From assembly GCA_963668175.1 (NCBI GenBank), contig OY764159.1, forward strand, positions 3,360,001 through 3,424,000: 64,000 bases of DNA. Reading direction: 5' to 3'. Below the pieces are notes generated by a model. The model saw nothing but the letters and a program-made list of their open reading frames with translations. It did not search any database and was not told where the DNA came from. Both the position numbers and the translations under genes were made by a program. The stretch is from Syntrophales bacterium. Lineage in GTDB: Bacteria; Desulfobacterota; Syntrophia; Syntrophales; PHBD01. Positions 1 to 64,000 of this stretch are shown one piece after another (position 1 is the first letter of the stretch; every line of letters begins with the position of its first letter).

Positions 1-13
1 GTGCCCCAATGCC

Positions 14-283
14 GTGATCGGTATGGTCAAGTCCTGGACGCTGAAGACGGATTTATGGCGGAGACGGGAACTCGACGCCGCGGGAATGAAAGGCCTTGTT
101 CAAAACATGCAGCGCAAAGCCGCGGAAAGCGGCAGGGCGCTCCACGGCTTCGACATCCTTGACAATCACGGCGAGATCATAGGCAACGGCTATTCCGGAC
201 TTGACGTCAGAGTCACGGTCAGGATAGACGGGGACAGGACCGCCGTCATCTCCACGCCTCCCATGGACGCCGACCTGCCCTAG
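14..283 (+). CDS. Hypothetical protein, probably the C-terminal part of a gene starting left of the window
   Basis: Open frame at the window edge; no family recognised. Confidence 0.45.
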   Translation: MIGMVKSWTLKTDLWRRRELDAAGMKGLVQNMQRKAAESGRALHGFDILDNHGEIIGNGYSGLDVRVTVRIDGDRTAVISTPPMDADLP

Positions 284-477
284 TCTCGCCGGATCGAACC
301 CGCCGTTTGCCCCCGGAAGGGGGACCGAGGGAATGCTTATTGAGAGACGTCCCGGCCCCGCGTATCCCCGCGGCCGGAATATCCGCCTCGACGATAACCG
401 CCTCATTACGATCATTCTGCCGGCTTCTGCCGGCAGCCGCAGACGCCTGCCGTCGATGTCGACACAAGCGGATACGT

Positions 478-1023
478 TCAATCCACGAGCATGAGACAGT
501 AGAGATTCTGCGTCTCCGATTTTTCCTTGAGCGTCACGAGGGGAAAGCCGTTGTTGCGGGCTGTCTGGAATACGTCGATCCCGCACGATTCCATGGAAGG
601 CCTCGTCTTGGCGGGGAGGCGGCAGGGCACCCCCGTCTCCTTGCCGCATTCCTTGCACAGCACACAGGGACCGGCCAGAAGTACGAAGGCTTTGTAGTAT
701 CCATCCTTGAAAAGCTCCCCCTCCAGTTCGACGAGTTTATCCAGATAGGCGACCATGTTCTTGGCCCTTTCCTTCGCGGCGGGGGCGGCGACATGGAAGA
801 GAATGGCGCGCTGATACGAATCGAGAGTTGCCCGTGTTTCGGCCGGGGTCGGCGTGTGGGGAGGACAACTGTACCGGTTGTGATACGGACATCCGTATAG
901 GCATTTGAACCGAACCCACGGGGCCGTGACGACGGTCTGCGGAGACGTGATTTTTGCATGCGTGGCACCTGCCTGAACTGCTTTTTCGCAATACTTGTCA
1001 AGATCGCTTGTCTGCATGGGCAT
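478..1023 (-). CDS. DUF2284-type predicted metal-binding protein
   Basis: Motifs WVRFKCLYGC, SCPP, GPCxLCKEC and RPSMESCGIDVF; AAGGAG RBS. Confidence 0.85.
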   Translation of the reverse strand: MPMQTSDLDKYCEKAVQAGATHAKITSPQTVVTAPWVRFKCLYGCPYHNRYSCPPHTPTPAETRATLDSYQRAILFHVAAPAAKERAKNMVAYLDKLVELEGELFKDGYYKAFVLLAGPCVLCKECGKETGVPCRLPAKTRPSMESCGIDVFQTARNNGFPLVTLKEKSETQNLYCLMLVD

Positions 1024-1158
1024 CTCCTTTCTTTTCGTGTGTCCGAAATTCCTACATGAACGGCGGGAAGAAGTCTATAACTTATTGAGAAAATTCCCTG
1101 GAAGGCGGTCCGGCGGACGCAGCCGCTTCCGATCGCATCCGTTCGTAAAAAAAAAGAC

Positions 1159-1187
1159 TTGACATTAGACGACCGGTCTAATATATA
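1159..1187 (+). promoter_or_regulatory. Sigma70-like promoter overlapped by a TetR-type operator
   Basis: TTGACA(1159)-N17-TATATA; inverted repeat ATTAGAC-gaccg-GTCTAAT at 1164-1182. Confidence 0.7.
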
Positions 1188-1204
1188 TCGGGCCACGGGA
1201 GTTA

Positions 1205-1798
1205 ATGTCCTTCATGGCATGCAAAGACACGCGCAATATGCTTTTACGGGCTGCGAGGCGAATCATCCTGACCAGGGGATTTGCCGCCACCGGTTTGAGC
1301 GAAATCCTGGCCGCCGCCGGCGTGCCGAAAGGCTCTTTCTATCACTATTTCAAATCCAAGGAGGATTTCGGGGCTGAACTTCTGAAAAGTTACCTTGAGG
1401 AGCAAGAGGCCTTTATAAGGCAGTGCTTAACCATGACGTCCATGGACCCTCTGGAACGGATTGTTATGTATATGGAAAAGAGTCGGGCTTTGCTGGAACG
1501 CAATCAATGCCGGCAGAGCTGCCTGATCGTCAAACTCGGCGCGGAAGTATCGGATCTCAGCGAAACCATGCGCAACGTGCAGAGAGACGGCGTCAGGAGA
1601 TGGCTGGATGTCTACGCGGAATGTGTGCGCGAGGGACAGCAGGCCGGTTCTATCAACAGGAATCTCGATGCCTCCCAGGCCGCCGCTCTCATCCACGACC
1701 TGTGGCAGGGGGCATCCGTGAGAATGCAGATCGATCAGGATACGGCGCCGCTGGAAAACGCCGCGCTGATCATCAGGAGACTGCTGACCCCTCACTAA
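1205..1798 (+). CDS. TetR/AcrR family regulator (NemR-like)
   Basis: HTH GFAATGLSEILAAAGVPKGSFYHYFKSKE; CLIVKLGAEVSDLSE. Confidence 0.9.
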   Translation: MSFMACKDTRNMLLRAARRIILTRGFAATGLSEILAAAGVPKGSFYHYFKSKEDFGAELLKSYLEEQEAFIRQCLTMTSMDPLERIVMYMEKSRALLERNQCRQSCLIVKLGAEVSDLSETMRNVQRDGVRRWLDVYAECVREGQQAGSINRNLDASQAAALIHDLWQGASVRMQIDQDTAPLENAALIIRRLLTPH

Positions 1799-1854
1799 TT
1801 TTTTTTTGCGGCATTTTGGATACGACCAGTCTAATCATGATAGGAGGTGGAGGC

Positions 1855-2415
1855 ATGATGGCTATAGGTATCATCGGAAGTCCCAGAAAGACGGGAAGCA
1901 CGGCGTTGCTCGTCGGCGAAGCGCTGCTAGGCCTCAGGGACGGCGGAGCCGAAACCAAGGAATACTTCCTGAACGAGATGAATATCAAAGGCTGCCAGGG
2001 ATGCCTGGCCTGCAAGAAGCCGGAGGCCGTCTGCGCCGTCAAGGACGACATGGCCATCCTCTACGATGAAATCAGGAACGCGGGCGCCGTCGTGATCGGT
2101 TCACCGGTCTATATGTGCCAGATGACCGGCCAGACCAAGCTGTTTCTGGACAGGCTCTTCGCCTTCATGAACCTCGATTTCACCCACCGCTTGGGCGACG
2201 GCAGGAAGACCATTATGGTCTATACCCAGGGACAGGCGGCGCCGGAACTGTTCAAGGGTTCTTTCAATACCAACAAAGCCGTCCTGTCGCTCCTCGGTTT
2301 TAACATTCAGGATACGATCGTTGCAGGCGGCCTGCATCATCGGGAGGATATCTTAAAACAAAAGGACGTCATGGAGAAGGCGTACAACGCCGGCAAAGCC
2401 CTGGCATCCGCCTGA
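1855..2415 (+). CDS. NADPH-dependent FMN reductase / iron-sulfur flavoprotein
   Basis: GSPRKxG, CQGCLACK...C and GSPVY motifs; start reset to ATG 1855 after GGAGG. Confidence 0.85.
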   Translation: MMAIGIIGSPRKTGSTALLVGEALLGLRDGGAETKEYFLNEMNIKGCQGCLACKKPEAVCAVKDDMAILYDEIRNAGAVVIGSPVYMCQMTGQTKLFLDRLFAFMNLDFTHRLGDGRKTIMVYTQGQAAPELFKGSFNTNKAVLSLLGFNIQDTIVAGGLHHREDILKQKDVMEKAYNAGKALASA

Positions 2416-2701
2416 CACGGACCATTCATCCCCGACGAGGGATGTTCGATATATACGGGGCACCCATTTGCCCACCTCCTGTCCCTCTCCTCACATTACC
2501 CCTTCCTGGAAAGAGAGGGTAAGGGTGTCCTGTTCTAACCTGCCTCAGTCCGGGCGGCAACCCCCAAGGTTCCGCCCGTGACCGGCACGGTCTTCAACAG
2601 CCATCGAAGCAAGACAGGAGCCTCCATCCGTCCGGAGGACGCATGAGCGCCGCGCGGTGCGGGCTCCTTTCCCCCCGCTGAAACGCCCAAACCCTTTCGG
2701 G

Positions 2702-2908
2702 TTATCGATCATGCCTGCCGATGAAGGCCTTTACCTGCCGCCTGGCGTCTGCGGCGGCCTCGGGGCCGTAAAAGGCGAGGTCTGTCTTATCGAAAGCCGC
2801 GACATCCTCGTGGATTTTCAGGAGGAATCCGGGAGGCTCTTGGTCCGCTTTGCAGAACCCTGTCCGTCTTTTCCCGTGTGAATCTGCATTTCCCTGAACC
2901 AGCCACAT
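2702..2908 (-). pseudogene. Degenerate copy of the dienelactone hydrolase C-terminus
   Basis: YGPEAAADARRQVKAFIG versus YDSEAAADARRQVRAFIG in 3486..4268. Confidence 0.5.
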
Positions 2909-3016
2909 GGCGTCACCTTCACGGCCGGTGCCTGCATTCCTTTGACAGGCGTGCCGTGTCTTCTTATAGTGAGAAGAACGGACTAACCTGCCAAACGAAA
3001 AAGGAGGTGCTTTGTC

Positions 3017-3418
3017 ATGAAACACAAATCCGTCATCATCGTCGTTGTCGTTTTTCTGATCTGCCTTCTGTCCGCAGGGCCCGCCCTGCCTCAGGCAAAA
3101 ACGGACGGCACGATCCTGCTTACGATCTTTCTGCGGCACGATCAGGCCAAAAATCTCGACGAAATCAACAATCAGCTCTTGAAGAACGGTTACTACGAAA
3201 AGTTTCCGCCGGCAGGCATGGAAGTCGTTTCCTGGTATGTCGTCATGGGCATCGGCCAGGTTGTCACCCTGAGATTGCCTGCGGAAAGATTGCGCGAGGT
3301 GAACGTTGTCCTCGAAAACACGGCCTGGGGTCCGTATCGCACGGAATTCTACCCGACGTACGATTACAAGGAGCGGGCAGAAGAACAACGTAAGATCATG
3401 CTGCAAAAGAAGCGCTGA
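3017..3418 (+). CDS. Secreted conserved hypothetical protein
   Basis: AGGAGG RBS, signal peptide, VVSWYVVMGIGQVVTLR core. Confidence 0.75.
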   Translation: MKHKSVIIVVVVFLICLLSAGPALPQAKTDGTILLTIFLRHDQAKNLDEINNQLLKNGYYEKFPPAGMEVVSWYVVMGIGQVVTLRLPAERLREVNVVLENTAWGPYRTEFYPTYDYKERAEEQRKIMLQKKR

Positions 3419-3485
3419 TATCCGTCTCCTCTCCTCTTCCTTATTCACGCTGCCTGTAACAGGCTGTTGTAAACGACCGTTCGGG

Positions 3486-4268
3486 TTATCGGACGTATCC
3501 GCCGATGAAGGCCCGGACCTGTCGGCGGGCATCCGCAGCGGCTTCGGAATCGTACAGGATGCGGTGTATCCTGCCGAAGCCGAGCACCTGGCCGTTCGAG
3601 CCGTCGTGATCGAAACCGTGATAAGCGCCGGGATAGACCCGGAGGGAGACTTCCAGTCTGCTGCTTCCCGGCGGAGGTGTCCGTTCCACGCAGCGCTGGG
3701 CCGGCGTCCAGTCGTCCCTTTCGCCGATCAGGATGAGCAGCGGGGCGTTCAGGGCTTCCATGTTCAGGTCGCAGTAGGGGTAAAAGGCGACCGCGGCCCG
3801 GAAAGGGGTCTCGTTCCTGGCGGCGAGGGCATTAAGGACCACGCCGCCGCCGTGCGACCATCCCATGACGAGAATCCTGCCGCCGTCGATGTCGGGCCTT
3901 CGGGAGAGATAGGCCCGGGCGTCGTAAGCATCGCGGATGCGCTTGCGCGCCATGTCCCGGCTGAGATCGCGGTCGGAACAGACGCGTGAGATTCCGCGGG
4001 GGCGGAAACTGTCCACCCGGAGGGACGCGTAGCCCCAGCTTTTAAGGAGTTCGGCCCAGGCCGCGTCGCGCTTCGTGGCGCCGCTGCACCCGTGGAGAAG
4101 GACGGCGGCCGGGAAAGGCCCGAGGCCCGCAGGCTTAATCAGGACGCCTTTCAGGGTAACATCTTCCAGAGAGCTTTTAAACGAAACGTCTTCGGCCGCA
4201 CCAACGCCCGGGCATGCTGTAAAAACGGCTAAAATCGCAAGAAACCCGCAGACTTTTTTCATCGCCAT
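3486..4268 (-). CDS. Dienelactone hydrolase family alpha/beta hydrolase, exported
   Basis: LHGCSG, GWSHGG nucleophile, DDWTP, HGFD; start reset to MAMKK. Confidence 0.85.
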   Translation of the reverse strand: MAMKKVCGFLAILAVFTACPGVGAAEDVSFKSSLEDVTLKGVLIKPAGLGPFPAAVLLHGCSGATKRDAAWAELLKSWGYASLRVDSFRPRGISRVCSDRDLSRDMARKRIRDAYDARAYLSRRPDIDGGRILVMGWSHGGGVVLNALAARNETPFRAAVAFYPYCDLNMEALNAPLLILIGERDDWTPAQRCVERTPPPGSSRLEVSLRVYPGAYHGFDHDGSNGQVLGFGRIHRILYDSEAAADARRQVRAFIGGYVR

Positions 4269-4363
4269 TGCTCGACAGGGAAGAGAACGGGAAACGCCAT
4301 TTACAACCCGAAAACCCGCGGGACTGCTGGCCGGATCATCTTTCAGGTCATAAGGCCGCGGTT

Positions 4364-5803
4364 TCATTCGTCCGCCGTATCGGCGGGCAGGTTGCCGCTC
4401 CGGACTGCCCGTTTCGCCCGGCCGTGGCCCAGTTGGGCGGCCTTCGCCAAATCGCCGGCGGCGTCGTCGCTTCGCCCGGACTTCTTGAGACATACGGCCC
4501 GCTGAAAATAGGCGTCGCCATAATCCTTGTTCAGTTCCAGGGCCTTGGTGAAGTCGCGGATGGCGCGGCCGCAGTCGTTCTTCAGCGCATACACGAGGCC
4601 GCGGCGGTACCAGCCCAGCGGCTGTAGCGGATTGAGTTCCAGGGACTTGCTGAAATCGGCGATGGCATCATCCAACCGGTTCTGTCTGCGGTAGGTCCAG
4701 GCGCGGACGTGATACGCATGGGGGTTGTTCGGCTCGAGGGCGATGGCCTTTTCGAAATCCCGGTAGGCGTCGTCGAATCTGCCGAGGTTGCGGAGGGCCG
4801 TTCCCCGGTTGGCATAGGCATCGCTCATCGTAGGGTTGAGCTTGATGGCCGTGTTGGCGTCGTCCAGGGCCTGCTGTCTCCGGTTGAGTTGGATGTGGAT
4901 AAACGACCGGATGTTGTACGACCGGGCGAAGTCGCTCTTGATGTCGATGGACTGGTTGATATCGGTGAGGGCCTTGTCGTATTCCTTGAGAGTCGCATAG
5001 GTTAATGCGCGGTTGGCCAGGGCGCCCGGATGTTCGGGCTTCAGGGCCAGGGCCCGGTTGATGTCCTTGAGCGCCTGCGTGTAATCGCCGAGGCGGAAGC
5101 GGCAGAAGCCGCGCGTGTTGTACGCGTTGGCAAACTGGGGATCGGCCTCCAGCGCTTTATCGAAAACGGCGATGGCCTCCCTGTATTTCCGGGCCTGCAT
5201 CAGGCCGTAACCCTCGTTGAAGAGATCGACGCCCCCCAGCTTCTGCACGGCGGCCCGGTACTCCTTCTGGTCCCTGGCTTTCCCCTCCCCTTTCGCCGTC
5301 TTCAGCTCCTTCCGGAGCTTTTCGAGCTCTTTGAGAAGGCCGTCCGTCTGTTTTTTCGATTCTTCCAGTTCGGTCAGGTTCTGCCTTTCCCGCCGCAATT
5401 CGTCGATGGCCTTCGCCACCTGTTCGGGGTCGGCCTCCATTTTAGCGACGATATAGTAGGTCTTGCCGTCCCACTTCTCCGAGACGATCACCGTCTTCAC
5501 GATGCCGGCCGTCATCGCCATGACCTGGTCGCGGGTCACCTGGTAGTCCTTTACTTCCGTCCGGCTTTCCAGGTAGACGCCGAGTTCTTCCAGAAGGAGC
5601 CGTTTGACCTGCTCGAGGGCGATGGTCCGGCAGGAAACCTTGCTGTCCATCTCCGAGGCCTGGTAGGCATAGTCACGGTTGTAGGTGACCAGGGTCGCCG
5701 CCGCTGGAACCGGGAACGCAAGCACGACGAGAAGGGCATAACAAGCCGCGGCCTTCAGGCTCGTCGTCATAACGACGGATCGTTTTTTCATCATGACCTC
5801 CAT
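4364..5803 (-). CDS. Tetratricopeptide repeat protein with signal peptide and coiled coil
   Basis: About 8 TPR repeats (AYxNRG...A...P). Confidence 0.9.
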   Translation of the reverse strand: MEVMMKKRSVVMTTSLKAAACYALLVVLAFPVPAAATLVTYNRDYAYQASEMDSKVSCRTIALEQVKRLLLEELGVYLESRTEVKDYQVTRDQVMAMTAGIVKTVIVSEKWDGKTYYIVAKMEADPEQVAKAIDELRRERQNLTELEESKKQTDGLLKELEKLRKELKTAKGEGKARDQKEYRAAVQKLGGVDLFNEGYGLMQARKYREAIAVFDKALEADPQFANAYNTRGFCRFRLGDYTQALKDINRALALKPEHPGALANRALTYATLKEYDKALTDINQSIDIKSDFARSYNIRSFIHIQLNRRQQALDDANTAIKLNPTMSDAYANRGTALRNLGRFDDAYRDFEKAIALEPNNPHAYHVRAWTYRRQNRLDDAIADFSKSLELNPLQPLGWYRRGLVYALKNDCGRAIRDFTKALELNKDYGDAYFQRAVCLKKSGRSDDAAGDLAKAAQLGHGRAKRAVRSGNLPADTADE

Positions 5804-5844
5804 TTCACGGCAAACAAATATACGCGCGGAGCAAGCGGTCGCAG

Positions 5845-6471
5845 TTACGACCCAGATTGCACGGCGGAACCGACAAAGTCTTTGAGAGCTGTCAATAACG
5901 CGACCAGGATGTCCTGAATGCCGTCCTCGCGGTCTTTATCCAGGACCGCCGGACGCGAAACCCTTATCTTGCAGATATACCCCTGCATGCCCGTCAGATA
6001 AACGGCCGAAGCCACCTGTTGCGTGATGCCCGAAAGTTCGTCCGTAAATTCGTACGTCAGCTGCGCCGACAACATCCGCAGGGATTGGCCGTTGATCAGG
6101 CCGAAAGTCGCATCCGCGTCGGAAACGACTTTGACATTGCGGTAATAACCCATTTTTTCCGCTTGCCGTATGTCGGCGACGGCGGCCTCCTTCGCCTCCC
6201 TGACGACGGCCGATCCGGTCCCGTCCTCGATATCCCCCCGGCCAAGGTCGTAAAGATAGACCGTAATGGCGATGCCGGCCTCATCGTTGTACCCGATCGA
6301 GGCCCCCAGCCTTTTATCCTGATAAAGGAACGGCTCTTCCGCGTTGAATGCCTTGTATTGCGCCGGCAGCGACCGAAGAACAGCTTCCGGTCTATCCTTG
6401 GCGAATGTGTTGGCGGCGGCGACAGCCAGGAGAACCGCTGCAAGGAGCATTTTCTTCATGGCAGGCATCAT
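5845..6471 (-). CDS. Secreted hypothetical protein
   Basis: MKKMLLAAVLLAVAA signal peptide; co-oriented with the TPR gene. Confidence 0.7.
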   Translation of the reverse strand: MMPAMKKMLLAAVLLAVAAANTFAKDRPEAVLRSLPAQYKAFNAEEPFLYQDKRLGASIGYNDEAGIAITVYLYDLGRGDIEDGTGSAVVREAKEAAVADIRQAEKMGYYRNVKVVSDADATFGLINGQSLRMLSAQLTYEFTDELSGITQQVASAVYLTGMQGYICKIRVSRPAVLDKDREDGIQDILVALLTALKDFVGSAVQSGS

Positions 6472-6764
6472 CCCGACCCCCTATGACGACATGGCCTTCC
6501 GGAACCGCCTCCGCAGATGCGCGGCGCGGTCCGCGGTTTTTCAGGTCCGGCGGCAAAACCGGCGGCTATGAAACCTTGTACGCACTCTTATAATCCTAAA
6601 GTGATTATATAATAGCCGTACTTAAGATTCAACGGCAATCATGGGGCATGGAAGGCAACCCCGTGATTCCGCCCGGGACCTGCGGCCCGGTTGCACCGAG
6701 CGGACCGAACACAGGCAGAGTCGAAACGCCGGAGGGTTAAGCCTCCGGACCGGAAGACCATCTC

Positions 6765-7121
6765 TTAGGCCTTTTTCCCGAACGCTTCGATGTATTCTTT
6801 CAGGGCCTCTGCATTGTTGATCCGCTCTTCTTTCGAGCTGTAGACGAAGGTGACCGTTCCCTTTTTCACGTAGTCCAGCAATCGGCTCATTCCATCCGGA
6901 TTTGCTTTCAGTTCCTTGCCGTAACGTTCGCGAAACGCCGTCCATTTATCGGGATCGTGACCGTACCAGCGCCGCAGTTCGTTAGACGGCGAGATGTCTT
7001 TCGCCCAATAGGCGATTTCCGCCTTCTCCTTCGTGAGCCCCCGCGGCCAGAGACGATCCACCAGGACCCTGATACCGTCCGCTGCTTCCGGTTTTTCATA
7101 GACCCGTTTCACCTTGATCAT
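6765..7121 (-). CDS. DUF488 / YeaO family protein
   Basis: KRVYE..DG.RVLVDRLWPRG, SPS.ELRRWYGHDP. Confidence 0.9.
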   Translation of the reverse strand: MIKVKRVYEKPEAADGIRVLVDRLWPRGLTKEKAEIAYWAKDISPSNELRRWYGHDPDKWTAFRERYGKELKANPDGMSRLLDYVKKGTVTFVYSSKEERINNAEALKEYIEAFGKKA

Positions 7122-7467
7122 CGTAAACCCCTTTGTTGAATGGCGGTTCGATCATCCTTCCGGCGGGACATCTGCGATGCGGTCCCCTCCCGGAGGAAGG
7201 CCCATGCTGCCTGCCGGCGTATTCCAGGATCGCCGGCCCATCCTACTTATTTAGTTATTGCTGATATTTTGCAGACAAGCGGCACCTTTCTTACCAAAAA
7301 TCCAACGGCTGCATAGGCCTATTGAGCACCCATGAAGAACTCGTTTCACGACATATAAGTCCGCTGCGGTCACTTGTTTTTCTTGACAGAGTCCGAACGA
7401 CTTCCTATATTTTAACCTATTCTGCATGACTGGTTCCATCTGTCAAGGGTGAAAGGGGGGCATCCGT

Positions 7468-7866
7468 ATGAAGCCGAAGATCAGCATGATTACGCTGGGC
7501 GTATCCGATCTTGATCGTTCGACCGCATTTTACCGCGATGGGCTTTCGCTGCCGGTACACGGGGATTTTTCCGGCATTACCTTCTTCAAGCTGGACGGCA
7601 GTTGGCTGGCCCTCTTTCCCAGAAACGAACTGGCCAAGGATGCGGGCATAGATTCGGCCGGACAGGGATTCGGCGGTATCACCCTGGCCCATAACGTCGC
7701 CTCCCGCAAAGAAGTGGATGCCGTCCTCGCGGAAGCGCAAAAGGCGGGCGCCAAGATTGTAAAACCCGCCCGCGGCGCCGACTGGGGAGGATATTCCGGA
7801 TATTTTGCCGACCCGGACGGTTATCTCTGGGAAGTCGCCTGGAACCCCCATTTCGATTTGACCTGA
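7468..7866 (+). CDS. VOC / glyoxalase family protein
   Basis: ITLGVSDL..S..FY, WGGYSGYFADPDGYLWEVAWNP. Confidence 0.9.
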   Translation: MKPKISMITLGVSDLDRSTAFYRDGLSLPVHGDFSGITFFKLDGSWLALFPRNELAKDAGIDSAGQGFGGITLAHNVASRKEVDAVLAEAQKAGAKIVKPARGADWGGYSGYFADPDGYLWEVAWNPHFDLT

Positions 7867-8078
7867 ACGACGACAACGCGACAGAGTTCTCCTTATGACC
7901 GAGCTTTACGGCCTGCATCCGGAAATATCAGACTTTAAGCATTTTCGAACCGGTAAATCATCCTAACCCTGATTGTCATTAAGGCCCATCCTATAGTACT
8001 CCATTGACGACAACCTCGATATATTGTATAACTAAGCAGTCATATTGTTATTAATCTTATCTTGAGGAGGTATGACTT

Positions 8079-9143
8079 ATGAAAAAAACCGCTTTTTTCA
8101 TGGTAGCCGCTCTAATGATCTTTTCCACGCCGGTCTTCGCAGGCACCCGTGACGGGGGTATTTCGATTTCTCCCTACGTGGGCGGATTTCTCTTCCAGGG
8201 CGACCAGAATCTGAACCATAATTTTGTTTACGGCTTGAGATTGGGCTACGATATCACTAAGCACTGGGGCATCGAAGCCATGGGCGGTTATGTCCACACC
8301 CGCTATAACCCCATTGGACGGGACGATGCGGCGGACATTTACAATTACAGGATCGAAGGTATTTACAACTTCATGCCGGACAGCCGCTTCGTGCCGTTCA
8401 TCGCCATAGGCGGCGGCGGTCAGTCGATCACCTACGACAACAATCTGCCGAACAAGACCCGCCCCGTCGCCGATTACGGCGTCGGCTTCAAACTCTTCTT
8501 TACGGATTGGCTGGCTTTCCGGGTCGACGTGCGCCATGTCCTGGCCTTCGGAAGCGTCTACAACAACCTGGAGTACACCGGCGGCCTGACCTTCTACTTC
8601 GGCGGCCGGACACCTGCGCCTACGCCGCTGCCCGAGAAGGCGGAACCGGCACCGCCTCCGCCTCCTCCGCCGCCTCCCCCGGTTAAGGAACCCGAACCTG
8701 CACCGGCGCCGCCGCCTCCGCCGCCACCCCCGCCGGTGGAAGAAATGAAGAAGGCCCCGGAAGCGGCGTCCGAGATGGAACAGAAAATCATGGAAAAGGG
8801 CCGGGCGACGCTGAACGTGGAGTTCGACACAGGCAAGAGCGTCGTGAAGCAGAAATATTACAAGGAAATCGAGAGCGTGGCCGATGTCCTCAAGAACCAT
8901 CCGGAAATCAAGATTGTCATTGAAGGCCATACGGACAACGTAGGCGGAAAGAAATACAACCTGCGCCTGTCCCAGAAGCGAGCCGACGCCATCAAGCAGG
9001 TCATGATCAAAAAATTCGGAATCGAGGCCTCCCGGCTGACGGCCAAAGGCTACGGATTCTCCCGGCCGATTGCCAGCAACGCCACCAAGGAAGGCAAGCA
9101 GAAGAACCGCCGCGTGGAAGCAGCGGTTGAATATACCAAGTAA
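8079..9143 (+). CDS. OmpA family outer-membrane protein (beta-barrel, Pro-rich linker, OmpA domain)
   Basis: IEGHTDNVG, NLRLSQKRA, NRRVE. Confidence 0.92.
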   Translation: MKKTAFFMVAALMIFSTPVFAGTRDGGISISPYVGGFLFQGDQNLNHNFVYGLRLGYDITKHWGIEAMGGYVHTRYNPIGRDDAADIYNYRIEGIYNFMPDSRFVPFIAIGGGGQSITYDNNLPNKTRPVADYGVGFKLFFTDWLAFRVDVRHVLAFGSVYNNLEYTGGLTFYFGGRTPAPTPLPEKAEPAPPPPPPPPPPVKEPEPAPAPPPPPPPPPVEEMKKAPEAASEMEQKIMEKGRATLNVEFDTGKSVVKQKYYKEIESVADVLKNHPEIKIVIEGHTDNVGGKKYNLRLSQKRADAIKQVMIKKFGIEASRLTAKGYGFSRPIASNATKEGKQKNRRVEAAVEYTK

Positions 9144-9163
9144 ACTGCATCCGATCAAACGCG

Positions 9164-9200
9164 AAGGGGTCATGGGGGAATCTATTCCCATGACCCTTTC
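9164..9200. terminator. Intrinsic terminator-like hairpin after the OmpA gene
   Basis: AAGGGGTCATGGG...CCCATGACCCTTT followed by T-rich bases. Confidence 0.65.
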
Positions 9201-9251
9201 TTTAACATGGCCAAAGGCCTCGCCAATCCACTGCGAGAAGGAGATAAAACC

Positions 9252-9599
9252 ATGTCCCCGGAGAAATCAGAGCCTGAAACCGGCTTGCCGCATGCCAGGG
9301 TCTTTTCCCTGCGGGATGCCGTGGCCTATCAGAGCGGAGCCGTCGTCAGCAGGGAGATCGTCGCAAAACAGGCGGGAACGGTGACCGTTTTCGCCTTCGA
9401 TGCGGGCCAGGGCCTGAGCGAACACACGGCGCCTTTCGACGCCCTGGTACAGGTCCTGGAAGGCGAAGTGGAAATCAGTATCTCGGGTACCCCTCATCGG
9501 CTGAAGGAAGGCGACATGATCGTCATGCCCGCGGGGAAACCCCACGGACTTAAAGCCATCGGGAAATTCAAGATGCTCCTGGTCATGATCAGGTCATGA
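9252..9599 (+). CDS. Cupin domain protein
   Basis: FAFDAGQGLSEHTAPFDA, MPAGKPH; start reset to ATG 9252. Confidence 0.88.
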   Translation: MSPEKSEPETGLPHARVFSLRDAVAYQSGAVVSREIVAKQAGTVTVFAFDAGQGLSEHTAPFDALVQVLEGEVEISISGTPHRLKEGDMIVMPAGKPHGLKAIGKFKMLLVMIRS

Positions 9600-9632
9600 G
9601 ATCGGAGATGGATGCGGCAGGACAGGACGCGA

Positions 9633-10274
9633 TTACTGCCTCATCGCCGTTTCCTGAATATTTTCTCCCGGTTTCGTCTTGATGCTCTCATTGCTGGTCA
9701 GCAGGGGGCGCTTTCCGGTAACATCGGCGTAAAAGGCCTGGATGTCCTTCATGTCGTCTTCGATGCAACCGGTCGGATGGAACATGGGGCCGATGCCGCC
9801 GGCCTTCCGCCGGTAATCGACGTACCCGAGTGCGATGGGCACGCCGGCCCCGTGAGCGATGTAATAAAATCCCGTTTTCCAGTAGCGGACTTTCTTCCTG
9901 GTCCCTTCCGGGGGGACGATGAGGATCATCCGTTCGCTTTCCCCGAATATCCGGACGGCCTGCGCGACCATGTTGTTGGACCGGGAGCGGTCGATGGGAA
10001 TGCCGCCGAGCCACCGGCACAGCCTTCGGAAGGGGGGCCGGAAAATGGCCTTCTTGCCCAGCCAGAAGACCTTGATCCGGAAGGCAAAGGCCAGAAGAAG
10101 CGTATAGAAGAGGTCCCAGTTGGAGGTATGGGGGGCGGCGATCATCACATATTTCGGTTCGTCGGGCGCCCGTCCTTCCTTCCGCCATCCGGACAATTTC
10201 AGATAAAACCTGGACAGGTGGTGGAGGGCAGTACTGACGGTTCGTGCATCGAAGATGGTGCGCTGCATAGTCAA
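9633..10274 (-). CDS. Lysophospholipid / glycerol acyltransferase
   Basis: PHTSNWD (HX4D) and PEGTR motifs. Confidence 0.88.
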   Translation of the reverse strand: MTMQRTIFDARTVSTALHHLSRFYLKLSGWRKEGRAPDEPKYVMIAAPHTSNWDLFYTLLLAFAFRIKVFWLGKKAIFRPPFRRLCRWLGGIPIDRSRSNNMVAQAVRIFGESERMILIVPPEGTRKKVRYWKTGFYYIAHGAGVPIALGYVDYRRKAGGIGPMFHPTGCIEDDMKDIQAFYADVTGKRPLLTSNESIKTKPGENIQETAMRQ

Positions 10275-10472
10275 TTCCTTCAGGACGTTATGATGTTATG
10301 GCGTTGCCGCCCTTCTGTTTCCTGGTAAAAATCCGGCCGGTGGGCTTGACCGGTGCAAGGGAATAGATGTGTTTGCGCGCATCCCTTACCTTAAAACCGG
10401 AAAAAATGCTTGCATTATTTTCAGTTATAAGATAGGACGCACCACTACTTCATCTTTCAGGAGAATTGAATC

Positions 10473-10670
10473 ATGTCCAGAGTATGCGAGGTTTGCGGCA
10501 AGAAACGCGTGATCGGAAACAACGTCAGTCACGCCAATAATAAGAGCAAGAGGACCTGGCTTCCCAATCTTCAGAAAGTTCGCTGCGAAGACAGCAAAAC
10601 GGGCTCCGTGAAACGGCTTAAAGTTTGCACCCGCTGCCTGCGCTCCGGTTTCGTCAAGAAGGCCGCCTGA
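10473..10670 (+). CDS. rpmB: 50S ribosomal protein L28
   Basis: [32 protein letters not shown]. Confidence 0.97.
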
Positions 10671-11460
10671 TGTCTCTCAGGGCCGGCTCAAAACCGGCCT
10701 CAAGGACCGCGGGAATGACCATCGACAGGAACTCTCTGTAATCCCTCGTTATCGCCATTCCTTCTTCCATGATATCGCACAGCCCCTGCCGGATGTTACG
10801 GTCGTGAATGTCAAGGTCGAATTTGTCCATGATCAGGGCGGTTCGACCTTCCACGCTCATGAAGGCCTTCATCCTTTCCTCCGTATATACCGCATGTCCC
10901 TGCCTGATGGCTGCGGCCACGCGTTCCTTTTCGATTCCGCAGAGCCAGCCCAGCGTGGCGCTGAATTCGTCGATCCTCTCCGTGACAACGAGGTTGAGCG
11001 ATTCGATCAGTAAATCGATGAGCTCCTGCGGCCCCTCCGCCAGGCAAAGCACCAGGTCGAAAGCCGCCTCGACGATGATATGGGAACGATAGGCGGCGTC
11101 GCTCAGGGAAAGTTCCCGGCCGTTCTGCCGGTAGAGCGCCATGAGGAGAGGAACGAGAACCGCTCCCCTGGCATAGGCGTATCCCCCGGCATCCGGGTCG
11201 AAGTCGACGACGGGCGCAGGGACGATCCGGCCGTGATGGGCAAAGTCGTCCACCATCAGGTGGAAGACCGTGAACGCCCCCTTCTTATACGGTTCCGGCA
11301 GAGGCAGGACGCGGGGGATGCGGTGGGTGATATTGGAAGTAATGCCCGTGTGGATGGAAAGCATGTCCGGGGCGACATTGTAACAGAAGACGTCCATGTC
11401 GCGGCGCTCGACATCGCCGGTCAATTGGCTCAAAATCCATGTGTGGGTAAGCATCAGCAC
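10654..11460 (-). CDS. Hypothetical protein, possibly a Zn-dependent phospholipase C-like fold
   Basis: N-terminal [19 protein letters not shown]. Confidence 0.6.
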
Positions 11461-11699
11461 GGGCGGGGTCTCACGGCCGGCAAGGGCTCAACTTCGGCAA
11501 AGGGTACATCCTCGTGCAGGGCGTCGAGGATTTTCTTCGCATCATCGAGAAAATCGGGCATGACGGCGACTTCCACCCTCGCTTCCGCCGGGTCCAGGGT
11601 CGTAACCGAGAAAAGCCCTTCGTACCCCTCCAGGAGATACTGCATGAGCACGATATCATGTGCATTGAGCCGGAATTGTCTTACGGTGATGCCTGTCAT
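11454..11699 (-). CDS. DUF4911-like small protein
   Basis: DI..LLEGYEGL.SVTTLDP pattern. Confidence 0.7.
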   Translation of the reverse strand: MTGITVRQFRLNAHDIVLMQYLLEGYEGLFSVTTLDPAEARVEVAVMPDFLDDAKKILDALHEDVPFAEVEPLPAVRPRPC

Positions 11700-11864
11700 C
11701 CGGAAAGCCCTTTCCTCGGCCGGCAGTAAATTGGCGATTTTTTGTTGCTATCACGCCCGCCGGGGAAATTCAAGAAGCAATTCTTAGCTTGACATCAAGT
11801 ACTATGTTGGTATTATGCAATGTGTTCAAACCCAACACCCTCTCGGAAATTCAGCGGCGGTTAA

Positions 11865-13613
11865 ATGACGAAAAGGAACAATACAATTTTACCGACGACA
11901 CAGTGGCGCTTATCGAGCGTCAGCAAGGACATCCAGGATAAATTGTCCCTGGATCTCGGCGTCCATCCCATCGTCTCCCAGATCCTGGCCAGCCGCGACA
12001 TCCTCACGTCCGAAGAGGGGGCCCGGTACCTTGCACCGTCGCTCAAGGATCTCCACAGCCCCTTTCTCATGAAGGACATGAAAAAAGGCGTCCATCGCCT
12101 GGCAAGAGCGATCCACAACCGCGAAAAGATCATGATTTACGGGGATTACGATGCCGACGGGATCACCTCCGTCGTCGTCCTGCTCAAATTTCTCCGGGAT
12201 GCCGCGGCCACGGTCGATTACTATATTCCCGACCGGCTTGCCGAAGGTTACAGCCTGAACAAAGGCGCAATCGAACGCATGAAGGCGGACGGCGTATCCT
12301 TGCTGATCACGGTCGATTGCGGCATTTCCGACCACGAGCAGATCGCCCATGCCCAGTCCCTGGGCATCGATACGATCATCCTGGACCACCACGAAGTGTC
12401 CGGTCCCGTTCCCGAGGCCGTGGCGGCCATCAATCCCCATCAGGCCGATTGCCAGTTCCCTTTCAAGCACCTGGCCGCCGTCGGGATCGTTTTCAATTTC
12501 CTCATTGCCCTCCGGGGAGTCCTGCGGCAGGACGGATTCTGGAACGGTAAGGCCTATCCGAATCTGAAGCAGTACCTGGACCTGGTCGCGTTGGGCACCA
12601 TCGGCGACATCGTTCCCCTGGTCGACGAAAACCGGATATTCGCCAAGATCGGCCTGGGGCTCATCACCGAGGAATGGCGCGTCGGCCTCAAGGCCTTGAA
12701 GGAAGTATGCGGCATCGACAACCAGTCGGTGGATTCCGCCAAGGCATCGTTCAACCTGATCCCGAGGATCAACGCCCCGGGACGGATCGCCTCGCCCCAG
12801 GACGCCGTCCAGCTCCTGATGACGAACGACATGGAAGAGGCCCGGCAGATCGCCCGCAAGCTCGATTCCCACAACCGGAAGCGCCAGGACATAGAAAAGG
12901 CCATCCTGAAGGAAATCATCGACGACATCGAAGGTTCCTCAAGCCATGAAAAGGGGCGCGTCTTCGTTTACGCCTCCTCGAAATGGCACCCCGGCGTCAT
13001 CGGCATCGTCGCCTCCCGCCTCGTGGACCGTTACTACCGGCCGGCGATCCTGATCAGCCTCAAGGACGGCGTCGGCAAGGGTTCGGGCCGCAGCATCGCC
13101 GATTTCGACATCTATCAGGGCTTGAAAAAATGCGACTCGCTTCTCTTATCGTATGGGGGGCATCGCTTTGCGGCGGGCATTTCCATTCGCGAGGAGGACA
13201 TCGCCAGCTTCGCGAGCCAATTGGAGGAGATCGTCAGCACGGACACCAAGGAATCCGATTTCGTAAGCCAGACGCTGATCGACGCCCAGTGCAACCTGAC
13301 GGACATCAACCACCGCCTCCTTACGGAAATAGACCGGCTGGCCCCGTTCGGCACGTGCAACCCGGAACCGGTCTTATGCGTGCGGAACGTCAGCATCGCC
13401 TCGCCGGCCGTCGTGGGGAACAATCACCTGCGCATGAGGATCAACAGCGACGGCGTCTCGTGCAATTCCATCTGGTTCAGCAAGGGTCAATACATGCAGG
13501 CCATCGCCGGTTCCGCCGTCGACATCGTCTTTACGCCCCAGATCAACAACTGGAACGGCTCCTCGGACATCCAGCTGAAGATGAAGGATATCGCCCTGCC
13601 CTCCGGATCGTAG
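11865..13613 (+). CDS. recJ: ssDNA-specific exonuclease RecJ
   Basis: GDYDADG, TVDCG, DHH, GSGRS, GGH..AAG. Confidence 0.96.
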   Translation: MTKRNNTILPTTQWRLSSVSKDIQDKLSLDLGVHPIVSQILASRDILTSEEGARYLAPSLKDLHSPFLMKDMKKGVHRLARAIHNREKIMIYGDYDADGITSVVVLLKFLRDAAATVDYYIPDRLAEGYSLNKGAIERMKADGVSLLITVDCGISDHEQIAHAQSLGIDTIILDHHEVSGPVPEAVAAINPHQADCQFPFKHLAAVGIVFNFLIALRGVLRQDGFWNGKAYPNLKQYLDLVALGTIGDIVPLVDENRIFAKIGLGLITEEWRVGLKALKEVCGIDNQSVDSAKASFNLIPRINAPGRIASPQDAVQLLMTNDMEEARQIARKLDSHNRKRQDIEKAILKEIIDDIEGSSSHEKGRVFVYASSKWHPGVIGIVASRLVDRYYRPAILISLKDGVGKGSGRSIADFDIYQGLKKCDSLLLSYGGHRFAAGISIREEDIASFASQLEEIVSTDTKESDFVSQTLIDAQCNLTDINHRLLTEIDRLAPFGTCNPEPVLCVRNVSIASPAVVGNNHLRMRINSDGVSCNSIWFSKGQYMQAIAGSAVDIVFTPQINNWNGSSDIQLKMKDIALPSGS

Positions 13614-13646
13614 ACGTCCTTCCGCTCCGCAAAATCCGCCCGGGTC

Positions 13647-13988
13647 TCAGCCTTTCGCCTTTTTTATCGCTGCGTCTTCGTCCGGACAGACCGGAAACAT
13701 CGATTCGAAACCCGAAATTTTAAAAACGTTCAGGACCGTCTCTCCGAGGGCTGCAAAGATGAGGCCGCCGCCCTGCGCCTTGAGAAACTTCGCAATGGAC
13801 AGGATGGCCCGAAGTCCCGCGCTGCTGATATATTCGACGTCGGCGAAATTCAAAATCAGGTGCCGGCAGCCCGTCTTCCCGGCCAGGTCCTTGACGGCCG
13901 CCTCGAACGCCCCGGCCGTGACCGCGTCGATCCTCCCCCTGGGAGCCGCAACCGCAAACTGTTCTTCGTGTCTCGTTTGCATATCCAT
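13647..13988 (-). CDS. STAS domain anti-sigma factor antagonist
   Basis: GRID, VEYISSAGLR, VFKISGF; start reset. Confidence 0.88.
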   Translation of the reverse strand: MDMQTRHEEQFAVAAPRGRIDAVTAGAFEAAVKDLAGKTGCRHLILNFADVEYISSAGLRAILSIAKFLKAQGGGLIFAALGETVLNVFKISGFESMFPVCPDEDAAIKKAKG

Positions 13989-14034
13989 AAGAACCGCCTT
14001 TTTTACGAAACGTGCCTGACGTCGCCCCGTGTTC

Positions 14035-15174
14035 CTAGACAACCGTCAGCATGACATAGGCCATGGAGAACCGGCCGCTTTCGGGAATGAAGCAGAGGAC
14101 CTTCTGGCCTTCCCGGAGTTTCCCCGAATGGAACAGCTCCTCCATCATGACGTAGATGGATGCGGAGCCCGTATTGCCCTTCGTGCTTAAATTGGAAAAC
14201 CATTTCTCGTAGGGAATGGCAAACCCGATCCCCTCCAGGGCGCGATAGAGCTTTTCCCGGAAATAGTCGGACGAGTAGTGGGGAAGGAACCAGTCGATGT
14301 CGTCCGCCCTGAGGTCCCGCTTGGCGATGGTCGCTGCCAGGGCCTTGTCCACCGCCGCCTTGACGACCTCTTCATTTAAAATAACCGTATCCTGCTTGAT
14401 GGCGAAATAGTTCTTCTCCAGCGCTTCCTGGATCGTATCGAGCTGGCGCCAGCCCGTGACGGACCCGTCCTTGTTCTTCACCGCCCCTGCAAACATGCAG
14501 GTGTCGTAGTTCCCGGCGTAGGAGACGTGGTCGATCCAGTCCACCAAAAGGGAAGGCCTGTCCGCGTTGGGTTTCCCGGACATATAGACGGCCCCGGCGG
14601 CATCGGAAAGCATCCACCGGAGAAAGTCCGACTCGAAGGCTAGAAGCGGGCTCTTTTCGACGTCCGGGTCCGGCAGGTGCTCGAAGAAATTCGACCGGAT
14701 CACCGACGAAGCCAGCTCCGAGCCCGTGGAGACGGCATTCGCGGATATTCCCAGGGCGACGTTCATGTAGGCGAATTTGAAGGCGGTGATGCCGGCGAGG
14801 CAGATACCGGCCGTGGAAACGACCTCGCAGGGGGGCGATCCCAGTTCCCCGTGGACCATAAGCCCGTGGCCCGGCGCCATGACGTCGGCCATGGTCGTCC
14901 CGCAGCAGAGGCATTCGATATCGGCGACGGAAAATCCCTTGTAGGGCGAAAGCCTGCGGACGGCCTCCGCCGTCAGTTGGGCGTTCGTATGGGTCAATTT
15001 CCCCGTCGCCGGGTCGATCGCATAATACCGCGTGGCTATCTTGTTGTTGTCCAGGATGCGGTTCTTGATCCTCGACGGCAGGTTTCTGATCCGGCCGACG
15101 ATATCCTCGATCCGGTCGTTGCCGACCGGCTCGTTGGGGAGAAAGGCGGCGATATCGTTGATATAGACGTTCAT
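14035..15174 (-). CDS. StlD/DarB-type beta-ketoacyl-ACP synthase III
   Basis: FLRWMLSDAAGA, FLPHYSS, GNTGSAS, FIPESGRFS; catalytic Cys in AGIC. Confidence 0.88.
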   Translation of the reverse strand: MNVYINDIAAFLPNEPVGNDRIEDIVGRIRNLPSRIKNRILDNNKIATRYYAIDPATGKLTHTNAQLTAEAVRRLSPYKGFSVADIECLCCGTTMADVMAPGHGLMVHGELGSPPCEVVSTAGICLAGITAFKFAYMNVALGISANAVSTGSELASSVIRSNFFEHLPDPDVEKSPLLAFESDFLRWMLSDAAGAVYMSGKPNADRPSLLVDWIDHVSYAGNYDTCMFAGAVKNKDGSVTGWRQLDTIQEALEKNYFAIKQDTVILNEEVVKAAVDKALAATIAKRDLRADDIDWFLPHYSSDYFREKLYRALEGIGFAIPYEKWFSNLSTKGNTGSASIYVMMEELFHSGKLREGQKVLCFIPESGRFSMAYVMLTVV

Positions 15175-16484
15175 CAGGCCTCCTTGGTCTGTTGTCCCTT
15201 GCCGTGCAGCCGTTTGACCAGTTCGGAGAAGGTCCGGTAGAAGGACGCTTCGCTCATCCTGGTTCGTACGACGGCGTTGGTGAAGGTATAGTAATCGAGA
15301 TCGTGGACGACGATCCGGTCTTTCATATTTTCATAGAGGGGCGTTCCCGGAATGGGCGTCAGGACGGAAAGCATGGGGATATGGATCTTCCGTTCCGTGA
15401 CGAACCGCTCCAGCCTTTCGAAATCCGCATCCTCGTAATCGGGCGATACGATGAAATCCCCGACGATCATGAGCCCCAGTTCGTGCAGGCATTCGACGGC
15501 CTCGGGGATGACTTCGGGTTTGTATTTCTTGCGGTAGGCATCGAGCCTCCCGGCCTCCAGGTCCTCGAATCCGACGACGACGCCGAACAGGCCCGCCTCT
15601 TTCCAGCGCGCCAGCATGTCCCGGTTCTCCCGCACCGTATCGGCCCGCACATCGGCGACAAACCGCATCTTGACGCCCTGCGCCATGATCAGTTCGCAGA
15701 GTTTCTCCGATTGGGCGGGATCGCCGAAGGTATTGGCGTCGACCATCCGTATAAAGGGGATGTCGCCCAGAAGGCCGATATCCCGGACGACAGAAGCCGG
15801 GGAATGCGTCAGGTAACGGCCGCCCGTAACGGCGGGGATCGTGCAGAACGAACACCGGTGGGTGCAGCCGTAGGCCGTGATGACGAACCCCATCTTCATC
15901 TTTAGCCTCTCCACGGCGTACCGGTCACGCCAGGCCTCGACCAGGTCGTAGCGGGGCGGGCAGCCGTCCATCAGGTCGTCCGCCGAATAGGACCGGGGGA
16001 CGATCGAGAGCGCCCTTCCCGGGGCTGTCCTGGCGATGCCGGGGATGCCCTCCCCCGTTCCGCCCGCCGCGAGCTTTCCGATCAGTTCGGCGAAGCTCCG
16101 CTTGCCGATGCCGCAGACGACGAAGTCGATCTCCGGCCTGTTGAAAAAAGCCGGGTCGCAGGTCGCATGGCTGCCGCCGACGACGACGACGGTATTGCGG
16201 TATTCCTTGAGGCGGGCCGCCTGGCGGAGGACCGTCCGGGCCTCGCAGGTCACGGCCGTAAAACCGACGACATCGGGACGGAAGGAGGCGTACCGTTCCC
16301 AGAGGACCTCCTCGTCTTCGCATTTCAGGTCCAGGATCGCGACGTCATGGCCGTCCAGGGCGCCCGCCAGGACTTCCAGGGCAAAGGGCTCTCCCTTGAA
16401 TATCTGTTTGATGGAAACGATGCCGTACTCCTCTTCGGGAATGCTGCGGCCCGAGTTGGGAGGATTGACCAGCATGACTCTCAT
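15174..16484 (-). CDS. Cobalamin-binding radical SAM protein
   Basis: B12-binding N-terminus (GGSHAT), CTHRCSFC; start reset to MRVMLVNPP. Confidence 0.9.
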   Translation of the reverse strand: MRVMLVNPPNSGRSIPEEEYGIVSIKQIFKGEPFALEVLAGALDGHDVAILDLKCEDEEVLWERYASFRPDVVGFTAVTCEARTVLRQAARLKEYRNTVVVVGGSHATCDPAFFNRPEIDFVVCGIGKRSFAELIGKLAAGGTGEGIPGIARTAPGRALSIVPRSYSADDLMDGCPPRYDLVEAWRDRYAVERLKMKMGFVITAYGCTHRCSFCTIPAVTGGRYLTHSPASVVRDIGLLGDIPFIRMVDANTFGDPAQSEKLCELIMAQGVKMRFVADVRADTVRENRDMLARWKEAGLFGVVVGFEDLEAGRLDAYRKKYKPEVIPEAVECLHELGLMIVGDFIVSPDYEDADFERLERFVTERKIHIPMLSVLTPIPGTPLYENMKDRIVVHDLDYYTFTNAVVRTRMSEASFYRTFSELVKRLHGKGQQTKEA

Positions 16485-16701
16485 GGCGGCCTTTCTGTTA
16501 ATCGCTGAAATTTTACAATAAAAGGGATTCCGGTTAGGGTTACTATCGGAAGTGGGGATTTGTGTCAATCATAAAGAACCGGCCGGTCCCGCCCGGAGGA
16601 CCGGCCTTATATAAACATATCATTAACATCCCATCGTCAGGCCGCATCGTTCGCCTGTATCGACGGAAAAGTCCGGCACATCGCGCCCGGCCGGACCCGT
16701 C

Positions 16702-17955
16702 TCACGTTTCCTGCCAGCGCAGGTCCGCCACCAGGGGTTCGTCGGCCGCCATCGTGCCCGGGGCCACGATCTCCAGGCAGTCGATCCCGACGGTGCATAT
16801 CTCCCGGAAGGTCTTCCGGAAGGCGTCCTCGAAACCCGTGCCGGGAGCGGCCGCCTCCACGCGGACGGTCAGGACGTCCTCGTAGCCGGAACGGCTGACC
16901 TGTGCCTGGATGCGGACGTCCGGATACTTCGCCCCGACGGCCTTCAACTGGCTCGGGGCCACGAAGAGGCCGCGGACCTTGACGGCATCCCCTACACGGC
17001 CGGCGATGCCGTCGAGGCGCAGGGATGTCCGCCCGCAGGCGCAGGGTGTTTCTATGAACCGGGAGAGATCCCCCGTCCCGAAGCGCATGAGGTAGAAGAT
17101 GTCGTTGAAGCGGGTCACGACGATTTCCCCCAGTTGGCCGTGCTCGACGCTCCGTCCCGTCGCCGGGTCGACCAGCTCGACGAGAACCTCCTCGCAGATG
17201 TGCCAGCCCTTCTTTTCCCGGCACTCGTAGGCGATGTCCCCCACTTCTGTGGCGCCGTACATCGAGTACGTGTCGATGCCGTAATGCTTCTCGAAGATTT
17301 CGCGCACGGCGGGCAAAAGAGGCTCCGCCCCGAAACAGGCCTTTCGCACCCGGAAATCCTTCCGGAAGTCGTATCCCAGCTCCTCGGCCTTCTTGACGAT
17401 GGCCATCAGGAAACTGGGCGTGCCGGTGTAGGCCGTCACTTTAAGATCGCGGATGAGCCGGACCTGCACTTCGCTTCCGGACGTGCCCGACGGAACGACC
17501 GTCGCGCCCGTCTTCCGCAGGCCGTTGTGGAAAGTCAGCCCGGCGGCGACCATATGATAGGAAAAGGCGTTGAGGGCGATATCGCCCGGGCCGATGCCCG
17601 CCGCGTGGTATGCCCTCGCCCACAGCGGATCGGTTTCGGACAGGTGGGGTTCGTAGACGGGGCCGGGAGAGATGAAGATCCGGTCCACCGGGACGGAAGG
17701 ATCTTCGAAGCCGCCGTAGGGGGGCTCTTCCGCTTCCATTTCGACCAGTCTCTCCCTCGTCACGACCGGGATCTGCTCCAGATCGTCAAGGCTGTGCACG
17801 GACGTGGACGCCACGCCCGCCTCGTTCAAAATGGCCCGTACCCGCTTCGACCGCTCGTACCCCCGGACGATCATGTCCCGGATCTTTTGGGTCTGGTATT
17901 TTACCCTCGCCTCGCGAGGCATGGCCTCCCTGTCGTCGTAATATGCTTGCTGCAT
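16702..17955 (-). CDS. Phenylacetate-CoA ligase family protein
   Basis: GTPSFL, YGATE, RFGTGDLS, GRVGDAVKVRG; AAGGAG RBS before ATG 17955. Confidence 0.85.
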   Translation of the reverse strand: MQQAYYDDREAMPREARVKYQTQKIRDMIVRGYERSKRVRAILNEAGVASTSVHSLDDLEQIPVVTRERLVEMEAEEPPYGGFEDPSVPVDRIFISPGPVYEPHLSETDPLWARAYHAAGIGPGDIALNAFSYHMVAAGLTFHNGLRKTGATVVPSGTSGSEVQVRLIRDLKVTAYTGTPSFLMAIVKKAEELGYDFRKDFRVRKACFGAEPLLPAVREIFEKHYGIDTYSMYGATEVGDIAYECREKKGWHICEEVLVELVDPATGRSVEHGQLGEIVVTRFNDIFYLMRFGTGDLSRFIETPCACGRTSLRLDGIAGRVGDAVKVRGLFVAPSQLKAVGAKYPDVRIQAQVSRSGYEDVLTVRVEAAAPGTGFEDAFRKTFREICTVGIDCLEIVAPGTMAADEPLVADLRWQET

Positions 17956-18041
17956 GGCACACTCCTTCGTTATGCAAATGCGTTTCCGGCCTGTTCCCTC
18001 CGGCGCCGCGGCGCCGGAACGGCCGCATGGTTCCGTCTTCT

Positions 18042-18842
18042 TCACAGCCACCGTTTCCGCCGCCGGTAGGATTTGACGTTCCGGTAAGAACGGGCATCCC
18101 CGGAGGCGGCCATACCCAGGTAGAACTCCCTGATGTCGGGATTGTCGGCCAGATCGGCGGAAGCCCCCTCCATGACGATCTTGCCGTTTTCCATGATATA
18201 ACCGAAGTGCGCAACCTGCAAGGCCATGTGGGCGTTCTGCTCCACGAGGACGATCGTCGTGCCCTGCTCTTCGTTGATGCGCTTGATGATCCTGAAGATT
18301 TCAGCCACGATCAGGGGGGCCAGCCCCAGGGACGGCTCGTCGAGCAGCAGAAGCTGGGGGTGGGCCATGAGGGCCCGGCCGATGACAAGCATCTGGAGTT
18401 CGCCGCCGCTGCAATATCCCGCCAGACTCTTCCGCCGTGTCAACAGCGCCGGGAAATAGTCGTAGACCAGGTCCAGGTCTTTTTTATAGGGTTTCCCCCA
18501 GCGGGTGGCGGTTCCCACCCGGAGGTTCTCCTCGATGGTCAGATACTTGAAGGGCTGCCGGCCTTCCAGGACCTGGATGATGCCCTGGCGGGTGATCTCT
18601 TCCGGGGCCCGGTTCTGGATCGAGGTCCCGCCGTAGACGATGGACCCGTCGGTAACCTCGCCGTTTTCGGGCTTGAGCAGGCCGGAGATGGCCTTGAGCG
18701 TCGTCGTCTTTCCGGCGCCGTTGCTGCCGAGGAGGCAGACGATCCGCTTCTCGGGAACGGCCAGGGAGACGCCTTTTAAGACCTGGATGACGTCCGAGTA
18801 GACCACGGAGATATTGTTGATCTGAAGCAGGGTATTGTCCAT
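18042..18842 (-). CDS. ABC transporter ATP-binding protein (LivF-like)
   Basis: GSNGAGKTT, SGGE, LLLDEPSLGLAP. Confidence 0.92.
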   Translation of the reverse strand: MDNTLLQINNISVVYSDVIQVLKGVSLAVPEKRIVCLLGSNGAGKTTTLKAISGLLKPENGEVTDGSIVYGGTSIQNRAPEEITRQGIIQVLEGRQPFKYLTIEENLRVGTATRWGKPYKKDLDLVYDYFPALLTRRKSLAGYCSGGELQMLVIGRALMAHPQLLLLDEPSLGLAPLIVAEIFRIIKRINEEQGTTIVLVEQNAHMALQVAHFGYIMENGKIVMEGASADLADNPDIREFYLGMAASGDARSYRNVKSYRRRKRWL

Positions 18843-18851
18843 GGCGGCACC

Positions 18852-19922
18852 TCAGTAAGAGAACGGCCAGAGCCGGAAACTGGAGCGGACGATCCGCCAT
18901 ACCTCGGCGAGTCCCCGCGGTTCAAGCAGGATAAAGAGGACGATGGCGAGCCCGAAGACGAACTCCCGCAGGGGCGCAAGGTTGACGCCCGTCCCCGAGA
19001 AGACGCCCATGTTCATCATGAGGTCCGTCGTGTAACGCAGGATCTCGTTCAGGCCCGTAATGAAGACCGCCCCGAAGATCGCCCCGGCCATGTTGCCCAT
19101 GCCGCCGATGATGACCATGGCGATATACTCGACGGAGAGCCCCAGGTTGAAGGGCTCCGTCGTGATGCTCACCATGTAGTACGCCCAGACGGCCCCGGCG
19201 ATTCCGGCGTAGAAGGAGCTTATCCCGAAGGAGAGGAGCTTGTAGCGGAAAATCGGGATGCCCATGCCCTCGGCGGCCCGGTCATTGTCCCGGATGGCCA
19301 CGAAGGCCCTGCCGTACTTCGTCCGCATGAGATTGACCGCCATAAGGAGCATCGCTGCGAGCAGCATGAAGATGACGTAAAAGAAACTGAGGTCTCCGGC
19401 GATCTCCATACCGAAAAACGTGCCCGGGGGCAGCGTGATGCCCATGGTGCCCTTGGTCACGGACTCCCAGTGGATGAGGACGTATTCGATGATGAACTGG
19501 CCGGCCAGCGTGGCGATGGTCAGATACAGCCCTTTCAGGCGCGAGGACGGCAGGCCGAAGATCATGCCCACGAAGGCGGTGATCAGACCGGCGGCCGGAA
19601 TGACCGTCCAGATGGGGAGGCCGAATTCCGTCGCCAGGACGCCGGCGGCATAGGCCCCGACGCCGAAGAAGGCCCCGTGCCCCAGGGAGATCTGGCCCGT
19701 GTAGCCGATGAGGATGTTGAGGCCGATGGCGGCAATCGCGGCGATCCCGATGGAGTTGATCACATAAAGGAGATAGGGCGTGCTGACGAACGGGACGACG
19801 GCGAAGAACAACAGCGCCCCGATCAGCACAGCGGCCCGCCCGTAATCGGTTTCGAAGATGCTCAGCTCTTCCCGGTAGTCTTCGCGGAAATTGCCGCAGG
19901 GATGGAATTGCAGTTTTTTCAT
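18852..19922 (-). CDS. Branched-chain amino acid-type ABC permease (LivM-like)
   Basis: GYTGQISLGHGAF, AIRDN. Confidence 0.92.
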   Translation of the reverse strand: MKKLQFHPCGNFREDYREELSIFETDYGRAAVLIGALLFFAVVPFVSTPYLLYVINSIGIAAIAAIGLNILIGYTGQISLGHGAFFGVGAYAAGVLATEFGLPIWTVIPAAGLITAFVGMIFGLPSSRLKGLYLTIATLAGQFIIEYVLIHWESVTKGTMGITLPPGTFFGMEIAGDLSFFYVIFMLLAAMLLMAVNLMRTKYGRAFVAIRDNDRAAEGMGIPIFRYKLLSFGISSFYAGIAGAVWAYYMVSITTEPFNLGLSVEYIAMVIIGGMGNMAGAIFGAVFITGLNEILRYTTDLMMNMGVFSGTGVNLAPLREFVFGLAIVLFILLEPRGLAEVWRIVRSSFRLWPFSY

Positions 19923-19923
19923 G

Positions 19924-20802
19924 CTACACCCTCTCGATCTCGACGAGGCCGAAGAGCCCGTAAGGCTTGACCATCAGGATGAAGACGAGGACGATGTAGG
20001 GCACCACGTCCTTGAGGGACGAGGAGAGATACCCGCCGGTGAAGGTCTCCAGAAGCCCGATGATGAGGCCGCCGATGATGGCGCCGCCGATGCTGTCCAG
20101 CCCGCCCAGGATCACGACGGGAAAGACCTTGAGGCCGACGGACGAAAGGTCGTGGACGTTGATGCCGTTGATGATCCCGAGGACGATGCCGCTCATGCCC
20201 GCCACGAGCGCGGCGATGGCCCACGACAGGGCGAAGACCCGCTGGACGTGGACGCCGAGCGAGAGTGCCGCCTTCTGGTTGTCCGCCACGGACCTCATGT
20301 AGATGCCCTGGGACGAGTATTTGAAGAAGAGGCCGAACAGGGCGAGAAACAGGGTGCCGATGAGGAGCGTCGCCGAATAGACGGGCGGGATGTTGACCGG
20401 ACCTACATCGATGCCGATGCCCGCCGGCAGAAAGTCGGGATACGTCTGCAGATTGCCGCCGAAGACGAGGAGCAGAAGCCCTCTGAACATGGCGGCCAGC
20501 CCCACCGTCAGCATGATGACGAAGATCAGCGGTTCGCCGATCAGGGGCCGGAGGAAGAGGCGTTCCACCACGAATCCCATGATGAAGCAGCCGATGAGGG
20601 TCAGCAGGAATGCGAGCCAGATCGGCGCCTGCGCCCAGGTCACGAGCGACAGGAAAAGAAAGGCGCCTATCGCCAGAAGCTCGCCGTGGGCGAAGTTAAG
20701 GACGCTGGAGGACTTGAAGATCATCACGAATCCCATCGCCGACAGGCCGTAGAGAAACCCCACGCAGAGTCCGTTCACCAAGAGTTGCAGAAAAAAATCC
20801 AT
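19924..20802 (-). CDS. Branched-chain amino acid-type ABC permease (LivH-like)
   Basis: NFAHGE, VILGGL, KPYGLFG. Confidence 0.92.
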   Translation of the reverse strand: MDFFLQLLVNGLCVGFLYGLSAMGFVMIFKSSSVLNFAHGELLAIGAFLFLSLVTWAQAPIWLAFLLTLIGCFIMGFVVERLFLRPLIGEPLIFVIMLTVGLAAMFRGLLLLVFGGNLQTYPDFLPAGIGIDVGPVNIPPVYSATLLIGTLFLALFGLFFKYSSQGIYMRSVADNQKAALSLGVHVQRVFALSWAIAALVAGMSGIVLGIINGINVHDLSSVGLKVFPVVILGGLDSIGGAIIGGLIIGLLETFTGGYLSSSLKDVVPYIVLVFILMVKPYGLFGLVEIERV

Positions 20803-20817
20803 CCCGTTTCCTCCGTT

Positions 20818-22773
20818 TCAGTTTAATAATCTTTCCGCCGCCTGCGCCGTCACGGGGACGACCCGCACGGTCGTTTCGATCACGCCGGTCTGGCCGTCGC
20901 GGTAGCGGACGGTGCCCTTCACGTCCACTTCCTTGATATCCGAGTACATCGCTTCGATGAGCTTGATATAGAGGCCGTAAATGAAGCGCCGTCTCACCTT
21001 GCCCGTCCTCGTCAGTTCGTCGTCGTCGGCGTCGAGGAGCTTGTAGAGCAGGATGAACTTCCGGATCTTCATCGCCTCGGGCAACTGCCCGTTGATCTCT
21101 TTTATTTCGTTCAGGATCAGTTCCTCCACCGGCTTCTGCTGGGAGAGATCCATGTAAGTCGTGTAGGGGATCATCCGCTCTTCCGCCCAGTTGCCGACAT
21201 TCCCCATGTCGATATTGACCATCAGGGTTATGAAGGGCCGGCCTTCGCCGAAGACGACGGCCTCCTTGATATAGGGGCTGAACTTGAGGCGCGTCTCGAT
21301 AAAATCCGGCGAAAAGGCGTGGCCGCTCTTGTTCTTGATGATCTCCTCCTTGCGGCCGATGATCACCAGGTGGCCGTCGTCGTCGAAGTAGCCCGCGTCG
21401 CCCGTTTTGAGCCAGCCGCCTTCGAAAGCCCCGGCCGTGGCGTTGTAGTCCTGGTAGTAGCCCGAAAAGTTGGCATCGCTGTACACGAGGACCTCCTGAT
21501 CCTCGGAGATCTTCACCTGGATTCCCGGCAGGGGCTTCCCCACCGTTTCGGGCTTGATCTCGTCGTCGGGCTGGATCTGGAATATCCCGCCGGCTTCCGT
21601 GAGGCCGTAACACTGCTTGAGGTTGAGGCCCACGGCCCGGAAGAACCGGATGACGTCGGGGCTGATGGGATGGCCGCCGGTGAAGGCGCTGCGGAAACCG
21701 GCGCAGCCGATGCGGTCGAGAAGCGGCCGGTAGACAACGACAGATGCGCACTTATGGAGAAGGCTAAGCGGCAGGGCGACCGGTTTGCGGGCGGCGATGC
21801 ACTCCTCCACCTTGCGGCCCACCCGCTCCGCCATGCCGAAGAGCTTCCGCTTGACGAAGCCCGCGTCGGACATCTTCACCCGGATCTTCGAAGCCAGGTC
21901 CTCCCAGAAACGGGACGACGTGATGACGAGGGACGGGCCGATCTCGCGGAAATCCTCATCGATGGTTTCAATGGTCTCGGGGAAATTCATCGTCATCCCT
22001 CCGGCCAGGGCGACGCCCACGCCCCACATCTGGTCCACGATCCAGGCGGGAGGCGACATGGAGAGCCAGTTCTCGCCCGCTTCGATCCCCTGGGACCGGA
22101 CCCATTTGACGCCTATCTCCGACATGTTCCGGTGCGAGATCATGGCCAGCTTGGAGAGGCCCGTCGTTCCGGAGGTCTGGATCATGAGGGCCGTGTCGCC
22201 GCTCCGGCCCTTTTTGAGTTCCTGGAGAAATTTTTCGGGATTTTCCCGGTCGTACCGGTCGCCTATCTCCAGAAGCTCCTTGAACGAGACAACCCAGGAA
22301 TCGCCGTCGTAGCCCCTCATTCCCGTCGGGTCGATATAGATCAGATGACGGACGTGCTTGAGCTTGGCGCGGTTGTCCAGGAGCTTGTCGATCTGTTCCT
22401 GGTCCTGGACGACGACGAAGGTCGCCTGGATGCGGTTCAGGGAGGTCACCAGCTCCGCGGCGACGGAGGACGTGAAGAGATTGAGGGTCACGGCCCCGGC
22501 GGCCTGGGCGCCGATCTCCGTGAAGAGCCATTCGGGATGGTTGTTCGTGACGATGCCGATGTTCTCCCCCCGCGAGAGGCCCAGGGCGTTCAGCCCCATC
22601 GCCGCTTTACGGACGTAGGCCAGGTATTCCCGCCAGCCGATGCTGTGCCATATGCCGTAGGCCTTTTCCCGGATGGCCGCCTTATCGTCCCCGAAGCGCT
22701 CCGCCTGGGCCGCCACGATCTGAGGCAGGGTGAGTTTTGAGAGCGTCTGTAGAAATTCCGGTTGGTTGGTCAT
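20818..22773 (-). CDS. AMP-dependent long-chain acyl-CoA synthetase
   Basis: TSGTTG..K, YGLTE, GWLKTGD. Confidence 0.9.
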   Translation of the reverse strand: MTNQPEFLQTLSKLTLPQIVAAQAERFGDDKAAIREKAYGIWHSIGWREYLAYVRKAAMGLNALGLSRGENIGIVTNNHPEWLFTEIGAQAAGAVTLNLFTSSVAAELVTSLNRIQATFVVVQDQEQIDKLLDNRAKLKHVRHLIYIDPTGMRGYDGDSWVVSFKELLEIGDRYDRENPEKFLQELKKGRSGDTALMIQTSGTTGLSKLAMISHRNMSEIGVKWVRSQGIEAGENWLSMSPPAWIVDQMWGVGVALAGGMTMNFPETIETIDEDFREIGPSLVITSSRFWEDLASKIRVKMSDAGFVKRKLFGMAERVGRKVEECIAARKPVALPLSLLHKCASVVVYRPLLDRIGCAGFRSAFTGGHPISPDVIRFFRAVGLNLKQCYGLTEAGGIFQIQPDDEIKPETVGKPLPGIQVKISEDQEVLVYSDANFSGYYQDYNATAGAFEGGWLKTGDAGYFDDDGHLVIIGRKEEIIKNKSGHAFSPDFIETRLKFSPYIKEAVVFGEGRPFITLMVNIDMGNVGNWAEERMIPYTTYMDLSQQKPVEELILNEIKEINGQLPEAMKIRKFILLYKLLDADDDELTRTGKVRRRFIYGLYIKLIEAMYSDIKEVDVKGTVRYRDGQTGVIETTVRVVPVTAQAAERLLN

Positions 22774-22788
22774 TACGCTATTCCTTCT

Positions 22789-23616
22789 TCAACTGTTTTC
22801 CTTGTCGCCGAGATAGGCCCTGACCACCTCGGGATCGTTCCGGACGTCTTCGGGCAGCCCCTCCGCCAGCTTTTCGCCGAAGTTGAGGACGACCACCCGC
22901 TTGGAGATGCTCATGACGATGGACATGTCGTGCTCGACGAGGATCATCGTCTGTCCCCAGGCCTCGTTCAGCTCGACCAGGAACCGCACCATGTCCTCCT
23001 TCTCTTCGAGATTCATTCCGGCAAAGGGCTCGTCCAGGACCAGCAGTTTCGGCTCCAGGGCGAGCGCCCGGCCCAGTTCGACCCGCTTCATGAGGCCGTA
23101 AGGCAGGGAGGCGACGGTCTTCTTGCGGATCGCCTGCATCTCCAGGAAGTCGATCAGCTCCTCCAGGATGCGGCGGTGGCGTATCTCCTCCCTGACGACC
23201 CTGGGGGCGAAGAGGCCGGCCAGGCCGAGGTTGTAGCGGCAGTGGATATGGCGCGCCAGGAGCATGTTGGAGAGCACCGTCATGCCGGGAAAGAGCTCGA
23301 TGTTCTGGAAGGTCCGTCCGATGCCCACGTGAACCAGGTCGTGGGTGGGCAGGTGCGTGATGTCTTTGCCGTTAAAGACGATCCGGCCTTCCTGCGGGCG
23401 GTAGAACCCGGTGATGCAGTTGAGGAGGCTGGTCTTGCCCGCCCCGTTGGGGCCGATGACGGCGACCAGTTCCCCCGTATGGACCTGCATGCCGATGTCG
23501 GTTAGCGCCTTGACGCCGCCGAAGCTCAAGGAAAGGCCGCTGATCGTAAGTTCCGCCTCCTTCTCCTCTTCCCTCCGGTTGGCGTATATGTCCGGCTGGC
23601 CTCGGTAAGCCTTCAT
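22789..23616 (-). CDS. ABC transporter ATP-binding protein (LivG-like)
   Basis: GPNGAGKT, RTFQ, LDEP, EHDM; start reset to MKAYRG. Confidence 0.9.
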   Translation of the reverse strand: MKAYRGQPDIYANRREEEKEAELTISGLSLSFGGVKALTDIGMQVHTGELVAVIGPNGAGKTSLLNCITGFYRPQEGRIVFNGKDITHLPTHDLVHVGIGRTFQNIELFPGMTVLSNMLLARHIHCRYNLGLAGLFAPRVVREEIRHRRILEELIDFLEMQAIRKKTVASLPYGLMKRVELGRALALEPKLLVLDEPFAGMNLEEKEDMVRFLVELNEAWGQTMILVEHDMSIVMSISKRVVVLNFGEKLAEGLPEDVRNDPEVVRAYLGDKENS

Positions 23617-23624
23617 GAATGCTC

Positions 23625-24836
23625 CTATTTCGCGATCAGTTTGATCTTCTCTTTGCCGGGGGCGAAGAAGTTCGTCAGCGGCTTGTAGGTCCCGTCTTCG
23701 TTGACCCGGACGATCCTCGCCTTGAACGAGGCGCCGTGATCTTTCTTGGAGTACGTCACCGGCGGCACCAGGCCGTCGAAGTTCTCGTTGCGGAAGGATT
23801 CGAGGGCGTTGTTGATCGTCTCCCGGTCGATGCGCTTGTACTTCTCGTTGGCGCGGATGAAGGCCCGCTCCATGATCGCCCCCACGACCACGCCCTCCCA
23901 GTAGGCGGCGTCGAAGCCCTTCACGGTCTTGTAGCGCGTCCAGAGGTCCTGCATCAGCTTCATGCCCGCCGTGCCGTCCGCGGGAAGCCCGCCGGGGAAC
24001 TGCATGCTCAGGCGGTCCCGGATCAGTCCCTTGCCCAGCTTGTAGAAATCGGGGTCCGTGGAAGTCCAGGTGCCGAGAAAGGCCGGATTGTATTTGATGC
24101 GGTCGGCGCTCTTGAAGGCGGTCACGATGGTCGCCGGGAGCATCTGGATGAAGATGTACTCGGCGCCCGCCTTCTGGAGGCGGAGAAGCTCCGTCGTCAG
24201 GTCGACGGTCTTGGGCGGGAATTCCTCGACGGCCACGATGACGACGCCGGCCTTCTTGGCGTAGTCCTGGCTCGGCTGGTGGATCGAGCGGCCGTAGGCG
24301 TTGTTGTAGGTCAGGAGGCCGACCTTCGGGGCGTCCTTGCCCTTGTGGATCGTCTTGATGTAGTCGAGGACGGCGTAGCAGTCCATCTTGTAGCTGCCGA
24401 AGGGAAGATACATATAGTCCACGGGGGCTTCCATGATCTCCCAGCTTGTCGAGTAGTTGATGGTCGGTATCTTGTACTGCTGGATGATCGGCTTCGCGGC
24501 CAGGCCCTCGCCCGCGCCCCACGTGGCGATCATGTCCACCTTCTCCTGGACGGCGAACTTCCGGACGGCGGCGATGGCTTCCGGCACCTTGTAGGCCGTA
24601 TCGACCAGGATCATCTCGATCTTGTTGCCGGCGACCCCGCCCTTGACCTCATTGACATACCGGAAATAGTCCTGCTGCCCCTTGGCGTGGAACTGGCCCC
24701 AGCTCGAAGCCGGGCCGGTCATGTTGATCGCCGCCCCGACCTTGATCGTCTTCGCCTCCGCGCCCCCCGACGGCAGGACGGCCGCCATCAAAAGCGCCAT
24801 CCCGGCGAGCAACCCTTTTCGTATCGATTCGTGCAT
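23625..24836 (-). CDS. ABC transporter substrate-binding protein (LivK/Peripla_BP_6-like)
   Basis: Signal peptide, TIKVG..TGP, N..GGV.G; GGAGG RBS. Confidence 0.9.
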   Translation of the reverse strand: MHESIRKGLLAGMALLMAAVLPSGGAEAKTIKVGAAINMTGPASSWGQFHAKGQQDYFRYVNEVKGGVAGNKIEMILVDTAYKVPEAIAAVRKFAVQEKVDMIATWGAGEGLAAKPIIQQYKIPTINYSTSWEIMEAPVDYMYLPFGSYKMDCYAVLDYIKTIHKGKDAPKVGLLTYNNAYGRSIHQPSQDYAKKAGVVIVAVEEFPPKTVDLTTELLRLQKAGAEYIFIQMLPATIVTAFKSADRIKYNPAFLGTWTSTDPDFYKLGKGLIRDRLSMQFPGGLPADGTAGMKLMQDLWTRYKTVKGFDAAYWEGVVVGAIMERAFIRANEKYKRIDRETINNALESFRNENFDGLVPPVTYSKKDHGASFKARIVRVNEDGTYKPLTNFFAPGKEKIKLIAK

Positions 24837-24885
24837 CTTCTTCCCTCCTTCTATTGCGGTTTCCAATCACGTCCCCGCGACCCAC

Positions 24886-24914
24886 AAAAAAGGCCGTGGG
24901 GTTTCCACGGCCTT
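24886..24914 (-). terminator. Second terminator-like hairpin in the operon leader
   Basis: AAGGCCGTGG-aaaccc-CCACGGCCTT-TTTT on the minus strand. Confidence 0.6.
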
Positions 24915-24921
24915 CAAAAAC

Positions 24922-24957
24922 AAAAAAGCCGCGGGCAGAATCGGTCTGCCCACGGCT
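24922..24957 (-). terminator. Attenuator terminator
   Basis: AGCCGTGGGCAGA-ccgat-TCTGCCCGCGGCT-TTTTT; its 5' arm can pair alternatively with GGTCTGCC...GCTCA at the leader 3' end. Confidence 0.8.
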
Positions 24958-24975
24958 CATTCGACTATTTTATGG

Positions 24976-25065
24976 TCATGAGCTCGGCAGGCAGACCTCC
25001 CTAAAAAAGCCAAAAAAGCTAAAAAACGCAAACAAGCTGGCTGCCAAGCTGATGTTATGAGACAT
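24976..25065 (-). CDS. Phe-rich attenuator leader peptide, 29 aa (MSHNISLAASLFAFFSFFGFFREVCLPSS)
   Basis: 7 TTT codons within 10 codons; upstream TTGACA(25128)-N17-TTTAAT; downstream terminator. Confidence 0.85.
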   Translation of the reverse strand: MSHNISLAASLFAFFSFFGFFREVCLPSS

Positions 25066-25189
25066 GTTTAAAGGTTAATCCTTCGTCGTTATTGGGCCGA
25101 TTAAAGAATAAACAGGCGCTTATGTCAAGAAAAAAATGCACGCCGATTTTTTTGATTGCCCTAAACGCCTATTAATACTATAGAAGGCT

Positions 25190-25978
25190 ATGAGCAAAAT
25201 GCAGGGCACACCGGAAAGAGAGACGCCGGACAGGCGGACGCGCCTCTACCTCCACATGAAGAAATGGCTGGAGAAGGCCGTCATGGATCACGGGATGATC
25301 GAGGAAGGGGACCGCGTCCTCGTGGGCGTGTCCGGCGGGAAGGACAGCTTTGTCCTCCTCGACCTCCTCGATTCGCCGATGGTCTTCGTCCCGAAATTCA
25401 CGATGATGGCCGTCAACATCGATCCCGGATTCGACGGCGATCTCAGGACGTACCGTATCCTGGAGGGCTATCTCCGGGAAAAGGGCTACCGGTACGTCAT
25501 AGAGAAATCGGACATCGGGCCGCTTTCGCACAGCGAATACAACCGCAAGAACCCCTGCTTCCTCTGCTCGCGCCTGCGGCGGAAGCGCATCTTCGAGATC
25601 GCAGGCGAACACAACTTCAACAAGATCGCCTTCGCCCATCACCGCGACGACATCATCGAGACCCTGCTCATCAACATGTTTTACGGCCGCGAGATCAGCA
25701 CGATGATGCCGAACCAGTCCATCTTCGGCGGGAAGATGAACATCATCAGGCCCCTTTCCTACATCCGGGAGGACCTGGTCAAGAAATACGCGGCGGAGCG
25801 CGCCTTCCCCGTGACCGAAAGCCGCTGCCCGACGGGCAAATCGTCCCGCCGGAACTACATCAAGGAATTGCTGAAAACGCTGGAAAAAGACAACCGGAAG
25901 ATCCGCGACAACATCTTTCTCGCCATGAGCCATGTCAAGACGGACTATCTCCCGGGACCGATACAGGACAAGGAATGA
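25190..25978 (+). CDS. ttcA: tRNA 2-thiocytidine biosynthesis TtcA-like PP-loop ATPase
   Basis: [26 protein letters not shown]. Confidence 0.8.
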
Positions 25979-26448
25979 CCAGAAAAGACGAACCGCACAA
26001 GACGATCTGCCAGAACAAGACGGCCCGGATCAATTATTTCATCGAGGACACCTACGAGGCGGGCATCGCGCTCGTCGGCACGGAGGTGAAGGCGCTCCGG
26101 GAGGGCCGGGCGAACCTCAAGGACAGTTACGCCCGCGTCAACGAAGGCGAGGTGTATCTCTACGACCTGAACATCAGCCCCTATACCTTCGGCAACCGCT
26201 ACAACCACCAGCCCCTCCGGGTCCGGAAGCTCCTCCTCCACAAGCAGGAAATCAGGAGGCTTTACGGCAAGTCGCGGGAGAAGGGGCTCGCGCTCATCCC
26301 CCTTGCGCTCTATTTCAAGAACGGCAAGGTCAAGGTGGAGCTCGGCCTGGGCCGCGGGAAGAAGCTCCACGACAAACGGCAGGACATGAAGCTCAAGGAA
26401 GACAGGCGCGACATGGAGAGGGGGCTTCGGGCCAAGAACCGGGATTGA
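25975..26448 (+). CDS. smpB: SsrA-binding protein
   Basis: [32 protein letters not shown]; start reset to ATG 25975. Confidence 0.97.
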
Positions 26449-26479
26449 CAAAACGCGGCGGCGACTTATATTAAGGTTG

Positions 26480-26640
26480 AAAGGATCGCCACGATCCCGT
26501 TCATCCCCGGCGCGGAAAAAAGCCGGGGAGAGACTGCTTCGGGCCGGCGCACCTCCTGCCATCCCGGGCAGTCAGGCATTTTGATCCCGGGATTGGGAGC
26601 GATGGGAAGGTGGTTGACATCCGACCGTGGCGGTCCCTGA
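26480..26640 (+). ncRNA. Candidate structured small RNA, family not recognised
   Basis: TTGACA(26445)-N16-TATATT upstream; 11-bp closing stem 26483-26493 with 26626-26636; internal hairpins. Confidence 0.45.
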
Positions 26641-27179
26641 AAAAGATCGCTTTCGACGATCTTCGAGGGTTGGCGGACGCGGATATTGAAAAGGCCCCCT
26701 GCACCCTTCGTCGCGCGGCGCACCGTCACGATCGCCGCGCAAGGGCCGGGCCGGTCCGCCGGGCTCAACCCCGCCTAAGACGGGGCGAATTATTAAAGGT
26801 TATTGACGGTTTGCCGGGGCGTTCCCCTCCCGCCGTTGCGGACGGCCGGGGAAGGAACGGCAGCGACGATGGAAAATAATGGCTTGTTTCAACGGGCCGT
26901 TTCCCATTCGTCGTTTTTCCCGGCGTTTTTACAGCCGTTCTTGCCGGCGTTATTCCCGGCAAAACGGCGTTCACGGCTTATTGTACACCCTGAGGAATCA
27001 GGGGTTCTCTCAACCGCAACATCCTTTTCTGCCATGGGATGTCAATCTTCCGCTTGATCCGCGGGGCCTTCCCCCTTTGTGGTCCCGGCGTCGATGAAGG
27101 GTTGGAAGAGAGGTTGAGGGAATGCACTACTTGTGTTATTATAAAGTCGGTTCTTTGCCATAGACCCATCAAAACGAAT

Positions 27180-27534
27180 GGGGGCGTCACGGTTTCGACG
27201 GGGATAGTTGAAGCTGTAGAAGCGTACCGAGGTTCCTACAGGCCTCGTTAAACAGGTAGGAAAATCATAATCGCAAACGATTACGAATACGCCTTAGCCG
27301 CTTAGTCGGCTAACGTCCTCCCGGCTTTGTCCGTTGGGCCGGATGAGGGCGTCATTTAGACGGAATAACCGATTCCCCTCGCCTGGCGGGGATGAGGCGA
27401 AAACCTTACAGGCTAGCGACGGTTGAATCCTGCCCCTGGGAGCCTTCCGGAGCGAAATTAAATCAGGGAATACGTACGTAGAAACTGCAGTGGAATGTTT
27501 TCGGACGCGGGTTCGACTCCCGCCGCCTCCACCA
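27180..27534 (+). ncRNA. ssrA: tmRNA
   Basis: GGGGGCG/CGCCTCC-ACCA acceptor stem with G3-U, GGTTCGACTCC T-arm, tag ANDYEYALAA* at 27273-27305. Confidence 0.97.
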
Positions 27535-27540
27535 TAATAC

Positions 27541-28788
27541 TTAATTATTATCAGCAATTACATTATTATTTTCTACCGCAACGCTACCGCAATTTTCCAT
27601 GCCCTGCTGGTGTGGCATCTGATAACCGGGTCGCCGCATACTCAACACCTGCCCTATCCTTTTTGACGTCCTCTTTGCGTATCGTTTGGTCATCTCTGAT
27701 GTTTTATGCCTTAAAACGGCTTGCACAAAGGACTCATCTTTTCCTTCATCGAGCAGTTGGCACCCCAACGAGTGTCGGACGGCATTGTATAGTTTAATTC
27801 TTATTCCTGCTTTTCCACAGGCCTCATGCCATACCTTATTAAGATTCTTGTTTGTATAGGGCTTTCCATCTTCTCGGACGAATAGAAACGGTCCTGTGTG
27901 TTTTGGCAGGTTATCAAGAATCTCCTTTGCATACGGTGTTAGTTCCAGCTCTCCCACTTCGCCCGTTTTTGTCTTTTCATTTAGATCATTGTCCGAAAAG
28001 GCACGTTTAATATAAACTTTCCCATTTTTCACAGCGTCTTTTTTGATTGCTCGGACTTCTCCAATCCTAGGTCCATATTCCATTGCAAATCGGAAGATAT
28101 AAACATCCCTTGTCGGGACATGGGATAGCACGAGCTCTTGCTGTTCCATGGTCAGGTATTCAATCTCCGATGGTTTCGGCATACTCATCTTCGGAAAAGG
28201 GGGAACTCGTTTGATCTCTTCATTTGAGAAAGCCCACCTTACCATTGTTTTTAAGGCACCGAGTTTATTGTACGCGCCTTTTTCTTCTAACTTATTTTTA
28301 AGAAATTGTTGATATAAAACCAGCTCGGCTTTCCGAAATTTTCTAATATCCTTATCGGCTCCGAAATAGGGGATTGCATAATTGACGATACAAGTTTTGT
28401 AATCACGTTTGCATTTCTTGCCAGCGTCGCATTGTACAAGCCAAGTCTTGTAATATTCGCCTAGACTTAGTGGATTGCTGGGACGGAATGTACGTGGGTC
28501 AAATGCTTCCGGATCTCTATCGATATCTTCCTGAATGGCGGCCAGGAGCTTCTTGCCGTTTTCGTAATGTTTGATCGGGTGCCATTGGCCCTGAATGAGT
28601 ACCGACCAAAACTTTTCGATGGTACCCTTCCAATACAACTGGACAAAAAAGCGATTACCGTGCTTTTGGACGGTCCCGCGAGTAAAACCCATGACATGCC
28701 CTCCAGCTGGGTTTATACGGATATTATCCGAAACTGTCAAGGCCTTGGGCTGCTCTCTGACTTCCCCTGTCGATTGAATCGGCTCCAT
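27541..28788 (-). CDS. Tyrosine recombinase / phage-type integrase
   Basis: GPRIGE (R), KTG (K), YNAVRHS, LRH...TKRY (H, Y); start could be the later MGFTRG. Confidence 0.9.
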   Translation of the reverse strand: MEPIQSTGEVREQPKALTVSDNIRINPAGGHVMGFTRGTVQKHGNRFFVQLYWKGTIEKFWSVLIQGQWHPIKHYENGKKLLAAIQEDIDRDPEAFDPRTFRPSNPLSLGEYYKTWLVQCDAGKKCKRDYKTCIVNYAIPYFGADKDIRKFRKAELVLYQQFLKNKLEEKGAYNKLGALKTMVRWAFSNEEIKRVPPFPKMSMPKPSEIEYLTMEQQELVLSHVPTRDVYIFRFAMEYGPRIGEVRAIKKDAVKNGKVYIKRAFSDNDLNEKTKTGEVGELELTPYAKEILDNLPKHTGPFLFVREDGKPYTNKNLNKVWHEACGKAGIRIKLYNAVRHSLGCQLLDEGKDESFVQAVLRHKTSEMTKRYAKRTSKRIGQVLSMRRPGYQMPHQQGMENCGSVAVENNNVIADNN

Positions 28789-28860
28789 TAATTTATCCCT
28801 CTACCCATATATCCACGGGGTGTCGCCCTCTGGAGGCAAAAAAAGTGAACTTTTTTTCAT

Positions 28861-29030
28861 ATAATTTTTTTTTAAGTGTGATTTTGGACAGAAAGACGAG
28901 TTAAAAATTTTTTAAGTGGCTTTTTGCAGGATAATTATTTTTTAAGTGCGCTTTTGGGCCAAAAGTCGATTTAAATATTTTTTATCTGACGTTTTTGCGT
29001 TTTTTGAAAAATTAAGTGGCGTTTTTGCGA
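28861..29030. repeat. AT-rich imperfect 70-bp tandem repeat with phased TTAAGTG boxes
   Basis: Boxes at 28872, 28912, 28942, 28982 (TTATCTG) and 29012. Confidence 0.8.
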
Positions 29031-29061
29031 ATAATGAAAATGGGCTCTTAAGGGCCGTTTT

Positions 29062-29090
29062 GTGACACGCATAATATAGTTTATTATACT
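29062..29090 (+). promoter_or_regulatory. Sigma70-like promoter facing the non-coding region
   Basis: GTGACA(29062-29067)-N17-TATACT(29085-29090). Confidence 0.65.
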
Positions 29091-29096
29091 TACTAG

Positions 29097-31050
29097 CTGT
29101 GTGACACCTCAGAACCCCCTTTCATCCCCTTCGATGATGCCCATCATCCCTGGGGATGACACCCGTCTTCGTCTCCCCTCAAGTTCGACCCATAGCCTCC
29201 GTTCCTACCGCCCCTCCGGGTCAGTTTTGCCGGTACGGTCGGCTGCCCTCTGCCTTGGCAGTCCGGTCAGCAGTCCGACCCCTGGTCTTTACCTCAGATC
29301 CGACACAAGCCCTACTCAGCTCCGACCCCACCACTCCCCTGCCCACCCCCAGGGTTTAAGGCTCGCCGCCTCTGGTTCGACCCGGGGTTTGGGGCGCTGA
29401 CAGGCAAGCGGGAGCGGCCTTTTGAAGCGCCTTAGGATGCTCCCCGCCCGGCGGGATAGCCGGGCTCGTCTTGGACAGCCTGCCGGATGGCTCCATAACC
29501 ACCGGAGGTCACAAACCGGAGGTGCCTGATTTCAGGTCCGATCTCAGGTCCGACTACAGGGCGAACAGGTCCTGAAGCCACCAAGGGTGGTCGAATGGAT
29601 CTTGAGCGCCGGATGGGCGACGACCGGAAAAGGCCTGCGAAGCCTAAGGGCAGCCCACAAGGCAACCTGAGGTGAAGCTGGCCCCGAGGGAGGAGCTAGC
29701 GAGACCGGAAGGCGCTTGAGGGGGCCCTGGCGGCTCAGCCGCAGGCTTAGCCAAAGGGACCCGGAAAGCGCCTGGATGTCGGAAGCGGACGGGGATAATG
29801 CTTCTCAGACCGACAGCATGGCGGATGCTCCATAACCGCCGCAGGCGCCTGTAAAACACAGAAACTCCAGTCCGACACCTGTGCCCCTGGCCAGGTCGTG
29901 ACCAGCACCTCGGCGAAGTTAGCCTCGGGAATCGTCATCAGAACCTCGCCGAAGTGAACCGGACGGCTTGGGTGACTGCCTGGTCTCAGACCGACCCGGC
30001 CTGCATGTCTGCCTGCACACTGGCAGCATGTCTGGCCAACTAGCTCAGCTCCGACAGCCACTCTCGCCGGACTGGGAGAGGTGTAACCTCGGATAGCCGG
30101 GCGAGGAACGGGAGAAGTACCGGACCTGAGAGGTAGGGGTGCCAGCGCAGCGAACCCAGGGGCGAAGGTCCAGGACTTCGGGCTGGGGGGGTTGGCCTGC
30201 AGAATCGAGGTGCAGCCGAGGTGAGGCAGGCCGTGTCGAAGGCCCCCTGGATTGAGATTCGACACTGTCTCAGGCAATCTCAGGGTGACACACACTCAGG
30301 TCGATTTCAGGTCCGACTCCAGGTTTCAGGCGGCGCTGGCGGGGACAGAAACCTGATGCCTGATCTCAGGTCCGATCTCAGGTCCGACCCACCAGCCCGG
30401 CGAAGTGCTCCGCCTCGATCGCGGATCAAGATCTACGATCGGGATCGGCGATTGACAGGAGCTCGGAGACCGGTCAGGCCTGCCGGAGGGATAACACCCT
30501 CAGGTCCGACACGAGCCGAGGGGTGGCCACCGACAAGTATTGCGAGTCCTGGCCGGGAAGGTAACATAACGATGTGTTATGTTTAGCTGAGAGAGGGCAT
30601 CTTGCCGTTACCGGATCTGCCAGCGGCAGCAAGACATGTTGGATAAGGCGCCTTATCTGACATGCCGAATGAAGCGACTTCCCGCATGGCGAGCAAATTG
30701 CCCAGGGGCACGCACATTTTCAGAGTCCAGGGTGCCCCCCGCCCCACTGCCCCAACAAACGACACCCCGAGGCGATCGCTGTACCCACCACCCACCAGCA
30801 TGGCGAAGGGATTCCGGCCCCTTACGTGGCAACAGGAAGCATGGGGGCTCGCTCTGCACGCCCCCCTCGCACCGGCTTGCCACGTTAGTCCGCCCGGCGC
30901 ACTTGCAGTCCCGATACACGAGGGCGGCAGGGTCTGCCAGCGTGGCGGAAGGCCGCCGGCCGCGGCCGGCGCCGGGAGTGCCCGGCGGCGTTGCCGTGAC
31001 CAGGCCGGACCAGGACCGATGCGGGAAACGCAGAGAAAAGCCGGGATGCA
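29097..31050 (+). ncRNA. Candidate ~2-kb structured non-coding RNA or element
   Basis: No credible ORF, dense hairpins with mostly plus-strand G-U pairs, repeated CTCAGGTCCGAC motif, upstream promoter. Confidence 0.45.
29178..30510 (+). repeat. Dispersed direct repeat CTCAGGTCCGAC, about 15 copies
   Basis: Exact copies at 29543, 30377 and 30499; variants listed in findings. Confidence 0.88.
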
Positions 31051-31614
31051 GTGGGTGTGATGTGTGTATGTGTATTAATAAGTATATAAATATATTAACT
31101 AATTCAACTAAGATATAAAGAGAGAAAAGATATATATAGACCCTGAAGACGGCCCTGAAAAGGGCGGGGTGGTCGAACGCACGGATTGGGAAAACGAGGA
31201 CAAGCGTGTGACACCGTGAGCACGACCTCATGCTGACGGAAATCGCCCACTTGTGGGGGCATGGCCGAACGCACGGAAGGGGAATTGAGACGCGGTCGTC
31301 ATCCGTACCGGGAGGAATTCAGATGTGACCCGGGGGGGATCTTTTGAGAAAATTCACCTCTCTCGAAACTCCTAGGCGGAAGATTTATGGATGAAACATG
31401 CAATCTTGGGAGGGATATTTTCCCGGTGAGAGAGGTAATCCAATTCTTCCTGTAATCAAGATCGTCCCTTTAGACATTGACGTTTAACAGTAAGGTTGGT
31501 TATCCATAATCTTCGATAAAGGTTTTGTTTAGATTTAATCATCTTGATCTCAGAATCAAAGTATGTTAACCGAAGTTGTAAATATGATCCTTACAAGCTC
31601 TTTCATAGTGAATA

Positions 31615-31710
31615 ATTTTGGTGACCCCGAGGAGGAGTAGAATAGGGAATCCCGTGTGAATCGGGAGCGGACCCGCCATTGCAAGCAGCGACGAAACCCT
31701 GCTAAGAGCT
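31615..31710 (+). promoter_or_regulatory. Cobalamin riboswitch-like element, apparently 5' half only
   Basis: GGTG...AATAGGGAA-TCCCG-TGTGAAT-CGGGA-GCGGACCCGCC-ATTGCAA; no 3' B12 box seen. Confidence 0.55.
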
Positions 31711-31786
31711 GGATGTCGGGGAACGGTTTCAAACCCCGAGTTTGAATAGTCTGCGATGAGCATACAAAATCCCCGAGGAGACGATT

Positions 31787-32041
31787 ATGGCGAAATTATT
31801 CGTTTTTCACAGTGGGAATCCCTCTTGAATGTCCTGTAGAAAGGCTATCGGGGTAGCCGAGGCAATGAAGAAGAAGTTTTCTGAGAAACTGGAACTGCTG
31901 ATTTACACAATGGATTCAAAAGAAGCGGAACCTTATCATTTCAGAAGCGCGACCAATGTTCTGCTGGATAAAGAACTCATACCGATTGACATAGCAACGA
32001 ACAAAGACAAAATGGATGCGTTTCTGTCCTCGAGACTGTGA
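31787..32041 (+). CDS. Putative selenoprotein with UxxC motif (thioredoxin-like), 84 aa
   Basis: GAGGAG RBS, ATG 31787, in-frame TGA 31826-31828 giving U-M-S-C, downstream SECIS-like hairpin. Confidence 0.78.
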
Positions 32042-32214
32042 GAGCATATTTTGACGAACACAATGCTGCTAAGAAGCAATAAAATCTTCCTACCCCTCCG
32101 AATATATAATACGTAAAGTAAGAGCAACGCGGCTCGAAGGTACGCCGTATCGGCTGCACAGGTACGTTAGGTAGCATTACGCTAGAATATAATCGATAAT
32201 GCTGATCCATCGTC

Positions 32215-33366
32215 TTAGAGAGCAAGCACCGAGAATACTACACCGACGAGTATGATCCAGTGAAGCTCGACTCCGAAAAGCAGAGTGGCAAAAGCGCCAC
32301 TGGACAAAAATATGCGGGGAAGGTCCCATGAGATGTTCAGGGCAAAGCGTATGGTCACGGACAAGAGCAGCCCTACGAAGGAATATAGCACTCCCCTAAG
32401 CGCTCGATTGAAATACGGAGAATGACTCAGCCTGTCATAATAGGGAACCATTGTTACCAACATAAGGAATGACGGGAGAAAGATGAAAATCGTCGCTATG
32501 ATCGCACCCGCGATACCGTCGCGGAGATAGCCGATGAACGTTGCTGTGATGACGATAGGCCCAGGGGTGATCTGGCCGAGAGCGATGCCATTCAGAAAAG
32601 TGAGTCCATCCATCCAGTCATGCCTGTGAACAACTTCGTTAAACATGAGCGGTAGAGAAGAAAACCCCCCGCCGAAAGCGAACAGGTCAATTCTAGCCAT
32701 CAAGAAAGCCAGATCGAACCATTCTCTTCGCATCAGAAATAGCAGAGCGAATGCCGTTGTCAGAGATGACAGAAGGTACACTAGAATCTTAGGGTCGTAC
32801 GATTTCCTCTTCGATACAACCGCAACGGCTGCCGGTTGTTGACTGTCGAAACCGAAGCCGCAGAGGGCTGCGATGAGGATAACGAGGATGGGATGGATTC
32901 CGAAACCAAACATCGAGGCAGCCAAAAGAGCGATGATCGCACCCTGCCAATTCGTCAGCCAACTCCTGCCGAACGTAAACGTTGCATGAGCTACGATGGC
33001 TACCACTATGGCCTGAAGACCGTTGAAACATGAGACGGTTACAGGTAATGTCCGTGTATGCATATACAGGGCAGAAAGAGCCATCATGATCAGGAAGGCT
33101 GGCAGACCGAAGCCGATGAAACTGGCAGCTGCTCCCCTCAGACCGTTAGATTGCAGCCCCACATAGGCCGTAACTTGCATGGCCGTGGCACCAGGAATCA
33201 TCTGGCAGAGAGTCACACCAGATCTGAAGGTCGAATCCTCCAGCCATTGTTTCTTCTCAACGACCATCGTGCGGATGTGAGCGATCATGGCCGGGCCGCC
33301 GAAAGCCGTCAAGCCGAGCCGGAAGAATGACAGAAAGAGGTTCCTTACCGTTGGCGTTTCGTTCAT
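32215..33366 (-). CDS. chrA: Chromate efflux transporter (long-chain CHR)
   Basis: FF.LG..AFGGP, Q.IPG, second FGGG and ITPGP repeat. Confidence 0.92.
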   Translation of the reverse strand: MNETPTVRNLFLSFFRLGLTAFGGPAMIAHIRTMVVEKKQWLEDSTFRSGVTLCQMIPGATAMQVTAYVGLQSNGLRGAAASFIGFGLPAFLIMMALSALYMHTRTLPVTVSCFNGLQAIVVAIVAHATFTFGRSWLTNWQGAIIALLAASMFGFGIHPILVILIAALCGFGFDSQQPAAVAVVSKRKSYDPKILVYLLSSLTTAFALLFLMRREWFDLAFLMARIDLFAFGGGFSSLPLMFNEVVHRHDWMDGLTFLNGIALGQITPGPIVITATFIGYLRDGIAGAIIATIFIFLPSFLMLVTMVPYYDRLSHSPYFNRALRGVLYSFVGLLLSVTIRFALNISWDLPRIFLSSGAFATLLFGVELHWIILVGVVFSVLAL

Positions 33367-33376
33367 CGATCGTCGC

Positions 33377-34615
33377 TTACAGTCTCCGGAGAATATCGAC
33401 GGGCTTCATCTTTTCCATCCGCCGGCCCATGAAATAACTTGCCAGCCAGCCCGCAGCAAGCGAAAGAGCCAGAGAAGCGGCCGTGAGACCGGCGGAGAAG
33501 CTGACCGGCAGACGGACTGTCTTCGCCACGGTGCCGGCCTCCTTAGCGAAAGCCGGTGTGAGATTCACCTCCCACGGCGTGGAAACGGGAATGGAAAGAT
33601 AGCCTAAGCTGTAGGAAATCAGATAACCCGCCAGAATGCCGACGATACCCCCGATAATGGATTGCAGGAAGACTTCACCCATGAGCTGTTTTTGAACATC
33701 GGAGCCCGTCCAGCCAACGGCCTTCAGAACGCCGATCTCCTGGGAGCGCTCGACCAAGTTTCCGAGCATGGTCTTGATGATCAGGAAAACCGCGCCGCAA
33801 AGGGCCACGAGAGATACGACCAGGGAAAACTGATCGGATATCCGCGAGACGCCGCCCATAACCTCTAAAAAGGAATCGGAGCTGGTCACGGTGAAACCGG
33901 GAAGCATCCGCAGAATGTCTTTCTTGGTCTGATTCAGAAGCGATGGATTCTTAAGACGCAGATAGACGATATTCACGCTCCCGGCACCATTCTCCAGGAG
34001 CGATTGGGCATCAGCCAGGGATAAATAGACGTTCGATGAAGCAATCTGCGAGCCCTCTTTTATCTCCAACAGGCCCACAATTTTAAATACATGGCCAGCA
34101 ATCGTCAGCGAATCTCCCAGCTGGCTGTTATGGAACTTGGCGTAGTGTTTTTCCAGAACGGCCTCGCCTTCTCTTTCAGGAAAACGCCCCTTGGCAAGCC
34201 AGTCTTTCACTTTGACGGGCCCCAGGCTCGGTTGTGTCAGGTCCACGCCCATGATTGTCCGGAAACCTCCCCGGTCGAACTCCCACAGGAGCAACGATCC
34301 GGCAATTCCCTCTGTGCCGGAAAGGCCTCGCAGCTTATCGATATCCTGGGAAGCCAGAAGCTGGCTGGAGAACGGCACTCTTACCCCGCGCATAGTCGGG
34401 GCGGGCTGGGTGGAGTCTGCCGTGCGCTTTTCCGGCCGCTGGATGACAAGATCGGCTCCCAGATTCTTGAAAGGCAGGCTGACTGCCTCCTGATAGGCGG
34501 TGGAAACAGCGTTAATGGACACGAACAGGGCTATCCCGACCGCGATGCCAAGCACGTTGACCAACGTCCGATGGCGATGATGACGAAGCTCGTTCAGTAT
34601 GTATCGATAATGCAT
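33377..34615 (-). CDS. MacB/FtsX-type ABC permease
   Basis: GIAVG, ER..EIGVLKAVGW, 4-TM layout. Confidence 0.9.
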   Translation of the reverse strand: MHYRYILNELRHHRHRTLVNVLGIAVGIALFVSINAVSTAYQEAVSLPFKNLGADLVIQRPEKRTADSTQPAPTMRGVRVPFSSQLLASQDIDKLRGLSGTEGIAGSLLLWEFDRGGFRTIMGVDLTQPSLGPVKVKDWLAKGRFPEREGEAVLEKHYAKFHNSQLGDSLTIAGHVFKIVGLLEIKEGSQIASSNVYLSLADAQSLLENGAGSVNIVYLRLKNPSLLNQTKKDILRMLPGFTVTSSDSFLEVMGGVSRISDQFSLVVSLVALCGAVFLIIKTMLGNLVERSQEIGVLKAVGWTGSDVQKQLMGEVFLQSIIGGIVGILAGYLISYSLGYLSIPVSTPWEVNLTPAFAKEAGTVAKTVRLPVSFSAGLTAASLALSLAAGWLASYFMGRRMEKMKPVDILRRL

Positions 34616-34622
34616 GGTCTCC

Positions 34623-35030
34623 TCATTTCTTGCGGGTTGCCTGATCCAGGGCTTTTCTAAGATCGGCCATCGTCCACTTGCCCTGGAAGAAAGCAGGGCC
34701 TGAGCCGGACGGGAAACCGGTGAAATTGATTTCCTTTCCCTTCAGGGGAAAGGACGATTTGCCGTCGATCCAGATGACCAGGGGCACGTGCTGACGGATG
34801 CCTTTTCGGGCCATGAAATTCTCCCCCTCGGGCGTATCGAAATCATACCACGATGCATTAACCTTATTTCCATATCCGGCCAAAACGGTCTTAATGTCCT
34901 TGATGGTGGACATAAGCGGACCGTGGTTCATATAGAGAATTTCAACGTTCGTGCCTTGCGCCGCACCGGCTGTTAAGGGCAAGCAAACGACGGCCAGCAT
35001 TAATGCACAGAACAAAACGATCTTCTTCAT
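34623..35030 (-). CDS. Secreted hypothetical protein
   Basis: Signal peptide; translationally coupled within the ABC operon. Confidence 0.75.
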   Translation of the reverse strand: MKKIVLFCALMLAVVCLPLTAGAAQGTNVEILYMNHGPLMSTIKDIKTVLAGYGNKVNASWYDFDTPEGENFMARKGIRQHVPLVIWIDGKSSFPLKGKEINFTGFPSGSGPAFFQGKWTMADLRKALDQATRKK

Positions 35031-35695
35031 GAGAGCACCTCCCCGTCCTGCATCCGGATGACCCGCTCGGCGGTCGCGGCTAGATCCGGCTCGTGTGTTA
35101 CCATGAGCATCGTCATGCCCTTCTCCTTATGCAGTTTGTTTAGAATTACCATGATGGCATCGCCGGTGGCTGAATCCAGATTGCCCGTCGGCTCGTCGGC
35201 AAAGACGATTTTGGGATTGTTGATGAGAGCCCTGGCGATGGCAACTCTTTGCTTTTCTCCTCCGGAAAGGGCGGCGGGCAGGTGATCCAGACGATGCCCC
35301 ATCTCCATCCGGTCGAGAATTTCCGACGCCCGCCGCTGTCGCTCCTCTTCCGGCATCCGGACGGGAAACAGGGGCAGCGCTACGTTCTCCCAGGCGGAAA
35401 GCGTAGGTATCAGATTGAAGGATTGGAAGATGAAGCCGACGTTCTCCCGGCGAAACAGAGCCAGTTCATCTTCCGTGGCTTCTGTGATCTCTCTGCCGTT
35501 GATGCTCACTTGGCCTTTGGTCGGGCGTTCCAATCCGGACAAGAGGGACAGGAGCGTCGTCTTGCCGCATCCCGACTTTCCCACCAGGGAAACGAACTCG
35601 CCCTCCCCTATCTCGATCGATACGTGCTTGACGACTTCCAGGTCACCGTAAGCCTTGGTCAGATTGGCGCCCGTCAGTATATTGGGTCTATTCAT
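35027..35695 (-). CDS. ABC ATP-binding protein (LolD/MacB-like)
   Basis: GKSGCGKTT, LSGGEKQR, ADEPTGNLD. Confidence 0.93.
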   Translation of the reverse strand: MNRPNILTGANLTKAYGDLEVVKHVSIEIGEGEFVSLVGKSGCGKTTLLSLLSGLERPTKGQVSINGREITEATEDELALFRRENVGFIFQSFNLIPTLSAWENVALPLFPVRMPEEERQRRASEILDRMEMGHRLDHLPAALSGGEKQRVAIARALINNPKIVFADEPTGNLDSATGDAIMVILNKLHKEKGMTMLMVTHEPDLAATAERVIRMQDGEVLS

Positions 35696-36938
35696 GCCTT
35701 AAAACCTCCGAGGGTTTGATTTTTGAAATGTGTCCGCCCAGGAGCATTCCCGTAACGCCCCCGATAACGGTTGAGAGCAGGATGGCAAAGGCGGCGAGCA
35801 ATATGGGGATATGGACCGGGAGGCGCAGCGTCTTAAAGAGCGGGTCGCCGCCACCGGGGAGGAAATGAGGTGTTGGACTCATCTCCCAAGGAATGGGGAT
35901 GTTGACCGTCAGAAATCCCAGCCCGAAGGCAGCAACCCAGGCGATCACCAATCCCAGAAAACCGGCGATCATGCACTGGATGACGGACTCCATCAGCAAT
36001 TGAGAAGATACATTGCGGTGAGTCCAGCCGACCGCCTTCAACACACCGATTTCCCTGGCGCGTTCGGTTATATTTCCGGCCATGGTCTTGAACGCGATGA
36101 GTACGGCGATCAGGATGGCGATAATGGATGCAACCAAAGTGAATTTATCCGACAACGCAAAAAGGCTCCCCAGCAGTTTCAGAAAGGATTCCGGTGTCGC
36201 CACGGCAGTCTTTTCCCCCAGAAGCCCTTTCAGAGCCGCTGCCACAACGGCCGTCTTTTCCTGATCCGCCTTTATGAAGAGAAGATTGACGTCTCCCGGT
36301 CCGAAAGGCGATACCGTCTGCAGCGGCCGGGATGCCATCGCCAGGCTCTGTGCTTCCGAGAGAGGCAGATAAAGATTGCCCACGGCGATCTTCGAGGCAT
36401 GGGATGCATCGACGATACCGACAACGGGATATTGTCTGCCGGACACGGTGATGGTGTCGCCCGGTTTGATGCCGAACTGCCGGGCGTAGGCCGCTTCGAC
36501 CATGGCCTCCGTCTTCCCTGCTTCCAGATAGCGCCCTTCTGTTACGAAGTTCTTGAGAATAGACGGCCCGATCGGATTATCCTGCTCGATTCCCAGGATG
36601 ATCCATGCCCTGTTCTTATCGAAAACCCAGAGGAGGACCGCCGTACCCATACCTCTGACGCCGGGAATCTTGCCGATTTCCTCCAGTTCTTTCTTGCGGA
36701 TGGTCACTGCGGAACAGGGAAAGACCGCTCCCGCCAATTCTTCGGGAACGTTGCCCGGCCGCTGGACGGTGATATCCGCCCCGATTTCCTTCAATGGCAC
36801 GCGTGCGGCCTCGTGATAAGCCATGGAAAGGGCATTCAGTATCACCAGAAGAGCAATGCCGATGGAAAGGCCGAGAACGGAAATGACGGTCCTTCTCTTC
36901 TGGTGATATAGTTCTCTGACAACATAAGATAAGTTCAC
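35688..36938 (-). CDS. MacB/FtsX-type ABC permease
   Basis: ERAREIGVLKAVGW; paralogous to 33377..34615. Confidence 0.9.
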   Translation of the reverse strand: MNLSYVVRELYHQKRRTVISVLGLSIGIALLVILNALSMAYHEAARVPLKEIGADITVQRPGNVPEELAGAVFPCSAVTIRKKELEEIGKIPGVRGMGTAVLLWVFDKNRAWIILGIEQDNPIGPSILKNFVTEGRYLEAGKTEAMVEAAYARQFGIKPGDTITVSGRQYPVVGIVDASHASKIAVGNLYLPLSEAQSLAMASRPLQTVSPFGPGDVNLLFIKADQEKTAVVAAALKGLLGEKTAVATPESFLKLLGSLFALSDKFTLVASIIAILIAVLIAFKTMAGNITERAREIGVLKAVGWTHRNVSSQLLMESVIQCMIAGFLGLVIAWVAAFGLGFLTVNIPIPWEMSPTPHFLPGGGDPLFKTLRLPVHIPILLAAFAILLSTVIGGVTGMLLGGHISKIKPSEVLRHE

Positions 36939-37426
36939 CGATTACCTCCATGAATAGGGAATGCCGGATTCGCGGGATCATTATTGATGCTCGTCCGGAG
37001 CAGAGCGAAGAAGCGCTTCTGCTGCTCGGGAGTCAAAATCTCTTTTACCTGGATAAGATGCGCAACGACCTCTTTCTGTATGTCACTCTGGATGGCAGCC
37101 ATCTCCTTTCGCGATGACTCGACGCGGCTATGGTCGATTTCATCTTGCCCCAACAGTTCGACGAATTGATTCCTCTTCGCCTGCATGGACGATCCCAGTT
37201 CATCCAGACGTGCATGAAAAGACTTGGACAGCGGCGATATTTTTGCCAGTTGGTTATCCGACAGGCCGAGAGACTGAAAGATGTGACGGTCGTCTTTATT
37301 CAGGGGGCAATTAGCGGGTGCGGCGAATCCGAAATTACGATAATAGCGATATCCGACGGTCGCTAATACGGATGCATTGACGGCCAGCGACAGTATCAGA
37401 ATAATCAGTAAGGTCTTTATTCTCAT
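36935..37426 (-). CDS. Spy/CpxP-like periplasmic heavy-metal sensor
   Basis: LGLSDNQ and ILTPEQ (LTxxQ) motifs. Confidence 0.85.
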   Translation of the reverse strand: MRIKTLLIILILSLAVNASVLATVGYRYYRNFGFAAPANCPLNKDDRHIFQSLGLSDNQLAKISPLSKSFHARLDELGSSMQAKRNQFVELLGQDEIDHSRVESSRKEMAAIQSDIQKEVVAHLIQVKEILTPEQQKRFFALLRTSINNDPANPAFPIHGGNR

Positions 37427-37929
37427 TTTTGAAAACTCTCCGTAAGACTCGCCATTCGCAGATAACCGTCCCCCATGGTACCGGGAGGGACAGGAGCGAA
37501 CGCGCCGTGCGAATATGTGTCCATTGCCGACTGTGTGTATGCCTGGCTGTTCCGTTCAAATAGAGGCGAATCTGTCATCATGAAATTTCCCATGGCGGCC
37601 CCTAACGTCACGCCAATCAGAAGGAGGGCGAAGGTGGCGGCCGGCGCGGGGAACAGTTGCAGCGTCCATCGGGCCCATTGGAGGAAACGATGCTTGCGTG
37701 ATGCGTCGATCTTTTCGCGAACGCCTCTGTAAAAGCCGGCCGATGTCTCAATCTTCGGAAGTTCATCGAACGACTGCCAGATATCTTCCATCTCAGTATA
37801 AAAAACACGGCAGCGGCTGCACTCCCGCAAATGGGCTTCAACCAGGTTTCGCGCGCGTTCATCGTGTTCGCCGTCCTGGTAGGCTGCAAGCATTTTTTGG
37901 ATTTGATGGCAATTCTTCTTGGCTTCCAA
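37423..37929 (-). CDS. Zinc-finger (zf-HC2) anti-sigma factor
   Basis: AYQDGE, HLRECSRC, one TM helix. Confidence 0.88.
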   Translation of the reverse strand: MEAKKNCHQIQKMLAAYQDGEHDERARNLVEAHLRECSRCRVFYTEMEDIWQSFDELPKIETSAGFYRGVREKIDASRKHRFLQWARWTLQLFPAPAATFALLLIGVTLGAAMGNFMMTDSPLFERNSQAYTQSAMDTYSHGAFAPVPPGTMGDGYLRMASLTESFQK

Positions 37930-38076
37930 TTCTTCCGGTCCTCATGGAGACTTTTACAGACTTAAACGATTCATTTTCAAAAACCCTGCGGTATTTTTTC
38001 GTTCATCTTTACATTTCTGTGGCGAGCCGTTAGAGTTGTAGCGTGGCTCGATTCAGGAAGTGCGAAGGAGGCAGGG

Positions 38077-38457
38077 ATGGAGATTGTCACGACAGACCCT
38101 ATCGATCAAGGGAAGATGTTCGATTTGATCGGGAAACGCCTGGTCGGATCGATCCTGTTCCATTATGCCGTTGTTAAAGGCGAAGCCGGCGATAGACCTT
38201 CGGCGGGTATCCTGTTTGAGAGGAACGGGAACATGGAGGCGGAGATGGCTGGGATCAGGCAGGATGTAATGAGCCGATGGAACGTGACCGATCTCCTGCT
38301 CGTTCGCAGAATCGGAAAATTAAGGGTGGGAGATATCATATCCCTGGTCGCCGCCAGTTCACCGGCGAGCAACGATGCCTTTGAGGCCTGCCGTTATGGT
38401 CTGGAGAGGATAAGAAAGATGGTCAGCCTCAAAAAGACTGAGATGTTTCTGGAATAA
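38077..38457 (+). CDS. MoaE-like molybdopterin synthase large subunit
   Basis: GS...H.AVVK, RRIGKLRVGDIISLVA, AFEAC, KKTE; GGAGG RBS. Confidence 0.75.
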   Translation: MEIVTTDPIDQGKMFDLIGKRLVGSILFHYAVVKGEAGDRPSAGILFERNGNMEAEMAGIRQDVMSRWNVTDLLLVRRIGKLRVGDIISLVAASSPASNDAFEACRYGLERIRKMVSLKKTEMFLE

Positions 38458-39070
38458 GGGAGTGGGCGGTTATAAAGGGCGAATCCGCGGCCTGGTCACG
38501 GTCAGCAGACAGCAGTTTTTCCCGCAACGTCTTTTTAGCCCGGACGAGGAGAGATTCGACGGCGGAGACGGAACAGCCCATGATTTTTGCGATCTCTTCG
38601 TAGGACAAGCCCTCAAACCTCTTCAAAACCACGGCGAGACGCTGGTTGGCCGGCAGGCTGCGGAGCGCAGCAGATAGCTGCCGGCTTTTTTCGGAAGCCA
38701 GCACGAGATCTTCCGGCGTGTTGAGCTTATCGGCGCAGGAATCGAACGAATCGTCTTCTGCAGAACAAACAAATTTCTGGCGGTGATGGGCCGATTTCAC
38801 AAGATCGAGGCAGAGATTGGCGGTGATGCGATAGGCCCAGGTGGTGAATTTCGCCTTGGGCTGATAGTTGGCGGCGGCCTGCCATATCCGGACAAATACC
38901 TCCTGGGCGAGGTCTTCCGCTTGGACATGGTCTCCGGTAAGGCGGAAGATCAGATTCAGAATGCGCTTACGATGGCGGCGTACGAGAACTTCAAAAGCAT
39001 GGGTGTCGCCTCGGGCGACTTCACCCATGAGTTCCTCATCAGGAAGTAATCTATCGTTGCCGTCCTTCAA
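38429..39070 (-). CDS. ECF RNA polymerase sigma factor
   Basis: AEDLAQEVF, FTTWAYRI..N, LSYEEIA. Confidence 0.92.
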   Translation of the reverse strand: MKDGNDRLLPDEELMGEVARGDTHAFEVLVRRHRKRILNLIFRLTGDHVQAEDLAQEVFVRIWQAAANYQPKAKFTTWAYRITANLCLDLVKSAHHRQKFVCSAEDDSFDSCADKLNTPEDLVLASEKSRQLSAALRSLPANQRLAVVLKRFEGLSYEEIAKIMGCSVSAVESLLVRAKKTLREKLLSADRDQAADSPFITAHSLIPETSQSF

Positions 39071-39102
39071 AATTCCAATCCCATAAAGTTGCTATTCCCG
39101 CG

Positions 39103-39582
39103 TCAGCTTCCGGTTCTGTTTTCGTTCTGCAGCTCTTTTCCCCAGCGGCAACCCGGGTTGTATTGACGCTTTCGTATGGCCGACTTAACTACGATTTGCT
39201 GTTCAGGGGTCAGAATCCCGAATACAGCGAGGTGGTATTCGTTCAGCCTGTCCCGTAACCGGTCCCGTGCCGCCAGGATTTCACCATAAGCCGTTTCAAT
39301 TGTGTAACGGTCCGGCGACTTCTTAAGCCAAAGAGCCCTCAGTGCCAGACGCCTCGCCCGAATGTCATCCTGAAGAGGTTTGATATTCTTGAAATGGCTT
39401 TCCTTAAGCAGCCTGATTTCGTCAATCTGGGCTGCCGTAAGCTGGAGATCCGTTATTCTCGAAATGTCGCTTTCGCTGCTTCGACTGCGGCGGATATATC
39501 TATCCTGATCGGCAGCATAAGTCAAAGTGGCTAACGCGATCACCAAGATAACAGTGGCAGTCTGTACACTTGTCTTTCTCAT
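39103..39582 (-). CDS. Spy/CpxP family periplasmic protein
   Basis: Signal peptide, LQLTAAQ, ILTPEQ. Confidence 0.8.
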   Translation of the reverse strand: MRKTSVQTATVILVIALATLTYAADQDRYIRRSRSSESDISRITDLQLTAAQIDEIRLLKESHFKNIKPLQDDIRARRLALRALWLKKSPDRYTIETAYGEILAARDRLRDRLNEYHLAVFGILTPEQQIVVKSAIRKRQYNPGCRWGKELQNENRTGS

Positions 39583-39742
39583 CCTTTTTGTCCGGGATAC
39601 CAGAGAATATCACAGCAAGGTCCGTACCAGCGCCCGGTGATTACTTAACTTATTTGATTCACGGCCAAATCAGAAATTGCAGAACCTGAATCAATTGACG
39701 CATCTGAGAATTAAATATCCTTTACCGGTATCCAACTGGGTA

Positions 39743-40594
39743 TTAAGTATCCAGGACCAACCCTTCCAGAGTCTTCAGGACATGAACGGCGCAACAGGTA
39801 TTCTCCAGGGTGGAGATGCCGCCGTTAATTGCCCTGGCAAACCCGCCATTTCTGTTCTGACAGGCCATGATGAAATCGACGCAGGCTTCAAGGTATCTCG
39901 GGCGGTATCCGGCGATTTGCGACGCCGTCAGGCCGGCATCCAGAGATTCGAGACAGGATAGAGACGAACCGGGAATATCCGTAAAGCCGAACGCGGCGTC
40001 CTCACACCGGCGACTGAACGTTTCCGCCGCAAGGGATTCCACCGGATAGGCCAGACCTCCGAGCATGCGCAGGGCAAAGGCGGTGTCGGTCAACGTCGAG
40101 CGAGGATGGCCGAACCCGCCGTCACCGTTTCTGTATGCGAGGATCAGCCTGTTCAATCGCTCCCGTTGGCCTTCTTCCACTTCCGATTCGCGATAAAGGA
40201 GAAGGTTGACCAGGCACGCCGCCCGCTGAAACAGCGACGCGACCCCGGCGGGAAACCGGTCCGCATTGAGGCGATAACCGGCGGCGCTTTGGTCGATAAA
40301 GGGACCGGGATCGGCGTCGGGTTTGTGACCGAGGAGCCGCAGGCCGCCGATGGCATAGAATGCCGCATAGATGCCGTCATACGAACCGTCGGCGTTTTGC
40401 AGTCTCTTCAGAAACGCCGCGGTCTTTGCGTCCTGAAAGCCGACGTCAAGGAGATGAAGAACGGTCAGGGCATGGTATGTATCCGCACCGTTCGGCTCGT
40501 CCAGCCGGTAAAAGCAGAACCCGCCGCTTCCGCATTGCCGCGCCATGACGTAATCGACGATCCGGGACTTCAGCTGATGAATGATGTCATTCAA
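39743..40594 (-). CDS. Prenyltransferase/squalene-oxidase-repeat protein (COG1689-like)
   Basis: Repeats Q..SGGF, QNADGSY, NGDGGFG, QNRNGGF; TTG start after GAGGAG. Confidence 0.8.
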   Translation of the reverse strand: MNDIIHQLKSRIVDYVMARQCGSGGFCFYRLDEPNGADTYHALTVLHLLDVGFQDAKTAAFLKRLQNADGSYDGIYAAFYAIGGLRLLGHKPDADPGPFIDQSAAGYRLNADRFPAGVASLFQRAACLVNLLLYRESEVEEGQRERLNRLILAYRNGDGGFGHPRSTLTDTAFALRMLGGLAYPVESLAAETFSRRCEDAAFGFTDIPGSSLSCLESLDAGLTASQIAGYRPRYLEACVDFIMACQNRNGGFARAINGGISTLENTCCAVHVLKTLEGLVLDT

Positions 40595-40610
40595 CAGCCC
40601 TCTCCTCTCA

Positions 40611-41030
40611 CTATTTAACGACAAGAACCGAACAGGGCGCCAGACGGACCAGGCTCTGGCAGGTGCTCCCCATGACGCGGTCATAGAGCGCCGAACGCCC
40701 CATGAACCCGATCACGAGCAAATCGAATCCGTATTTCTTCACGAACTCCACGATGGTCTTCACCTCATGGCCGACGATGATATGGACTTTAACTTCGACG
40801 CCTTCGCGGGCTGCCATCTCCCGTGCCTGTCTTCCCGTTTCGCGAAACCGATTGTCGGCCTCCGCCGTTTCTTCAATGACCTCGCCGATGGTTCCGGCAT
40901 ACGGGGGAACCTCCTCCACGGAGATAACGTGCAGCTCCGCGCCACACAGCTTCGCGAGGCCGATGGCTTCGTCAAGCGCCTTGAATGCCCCTTCTGATCC
41001 GTCCATACCGTGCAATATCTTCTTATGCAT
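40611..41030 (-). CDS. Universal stress protein
   Basis: KKIL...DGS, DLLVIG, GST, APCSVLVVK. Confidence 0.93.
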   Translation of the reverse strand: MHKKILHGMDGSEGAFKALDEAIGLAKLCGAELHVISVEEVPPYAGTIGEVIEETAEADNRFRETGRQAREMAAREGVEVKVHIIVGHEVKTIVEFVKKYGFDLLVIGFMGRSALYDRVMGSTCQSLVRLAPCSVLVVK

Positions 41031-42168
41031 GACCGTTATCCTCCATGTTGTTCGTCTCCGGGTGATACCATCGCTGGGCGATCATGGTCGGAACGACGGC
41101 GCTGCCTATCACCGCCGCAACCAGTATCGTATACTGATCTTGATCAATGATGTGATTCGTGAGGCCGAAGAGCGCGGCAATCGTACCGAAAGTGAGTCCG
41201 GTGCACATCATAAGCGTCGTGTACATCCCCTCTTTTTTTCCGAAACGGAACAGCCTGGTAAGCGGCCAGATGCCCACAAACTTGGTGATCACCTTGACCC
41301 CCAGGAGGAGCATGATCAGACCGAACGCCGTGGTCATGGCGCCCAGTTTGACCAGCGAGCCGGCCTTCAGAAAATAGAACGGCGTCAGGAAGACAAACGC
41401 TCCCGCCCGCATACGCTGGGCGTGAACCCGCTCAGCAAGGAAAAAAGGCGCCATGACCATACCGATCAGATAAGCGGGAAGAACAGCCTCACATTTCGCC
41501 ATATCCCCCAGTCCTCCCAAAAGAAATAGAATGAGAAACACGGCCTTGATCTTCGGTTCGCTGATGCGGTCTCCCACCTTGCGGAAGAAAAACGGTAGAT
41601 ATCGCGGCAGGAGCCACATCGTCACAGCAGTTGCCACTGCAAAAGCGATCAGCCACAGGTTGTAATTGGCAAAGAGGACGCCCAGAACCAGTACTGTGCC
41701 CAGATCGTTGATGAAGCAGGCGGCCAATAATATTTTTCCCAGCTCGGTGCGATTAAGCCCGCTCTCTACCATCACGGCATAAACGACGGCCACCGATGTT
41801 GTAGAAAGGGCAAGTCCGGCAATCTGCGCCTGCGGCCAGGACCAGCCGGAGACATAGTGGGTGAATAAAAGCACCCCGCAGAAGGGAACGACGAAACCGG
41901 CGATGCCGATACCGGCGCTCGACCAGAAATTCTTCCGGATGACTTCGTGATCCACCTCGGCGCCGGCGAGAAACGTAAGCAGGATGGCGCCGACGCCGGC
42001 CAGATAATTCACCCATCCGTTTGGTGTTAGACCAAAGAAATTGCCGCCAATAAACCCGATGAATATTTCGACCAACGCCACCGAAATGGCAACCCTTATG
42101 GAGATAAGGGACGACAATAGGGCAAAACCCATCCAGATCGCGGATGTAAACCAGACATTTTCCACCAT
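41023..42168 (-). CDS. Cation:proton antiporter (Na+/H+ exchanger family)
   Basis: About 12 TM segments, STTSVAVV, FINDLG; start reset to ATG 42168 after AAGGAG. Confidence 0.9.
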   Translation of the reverse strand: MVENVWFTSAIWMGFALLSSLISIRVAISVALVEIFIGFIGGNFFGLTPNGWVNYLAGVGAILLTFLAGAEVDHEVIRKNFWSSAGIGIAGFVVPFCGVLLFTHYVSGWSWPQAQIAGLALSTTSVAVVYAVMVESGLNRTELGKILLAACFINDLGTVLVLGVLFANYNLWLIAFAVATAVTMWLLPRYLPFFFRKVGDRISEPKIKAVFLILFLLGGLGDMAKCEAVLPAYLIGMVMAPFFLAERVHAQRMRAGAFVFLTPFYFLKAGSLVKLGAMTTAFGLIMLLLGVKVITKFVGIWPLTRLFRFGKKEGMYTTLMMCTGLTFGTIAALFGLTNHIIDQDQYTILVAAVIGSAVVPTMIAQRWYHPETNNMEDNGHA

Positions 42169-42234
42169 AACAACGACTCTCCTTGTGTGATGAACTCCCG
42201 CGCCGTCAATCTGAAACATGACGTCGCGATATAC

Positions 42235-42280
42235 GAAGGAGTCATCAGCTCAAGGAGCAGTTAAGGTGGACCCCATCACC
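42235..42280 (-). promoter_or_regulatory. Fluoride riboswitch (crcB motif), downstream aptamer of a tandem pair
   Basis: GGTGATGGGGTCCACC-TTAACT-GCTC-ctt-GAGC-TGATGACTCCT. Confidence 0.88.
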
Positions 42281-42284
42281 GGTT

Positions 42285-42329
42285 CAGGCGTCATCAGTCC
42301 CAGGGACATTGCTGGCGGACGCCATCGCC
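42285..42329 (-). promoter_or_regulatory. Fluoride riboswitch (crcB motif), upstream aptamer of a tandem pair
   Basis: GGCGATGGCGTCCGCC-AGCAAT-GTCC-ctg-GGAC-TGATGACGCCT; GGCGTC/GACGCC pseudoknot. Confidence 0.85.
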
Positions 42330-42340
42330 GATCCGAAGCT

Positions 42341-43624
42341 TTACGATCCTTTCTGGAAAGGATTCTCGAAGATGGCCGATTTGCCCAACTCCGCCTCGAT
42401 CTCCAGCAGGCGGTTGTACTTGGCGATACGCTCGCTCCGGCAGCCGGAGCCGGTCTTGATCTGCCCCCCGCCCATGGCGACGGCAAAATCGGCGAGGAAG
42501 GTGTCCTCCGTCTCCCCGGAGCGGTGCGAGACGACGAATCCCCAGCCCGCCTTGCGGCAGAGATTGATCGCCGCCATCGTCTCCGTCACGGTGCCGATCT
42601 GGTTGAGCTTGATCAGCACGGCATTGGCCGCCTTCTCCCGGACGCCCTTCTCGATGTATCGCGCATTCGTCACAAAGAGATCGTCGCCGACGACCTGGAT
42701 TTTGTCGCCCGTTTGGGCCGTCAGTTTCTTAAAGCCTTTCCAGTCGTTTTCCGCGTGGCCGTCTTCGATGGATACGATGGGATACTTTTTGATCCAGCCC
42801 TGGTAGAAGGCGACCATCTCGTCGCTCGTCTTCTTTCCCTGGCCTGACTTGGCGAGATGGTATGCGCCTTTTTGATAAAAGGAGCTGGCTGCCGGGTCCA
42901 GGGCGATGGCGATGTCGCGGCCGGGCTTGTACCCTGCCTTCTCGATGGCCTGGATGATCAGCTCGCACGCCTCGTCGTTGCTCTTCAAGTTGGGCGCAAA
43001 TCCCCCTTCGTCGCCCACGGCGGTGGCGTATCCCTTGCCGCCCAGGATTTTCTTGAGGGCGTGGAAAGTCTCGACGCCGTACCGGAGCGCCTCGGCAAAG
43101 GAAAGGGCGCCTATGGGCATCACCATGAATTCCTGGAAATCGACGCTGTTGTCGGCATGCATCCCGCCGTTCAAGATGTTCATCATGGGGACGGGAAGGC
43201 GCAGGGCGCCGAATCCGCCCAGGTAGGCGTAGAGGGGGATATCTGCCGCGTGGGCGGCCGCCCGGGCGACGGCCATCGAGACGCTGATGATGGCGTTGGC
43301 GCCGAGTTTGCTCTTGTTCGGCGTCTTGTCCAGGAGGATCATCAGGCGGTCGATTTCGGCCTGATGCGTCGGGTCCATGTCGATGAGGACCGGTGCGATG
43401 ACTTCGTTGACATGGGCGACGGCTTTGAGGACGCCCTTTCCGCCGTAACGGGTCCGGCCGCCGTCGCGCAGTTCCATCGCTTCGTTCTCTCCCGTCGAAG
43501 CGCCGGACGGGCAGGACGCAGACGCCCTGATGCCGTTGTCGAGGACGACCGTGGCCTTGACGGTGGGATTACCCCTTGAGTCCAGGATTTCCATGGCCTG
43601 GATGGCTTTGATTTTTCGGATCAT
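42341..43624 (-). CDS. eno: Enolase (island-borne copy)
   Basis: [35 protein letters not shown]. Confidence 0.97.
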
Positions 43625-45309
43625 GAGTCACTCCTTTCCTGATGGCTTGGCAGCTTGGCCAATTGATTTTCGAGATCGGCGATAACCTTTCTTATCTCTT
43701 CCGTCCGGCCGTGGGCGCCGGCGATAAGCGCCTCCATGGTCGCGAACTCTTCCTCCACGTAAAGGACGGCCTGCCGGCGCATGGCGTCGATGGCCCTGTT
43801 GATCCGGGTTTCCCACTGGGAGGCGACGCGCGACAGGTTGACCTCCACCTCCCAGGGGATCTTTTTTACGAAGCTCCTTTCAAAGGCGCCCCGGAAGATA
43901 AACATGGGGATCAGAAACCAGACGAGGTCGAGATGATAGCCGAAGGCCCTGGGAAAGCTCGTGTCCGGATGGTCGGGTTCCGCGACGTCGATCCGCCATT
44001 CCACTTCGCCGAGGCCGACCCCCAGCACCTTACGGAGGTTGTCGTCCAGAAGCCTGCGGAAGAACTCGAGCGAGCGGATCAGGCTGGCGTGCGCCTTCTT
44101 GAGGGTGCCATAGAAGTGCCTGTGCTCCGCCGCGGAGATCTTCCTCATCTCCTCGTCCATGGCCTCCGATACCCATGCCTCGTACCTGCGTGTCAGCGTC
44201 CAGAGGTTGCCCCGCCACGACGGCATCTCCGTGCGTAGGGCATCCGTTATTTTCCTGCACAGGGGTGCCTCGAAGGGCGTCAGGTAATTCGCAATCAGAG
44301 TCCGCGTCTGGCCCTGGATATCCCGCGTGACGATCGACATCTCCTCCCGGACGATACCGGCGTTGACTCGTTCGTCCAGGATCATTTTCTTAAGCGCGTT
44401 GCGGTCCCGGTCGGCCGCAAGGGAGGCCTGCAGGGCGACTTGCAGGTAGGCCAGGCATTCCCGAACCAGGGAGCGCCCCTTGTGCCGGGCGATGTGGCCG
44501 AATTCGGAGGCCCTGTTGGCCACGAGTTTCCGGAACAGCTCCGCCTCCAGGATTTCTCTCCAGGATTCCGCAGCCGTCCGCGTGGAATAGAGATAGATGG
44601 GAAATTCCCTGTTCAGCTCCCGCGCCAGGGTCTTTCGGAAGAACGCCACCACCTCGTCCTGTTGGTCCGGCGTCAGCAGGTCGGCCTTGGTGAGCAGAAG
44701 GACAATCCTGGGCGTATGGGCCGTAAGCTCCCTGATGAGCGAAAGGTCGTGTTCGGAAAGGGGGCGGTCGGCGCTGATGGCGAGGATGGCGGCGCCGACT
44801 TCCGGCAGCCAGTTTTCCGACGTCGCCTTGTGGTACTGGAAGACGCTGCCCAGCCCCGGCGTATCGACGATGCGGAGCCCTTCGAAGGCTGCAAGGGTTG
44901 GAAGCGTGCAGTCGATGACCTCCACGTTTTTCTCATTGGCCGGGTTTTTCGCTTCGGACGTGTAGTCGGCAAGGGCGTCCAGCGGTATCGACGTCTTTTT
45001 CCCGTCAAAATGCGTGACGACCGCCTGTTCCGTTTCCCCGTACTGTAATCTCGTAATGGCCGTGGTGACGGGGATAACGCCCACGGGCAGGATGGGCCTT
45101 CCGATCAGGCTGTTGATGAACGAGCTCTTGCCTGCCTTGAACTGCCCGAGGACGGCCACGTCGATTGGCGCGTCTTCGGCAAGGAGGCTGCGGTAGGCGG
45201 CCAGGGAACGCTTGAGGGAGGCGATCTGAAAATCGTCCGCGGCGGACGCGACGGTCGCGTGTATCTCCTTGAGGAGGGACAGGGATGGATTGTCGGCTGC
45301 GTAAGCCAT
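43621..45309 (-). CDS. Bacterial dynamin-like GTPase
   Basis: GQFKAGKSS (G1), PVT, DTPG (G3), TKAD (G4), helical C-terminus. Confidence 0.88.
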
Positions 45310-45337
45310 AAAAAAAACTCCTTCAGATCGTCTCTGT

Positions 45338-45412
45338 CAGGAGTTATCATCCCTTGATGTAGGCCTTAATGCAGGCCTTGCTGCGGGCGGTTATTAGGTG
45401 AACTCCATCACC
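45338..45412 (-). promoter_or_regulatory. Fluoride riboswitch (crcB motif)
   Basis: GGTGATGGAGTTCACC-TAATAACCG...GATGATAACTCCT; GGAGTT/AACTCC pseudoknot. Confidence 0.88.
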
Positions 45413-45419
45413 TTGTTTT

Positions 45420-45448
45420 TTTATATTTATCTTAATCCTTTTTGTCAA
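45420..45448 (-). promoter_or_regulatory. Sigma70-like promoter of the fluoride operon
   Basis: TTGACA-N17-TATAAA ending 7 nt before the aptamer. Confidence 0.75.
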
Positions 45449-46188
45449 TTCATATTATTTTGTGCGAACTTTCTTTAAGTTATCATTAACCTAATTCATA
45501 CATAAAAATCGCCAACTCGCAGGTGCTGTAAATGCTCGCAAAGTTTTTTCAGCGAGAGCTTCTGTTGATTTACTTAAATAATCAACGGCGTAAATGATTA
45601 TAATGCCCGGAGACAAATGGCATCCTGCCTGAACGAATATGGGTTTATCCTTATACATGTCTTACTTCGATCTAAGCAAACCAATGTAAGTATCCTGATT
45701 TAGGCGGGAAGGCCGGACAGAAAATCGGTCAACGAATCTCGTTTCGGACCATCGAGCCAGGTTCAGGGATAAAACCTGTAACGAGTTGCAGGTTCCGGCG
45801 GAGGCAGTGGCCAGCGTCTCCTTCCCTCCCCTCTCCCCTCCCTCACTACGGCGCCGGCTAGCACGGCTGTAAGGCGCCCCTGGGGCGTGCTTCACCTCCA
45901 CCGAAATGAATTGTCCCCCAGAAAGTTCAAACTTTGAACAATTCACTGAAGAGAAGCTGAAGAGTGCGCAGCGATTCGAGAACCGAGGTGCAGGGGCTCG
46001 CCCCGGAACTGTCCCCACATTCATCTTGGAATATCTACGAAGCCGAGGGTGCAGAAGTTTTTCATTCCGACAAGCCGAAGGAAGGCAAGAAGAGACTTTC
46101 CCACTCAAGACAGGCATGGGAGAAGAACGCTTTCCTGCTCACCACAAACCCCAATCTATATTTCTCATAACCATTCACGATGATTTTC

Positions 46189-46815
46189 TCAGTCAGTCGT
46201 TTTAATTTTTCGCAACCATGCGGAAACATCGCTTTGTGCGTTTTTAGCGTCCCTTCCCCAGACTGCAAGTCCGTCCTGAATCGTTGATTTCGGGCAGAGT
46301 TTTCTAATATCCGCAACGCTTCCGCTCAGGCCACTGCCACCATGTGTACAAAATGGTACGATGATTTTTCCCGAGAAATCGTATTCCGACAGAAAGGTTC
46401 TTATCGGAGTAGGAAGCCTGCCCCACCAAATGGGGTAACCTATGAAGACTACATCATACGTCTTCATGTTCCTTATTTTTGTTTTCAATGCCGGTTTGTA
46501 ACCTGATACCTGTTCCTGCATCGCTACTTTCTTTACCTCTTCATAATCCTCCGGATATGGCTCTACGACCTGAATTTCAACCATATCACCGCCTACGCCT
46601 CTGTGAATTTGATTGGCAATTTCACGCGTATTGCCGGTGCGAGAAAAATAAGCCACCAGAATCTTCTTGGTTCCTGGCGATTGTTGAGCTTCCGCTTCGT
46701 TTATCTTTCCCATATTCACAAGCCCGGGGCCTTCTGCGACAGAATCCATGTGAATCCGGACGCCCATAAATACGAGGATCGCAACGATTGGCAGAACATA
46801 ATATATCTTTTTCAT
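46189..46815 (-). CDS. Flavodoxin with N-terminal membrane/signal segment
   Basis: AYFSRTGNT, GYPIWWG, FCTHGGSG. Confidence 0.9.
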   Translation of the reverse strand: MKKIYYVLPIVAILVFMGVRIHMDSVAEGPGLVNMGKINEAEAQQSPGTKKILVAYFSRTGNTREIANQIHRGVGGDMVEIQVVEPYPEDYEEVKKVAMQEQVSGYKPALKTKIRNMKTYDVVFIGYPIWWGRLPTPIRTFLSEYDFSGKIIVPFCTHGGSGLSGSVADIRKLCPKSTIQDGLAVWGRDAKNAQSDVSAWLRKIKTTD

Positions 46816-46836
46816 GACTCACCTCATTTCTTACTG

Positions 46837-47373
46837 TTAATTTGAATGCCGCTCAGGCTCCTTACCTCTCCTGCCAACGAGTACGTGATAAACGACGCTG
46901 TCCCAGGCATTGCGAATACCGATGAAGAGTAGCATAAGCGCAGCAGCCCCAACGCCAAATAAGGCCTCACGGGCGTAGCAAGGAGCCGCCAATGCAGACA
47001 GTACGATTATTATGTATGTAGCAAGAGGCAGCACTGCATAAAACAACCAGTCCTCAAACTCGGGCCTGTAAAAAGTCTGTGTTCGCATGTGCCGAGTTAC
47101 AATTACGGAATAAATTATTCCGCTTAGACCGATAAATCCCCAAAAAGTTGCGGTAATGCCGATCGTTTGCCATGGAGCACACAGAAGTGCAGACAAAAGC
47201 AAAGCAGCGCCAAAATGAACGATCGTGGGCGTAGCGAATGCAGCACTGGCAGCAGCTGTCGGGGGCCTGTCGACAATGAGCGTCATGACGACGAACTGCA
47301 ATCCTATCAATGCTCCCGCAGCCGGTCCGACGATCACATAGAAGCTGTTCCATTCAGCGAGCAGTTCTGCCAT
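46837..47373 (-). CDS. Conserved membrane protein
   Basis: W.SFY..VG.AAGALIGL.FV, IGIRNAWD; about 5 TM segments. Confidence 0.8.
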   Translation of the reverse strand: MAELLAEWNSFYVIVGPAAGALIGLQFVVMTLIVDRPPTAAASAAFATPTIVHFGAALLLSALLCAPWQTIGITATFWGFIGLSGIIYSVIVTRHMRTQTFYRPEFEDWLFYAVLPLATYIIIVLSALAAPCYAREALFGVGAAALMLLFIGIRNAWDSVVYHVLVGRRGKEPERHSN

Positions 47374-47394
47374 ATTTTCACCTCTATCCGGCTT

Positions 47395-49529
<2,135 letters not shown>

Positions 49530-49541
49530 AGAACTATCTCC

Positions 49542-49736
49542 TTAATGCAATGCGTCGCCGAAGAATTCTTTCAGCTTCGCGACCACCGCAATGGTGACGA
49601 TACTCTTCTTTTTAGCGTTCAGTTCTGCGTTTTTCATGGTCTGTGCCTCCGAAATGGCTGCGATGCCAAACGCCGGGAGATGCCTGCCAGACTGACAGCG
49701 AGTGTCTTTTTCAAGATATGACCCTTTGATCTGCAA
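49542..49736 (-). pseudogene. Fragment resembling the N-terminus of the CMD/cupin protein at 54371..55525
   Basis: ISEAQTMKNAELNAKKKSIVTIA versus ISEARTMKNNGLNIKQEKIVTIA. Confidence 0.55.
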
Positions 49737-49808
49737 TTCTACTTGATCTTAAAACTCATGGCCCGCGGGGCACGTATAGTCGCGCACCGGTCGCCGGTTT
49801 CCGATAAA

Positions 49809-51611
49809 TTAGATCGAATCCAGGCCGAGATCCTTTAGCTTGGACTCGCCCGGCTTCGTGGTGTCCGGATTCCATCCTCGATCTTGATAGTACTGGGTGA
49901 GCATGGCGTCGAACTTGGCCCGGTCAAGCACCGAGCCCTTCTTCGGGCCGACGGTGAAAGCGTCTTCAAAAAAGCGGCCGGGAAGCCGGTCATCTTCACG
50001 GCGGAAGCCCTCACGATAATTGAACATCTTCTCCAGGTTGAAAATCCTTTCACCGGCTTTCGAGAAGCTGGCCTTATCGAACTCCCGGCCGGTTATCGCA
50101 CTGAGAAGAGAAAGAACAGGCTCCTCCAGCGCCGGCTCTAATGTGGGGAAAACGCACAAGCCTATCGAATCGATCATGGCCCGCTTGTTCTGCGTTTCAA
50201 TATCGTCTCCGTTCAGATGGCATGCTCCCCTTTCGGCGGTTACGTAAGAAAGTCCCCGGGGCTGATTCGCCTGGATATTGTGCGCGGCCAGTTCGAGCCC
50301 CTTCACGTGGATGGCAAACTTCTCGGAACCTTTTCCTATCCGCCGAGACAGCGCCCTCACACCTTTCGCGGCGAGGTCGCCCACACCGTCCCGGTAGGCG
50401 ATCTTATTGATCATCGCCAGGGTCGCATCGACGCTTCCCCATTTGAGATCGATCCCGTCCAGGAATTTCCGGTCAATTAAACCCTTCTCGTAGGCTTCCA
50501 TGAGGAACCCTATGACGTTGCCCGTCGAGATTTGATCCAGCCCGACATCGTCGAGGTTATAGATCGCTTTCAGGAGCCCGGACATATCGGATATTAAAAG
50601 GTTTGAGCCCAGCATCACGCCGGTTTCATATTCGGGGCCGTCATGAACGATACCGCCGTATCTGCCTCGCGTAATTCCGCTTTTCTTGCAAGCCAGTGGG
50701 CAGCAGTAACAGGCAATGTCTTTTACCCAGACATCGCGCCTTGCAGCGTCGCCGCCGATTTTATGGGCTTCCGTAAACGTGCCCTCGCGATAATTTCGGA
50801 CGGCCTCGGTCCCGGCATTACTGTTTGCCACGATGCCCCTCGCAGTTCCTTGCTCCGCCCACGCCTTCGTGCGCGGGGAGTTCTTGAGAGCCAGCCTGGC
50901 TTTTTCCAGGGCGTCAAGAAATCTCTTATGGTCTGCAACGCCCGGCTGCCCGGTTCCCTTCACGGCGATGGCCTTCAAGTTCTTGGAGCCCATCACGCAG
51001 CCGACGCCGCCTCTGCCCGCCGCCCGCGCCGCGGTATGGAGTATGCTAGAATAAGGGACGAGATTTTCCCCGGCCGGTCCTATATAGGCCGTTTTGAATC
51101 TCCGGTCATTCAGTTCGCTTAAGAGTGCTTTGTCGAAAGCATCGGTCGGCATTCCCTTGAACTTTTTGGCATCGCGAATGGCCACCTTGCCGTCGTCGAT
51201 GACGACATAGCAGAGTTCGGCTGCCTTTCCCGTAATCACGATTCCATCATAGCCGGCAAACCGGACTTCGGGGCCGAAAAATCCGCCCATGTTCGCATAG
51301 GATACTGTCGAAGCGCACGGGTATTCGGATTTCTCGGGCGACGTGATGGGGGATTTCGTCACCACACATGTCCTGGACGAGGATGGGATCGGGAATCCGG
51401 AAAACGGCCCGGGCATAAACATGAGCGGGTTTTCCGCCGAGAGGGGGTCTACACCCGGCTTCTTCAGCCGGTCCCAAAGGATCTTCATTCCGAGGCCTCG
51501 TCCGCCGACGAACTTATCGAGGTCATCGGGGGCGACGGCCTTCTTTTCAATCTTTCCGCTGGAAAGGTCTATATCGAGTATTGCGCCGTGGTATCCGGGT
51601 TTAACGTTCAT
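49809..51611 (-). CDS. Aldehyde:ferredoxin oxidoreductase family (W/Mo) catalytic subunit
   Basis: GGRGLG, IGPAGEN, GRGG.G.VMGSKNLKAI, CYCCPLAC, GPEYET. Confidence 0.92.
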   Translation of the reverse strand: MNVKPGYHGAILDIDLSSGKIEKKAVAPDDLDKFVGGRGLGMKILWDRLKKPGVDPLSAENPLMFMPGPFSGFPIPSSSRTCVVTKSPITSPEKSEYPCASTVSYANMGGFFGPEVRFAGYDGIVITGKAAELCYVVIDDGKVAIRDAKKFKGMPTDAFDKALLSELNDRRFKTAYIGPAGENLVPYSSILHTAARAAGRGGVGCVMGSKNLKAIAVKGTGQPGVADHKRFLDALEKARLALKNSPRTKAWAEQGTARGIVANSNAGTEAVRNYREGTFTEAHKIGGDAARRDVWVKDIACYCCPLACKKSGITRGRYGGIVHDGPEYETGVMLGSNLLISDMSGLLKAIYNLDDVGLDQISTGNVIGFLMEAYEKGLIDRKFLDGIDLKWGSVDATLAMINKIAYRDGVGDLAAKGVRALSRRIGKGSEKFAIHVKGLELAAHNIQANQPRGLSYVTAERGACHLNGDDIETQNKRAMIDSIGLCVFPTLEPALEEPVLSLLSAITGREFDKASFSKAGERIFNLEKMFNYREGFRREDDRLPGRFFEDAFTVGPKKGSVLDRAKFDAMLTQYYQDRGWNPDTTKPGESKLKDLGLDSI

Positions 51612-52333
51612 CTTACACCTCCGAAATCGGCCGTGCCGTACCATTTCATGGCCAGCTCGGCGGCAATCTTTTCCGGTCCGAGGCCGTAATATTTCCTGTT
51701 GGCCCGAACCTCAACATACGATAGTGCCCCGAAAGGGCAGCGTTTTACGCATTGCGGATCGCCTCCGCAAAGCGTGCACATGTGTTCCGGCTTGCCTGTT
51801 TCGGAATTGGGGATAATCACTCCGGTCCTTTGCGAGGCGCAGGCTCCGGCGCAGCTCCGGCATCCGATGCACCGGCCCGCATCGTTGCGAATCGTGCGAG
51901 TCGCTTCATCCCGGTAGAGGGCTCGCCTGCCTGTCTTGGGGTCGGGCTTGACCGGGCAGGCCTTCACGCATGGCGTGTCGGCGCACATGGCGCACACGTT
52001 CGGGACATCCACTTCGGGGTTGAAGCTTTGGACCCGAATATTGGCATAGCGGGGATTTCCAAGTCCGGGCAGTTCCTCGCTGTATATTTTCACAGGTCTG
52101 TTGCGCGACGAACAAACCGTTTCACAAGTCCGGCATCCGGTGCATTTGCCGTAATCGACAAGAACCATCTTAAGGACAGGATCTCCCGAATCGGCCCATG
52201 CCAGCGCATGGATTCCAAATCGACCGAGCAGCAACAGTGTGCCTCCCCCTATCCCGATGCCTTTTACGAATTCCCGTCGAGTGAGATTTGCCCGTTCGTT
52301 ATGACCATGAGTTTCTCTTTTTCCCCTATTCAT
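51608..52333 (-). CDS. 4Fe-4S dicluster protein with twin-arginine-like signal
   Basis: LTRREFVKG; CTGCRTC, CAMC, CIGCRSC, CTLC. Confidence 0.9.
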   Translation of the reverse strand: MNRGKRETHGHNERANLTRREFVKGIGIGGGTLLLLGRFGIHALAWADSGDPVLKMVLVDYGKCTGCRTCETVCSSRNRPVKIYSEELPGLGNPRYANIRVQSFNPEVDVPNVCAMCADTPCVKACPVKPDPKTGRRALYRDEATRTIRNDAGRCIGCRSCAGACASQRTGVIIPNSETGKPEHMCTLCGGDPQCVKRCPFGALSYVEVRANRKYYGLGPEKIAAELAMKWYGTADFGGVR

Positions 52334-52343
52334 GACCGCCTCC

Positions 52344-52838
52344 TTATTTGCCGTTGTATTGCTCGTCGGTGACCTTTTCCATCCATTCCACGTTTTTGCC
52401 GCCCCGCGTTCCCGTAATGGCGATGTGCGTCATGGCGGTGGTGGGCGAGGCCCCGTGCCAATGTTTTACCGTTGGCGAGCACCAGATTACGTCGCCCGTC
52501 CTGATCTCTTCAACCCGGCCGCCCCATGTCCCTGTCCGGCCGACCCCGGCGGTGACGATAAGGTGCTGTCCCGTCGGGTGAGTGTGCCAGGCGGATCTGG
52601 CCCCCGGCTCGAAAGTGACATACGCGCCGGAGTACTGCGCCGAATCCTTGGCGGCAAACAGAGGGTCAACGCGGACGTTGCCGGTAAAATATTCGGCAGA
52701 TCCCTTGACGGAAGGCTGGGAGCCGGCCCGGGCAATCGTCTGCGATGTTTTGTTTCCTTCGTCGGCTGCGGCTTGGTTTGCAAAAGCACCTGCGAATATC
52801 ACTAATAAAAACGATAACAGCATGGCTGTGCGTTTCAT
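52344..52838 (-). CDS. Exported cupin protein
   Basis: [22 protein letters not shown]. Confidence 0.9.
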
Positions 52839-52893
52839 TTTTCCTCCTTAAATTATTGATGTCCGGCTTTGGCCGGAAGTGTAAGCCCTTCAA

Positions 52894-53721
52894 TCACTTC
52901 GGAGCAAGTTCGCCGTACCAGTAGGCGGCTGTGACTCCGCCATCCATGAGGAAGTCGCTGCCGGTGATGAACGCACCGTCCGGCCCCATCAGGAGAGCGC
53001 CGATTGTTCCTACTTCATCCGGCGTACCGGCGCGCCCGGCCGCTGACAATTCGATCATTCGCCGATATCCCGCTCCGCGCGGGCCGGTCAGCTCGTCTTT
53101 GGCGAGAGGCGTGACGATGATGCCGGGGCTGATCGTGTTGAGCCGTGCGCCGCGTTTGCCCCACCGCACCGCCTCGGCCATCACCCGCAACGAGTTCCCG
53201 CGTTTGGAGACTTGGTAGGCATGAAGCGGGTCCGTCATCTGGTCCGGCTGGAGCATGGGAAGAGCGAGCAACTCGTCGGCAGGTGTCGTCGCCAGCGCCT
53301 TGTTTTGTTCGGGTGTCAACGCCGGGAGGCGGTGCCCGGACTGTGAGGCGATAACGACGCCCGCTCCGTCGCGCGAGATGACGTTGCCGAATTCTTCAAG
53401 CACGAGCGCGGTACCGTATAGATCGACCTTTAGGATCGCGGCGGGCGATGCCTGTGTCGGCGAAACACCCGCGGCATGAATGATGCCGATTATGTTGCCG
53501 ATCGCCGTCGCTGTTTCGACGAGCGCGTGGACCGACTTTTGCAATGAAACATCGACTGCCGCTGTGCTCACCTCAAATCCGGCGTCACCAAGGATCTTCG
53601 CAGCCATTTCGGCGTTTTCCTGTCGCAGATCGGCCAGCAGAACGTGTTTGCCCGCACTGACTCGCCTTGCGATTGCCTGACCGATCGATCCGGCACCGAT
53701 CACTACGATAACATTCTTCAT
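52894..53721 (-). CDS. SDR family oxidoreductase
   Basis: GAGSIG, YQVSK, NTISPG. Confidence 0.92.
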   Translation of the reverse strand: MKNVIVVIGAGSIGQAIARRVSAGKHVLLADLRQENAEMAAKILGDAGFEVSTAAVDVSLQKSVHALVETATAIGNIIGIIHAAGVSPTQASPAAILKVDLYGTALVLEEFGNVISRDGAGVVIASQSGHRLPALTPEQNKALATTPADELLALPMLQPDQMTDPLHAYQVSKRGNSLRVMAEAVRWGKRGARLNTISPGIIVTPLAKDELTGPRGAGYRRMIELSAAGRAGTPDEVGTIGALLMGPDGAFITGSDFLMDGGVTAAYWYGELAPK

Positions 53722-53770
53722 GACAATCTCCTTCCCTGGAAATAGACTGCCCCTGCCTATTTCTTCGGCT

Positions 53771-54301
53771 TCAGGGCATCATCCCGAGTTTTTTCAGCCA
53801 ATTTTCGACGTCCTTGTCTGCCCTATCAACGTCGCCGCCTCTTATGGCCAAACCGGACAGCACTTTGGAATGCGGACAAGCTTTCCTGATGTCCCGCTCG
53901 CTGCTTCCCATTCCGCTGCCTTCATGCGTGCAATAGGGAACAACGGTCTTTCCCGAAAAATCGTAGGCCTCCAAAAACGTCAGCACCGCCATCGGCATGG
54001 TCCCCCACCAGTTCGGATACCCGATGTAGATCACATCGTAAGAATCCATGTTTTTCACTTTTTCCTGAAGCTCGGGTCTGGCATTCTTCTTCTTTTCTTC
54101 CTGTGCGACATTCGTTGCTTCCGTATAGTCCAGCGGGTAAGATTTGACCGTTCTGATCTGGAACAGGTCGCTTCCCGTTAATTTCTGCATTTTCTTTGCT
54201 ATTACTTCCGTGTTTCCAATGGGCAGGTTTACAATGCTCCCACCCACATAATTATTTCCTTTGCGTGAAAAATAAGCGATAAGGCTCTTTGACTTCGGCA
54301 T
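53771..54301 (-). CDS. Flavodoxin
   Basis: AYFSR.G, GYPNWWG, CTHEGSG. Confidence 0.92.
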   Translation of the reverse strand: MPKSKSLIAYFSRKGNNYVGGSIVNLPIGNTEVIAKKMQKLTGSDLFQIRTVKSYPLDYTEATNVAQEEKKKNARPELQEKVKNMDSYDVIYIGYPNWWGTMPMAVLTFLEAYDFSGKTVVPYCTHEGSGMGSSERDIRKACPHSKVLSGLAIRGGDVDRADKDVENWLKKLGMMP

Positions 54302-54370
54302 TTATGATTCCTTTCTATGCTTCCCCATGGTCTCTGCAGGCACAACGCAAGGTACCTTTGCTTTAAGAAA

Positions 54371-55525
54371 TTATTTTAACTTGTTATATTCTTCATCGGT
54401 CACCGGCTCCAGCCATTCAGGCGATCCCGCGTGAACATTTGTCTCAATTGCCAGATGCGAAAACCAGCTGTCGGGCGCCGCACCATGCCAGTGCTTTATA
54501 TTCGGAGCGATTTGTACGACGTCACCCGGATGAAGTTCCCGGGCGGGATTTCCTTCCTCCTGATAATAACCCCGTCCACCCGTCACCAATAAAATCTGTC
54601 CGCCGGGGTGCTTATGCCAGTTGTTTCTTGCTTTCGGTTCAAATGTGACATTGCCGATCGGGCAATTGAATTGATTGTCGCGTGCAACAAGCCTGCTTAA
54701 ATATGCCGTTCCGATGAAATATTTGCTGTACTGCTCCGGAAGTCTCTCTCCTCTTGGGAAGATCGTACTCTCAGCCAGATTGTTCATGCTGAGTTCTCCT
54801 TTGATGTCCTCGCGGCCTAAAACCTTGCTCAATACCGAACTGGCATTAACGGCCTCCTTTTGGCCTACTTTAACTTCGAGAATGGCTATCAGGCTCCTCA
54901 TCTGCGCCTCTGTCAGACCTGTATTAAGCCCTACGTTGAAGTGGGACTGCAGCTGGGGATTGACTCCCTTCATATTGGCCAGGGCCGAAATGGTTGCGAT
55001 CTCTCTTTGCTGGAAATCCAGGTTATCTCGCCCGAAGATGTCTCCGAACAGGTGGCCTTTGAGGAATCGGTCGATGACGGGGGCAAACGTATAAATAGGA
55101 CCTGTTACCGGTCGTCCCACAAGGCGCGTCTGGATTTCCGTACCAAGTTCGATGCTGCTTTTTCCGGTGGGCAGGGGGTCCGATTCCCTGCCGGGATTGT
55201 CCTTGAGGCCCTGTTTCTGCCGTTCGTTAAGGACGCCCATGAAGGTGTCGATGGCATTTAAGCTGCGGGGAAACCCCGCATAGGCGTAAAGCTGCACGAG
55301 GATTTCCTTGATCTCGCTGATGGTCAAACCGGCGTCCAATCCTTCACTCAAGGCCGTTTTCAGTTTCGCAAGATCGCCATTGGCGGTGAAGGCTGCGATC
55401 GTGACGATCTTTTCCTGTTTGATGTTCAAGCCGTTGTTTTTCATAGTCCGTGCCTCCGAAATATTTGCCATGCTGAATAGTGTGAGCAATACACCAGCCA
55501 GAATTATGTAGAGCTTATTCTTCAT
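54371..55525 (-). CDS. Carboxymuconolactone decarboxylase-like plus cupin fusion
   Basis: YAYAGFPRSLNA, HLFGDIF, VTFEP...WHKHPGGQ. Confidence 0.88.
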   Translation of the reverse strand: MKNKLYIILAGVLLTLFSMANISEARTMKNNGLNIKQEKIVTIAAFTANGDLAKLKTALSEGLDAGLTISEIKEILVQLYAYAGFPRSLNAIDTFMGVLNERQKQGLKDNPGRESDPLPTGKSSIELGTEIQTRLVGRPVTGPIYTFAPVIDRFLKGHLFGDIFGRDNLDFQQREIATISALANMKGVNPQLQSHFNVGLNTGLTEAQMRSLIAILEVKVGQKEAVNASSVLSKVLGREDIKGELSMNNLAESTIFPRGERLPEQYSKYFIGTAYLSRLVARDNQFNCPIGNVTFEPKARNNWHKHPGGQILLVTGGRGYYQEEGNPARELHPGDVVQIAPNIKHWHGAAPDSWFSHLAIETNVHAGSPEWLEPVTDEEYNKLK

Positions 55526-55571
55526 GATATGTCCTCCCTTAAATGAATTTCCACCGGTCTTTGAGACTCCT

Positions 55572-56912
55572 TTAAGGTTGCTGCAGCTCAGGTTCTTCGA
55601 GTTTCAGATCGGCCAGACGAACAAGCTTCTGCCGGACCATCTCGATATTTTGCTTCAGGCTGAAGACCTCGTCATAGAACGCGACAGGCACGTGCAACCC
55701 GGAAATCCCCTTTTCGATTCTATCCAGCCTCGAATGATAGTCGTCGACGTCTTCCGGACGCCGATACTCCTTCAAGTCCTCTTCGAGCGACCGAAGATCC
55801 CGGTACCATCGATAATACTTCGATCGATTCTTCCAGGTATAGAGCCAGGGAAGGATGCTGATGAGTGGGATCAGCACTACGCCGGACGAGATCAGGACGA
55901 GCAGCATCCGGTCGATGAAGGTCGCCGCCCAGAAAGGCAGATAGCCATGCAGCCAGGAACCTCCCGTTCGGTAGTACCGTTGCGCTTGCTCGCTTATGGG
56001 GAAATCCTGCGTCTTCGGCATAGGGAATTCCCCTGCCCTGTGATCCCATCCGACCCCTCCGTGAATCTCGGTGGCGGCCCTCAGTAGAAGGTAAACCAAG
56101 GCCGGATGCATGTCCTTGCGCGCAAGCAGGTTCGCCGCGGGGGCTAGTAGGTGGATATCGGCGGCCGGGTAGCGCTTCGCCGGGTCAAACACCCCTTTTG
56201 GAATGACTACGTGGGAAAGGTGGGGGAAGAATCTCGTATAGGCCTCGGCCTGGGAGAGGCTCATGAGTTTTACTCCCGGCGTTGCGAGAAGATCCTGAAC
56301 AAGTTCACTGTCCGCAGCGCTGGAGGTTAGGACCGCGTCCACTTTACCTGCCTTTAATGCCTTCGCCGCCTCGGGATTTGGGTACTCGTGCAGGATCGTC
56401 GGCGGTATTGAAACACCCGCTGCCTTAAGCAAATCTAACGAAATTTTACGTACACCGCTCCCTTCCGGACCGATGCTGATACGTTTGCCCCGAAGCTGTG
56501 ACAGGTCGTCCAAGGTCTCTTTATCGCGATAGAAGATCCACACGGGCGTATAGAAGACGCTGCCTAAAGAGACGAGGTTTGAAGGAGTTTCCACCTTCCC
56601 CATGCCGTCCTGCACGAAACCCGCATCTATGGCCTGCGATGTGTCAAGGAGGCGCTGAAGATTCTCCATGGAACCCGTCGAAGGAAGCGGTTTCAGATCA
56701 ACCCCATATCGTGCAAAAAACTGCCGGTATCGTTCTCCGAATACGACGGTTGACCCTCCGGTCATTCCTGTGGACAACGTAAGCGTCTTCGGCGGCATGG
56801 GCTGAAGGAAATTATACCGTGCCCAGCCGATGAGAAGGATAACAAGTATTACCGTCAGCAATATCAGGATGGCGGTTTTCGGGGTCAGCTCCCGTATCTT
56901 GTTTTGGCGCAT
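55572..56912 (-). CDS. TAXI family TRAP solute-binding protein with C-terminal TM
   Basis: TGS.ENL, GFVQ, IGPEGSG, LPFWAA. Confidence 0.85.
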   Translation of the reverse strand: MRQNKIRELTPKTAILILLTVILVILLIGWARYNFLQPMPPKTLTLSTGMTGGSTVVFGERYRQFFARYGVDLKPLPSTGSMENLQRLLDTSQAIDAGFVQDGMGKVETPSNLVSLGSVFYTPVWIFYRDKETLDDLSQLRGKRISIGPEGSGVRKISLDLLKAAGVSIPPTILHEYPNPEAAKALKAGKVDAVLTSSAADSELVQDLLATPGVKLMSLSQAEAYTRFFPHLSHVVIPKGVFDPAKRYPAADIHLLAPAANLLARKDMHPALVYLLLRAATEIHGGVGWDHRAGEFPMPKTQDFPISEQAQRYYRTGGSWLHGYLPFWAATFIDRMLLVLISSGVVLIPLISILPWLYTWKNRSKYYRWYRDLRSLEEDLKEYRRPEDVDDYHSRLDRIEKGISGLHVPVAFYDEVFSLKQNIEMVRQKLVRLADLKLEEPELQQP

Positions 56913-56943
56913 AACAGAACCTCGACTAAAGACCTTCTCTCAA

Positions 56944-57564
56944 TTAACGCAATTCCACAGAGAGTTTAGGGTAAGGAGAAGTATCCAAAATTGACGCTAT
57001 GGCTTTTCCCAGCCAGGCAATCGTTTGCCCAAGGTGGCTCATATTCCGCATACCTTCGTCGTCGTTAAGCACTTCTCCTTTTAAACATCCTATTCCCATG
57101 TTCCAGTACAAAGAACCGGGGACAATCATCGAAGATATCTGAAACATGTGATTGATTGTGTCAAAAGCATGCGTTGCGCCACCACGTCGGGCCGCCACGA
57201 CTGCGGCGCCGATCTTCCCGCTGAATGCACCGCGGTTCGCCAGTGCCACAAATCCTGCCCGATCGATCAGCGCCTTCATCTCAGGGGTTACATCAGCGAA
57301 ATAAGTCGGTGAGCCGAGGATAATGGCATCGGCAGCGAACATCTGTTCAAGATAATCGTTGATAAAATCATCCTCGATAGCGCAACGCCCGTTCTGCTTT
57401 TCGACACACTTCAGGCAGGCAATACAACCCCGTACATTTTTGCCACCAATTCGTCGGTACTCGGTGTGCCAGCTGGCAGATTCGAGCGGCTCAAGTACTT
57501 TTTTGAGCAGGATTTCCGTATTACCGCCTGATCTGGGGCTTCCGTTTATCGCTATTGCTTTCAA
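56944..57564 (-). CDS. Iron-sulfur flavoprotein / FMN reductase
   Basis: NGSPR..GNT, GCIACLKC, GSPTYF, ARRGG. Confidence 0.9.
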   Translation of the reverse strand: MKAIAINGSPRSGGNTEILLKKVLEPLESASWHTEYRRIGGKNVRGCIACLKCVEKQNGRCAIEDDFINDYLEQMFAADAIILGSPTYFADVTPEMKALIDRAGFVALANRGAFSGKIGAAVVAARRGGATHAFDTINHMFQISSMIVPGSLYWNMGIGCLKGEVLNDDEGMRNMSHLGQTIAWLGKAIASILDTSPYPKLSVELR

Positions 57565-57657
57565 ATTACTTTCCTCTATTATCTTTGTAAGTGATAGACC
57601 TGATTATGGATTCGGTTAATTCCCGTCCTTTGAAGGCGCTTCGTGTATGGTCGCTGC

Positions 57658-58896
57658 TTAAAGCGCCATGCGCAGCACTTCAATGATATCCGTCTCACTC
57701 ATGGGTGGTCGCCCGGGGAGGCGTCCCTCATTGTCGTGGACGATGCGAATCGTGTCCTGGGCATATCGCTCGAACATCGCATCGTCGATGCCGAGTTGAG
57801 ATAGGCGAGTCGGACAGCCGATGGAGCGCAGAAATTTCTCGAAACGATCTATACCTTCCCGGGCACAATCGGAATCCTCGGGTTCCATAGCCGACTGCCC
57901 GAAGATTCGCCGCGAGAACTGCGCAAAACGGTCTGGCCTTACCTTGGCGGCAAAGCGCATCCAGGCCGGGTTGAGTACTGCCAGCCCTGCCCCGTGCGTG
58001 ACATCGTGGTGGGCCGATAATACATGCTCAATCATGTGTACCGGGTACGATGCGGCTATTCCGACCTGTACCCATCCGTTAAGAGCCACTACGGAAGCCC
58101 ACTGAACCTGGGCGCGTGCTTCGAGATTGCTTCCGTCTGCCACAGCTTTTGGACCCCATTCCAAAGCGGTTTGGATGACGCCTTCGGCGAAGCGGTCTTG
58201 TAACGGTGTTCCATTGATACCGTTGAAGTAGCCCTCTGTCACGTGGGTAATCAGATCGCAAACGCCATACGCCGTTTGATCCCGTGGAACGCTCAATGTC
58301 AGCTCGGGATCCACCAGTGCGACGCGCGGGTAGAGGCATTCAGCGATTACAAATGACTTTTCGCTCGTATGCTCGTTGGTAATAACGGCGCCATTGTTCA
58401 TCTCCGAGCCGGTAGCGGCCAGCGTTGGCACAGTGATGATGGGAAGAGCTCTCGTCGGGGGGTGCGGCGTATCCTGACCGTGGTGGATCATATCCCATGG
58501 ATCGCCCTCGTGGAATACGGCCGCCGCCATTGCTTTGGCCGCGTCCATTGTACTGCCGCCGCCCAGACCGATAACCACATCGCAATTCTCGTTGCGGGCG
58601 ATCTGAGCGCCGCGAATGACAGATGACAGTCGTGGATTGGGTTCGACGCCTGAACATTCTACAATTGAGACACCTGCAGCCGTCAGACTCGATACCGCTT
58701 GCTCAAAAGTTCCGCTGCGTTTTACGCTGCCGCCGCCCGTAACAATCAAGGCGCGCATGCCATATGTTTGCGCAACTTCGCCAAGACGAGATAACCCACC
58801 GGCAGCGAAAATAAGGCGGGTCGGATTCTGGAATTCAAACTGCATGATTTCCGCGTTCGGAAGTGTTCCTTCATGAAGTTTATTTCTTTCTGCCAT
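57658..58896 (-). CDS. Iron-containing alcohol dehydrogenase (YqhD/Bdh-like)
   Basis: NPTRLIF, GGGS, PTLAATGSE, H.IEH, HGAGL. Confidence 0.92.
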   Translation of the reverse strand: MAERNKLHEGTLPNAEIMQFEFQNPTRLIFAAGGLSRLGEVAQTYGMRALIVTGGGSVKRSGTFEQAVSSLTAAGVSIVECSGVEPNPRLSSVIRGAQIARNENCDVVIGLGGGSTMDAAKAMAAAVFHEGDPWDMIHHGQDTPHPPTRALPIITVPTLAATGSEMNNGAVITNEHTSEKSFVIAECLYPRVALVDPELTLSVPRDQTAYGVCDLITHVTEGYFNGINGTPLQDRFAEGVIQTALEWGPKAVADGSNLEARAQVQWASVVALNGWVQVGIAASYPVHMIEHVLSAHHDVTHGAGLAVLNPAWMRFAAKVRPDRFAQFSRRIFGQSAMEPEDSDCAREGIDRFEKFLRSIGCPTRLSQLGIDDAMFERYAQDTIRIVHDNEGRLPGRPPMSETDIIEVLRMAL

Positions 58897-59162
58897 CTTT
58901 TATTTCTCCTTCCGTCGATAAGAGACTCTTTAGAACCACCCTTCGTATCCATTGGCGGTATGATCGACGAGTGGCCTCTATAAACCGCCCGAAGCTCAAA
59001 TATGTCCTGAGCCTCTTTTATTTGTATCCTACTCTTGAAAAAATGAATGGGGTAGACCGATTCTGCTTAATTCTTGCCTAATCGTCCAATATGTAAAAAA
59101 TGTGTTGTGAAATGGAATTAAGTTCGGGTAAGATCAGTGAAACTAGAAAAGAGGAAAATACC

Positions 59163-60098
59163 ATGAATAAAAAGAAGATTATTGCGGCGCATGAAGTCGA
59201 TGATCTCCATAGTGCACGAGCGGCCCTGGCAGAGAGGATTGCCCGATGGACCAAGGGGAAAGACCAACCGGATACTGCGATTCCGGATCTTACGCTTCGC
59301 CAGTGGGAAGGACCCACAGAACCGACAAGCTATATGCACGAGTCAAGCATCTGCTTGATCGCGCAGGGAGCCAAACGCGTACTGCTTGGAGAGGAAACAT
59401 ACGTTTATGACGCACACCACTTTCTGATCACGTCCGTGGATCTGCCTGTAATGGCGCAGGTCATCGAAGCGAGTAAGGAAAAACCTTACCTGGGATTGAA
59501 GTTGAAGCTTGATCAGCGTGCTATCGCGCAATTGATGGTAGACAGCAATCTTCCTTTACCCCGTATGCAGCAGGCGGGCCGGGGACTGGCCGTCAGCGAG
59601 GTTTCGTTGCCCCTGCTTAGCGCTTTCAAGCGGTTGATTGATTTACTGGACGCGCCGGATGACATCCCCATCCTTGCACCGTTAATTCAGCGGGAAATCC
59701 TATACCGTTTACTGATGGGCGAACAGGGGCCGCGTCTCCGGCAAATCGGCGCCACGGGTAGCCGTAGTCATCAAGTCGCGAGGGCGATCGACTGGCTGAA
59801 AGTCAATTATTCCGAGCCGCTTCGTGTCGATGATCTGGCGGCTTATGCAAGGATGAGCACATCCAGTTTCCATCACCATTTCCGTGAATTGACGGCCATG
59901 AGCCCGTTGCAGTTCCAGAAATGGCTGCGGCTGCACGAAGCCAGGCTTATGATGCTGACGGATCATGTGGATGCGGCGACTGCGGCATTCAATGTCGGCT
60001 ATGAGAGTCCCTCCCAGTTTAGCAGGGAGTACAGCCGTCTGTTTGGGGCGCCTCCTTTGCGCGACATTAAGAGCTTGAACGAAATGGCTGCCGGCTGA
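59163..60098 (+). CDS. AraC family regulator (YqhC-like)
   Basis: AQGAK, MSPLQFQK..RL, VGYES.SQFSREY; start reset. Confidence 0.92.
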   Translation: MNKKKIIAAHEVDDLHSARAALAERIARWTKGKDQPDTAIPDLTLRQWEGPTEPTSYMHESSICLIAQGAKRVLLGEETYVYDAHHFLITSVDLPVMAQVIEASKEKPYLGLKLKLDQRAIAQLMVDSNLPLPRMQQAGRGLAVSEVSLPLLSAFKRLIDLLDAPDDIPILAPLIQREILYRLLMGEQGPRLRQIGATGSRSHQVARAIDWLKVNYSEPLRVDDLAAYARMSTSSFHHHFRELTAMSPLQFQKWLRLHEARLMMLTDHVDAATAAFNVGYESPSQFSREYSRLFGAPPLRDIKSLNEMAAG

Positions 60099-60480
60099 CG
60101 GATCATATTTACTTATAAATCATCAATAGCTCCACAGAAGCTTGAACGTTTGGGAACTTTGGCGTGAGAAGAACCTTTCTTGTCCGATTATCCAAACCTT
60201 CGGGCATGCGAGCGCGCAATAATCACTCACTGAATAATATCGTAAAGTAAAGGCAACAGAACGCGTCCTGATGGTACTTAGTAGCGGACTGACAAGTCTG
60301 TTCAGTAGTGTTGTGTCTTAGCATCGCTTTGACGATTTTTGTGGCTGGGATACAAATATATACTGATATAATCAGAATTTGTGCTATATTAAATAAGTTA
60401 TTCCTTCAAATACCTTGAAGACAAAGAATTTGTCACTCTTACGCTGAATATCAACTTTATCCGATGATAAGAGGTTGAAA

Positions 60481-62178
60481 ATGGACCAGGGAATTTCAGA
60501 GAAAATAAGAGCAAACGGCATGAGTCCCGAAAATATGTCCGGTTTAAAAGATGACGACTCTTTTTACGGAACTATAACGAATAACATGCAAATCGGGGTA
60601 TACATTGTCCAGAGCAGAAAAATCAAGTTTGCCAACCAGCACATTTCAAAATATTCCTCCTATTCGGAAGCTGAATTGCTCGGTTCCGATATCAGTAAAT
60701 TTATTCATCCCGAAGATAGGCCGGATGTTCGTCTGACGGCTATAGCGATGCTTAAAGGTCATCACAAAGCGCCATATGAATTTAGAATCATCGATAAACA
60801 CGGAAAAGTGAAATGGTTGATGGAATCCGTATCTTCCATAATCTACAAAGGCAAAAGAGCGGTCCTTGGTAATACAATGGAAGTTACAGAGGTTAAAGAG
60901 GCGAGATACAAATTGCAGCAGCAAAAGAGCCTCGAAGCAACGATCCTTAAATCGGTGCCGCATGCTTTATTCGGAGTCGAAAACAGGCAGATATTTTTTG
61001 CCAATGAATCGATGGAAAGGATGTTCGGTTGGAACCAGGATGAATTGATTGGAAAAAGTACAAGAATCTTATTCCGGTCCGATACGGAATGGCTCGATTA
61101 CGGGAGGCTTCTGTATTCCGCATTGGAAAAGCAGGACTGCTACATATTCGAGTGGCAGATGCCGTTTGTACGCAAGGACGGAAAAGAGATGATTTGCCGC
61201 ATGAGCGTCGCCAGGATCGGGGAAAGATTGAGCGAAAATAAGAGAATTGTGGCGACGTTTGAAGATATCACGGAAATCAAGAGAGCTGAACAGGCGCTAC
61301 GGGATTCTCAGCAGCGCTTGGCCGAAATTATCGAGTTCCTGCCGGACGCCACTTTCGCAATCAATGTGGAAGGAAGACTGATCGCCTGGAATCGGGCTGC
61401 CGAAGACCTTACGGGAGTTAAAGCTCAAGATGTACTCGGAAAGGGTAATTATGAATACTCGCTGCCGTTCTGGAAACAGAGAAGACCCATGGCGATTAAT
61501 TTGGTCATGGAGTCGAATGAAAAATATGAAAACGTCTATTCCATGGTGCGAAGATCGGAGAACCTTTTAATCGTCGAGGCAGAAATTCCCCACTTCGGCA
61601 GGATGAGCGCGAATGCCTATCTTTGGTGCAAAGCGAGCCCGCTCTACGACAGCAACGGCGTCGTCACGGGCGCAATTGAGGTGATTCGGGACATTACTGA
61701 CAGGAAAATATCCGAAGATGCATTGAAAAAAAGAGAGCAGGACCTAGCGATTAAATCGCATGAACTGGAAGAGCTCAATACGGCATTGAAAGTGCTTTTG
61801 AAAAGGGGAGACGAAGACAAGAGAGAGATTGAGAACAGTATTTTGAAGAATGTCAGGGAACTCGTTCTTCCCTATATCGAAGAGCTGAAGGACAGAAAAC
61901 TGGACAATATCAGTACCGTGAATCTCTCCATCCTGGAATCGAATCTGAGAAATATCGTTTCGCCTTTCGGCCATAAGTTGTCCGCCAAATTTGCCGATCT
62001 CACCAATAGAGAAGTGAAGGTTGCCAACTTAATAAAAGAGGGAAAATCATCGAAGGAAATGGCGCAAATGCTTAATATCACCGAAAGTGCCATCAATATT
62101 TACCGATATCGGTTAAGGAAAAAGCTCGGCCTGAAAAGAACGGATAATCTTAAATTATTTCTCTCCTCAATCGACTGA
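60481..62178 (+). CDS. Multi-PAS domain protein with C-terminal LuxR-type HTH
   Basis: Three PAS/PAC units; LT.RE..VA.LI..G.SSKE.A. Confidence 0.88.
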   Translation: MDQGISEKIRANGMSPENMSGLKDDDSFYGTITNNMQIGVYIVQSRKIKFANQHISKYSSYSEAELLGSDISKFIHPEDRPDVRLTAIAMLKGHHKAPYEFRIIDKHGKVKWLMESVSSIIYKGKRAVLGNTMEVTEVKEARYKLQQQKSLEATILKSVPHALFGVENRQIFFANESMERMFGWNQDELIGKSTRILFRSDTEWLDYGRLLYSALEKQDCYIFEWQMPFVRKDGKEMICRMSVARIGERLSENKRIVATFEDITEIKRAEQALRDSQQRLAEIIEFLPDATFAINVEGRLIAWNRAAEDLTGVKAQDVLGKGNYEYSLPFWKQRRPMAINLVMESNEKYENVYSMVRRSENLLIVEAEIPHFGRMSANAYLWCKASPLYDSNGVVTGAIEVIRDITDRKISEDALKKREQDLAIKSHELEELNTALKVLLKRGDEDKREIENSILKNVRELVLPYIEELKDRKLDNISTVNLSILESNLRNIVSPFGHKLSAKFADLTNREVKVANLIKEGKSSKEMAQMLNITESAINIYRYRLRKKLGLKRTDNLKLFLSSID

Positions 62179-62391
62179 TCTTTTGGTAAACAGAGTTTCT
62201 TGACACAGGTGTAAAGACTGTCGGAAGTTACGACTTTCTTCCTGTAAGCTGTGCTTTACACGCCCTGCCGAAGGGTGAATCTTTTTAAGCGTAATCCACA
62301 AAAAACACCCCGGCATGGAAAACGATTTTCCGCGTATTACGACGATTGGTCTAGATATTGTTAGGCAGCACACATAAATAAGGGGGAAAGC

Positions 62392-62742
62392 ATGTCGGAA
62401 GAACGTTTTGCACACACGCCAGAGCCGCCTTATTACTCAGTAATCTTTGCTTCACAGCGGACGGATAAGGAGAATGGCTACGTTGAGATGGCTAACATGC
62501 TCGTTCAGCTTGCCAAAGAACAACCAGGCTTTCTTGGGGTTGAATTCGCACGCGATGCATCCGGCTTCGGCATCACTGTCTCATATTGGAAGAACCTCGA
62601 TTCAATTTCCCAGTGGAAGGTACAAGCCAACCATGCTCAAGCGCAGAGGCTCGGCAAGTGCGACTGGTATCAAGGCTTTGAGTTGCGCATTGCCAAAGTC
62701 GAGCGTGCCTACAACTTCCGGGTCGAGGCAAGTAATGCATAG
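62392..62742 (+). CDS. Antibiotic biosynthesis monooxygenase-like protein carried as an integron cassette
   Basis: PPYY.VIF.S, QPGFLG, ITVSYW, H..AQ..G...WY. Confidence 0.88.
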   Translation: MSEERFAHTPEPPYYSVIFASQRTDKENGYVEMANMLVQLAKEQPGFLGVEFARDASGFGITVSYWKNLDSISQWKVQANHAQAQRLGKCDWYQGFELRIAKVERAYNFRVEASNA

Positions 62743-62762
62743 CAGCGTTCACAAGCCTCGTT

Positions 62763-62831
62763 GCCTAACTGGACGTTCAACCCGGACATCACATGCTGCG
62801 CACGTTGCGCCAGCTAACTAAGGCGTTATGC
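62763..62831 (+). other. Integron attC site
   Basis: GCCTAAC(62763)...GTTCAA...CTAAC...GTTATGC(62825); complementary GTTAGGC at cassette start 62360. Confidence 0.75.
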
Positions 62832-62965
62832 TCTATTTCAATCGAAAACAATCAATCGCTGATCAAAAATAAAAATATCTTAATCCTTATAGGTGTTCTC
62901 AATGACCTTAACCAAGCTTAGTTGGACACGGTATATCAAGTCAAGTATAGGTCAGGACAACGGAT

Positions 62966-64000
62966 CTACAGAAAAGAAAAACTATAGGATTGCAGGCCTT
63001 CGTCCGCCATCAGCGAATGGGGGGGCGCGGCTTTTTCCATGACCTTGATCATGGCTCTGTTTGTGTTCAGTATGGTCGCGTTGAAACCCTCGATTCCGTC
63101 TTTTTCGGCAATCTCCCTAAGCATGCGGATCATGAAGGATGCGATGCCGATTCCCCGGTATTTCTCGTCCACGATGAACGATACATCCGCAAAGATGCCG
63201 CGCCCGAGACGTACGTATCGTCCTTCGGCGACGATCTTTTCAAATCCCCTCTCTGCTATTATCCCGACTATGGACATAGTTTGTCGGTAATCGACATTGG
63301 TGTATTCCTGCATTCTCGAATGCGGCATAGCCTGCACCTGGCTGAAATACCTGTAAAAAACCCCTTGATCGGAAAACCGGTAAAAAAGACGCCTCATGCC
63401 GTCCTCGTCGGATGGTTTTATCGGGCGGAAGTGAACGGTGACATGGTCATCGAATATTTGCGATCGCGAGACATCGTATCGATACGCCCGCCCGGCATCC
63501 GAACGGTAGATCTGCGTGGGGTAGAGCAGTTTCAGGTTTTTCGCTACACCGATCAAGTGATCGCGATCGTTGGGATGCGCGATATCGATAAGGGCGAGCG
63601 TCCTTTCCCGAAGCGATCTTCCGCCGAGCCGTGCTATGCCGTATTCCGTCACGACGATGTCGACTAGTTCCGTTGAAAACTGGTTCGTGAATTTATCGAC
63701 CGAAGACAATATGTTCGCTTCACCGCTGCGATCGCGGCTGGGAAGAGCGAAAATATTGTATCCGCCGCTCGATTGCGCCGCGCCGTCGAGAAATTCGTAG
63801 TAATCGCTCGGTCCGGCGCTGAGGCTCTTTCTGCTCGCAGGAAGGGCAACGGCTCCGGTGAGATCGACTTTATAAGCCGGTATGATAACCACACACCGGT
63901 CATTCTGCGAAACGGTCTTCGGGTTTACGACCGTATCGATTTTCCGAAATTCCACAAGGCGATTGCCGTTCAACCATCGCATCAATTCGGGCGTTCCCTG
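62966..64000 (-). CDS. Acetyl-CoA hydrolase/transferase C-terminus fused to GNAT acetyltransferase, 5'-truncated by the window
   Basis: VVTEYGIA.L.GRSLRER..ALI.IAHP; RPIKPSDE, YRG.GIAS. Confidence 0.85.
   Translation of the reverse strand, partial: QGTPELMRWLNGNRLVEFRKIDTVVNPKTVSQNDRCVVIIPAYKVDLTGAVALPASRKSLSAGPSDYYEFLDGAAQSSGGYNIFALPSRDRSGEANILSSVDKFTNQFSTELVDIVVTEYGIARLGGRSLRERTLALIDIAHPNDRDHLIGVAKNLKLLYPTQIYRSDAGRAYRYDVSRSQIFDDHVTVHFRPIKPSDEDGMRRLFYRFSDQGVFYRYFSQVQAMPHSRMQEYTNVDYRQTMSIVGIIAERGFEKIVAEGRYVRLGRGIFADVSFIVDEKYRGIGIASFMIRMLREIAEKDGIEGFNATILNTNRAMIKVMEKAAPPHSLMADEGLQSYSFSFL

Follow-up and report, generated by a model that had tools for sequence, protein, structure and literature searches.

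The locus considered here raises the question of what a GC-rich stretch of about 2 kb, lying beside an integrase at a tmRNA gene and seemingly free of genes, may be. It is found in a 64,000-nt stretch of the genome of a Syntrophales bacterium (hereafter the window), where the first-pass annotation had described it as a promoter-driven, hairpin-dense element and a candidate large RNA. The observation of such a non-coding stretch at this place holds: the block is a genuine non-coding element and a real oddity, with almost no relatives. As to its role, we tentatively favor, at less than even confidence, a promoter-driven non-coding RNA that would present a repeated binding motif. The features on which the argument draws are as follows, in window coordinates.

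27180..27534, + strand: tmRNA gene (ssrA), integration target (Rfam RF00023, 218 bits)
27541..28788, - strand: tyrosine recombinase (integrase), 415 aa, 43% GC (PF00589, E 3.1e-16)
28843..29040, + strand: AT-rich spacer (33% GC) from the integrase start to the promoter-like site (repeat families D2 and D8)
29062..29090, + strand: sigma-70-like promoter match, GTGACA-N17-TATACT, directed into the block (10 of 12 consensus positions)
29100..31050, + strand: GC-rich body without coding signal (composition, frame contrast, Pfam, Rfam)
29177..30513, + strand: array of YTCAGGTCCGAC(M)C, 17 instances, 13 of them robust (motif scan, leave-one-out scoring)
29474..29508, + strand: 35-nt module with conserved GCTCCATAACC; copy at 29812-29845, 86% (self-BLAST, family D14)
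29507..29554, + strand: 48-nt module with a tandem motif pair; copy at 30343-30388, 87.5% identity (self-BLAST, family D1, TRF period 12)
30553..30690, + strand: small structured MITE-like element, 140 nt, one copy (homologous copies, paired-column test)
30900..31050, + strand: GC-rich terminal part of the block, to 71-73% GC, with stable local hairpins (repeats I5 and D20)
31055..31140, no strand assigned: AT-rich GT-repeat right flank, GTGTGATGTGTGTATGTGT and then TATA-rich sequence (sequence, GC profile)
31163..31284, + strand: two 30-nt direct repeats (GG..GGTCGAACGCACGGA..GGGAA), 92 nt apart (family D7, 80% identity)

A non-coding block beside a tmRNA-site integrase

The block is, as had been claimed, clearly GC-richer than the integrase (0.59-0.71 over 29100-31049 vs 0.40-0.47); the opening 300 nt are rich in C (GC skew -0.30), and the + strand is purine-rich thereafter. 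Coding signal is absent from every frame of 29100-31050, as it is from the 2.8 kb that include the AT-rich flanks: the six frames score equally over 29100-31000, when the integrase, chrA, and ABC permease genes each show one clear frame, and of the 22 low-contrast runs that a crude frame-contrast measure detects in the 4.57-Mb genome, 28601-31100 is the longest. Pfam returned no family at E<=1 for the seven longest ORFs of the block and none for all six frames translated through their stops (as X); no ORF with a family match lies between 28789 and 31829, and no plausible small ORF in 31050-31830. When one read-through frame was compared with 1.84 billion protein representatives, a single match was obtained, to a 71-aa ORF, which spans just 84 nt (29822-29905; 28-32 aa) and whose continuation aligns only weakly and out of frame (E 0.07), a break between frames that points to homologous non-coding DNA rather than to a gene. 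A contig assembled independently from run X1 spans 27508-35000 with zero differences, so the block is no assembly artefact.

On this basis, the description of the block as holding only shadow ORFs is borne out, and a frameshifted pseudogene, or a gene in an unusual code, is very improbable indeed. The - strand is indeed tiled with ORFs of 40 aa or more, two of which, of 192 and 182 aa, are in one frame; however, 12 stops interrupt the 677 codons of this frame, its product is Pro/Arg/Gly/Ser-rich, the scarcity of - strand stops is explained by the T-poor + strand, codon usage shows no contrast, the motif copies described below occupy all three frames, and neither the empty Pfam searches nor the one short protein match delineates a decayed gene. 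We counted the lack of Pfam families and of frame contrast, together with the 1-2-nt indels seen in a relative (below), in favor of a non-protein nature.

Searches for known RNAs were equally empty. At gathering thresholds, Rfam found only the tmRNA, two fluoride riboswitches, and one cobalamin riboswitch in the whole 64-kb window, and at E<=5 it found in 28700-31500 a single chance miRNA match (20.7 bits vs a gathering score of 100), which agrees with the block not having been recognized earlier as OLE, GOLLD, ROOL, or a group I/II intron, and extends this to HEARO. It is not a CRISPR array either, another class in which it had not been recognized: regular 24-48-nt repeats are lacking, TRF finds only 2-copy 12-nt tandems, and the repeated motif is 12-14 nt long and irregularly spaced.

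The left edge of the block is marked by the promoter that had been proposed, GTGACA-N17-TATACT, which is present, points inward, and agrees with the sigma-70 consensus at the 10 positions already given; promoter-like sites in 28700-31800 number 3, vs 1.3 +/- 1.2 in shuffles. This match is bordered by TGTGACAC (29061) and GTGTGACAC (29099), the latter occurring three times in the genome, at 29099, at one distant site, and at 31206, where it sits between the two 30-nt repeats of 31163-31284. The right end carries no terminator-like site (30900-31050), no T-run follows, and the non-coding stretch continues to the cobalamin riboswitch at 31602. Two further compositional features deserve mention. 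AT-rich repeats of the TTTTTTAAGTG type (28860-29030) had been overlooked: direct repeats resembling TTTTTTAAGTG-N3-TTTTG, about five in number, recur at intervals of 30-41 nt in the spacer at 28843-29040, which also has three of the four TTTTTTAAGTG copies on the + strand of the genome. As for GATC, which is over-represented genome-wide, the cluster at 30361 has seven occurrences in 120 nt, the genome maximum, many sites having six.

From the perspective of the surrounding DNA, the locus resembles tmRNA- and tRNA-site islands in that the integrase abuts the 3' end of the tmRNA gene and that the 27-nt 3' end of this gene is repeated about 84 kb downstream, beyond the window (G000:C1:3471473-3471499; 96%, E 3.3e-5); inside the 64-kb window there is no significant repeat that could act as attR, the best being 29352-29372 (16/21 positions, E 2.4). 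It differs from them in that the segment next to the integrase contains no xis, regulator, or rep gene, just 2.8 kb of non-coding DNA, and in that the repeat-bounded 84 kb appears composite, with housekeeping-like, toxin-antitoxin, and abortive-infection genes. The integrase itself has only weak Xer-like matches in NCBIfam, far under the cut-offs. An integron was considered and rejected: the recombinase has just weak, generic matches to Xer or "integron integrase" models (52.6 bits vs a cut-off of 220) and lies at a tmRNA 3' end like its relatives, the repeated motif is non-palindromic, and there are no ORF-bearing cassettes.

The first-pass annotation had further suggested that the integrase and a large RNA form the core module of the island. 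This is unsupported, because related integrases (66-70% identity) occur without the 2-kb block in four other genomes. Three of these integrases adjoin tmRNA genes (G204, G283, and G095, no tmRNA being found at the G176 locus); the four loci have no similarity to the window outside the integrase gene, and their integrase is immediately preceded by another ORF wherever enough sequence is available. The difference in composition (43% GC for the integrase, 63% for the block) weakens the proposal too, and a metagenomic relative offers a further hint, though only a hint at its low depth, as it covers parts of the block and none of the integrase.

This uncultured relative, from metagenome run X6, is the only one in which the block is recognizable at length, at about 87% identity (86-88%) with 1-2-nt indels; its smpB-ssrA spacer is 86-87% identical, so that the block is conserved no better and gives no sign of selection on its whole length. 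Among 61 relatives and 339 genomes of the order, a search in which two to four first-look candidates were scored per genome, and which short similarities may escape, returned only matches of at most 80 nt, and plasmids and phages gave none. These short matches fall into two groups, the small module described below and a match of 30 nt in which 29480-29509 aligns with a genus g10 gene at its 5' end. The latter gene presumably encodes a glucan-phosphorylase-like N-terminus, and we took the match as chance rather than as homology.

The motif array and the structured module

The most distinctive feature of the block, which had escaped the first-pass annotation, is its motif array. Within 1.34 kb, YTCAGGTCCGAC(M)C occurs in at least 13 robust copies, exclusively on the + strand and distributed over all three reading frames, at irregular spacings of 12-260 nt that include two tandem pairs 12 nt apart. 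Allowing at most one mismatch, CAGGTCCGAC has 14 matches in the 64-kb window, nine of which fall in the block (within 1.2 kb, all on the + strand), when shuffles give 4.7 +/- 2.06 and none of 100 shuffles reaches 14; six of the 15 copies of CAGGTCCGA on the + strand of the genome are in the block. Under leave-one-out scoring, 13 of the 17 instances reach at least 11 bits, a level attained elsewhere in the window by two sites on the + strand and two on the - strand, plus one - strand site within the block. Aligned flanks show that the consensus ends at about 14 nt, and such a core with non-consensus flanks fits selection on the site rather than the even decay of duplicated units. The motif is thus enriched, strand-exclusive, and sharply bounded, with the promoter-like match at the exact left edge. 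Repetition of exact words by itself is not unique to the block, since one 8-mer or another is more frequent in about 18 further windows of 1.5 kb, which overlap.

Part of the array appears to have grown by segmental duplication, as indicated by the copies of the 48-nt and 35-nt modules; read from the sequence, both copies of the latter can adopt one small hairpin, a C-G pair in one copy being replaced by G-C in the other. No second array was encountered: the motif or arm-type sites do not recur in islands with related integrases, a scan of GTDB species representatives for TCAGGTCCGA gave no array among the matches listed (121 stretches; at most two per locus), and a scan of JGI metagenomes gave 26 stretches, each matching over the motif length only. 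We also considered whether the motif is a copy of the tmRNA T arm, with which it has GGTYCGAC in common. With 8.4 bits, the tmRNA site ranks 3044th among 9.1 million positions, ordinary tRNA T arms reach 12.2 bits, and the likeness is a generic one (GGTYCGA), for which reason this origin was rejected.

The second component is the small structured module at 30553-30690, which comprises P1 (CGGGAAG/CTTCCCG), P2 (AACATAAC/GTTATGTT), P3 around CAGCGGCA, P4 (the hairpin at 30635-30664), and a 3' box, GCGACTTCCCGC. Homologues occur in G029 (two copies), G042, G131, and G244; with the single copy of the present genome (G000), a pattern search counts six full copies in 5 of the 339 genomes, and a shorter covariance model run on 151 genomes added no full copy. 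In the alignment, 87% of 263 cells are paired and 8 of 48 pairs are changed on both sides, a level reached by none of 500 shuffles; helix 1 is 74% paired across the six copies, P1 having 12 bp in the copy G029b and 7 bp in the window. The copy in the window has four G-U cells on the + strand and no A-C cell, when the family as a whole (14 G-U vs 15 A-C cells) shows no strand preference. There is no Rfam match, and scanning viral contigs with the hairpin core GATAAGGYGCCTTATC gave 20 stretches, none with the flanking boxes of the module; by eye these are apparent chance matches, mostly in seemingly coding sequence.

The module is therefore MITE-like in its small size and terminal inverted repeats, and not in copy number. 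Like MITE/ERIC-like repeats, and like the "mobile/repeat sequence candidates" that form a category in surveys of GC-IGRs (PMC11109978), it measures 140-250 nt, ends in inverted repeats (GTTTGCGGGAAG/CTTCCCGCAAAC in G029), maintains internal hairpins through compensatory changes, and is patchily distributed over four families of the order in mobile- and toxin-rich contexts. It differs from MITE/ERIC-like repeats in having just one or two copies per genome and no identified cognate transposase, an IS200-like gene adjoining the G029 copies having no homologue in G000 with that query. It represents a family of elements, within this order, that had not been catalogued before.

Folding and the possible readings of the block

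The stems that had been named are all present: an 18-nt inverted repeat (29122-29139/29142-29159, 83%), GCCCGGC/GCCGGGC at 29446-29465, a GATC-rich stem at 30411-30450, P2 of the module at 30563-30583, and a hairpin with 19-nt arms (30635-30664, 89%). The accompanying remark that most of the mismatches checked are G-U compatible applies to this last hairpin and fails for 29122-29159, where they are T-T, T-C, and C-C. The description of the block as hairpin-dense is only weakly confirmed. In 18 overlapping 200-nt windows, z averages (by hand) about -1.26 on the + and -1.38 on the - strand, vs -0.61 (sd 1.21) in 45 GC-matched coding windows, and the extreme value of -6.1 at 30900 comes from a window that mixes GC-rich and AT-rich sequence. 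The 975-nt halves give z of -2.77 and -3.30 on the + strand (each half matched by none of its 20 shuffles) vs -1.17 and -2.03 on the - strand, so that the + strand folds somewhat better relative to shuffles, in line with the proposed direction; nine coding controls average -0.50 (sd 1.49), and the + strand of the block beats eight of them, the ninth reaching -4.3. The folding excess over controls is thus modest.

These figures bear directly on the first-pass reading, namely a single large structured RNA, about 2 kb long and compact in its fold, that would be akin to OLE, GOLLD, or ROOL but larger. The GC-rich, non-coding nature of the block, the promoter-like site in front, the z-scores of the + strand halves, the existence of long-range complementary arms such as 29238-29264/29632-29658 (27 nt, 78%), and the covarying helices of one module would all suit it. 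Yet these arms are not significant in self-BLAST (E 0.34), local z-scores are similar on both strands, Rfam is silent even at E<=5, and the covarying module is indifferent to strand in its family and stands alone elsewhere. A 2-kb member would moreover be unprecedented next to GOLLD, which is reported to exceed 800 nt in many cases and has the greatest size among the three ornate classes of that analysis (PMC12286853). We consequently regard this reading as quite improbable.

Another account would place the function in the array itself, and it is to this possibility, that of a promoter-driven RNA presenting a repeated motif, that we lean, still tentatively. The working part of the block would be the one-strand array of the 12-14-nt motif; rightward transcription from GTGACA-N17-TATACT, divergent from the integrase gene, would yield a long non-coding RNA in which (C/U)UCAGGUCCGAC, repeated many times, is offered to a partner that recognizes this sequence, be it a protein or another RNA. 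Such an RNA may be a sponge or scaffold, multivalent and with hairpins that are local, rather than a single compact "ornate" fold, the array having been enlarged partly through segmental duplication and the MITE-like element being presumably a passenger. That all 13-17 motif copies are on the strand that the promoter-like site would transcribe is what a sponge RNA would be expected to show. Exposure of the motifs in loops or single-stranded stretches would be expected of it too, but is not predicted: their probability of being unpaired, 0.09-0.60 per site in the predicted ensemble, straddles the overall mean of 0.34 and counts against presentation by an RNA. The lack of a terminator-like site at the block end counts against it as well. 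So does the C-rich, G-poor sequence of the 300 nt after the putative start, which resembles a Rho loading site and could end an untranslated transcript early. Transcription, transcript length, a binding partner, and any link to the integrase are what we infer here, and the fuller version of this reading, an island-borne RNA of about 2 kb whose motif copies, at least 13 in number, make it a multivalent sponge or scaffold for a factor of the host or of the element, is slightly more doubtful.

The same array may also be read as debris or as DNA. In the first case, the block would be a decaying remnant at a tmRNA hotspot, a patchwork of old island cargo with a MITE-like insertion and locally duplicated short repeats, in front of which the promoter-like match is fortuitous or orphaned. 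Much is compatible with this: the integrase has lost the upstream partner ORF of its relatives, to which only the integrase gene is common, and has a GC content about 20 points below that of the block; the 84 kb that end at the tmRNA repeat are composite; parts of the array are plain segmental duplications; the block folds just modestly above controls, has almost no relatives anywhere, and is conserved in X6 no better than another spacer. However, copies that decay evenly would not keep a sharp core of 14 nt between random flanks, as at least 13 same-strand copies do here, the six frames retain no trace of a protein family, and no longer stretch devoid of coding signal was found in this genome, where such stretches are otherwise scarce. 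Deletion bias in bacteria is moreover expected to purge 2-3 kb of useless DNA, so that the persistence of the block also counts against a remnant, which we hold to be possible but on balance unlikely. Less likely than that, in our estimation, are sites for a protein on duplex DNA, whether iteron-like for replication or copy control, a centromere-like platform, or accessory sites of the recombinase, with the AT-rich repeat flanks serving unwinding or bending. Such a role would fit the direct orientation common to the repeats, two pairs of which are in tandem at 12 nt; the AT richness of either flank, with about five direct repeats in the left one; the adjoining recombinase gene; and the GGTYCGAC common to the motif and the T arm of the tmRNA target. 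Against it stand the irregular spacing, without helical phasing (reckoned by hand from the positions), the lack of a rep, par, or other candidate binding-protein gene nearby, the generic character of the T-arm likeness, the absence of the motif from islands with related integrases, and the fact that the sites, as read from the alignment, are not palindromic and form no full core sites.

Known systems and meaning

Comparison with described systems places the block between categories. CsrB/RsmZ-type RNAs and the anti-sRNA sponges of prophages are about 100-400 nt long, expose their motifs in hairpin loops to known partners, and are in some cases carried by mobile elements. The proposed RNA would resemble the CsrB/RsmZ type in that many copies of a short motif, and not one global fold, carry the function, and would differ in its size of about 2 kb, in the putative status of its transcript, and in a 12-14-nt motif that is not enriched in predicted loops. 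Iteron arrays such as those of RK2 oriV and P1 incA have 17-22-bp units, mostly regularly spaced, beside a rep gene. The block shares with them clusters of same-orientation direct repeats by AT-rich regions (here 28843-29040 and 31055-31140, where an iteron origin would have its unwinding region) in the non-coding DNA of a mobile element, but its motif of 12-14 nt, its spacing of 12-260 nt, and the lack of an adjacent rep gene tell against an iteron-type replication origin. A short-motif array is, to our knowledge, not a described feature of the OLE, GOLLD, and ROOL classes. The block is like these classes in being large, GC-rich, non-coding, and located on mobile or prophage-like DNA near tRNA-type genes (PMC12286853). 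It is unlike them in having no match in Rfam, in exceeding GOLLD more than twofold in size, and in bearing the array.

What the block means depends on which reading is right. If it is only debris, GC-rich non-coding DNA of 2-3 kb would be able to persist at a tmRNA hotspot, and being GC-rich, hairpin-rich, and without ORF would be insufficient for calling a structured RNA. If its action is at the DNA level, the block would represent an unusual array, with dispersed binding sites and no adjacent gene for the binding protein. If the sponge or scaffold reading is true, the RNA would be far larger than any described bacterial regulatory RNA and unmatched among 4227 Rfam families; were it transcribed and its motif bound, sponge or scaffold RNAs of bacteria would reach, on mobile DNA, a size and a number of sites otherwise found only in eukaryotic lncRNAs.

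The GC-rich block and its coding potential

The window (G000:C1:3360001-3424000) belongs to a complete genome (4.57 Mb, 55.8% GC), and an independent contig from sequencing run X1 covers 27508-35000 with zero differences, so that the arrangement below is no assembly artefact.

Features of the locus and riboswitches elsewhere in the window
27180-27534, +, tmRNA gene
27541-28788, strand opposite to the tmRNA, tyrosine recombinase (integrase) of 415 aa (PF00589, E 3.1e-16)
Upstream of the integrase start, AT-rich spacer of about 270 nt, 33% GC
29062-29090, promoter-like match GTGACA-N17-TATACT, 10 of 12 consensus positions
29100-31050, GC-rich block, 59-71% GC
31055-31140, AT-rich, GT-repeat flank
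Right of this flank as far as 31602, further 450 nt without plausible ORFs
31602-31720, +, cobalamin riboswitch
42229-42289, -, fluoride riboswitch
45331-45421, -, fluoride riboswitch

The integrase gene ends 7 bases past the tmRNA gene, on the opposite strand. The AT-rich spacer separates the integrase start from the promoter-like site and contains, at 28843-29040, direct repeats of a TTTTTTAAGTG-N3-TTTTG-like type, about five in number and 30-41 nt apart, which may be operator or bending sites; it accounts for three of the four + strand genome copies of TTTTTTAAGTG. TGTGACAC (29061) overlaps the -35 hexamer of the promoter-like match, and two of only three genome copies of GTGTGACAC bracket the block, 2107 nt apart (29099, 31206). 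Elsewhere in the window, one fluoride riboswitch precedes a Na+/H+ exchanger gene and the other a dynamin-like GTPase and enolase pair; after the cobalamin riboswitch comes only an ORF of 70 aa (31829-32041, +) without Pfam family.

As far as the tools used can show, the block is non-coding. Scored by codon-usage log-odds, with long ORFs of this genome as the training set, the integrase gene, chrA and an ABC permease each show one clear frame, and over 29100-31000 the six frames come out alike; on this crude scale no low-contrast run in the genome is longer than 28601-31100 (rank 1 of 22). At E <= 1, Pfam returned no family for the seven longest ORFs or for the six read-through frames (X at stops). 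On the - strand, the frame with the two longest ORFs is broken by 12 stops in 677 codons and its product is rich in Pro, Arg, Gly and Ser; a HMMER search of this one frame against 1.84 billion representatives gave a single match, the 71-aa protein P0001 (E 7e-7), confined to 29822-29905 (28 aa, 89%). The preceding residues of P0001 weakly match 29952-30002 in a different frame (E 0.07), and we read it as a chance-called ORF on homologous non-coding DNA. The promoter-like site, the GC-rich stretch of about 2 kb and the absence of genuine ORFs described in the first-pass annotation are all borne out.

The motif array, folding and a structured module

The distinctive feature of the block is an array of a short motif. 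With at most one mismatch, CAGGTCCGAC has 14 matches in the 64-kb window, nine of them within 29295-30510, these nine all on the + strand; the expectation from shuffled sequences is 4.7 +/- 2.06, and 0 of 100 shuffles had as many as 14. Similarly, 6 of the 15 + strand genome copies of CAGGTCCGA fall within the block. Anchored on YCGAY, the copies align to the consensus (C)TCAGGT-CCGAC-(A/C)C, with no conservation in the flanks, and 13 of the 17 listed instances score at least 11 bits under leave-one-out scoring. Sites of at least 11 bits number two + and two - outside the block in the same window, and one on the - strand inside it. Copies are spaced 12-260 nt apart, over all three frames. A 48-nt module is duplicated (29507-29554 and 30343-30388, 87.5%), its two copies carrying the two 12-nt tandem motif pairs, and a 35-nt module likewise occurs twice within the block; the array therefore grew in part by duplication. 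GGTYCGAC is common to the motif and the T arm of the adjoining tmRNA, a likeness we take as no more than a lead, as ordinary tRNA T arms score equal to or above it.

The claim that the block is hairpin-dense is only weakly borne out: all the stems that had been listed are present, and the statistical case is modest. In 200-nt windows (n=18), hand-averaged z is about -1.26 (+) and -1.38 (-), against a mean of -0.61 (sd 1.21) in GC-matched coding windows (n=45). The 975-nt halves reach z of -2.77 and -3.30 on the + strand (0 of 20 shuffles as good for each half) and -1.17 and -2.03 on the - strand; nine coding controls of equal length and GC average -0.50 (sd 1.49), one at -4.3. Folding on the + strand thus exceeds eight of nine controls, which is suggestive, no more. 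The search of Rfam that had been proposed assigned the block to no family.

The last two of these hairpins belong to a module (30553-30690) with homologues in four other families of the order: two copies in G029 (L221, L231) and one each in G042 (L225), G244 (L227) and G131 (L228). It is present in 5 of 339 genomes of the order, at 1-2 copies each. The copies occupy spacers whose neighbours are an RND pump and a LysM gene, an RHS-repeat gene, or toxin-antitoxin cassettes on either side with an IS200-like gene close by. Under a five-helix model, 87% of 263 cells pair, with compensatory two-sided changes in 8 of 48 pairs; none of 500 shuffles attained the score of the model, and slid controls reached only 33-43% pairing. 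G-U and A-C cells are balanced in the family (14 vs 15) and stand at 4 vs 0 in the window copy. The 3' box GCGACTTCCCGC is invariant, and the outer helix, in G029 GTTTGCGGGAAG/CTTCCCGCAAAC, looks like terminal inverted repeats. The family is small and uncatalogued, with no Rfam match, and we take the module for a rare, structured MITE-like element that the block carries as a passenger. In G029 (L198, G029:C22, 6650-12000), toxin-antitoxin cassettes (VapB-like; Xre-HTH + YefM + YoeB) form an array in which a repeat unit of ~450 nt, holding the small element in antisense orientation, comes after each cassette; a 335-aa IS200-like Y1 transposase with a fused HTH domain adjoins the array.

Relatives of the block and of the integrase

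No homologue of the whole block was found in 61 relatives, the 339 genomes of the order, plasmids or phages, nor, by motif-pattern scan, in JGI metagenomes or among the matches listed for GTDB species representatives. Low-depth contigs of a sludge metagenome (X6) do match it over two stretches, one of 364 nt (29633-29996) with 43 substitutions and 8 gap positions, the other of 283 nt (30495-30777) with 24 and 11; indels measure 1, 2, 3 and 7 nt, and 24 and 73 nt are skipped. At comparable depth, X6 contigs show 84-95% identity to the flanking genes and 86-87% to the smpB-ssrA spacer, likewise without coding contrast; the integrase is not covered. If, as we infer, these contigs come from one organism, the block is evolving like other non-coding DNA and its conservation is no evidence of function. 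The smpB-ssrA spacer itself (26450-27180; about 700 nt, 58-64% GC) is unusually long for its position.

Integrases 66-70% identical occur in G204, G176, G283 and G095, beside a tmRNA gene in all except G176, where none was found. Immediately upstream of the integrase there is an ORF in G204, G176 and G283, as also at two more distant loci, G165 and G036; in G095 the contig stops just beyond the integrase. At L176, L178, L180 and L181 (G204, G283, G165, G036) these ORFs span 270-390 aa, one being a DUF5131 protein, one a weak REP_ORF2-G2P match (rolling-circle Rep) and two without family. These integrase loci resemble the window only in the integrase gene, and none of the motifs reappears in them. 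A single repeat of the tmRNA 3' end is credible: it is direct, 27 nt long and situated at G000:C1:3471473-3471499, 84 kb downstream of ssrA and about 47 kb past the window end. The interval looks composite, because enolase, sensor kinases and metabolic genes are mixed with toxin-antitoxin and abortive-infection genes (AbiEii, BrnT/BrnA); it also holds an S24 peptidase and, near its far end, a 1370-aa HTH protein. With related loci lacking block and motifs and the interval composite, the proposal that integrase plus RNA form the island's core module is unsupported. In a same-family genome (L193, G005:C1:973006-976030), a 25-nt tmRNA 3' repeat only 1.6 kb downstream of ssrA bounds a segment that lacks an integrase and includes a gene with a Fic-type HPFxxGNGR motif.

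Weighing the readings of the block

The feature is real and unusual, and the main argument that it is functional is that the motif is sharply bounded and strand-exclusive. Function is doubted chiefly because the 5' part is C-rich and Rho-site-like, divergence looks neutral, and no second example was found. A decaying remnant ranks second, only slightly behind the leading reading given below. An array of binding sites on duplex DNA seems unlikely. That the whole is a single large ornate fold is quite improbable, and a pseudogene is very improbable.

By the standards of the GC-IGR surveys (PMC11109978), the block, with its fewer than five representatives, would be classed among the unnamed or low-ranking candidates. 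Tentatively, and at less than even odds, we put forward as the leading possibility that the block is a putative promoter-driven non-coding RNA, which would act via its repeated motif.

Follow-up and report, generated by a model that had tools for sequence, protein, structure and literature searches.

The genome of a Syntrophus-like bacterium contains, at a tmRNA locus and adjoining an integrase gene, a 1.3-kb non-coding stretch in which the 12-base motif CTCAGGTCCGAC and its close variants occur 16 times on the plus strand, with one further copy inverted. The array occupies positions 29178-30510 of the window (the whole 64,000-nucleotide stretch of DNA that was analysed), and its 16 co-oriented copies are 11-261 nt apart. 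Our preferred explanation, which is a tentative one, is that the array belongs to a long non-coding RNA in which the motif is a multivalent binding or pairing site.

Three copies of CTCAGGTCCGAC are exact (29543, 30377 and 30499). Five others have one mismatch (29293, 29315, 30044, 30306 and 30365) and four have two (29178, 29370, 29531 and 29865), while three are one base shorter (CTCAGACCGAC, CTCAGGTCGAT; 29804, 29985 and 30295) and one, at 29271, is a 9-base partial copy. Three pairs of copies are adjacent (29531/29543, 30295/30306 and 30365/30377), and TCCGACA is present in five copies. The inverted copy lies at 30119-30130 on the minus strand; the plus strand there reads ACCGGACCTGAG, of which 10 contiguous bases are complementary to the motif, and from the genome-wide rate about 0.06 such matches would be expected by chance in the array stretch. 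A preliminary description of this DNA had reported the cluster, and all of its coordinates, together with the inverted copy, check out in the sequence. It had also described the spacing as irregular and the reading frames as mixed, and had concluded that the array is neither a peptide repeat nor a CRISPR array. We reach the same conclusion, because the start positions of the 12 full-length copies cover all three frames (4, 2 and 6) and Tandem Repeats Finder detects two 12-base doublets only. A CRISPR array is rejected also on the length of the repeated unit, which is 12 nt rather than the 24-40 nt of CRISPR repeats, and on the spacing.

The motif is strongly concentrated in the array. The window has 19 matches with up to two mismatches, 13 of them inside the array stretch, and none of 100 dinucleotide shuffles of the window reached 19 (mean 6.4, largest 15). 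On both strands of the 4.57-Mb genome, the array stretch holds 3/3 of the exact copies, 8/28 of those with up to one mismatch and 13/382 of those with up to two, compared with about 0.1 expected for the last class; AGGTCCGA occurs 6 times against 0.02 expected. An equal frequency across the genome, which the preliminary description had named as grounds for giving up its claim, is thus not what is found, and the confinement of the exact motif to one locus also means that it is not a dispersed selfish repeat. Outside the array, copies with up to one mismatch are divided between the strands (9 plus, 11 minus), with no skewed genome-wide distribution. In a self-comparison of the stretch, the repeated part is the motif, which is non-palindromic, with a few flanking bases; the exceptions are two duplicated modules, one of 35 nt and one of 48 nt. 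The intervening segments are mutually unrelated and often form hairpins. As only the 12-mer is conserved, selection or copying seems to have acted on the motif itself, rather than through recent duplication of large blocks.

The array lies in a genomic island, where it is preceded, from the tmRNA gene onward, by the tyrosine integrase gene, AT-rich repeats and a promoter-like site oriented towards it. The tmRNA gene (ssrA; 27180-27534, plus strand; Rfam RF00023, 218 bits) provides in its 3' end the attachment site of the island. The integrase gene (27541-28788, minus strand; Pfam PF00589, E 3e-16; PHROG 1 integrase) is convergent with it, and relatives of the integrase likewise adjoin tmRNA genes. 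In three homologues (46-53% identical) the N-terminal 100 residues match PF12167 (Arm-DNA-bind_2) above the cut-off, and in one pairwise alignment the matching region of the 53% homologue corresponds to about residues 75-106 of the window integrase, whose own N-terminus has no Pfam match. By these matches, the integrase family carries a predicted arm DNA-binding N-terminal domain. Among solved structures the integrase has only distant matches of Xer type. One relative, 42% identical, was found in a scan of genome contigs, on a contig cut at the gene; in a sample of the phylum the best relative is also 42% identical and has phage genes upstream. Closer relatives, 57-69% identical, were obtained at the protein level only (P0003-P0031), some of them encoded on contigs of 40-198 kb.

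The nearest motif copy (29178) is 1.64 kb from the end of the tmRNA gene (27534), with the integrase gene between them. The tmRNA end recurs as a 22-23-nt copy 84 kb downstream and, in decayed form, another 0.7 kb beyond that, placing the right end of the island far outside the array. Apart from the integrase gene, no island gene adjoins the array; from 32 kb onward the genes appear to be ordinary ones for metabolism and transport, no candidate partner gene is encoded near the array, and five relatives share no genes downstream of the tmRNA gene. The sequencing runs listed for this DNA, none of them recorded as RNA, come from the same organism and show 0 differences over 27508-35055; a run with a low share of it (X5) contains identical fragments.

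The left flank of the array has relatives in an integrative and conjugative element (ICE) of another genome, G021, which carries TraG_N and Integrase_1-like genes (the Integrase_1-like ORF has no match among solved structures). Directly upstream of the integrase start codon is a 30-nt block (28810-28840, minus strand) that is probably a promoter or operator. It is invariant at ATATCCACGGGGTGTC.CCCTC in 4/4 aligned copies, namely the one in the window and three on contig G021:C5, one of which is upstream of the integrase of that ICE. The block pattern has an exact match in G021 only among 401 genomes; matches with 1-2 mismatches occur about as often as in controls, and the ones examined, in G092, G131 and G341, look coding by eye. 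Next, at 28842-29035 on the plus strand, an AT-rich sequence (TTTTTTAAGTGnC.TTTT; repeat families D3 and D9) is directly repeated six times at intervals of 30-39 bp; about 55 nt of this region are 82% identical to the repeat region of the G021 ICE. These repeats resemble iterons or operators, and that label fits them better than it fits the array. No second iteron cluster or promoter block was found elsewhere in this genome, and neither pattern has a match in viral contigs.

A sigma-70-like promoter, GTGACA-17-TATACT, is located at 29062-29090 and points into the array. This candidate promoter agrees with the consensus at 10/12 positions and is the only strong promoter-like site; it is on the same strand as 16/17 motif copies. 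The GC-rich stretch then begins with a strong hairpin at 29122-29159 (18-nt arms, 83% complementary), for which the windows that contain it have z-scores of -4.2 (plus) and -3.9 (minus), and the inter-motif analysis gives -3.6. The genome has two copies of GTGTGACACC, both on the plus strand: one at 29099-29108, where transcription would be expected to start, and the other at 31206-31215, 2.1 kb downstream and just past the GC-rich stretch. The idea that these are a target-site duplication was dropped because the G021 sequence continues across the left junction as the window does.

Just 3' of the last motif is a conserved hairpin element (30555-30700, plus strand) common to two copies in genome G029 and one in G518. 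It consists of a small hairpin at 30563-30583, a stem, a hairpin CATGTTGGATAAGGC/GCCTTATCTGACATG at 30635-30664 and then GCGACTTCCCGCA. In the four-sequence alignment, three pairs of the 30635-30664 hairpin change on both sides and stay paired, and its G-T wobbles are on the plus strand; the element has no Rfam match. The following segment, 30701-31050, is a tail that lacks the motif and is GC-rich (up to 0.75); it contains GC-rich palindromes and open frames that match no family, and it ends at an AT-rich segment (31050-31130). A group II intron was considered, using models of domains D1-D4 and D5-D6 and a search for a reverse-transcriptase ORF, and was rejected; the window has no model match at E up to 10 and no reverse-transcriptase domain. 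One of the G029 copies of the hairpin element has a sub-threshold D1D4-6 match beside it, on the opposite strand and beyond the part in common.

The array stretch has a GC content of 0.60-0.64 (0.75 in the tail), between AT-rich flanks and in a genome of 0.558, which is unexpected for decaying DNA. Its first 300 nt are C-rich and G-poor, with a GC skew of -0.19 to -0.44. There is no coding signal: no open frame matches Pfam, PHROGs or NCBIfam, the 20 stop-to-stop frames have no family match at E up to 1 except three at chance level, and codon-usage scores are -0.10 to -0.29, compared with +0.26 +/- 0.10 for native genes. Across 28700-31700, Rfam gives no match at the gathering threshold and, at E up to 10, only two chance matches to miRNA models, a chance flpD match and a cobalamin riboswitch at 31602; no tRNA or tmRNA model matches within the array stretch, and the idea of tRNA-like units was dropped accordingly. 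No intrinsic terminator was found downstream.

Predicted folding of the stretch is mildly more stable than that of shuffles, with a mean z of about -0.9 (-0.87 plus, -0.85 minus). The preliminary description had placed the copies between hairpins. This holds in that several inter-motif segments fold well (29996-30043, z -3.2; 29100-29177, z -3.6; 30389-30498, z -2.3) and several stable hairpins begin within a few bases 3' of a motif copy; as a general property it is less clear, as the mean z of the 12 inter-motif segments is -1.35 versus -0.93 for the same segments shifted by 30 nt, and is equal on the two strands (-1.35 and -1.32). Fold stability that is equal on both strands permits no call of strand and is no proof of RNA structure. 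The predicted unpaired probability of motif bases on the plus strand is 0.40 versus 0.41 for the rest of the stretch, a value reached by 58% of random placements; on the minus strand it is 0.34 versus 0.40.

Conservation in homologous elements, the other expectation of the preliminary description, is not borne out, because no homologous array was present in anything searched. DNA searches did not find it in 41 relatives or 301 genomes of the order, nor, with the left part of the stretch, in 401 genomes of the phylum, and blastn against phage and plasmid records returned no array. A tandem-motif pattern had no match in viral contigs and 36 rows, at 35 loci, in metagenome contigs, none similar beyond the motif; L030, L049, L040 and L036/L038 among them are repeats of other kinds in which CAGGTCCGA happens to occur. 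In six islands, the integrase is 50-70% identical to this one; none has a copy of GGTCCGAC, two stray matches with up to two mismatches, both in one locus, are the only ones, and the place equivalent to the array is occupied by protein-coding genes. Two of the six (G591 and G552) are small, with a 27-28-nt copy of the tmRNA end at each boundary, and G591 has AT-rich repeats at the integrase promoter and at the far att end. In sequence comparisons, relatives are thus seen for the flanks only: the AT-rich repeats and integrase promoter block in the ICE, and the covarying hairpin at 30635-30664. After the same AT-rich repeats, G021 has a GC-rich non-coding stretch with a co-oriented heptamer of its own, TCCGGCA, present four times in 480 nt; the array motif is absent from G021, and local alignment of the two GC-rich stretches is at chance level (score 22; shuffles mean 19.9, maximum 31). 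A full-text literature search for CAGGTCCGAC gave, among the matches listed, none related by title and abstract.

The preliminary description had suggested a protein-sponge RNA, processing sites or iteron-like DNA sites, and judged by sequence all three are candidates. How might the array work as an RNA? Rightward transcription from the promoter-like site at 29062-29090 would produce a long non-coding RNA belonging to the tmRNA-anchored island and encoded by the GC-rich stretch at about 29100-30700. Sixteen copies of CUCAGGUCCGAC, most of them either immediately 5' of a local hairpin or between two, would make this RNA a multivalent platform, with repeated docking sites for one trans-acting partner. 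The partner may be a protein or, since the motif is 12 nt long, an RNA complementary to it, and it could either be titrated by the RNA or cut the transcript at each site. We infer the transcription, its strand and the existence of the partner. Counting for an RNA are the 16/17 copies on the strand of the promoter-like site, the conservation of the 12-mer amid unrelated sequence, the lack of coding signal, the high GC content, the inter-motif folding, the covarying hairpin that closes the stretch and the TCCGGCA heptamer of G021; in addition, irregular spacing of 11-261 nt over 1.3 kb fits RNA platforms better than cooperative DNA arrays. Counting against it are the motif accessibility, the mild and strand-equal folding, the C-rich, G-poor first 300 nt, and the lack of a terminator, a nearby partner gene and a homologue. 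A more specific version, which we regard as a long shot, is that the RNA, 1.5-2 kb long, presents 16 copies of a 12-nt word resembling the 5' half of the tRNA/tmRNA T-arm plus T-loop (GGTYCGAC), and thereby acts as a decoy or pairing platform for a T-arm-recognising factor or a complementary guide RNA.

It is also possible, if somewhat doubtful, that the array has no function at all. It would then be a non-coding remnant of a mobile element with a lost interior, in which the 12-mer was multiplied by slippage, small duplications and gene conversion and has been tolerated. The orphan status of the array in the 41, 301 and 401 genomes, the phage and plasmid records, the viral contigs and the metagenome pattern scan is consistent with this, as are the protein-coding genes at the equivalent place in the six islands. 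The two doublets and the 35- and 48-nt modules demonstrate ongoing local duplication, the flanks are a patchwork of pieces that also occur in the unrelated G021 ICE and G029/G518 hairpin element, and the array has neither excess RNA structure nor an accessibility signal. However, neutral decay would erode motif and surroundings alike, and here the motif is conserved while its surroundings are fully diverged; moreover, 16/17 copies are co-oriented, the genome has no exact motif elsewhere, and high GC in non-coding bacterial DNA speaks against long neutral residence.

Alternatively, the motif copies could act as double-stranded DNA. In one such scenario, which we think unlikely, they are sites for a protein supplied in trans, e.g., by a helper conjugative element or plasmid; such a protein could serve partition or replication, be an accessory factor of a relaxosome, or be a directional DNA translocase guided by co-oriented sites. 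Sites of this kind are normally direct repeats, and the three pairs adjacent at 11-12 bp are as expected of neighbouring protomers. The array also follows iteron-like AT-rich repeats common to an ICE with TraG_N conjugation genes, the equivalent stretch of that ICE has the related TCCGGCA in place of TCCGACA, and strand-equal fold stability suits DNA palindromes as well as RNA. Yet the spacing shows no helical phasing, no rep, par, mob or translocase gene adjoins the array, no second iteron cluster or promoter block marks a helper element in the genome, and the motif is non-palindromic and absent from G021. In the other scenario, which is improbable in our view, the adjacent integrase itself uses the copies, as extra core-type half-sites or as pseudo-att sites derived from the tmRNA T-arm, to regulate or buffer recombination. 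The array is 0.4-1.7 kb from the integrase gene, and the arm-binding domain in the integrase family leads one to expect accessory sites. Over 15 positions, the motif with its 3' flank (CTCAGGTCCGACCCC) has 11 in common with the beginning of the att identity block (CGCGGGTTCGACTCC), and by the motif matrix the att-block site ranks in the top 2.7e-4 to 9.5e-4 of genome positions. Over all 51 tRNA/tmRNA genes the mean best score is 5.1 bits, compared with 0.6 for random 76-mers, and in the highest-scoring genes the best match is mostly on the T-arm. Copy 29370 is 10/12 identical to the att start, and the 21 nt before it share 76% identity with the adjacent part of the tmRNA end (D10). This att likeness was noticed post hoc, however, with an estimated chance probability of 0.01-0.04, and T2, A4 and C8 are fixed in the motif but differ in att, which indicates that the copies are not decayed att copies. 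The six islands with related integrases lack the motif apart from the two stray matches; at least 1.6 kb, including the integrase gene, separates the array from the att core; 16 sites over 1.3 kb far exceed known sets of arm sites; and the AT-rich repeats at the integrase promoter, where G591 also has AT-rich repeats, are better arm or operator candidates.

The array may be compared with several known systems. RNAs of the CsrB/RsmZ type are sponges for a protein, with many irregularly placed short GGA motifs among hairpins on one strand. The array is likewise one non-coding locus with many irregular motif copies amid hairpins on one strand, but its motif is 12 bases rather than GGA and is not in predicted loops or accessible stretches, and the locus is about four times longer, lacks an Rfam match and is on a mobile island rather than being a core regulatory locus. 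In P4 CI / P1 C4 RNA immunity, a leader transcript contains repeats complementary to a small RNA cut from that leader. As with these leaders, and with RNA sponges and target mimics encoded by prophages or islands, the array would give a leader-like transcript with short repeats, and the inverted copy offers 10 contiguous bases for possible pairing with the 16 direct ones, although a single inverted copy is only marginally unexpected; the array differs in having 16 targets rather than 2 and in lacking a downstream gene that it could control. Iterons of plasmids and arm-type sites of integrases are similar in being short non-palindromic direct repeats beside a replication or recombination module, some in adjacent pairs; the array differs from the former by its irregular, long spacing and the lack of a rep gene in the neighbourhood, and from the latter by its absence from islands with homologous integrases and its distance from the att core. 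The clt/TRS sequences of Streptomyces, KOPS and SRS are co-oriented 8-bp motifs read by FtsK-like translocases. The array motif is also short, asymmetric, co-oriented and clustered on a mobile element, but is longer, with no translocase gene nearby and no genome-wide skew. Two further candidates were rejected: an integron cassette array (attC), given co-oriented copies with only one inverse and an integrase score of 52.6 against the 220-bit integron/XerA cut-off, and a type III toxin-antitoxin RNA (ToxI-like), given no regular tandem array and no adjacent ORF with a family match. The idea of a restriction-site decoy, based on TCCGAC, which we take to resemble a type IIL restriction site, was dropped.

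Finally, we note what the array would mean under these different readings. If non-functional, it would be a clean example of local motif amplification in a non-coding remnant of a mobile element, and a warning against reading function into strong local enrichment by itself. If it is functional, a genomic island contains a long non-coding locus in which one 12-base word is repeated many times. Few multivalent platforms of this sort, whether RNA or DNA, are known in bacteria, and we know of none described in syntrophic Deltaproteobacteria-like lineages. A T-arm-like decoy RNA, if that version were true, would be an RNA sponge from a mobile element, of a type so far undescribed. More generally, a functional array would offer a defined sequence bait for its RNA- or DNA-binding partner.

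The array of co-oriented copies of the 12-base motif CTCAGGTCCGAC and its variants, at 29178-30510, is a real and strongly non-random feature, and the data searched contain no relatives of it. Re-inspection of the window sequence over 29178-30510 bears out the preliminary description: the + strand carries three exact copies, five with one mismatch, four with two mismatches, three shortened by one base and one partial copy of 9 bases, with a single inverted copy at 30119-30130. The window contains 19 matches at two mismatches or fewer, 13 of them in the array, and a total of 19 was reached by 0 of 100 shuffles of the window. Across the 4.57-Mb genome, the array's 1.3 kb holds all three exact copies, 8 of the 28 copies with at most one mismatch, and 13 of the 382 with at most two. 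No other k-mers of the stretch are nearly as over-represented as the sub-words of the motif (AGGTCCGA is observed 6 times versus 0.02 expected), and among local 9-mer clusters in the window theirs is the strongest. The information content of the motif peaks at TCCGAC, with almost none in the flanks; the surroundings of the copies are unrelated to each other, and only the short word is conserved. The starts occupy all three reading frames, and Tandem Repeats Finder detected no more than two 12-base doublets. Contigs from sequencing runs containing the organism are identical over the whole array.

The window corresponds to G000:C1:3360001-3424000, and the local order begins with smpB, the tmRNA gene (27180-27534) and a convergent tyrosine integrase gene (27541-28788). 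Upstream of the integrase start are a conserved 30-nt block (28810-28840), six AT-rich TTTTTTAAGTG-type repeats spaced by 30-39 bp (28842-29035), a sigma-70-like site facing right (GTGACA-17-TATACT, 29062-29090) and, before the array, a strong hairpin (29122-29159). The array is followed by a conserved hairpin element (30555-30700), a GC-rich tail without the motif to about 31050, an AT-rich segment, and a cobalamin riboswitch on the + strand (31602-31720). Only small open frames follow the riboswitch (e.g., 31829-32041, 70 aa), and a chromate transporter gene lies nearby on the opposite strand. Beyond are ordinary transport and metabolic genes. Two fluoride riboswitches are found there on the minus strand, one (42229-42289) just upstream of an Na+/H+ exchanger-family gene (41023-42219, minus strand) and the other (45331-45421) upstream of a dynamin-family GTPase gene (43621-45309, minus strand) and then an enolase gene (42341-43624, minus strand); a stretch resembling this enolase gene (52-63% translated identity) adjoins smpB instead in four relatives. 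An exact copy of 22-23 nt of the tmRNA 3′ end is located 84 kb downstream of the tmRNA gene, outside the window (genome 3471474-3471495; window coordinate 111474), with a decayed, older copy 0.7 kb further on (genome about 3472190-3472235; window coordinate 112190). The two copies indicate serial integrations at ssrA; the tmRNA-anchored island, or island stack, is therefore large, with the array at its integrase end.

Judged by its sequence, the GC-rich stretch appears to be non-coding. Its GC content is 0.60-0.64, rising to 0.75 in the tail, compared with 0.558 for the genome and 0.30-0.46 in the immediate flanks. Open frames in 29050-31250 gave no Pfam, PHROGs or NCBIfam matches, nor did 20 stop-to-stop frames at E up to 1, chance-level hits aside. 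In codon usage the open frames score between -0.10 and -0.29, compared with +0.26 ± 0.10 in frame and -0.53 out of frame for long native genes.

DNA searches of 41, 301 and 401 genomes returned no homologue of the array, with matches only to short flank pieces, and phage and plasmid records likewise yielded none. The tandem-motif pattern gave 0 matches in viral contigs and 36 in metagenome contigs, none with similarity beyond the motif, and several of the 36 are unrelated satellite or REP-like repeats. TCAGGTCCGA is part of the repeat units of long tandem arrays on two metagenome contigs, SXGQ01134594.1 and Ga0310342_100683916; apart from that word these show no relation to the window, and they are probably repeats of a satellite-like kind.

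Searching proteins with the integrase gave 227 homologues at E up to 1e-20, of which some 30 share 57-69% identity with it. An Arm-DNA-bind_2 domain was matched in three scanned homologues (46-53% identical), and in the 53% homologue it corresponds by pairwise alignment to approximately residues 75-106 of the window's integrase. At E up to 1e-60, the integrase has a match in 14 of 339 genomes of the order, the window's own among them; in five the identity is 66-70% along most or all of the gene, and one further match is partial at 69%. Six integrase loci were compared, from G591, G563 and G670 (68-70%), G484 (66%), and G552 and G036 (50-51%). Four of them (G591, G563, G670 and G552) align with the window's tmRNA gene immediately beyond the integrase, and in these four the genes upstream of the integrase encode restriction and defence proteins, an RHH regulator and unknown proteins. 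In G591 and G552, a tmRNA-end copy of 27-28 nt located some 5 kb upstream of the integrase (L143 5016-5043; L146 4900-4926) bounds a small island of roughly 6-7 kb; their integrases share 70% and 51% identity with that of the window, and the cargo is restriction or defence (Mrr-like; Vsr with a fused C5-methylase/BsuBI-PstI endonuclease). Conservation of the motif in homologous elements, a check proposed in the preliminary description, came out negative: GGTCCGAC occurs in none of the six loci, and matches with up to two mismatches amount to two strays in one locus. It follows that the array does not belong to the conserved machinery of this integrase.

Several flanking elements do recur. The AT-rich repeats and integrase promoter block are found on one contig of G021, which is an ICE, as it carries TraG_N, an Integrase_1-like ORF and a tRNA-Lys-linked integrase. 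The 30-nt block, ATATCCACGGGGTGTC.CCCTC, is invariant in four copies (window 28810-28840; L008 14512-14579; L009 6075-6137 and 6510-6556); it is located upstream of the integrase genes of two unrelated elements, and resembles a promoter or operator common to both. The TTTTTTAAGTG-type repeats are common to the window (28842-29035) and the ICE (L008 5500-7100, minus strand), where an IS3-family element interrupts them. The GC-rich stretch after these repeats in G021 does not align with that of the window; it contains four copies of TCCGGCA, all on one strand. GTGTGACACC has two copies in the whole genome, both strands considered (29099-29108 and 31206-31215, both +), 2.1 kb apart and bracketing the GC-rich stretch, while 3 of 21 genome copies of TGTGACAC and 4 of 100 of GTGACAC are at this locus. 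Because GTGTGACACC includes a 9-bp palindrome, GTGT-G-ACAC, its copies may be operator sites; a target-site duplication is argued against by G021, which reads through the left junction. The non-coding element at 30555-30700 recurs in two other genomes of the order, G029 (two copies, adjoining MazF/HTH toxin-antitoxin genes) and G518 (one copy); the positions outside the window are L116 5935-6370 and 7500-7870 (minus strand) and L114 about 1440-1600. Pairing in its main hairpin is kept through three double changes among four sequences, and no Rfam family matches it; possible identities are an undescribed small RNA and the end of a mobile element.

What the array does can be read in four ways. 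The motif copies might be pseudo-attachment sites for the integrase, since the motif and its 3′ flank match 11 of the first 15 bases of the attachment-site identity block, which form the 5′ strand of the tmRNA T-stem and the T-loop. A matrix from the 16 copies ranks the attachment site among the highest 2.7e-4 to 9.5e-4 of positions in the genome; the T-arm is the place of the match in most of the 15 best-scoring of 51 tRNA/tmRNA genes, and the mean best score is 5.1 bits over all 51 versus 0.6 for random 76-mers. However, this likeness was spotted post hoc (estimated chance probability 0.01-0.04), the motif and attachment site differ at fixed positions, and the related islands are without the motif, so we regard this reading as improbable and the last of the four. 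DNA sites for a trans-acting protein are a less doubtful but still unlikely explanation; the AT-rich TTTTTTAAGTG-type repeats make stronger candidates for iterons, or for arm or operator sites of the integrase. Ranking above these, although itself rather unlikely, is a functionless local amplification of the motif in a remnant.

The reading we place first, tentatively and at well under even chances, is that the array specifies a putative long non-coding RNA. In its favour, the copies are co-oriented with the promoter-like site and irregularly spaced, a short word is conserved amid unrelated surroundings, the GC content is high, hairpins often start directly after a motif copy, and the hairpin 3′ of the array covaries, with wobble pairs on the + strand. 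Other observations are neutral or point the other way: 150-nt windows surpass shuffles in folding by only 0.87 (+) and 0.85 (-) standard deviations, inter-motif segments have z values of -1.35 and -1.32 on the two strands versus -0.93 for shifted segments, exposure of the motif is not predicted, and a search for a terminator found none. If the array is transcribed in this way, a long non-coding RNA would display the motif copies as a multivalent site for docking or pairing.
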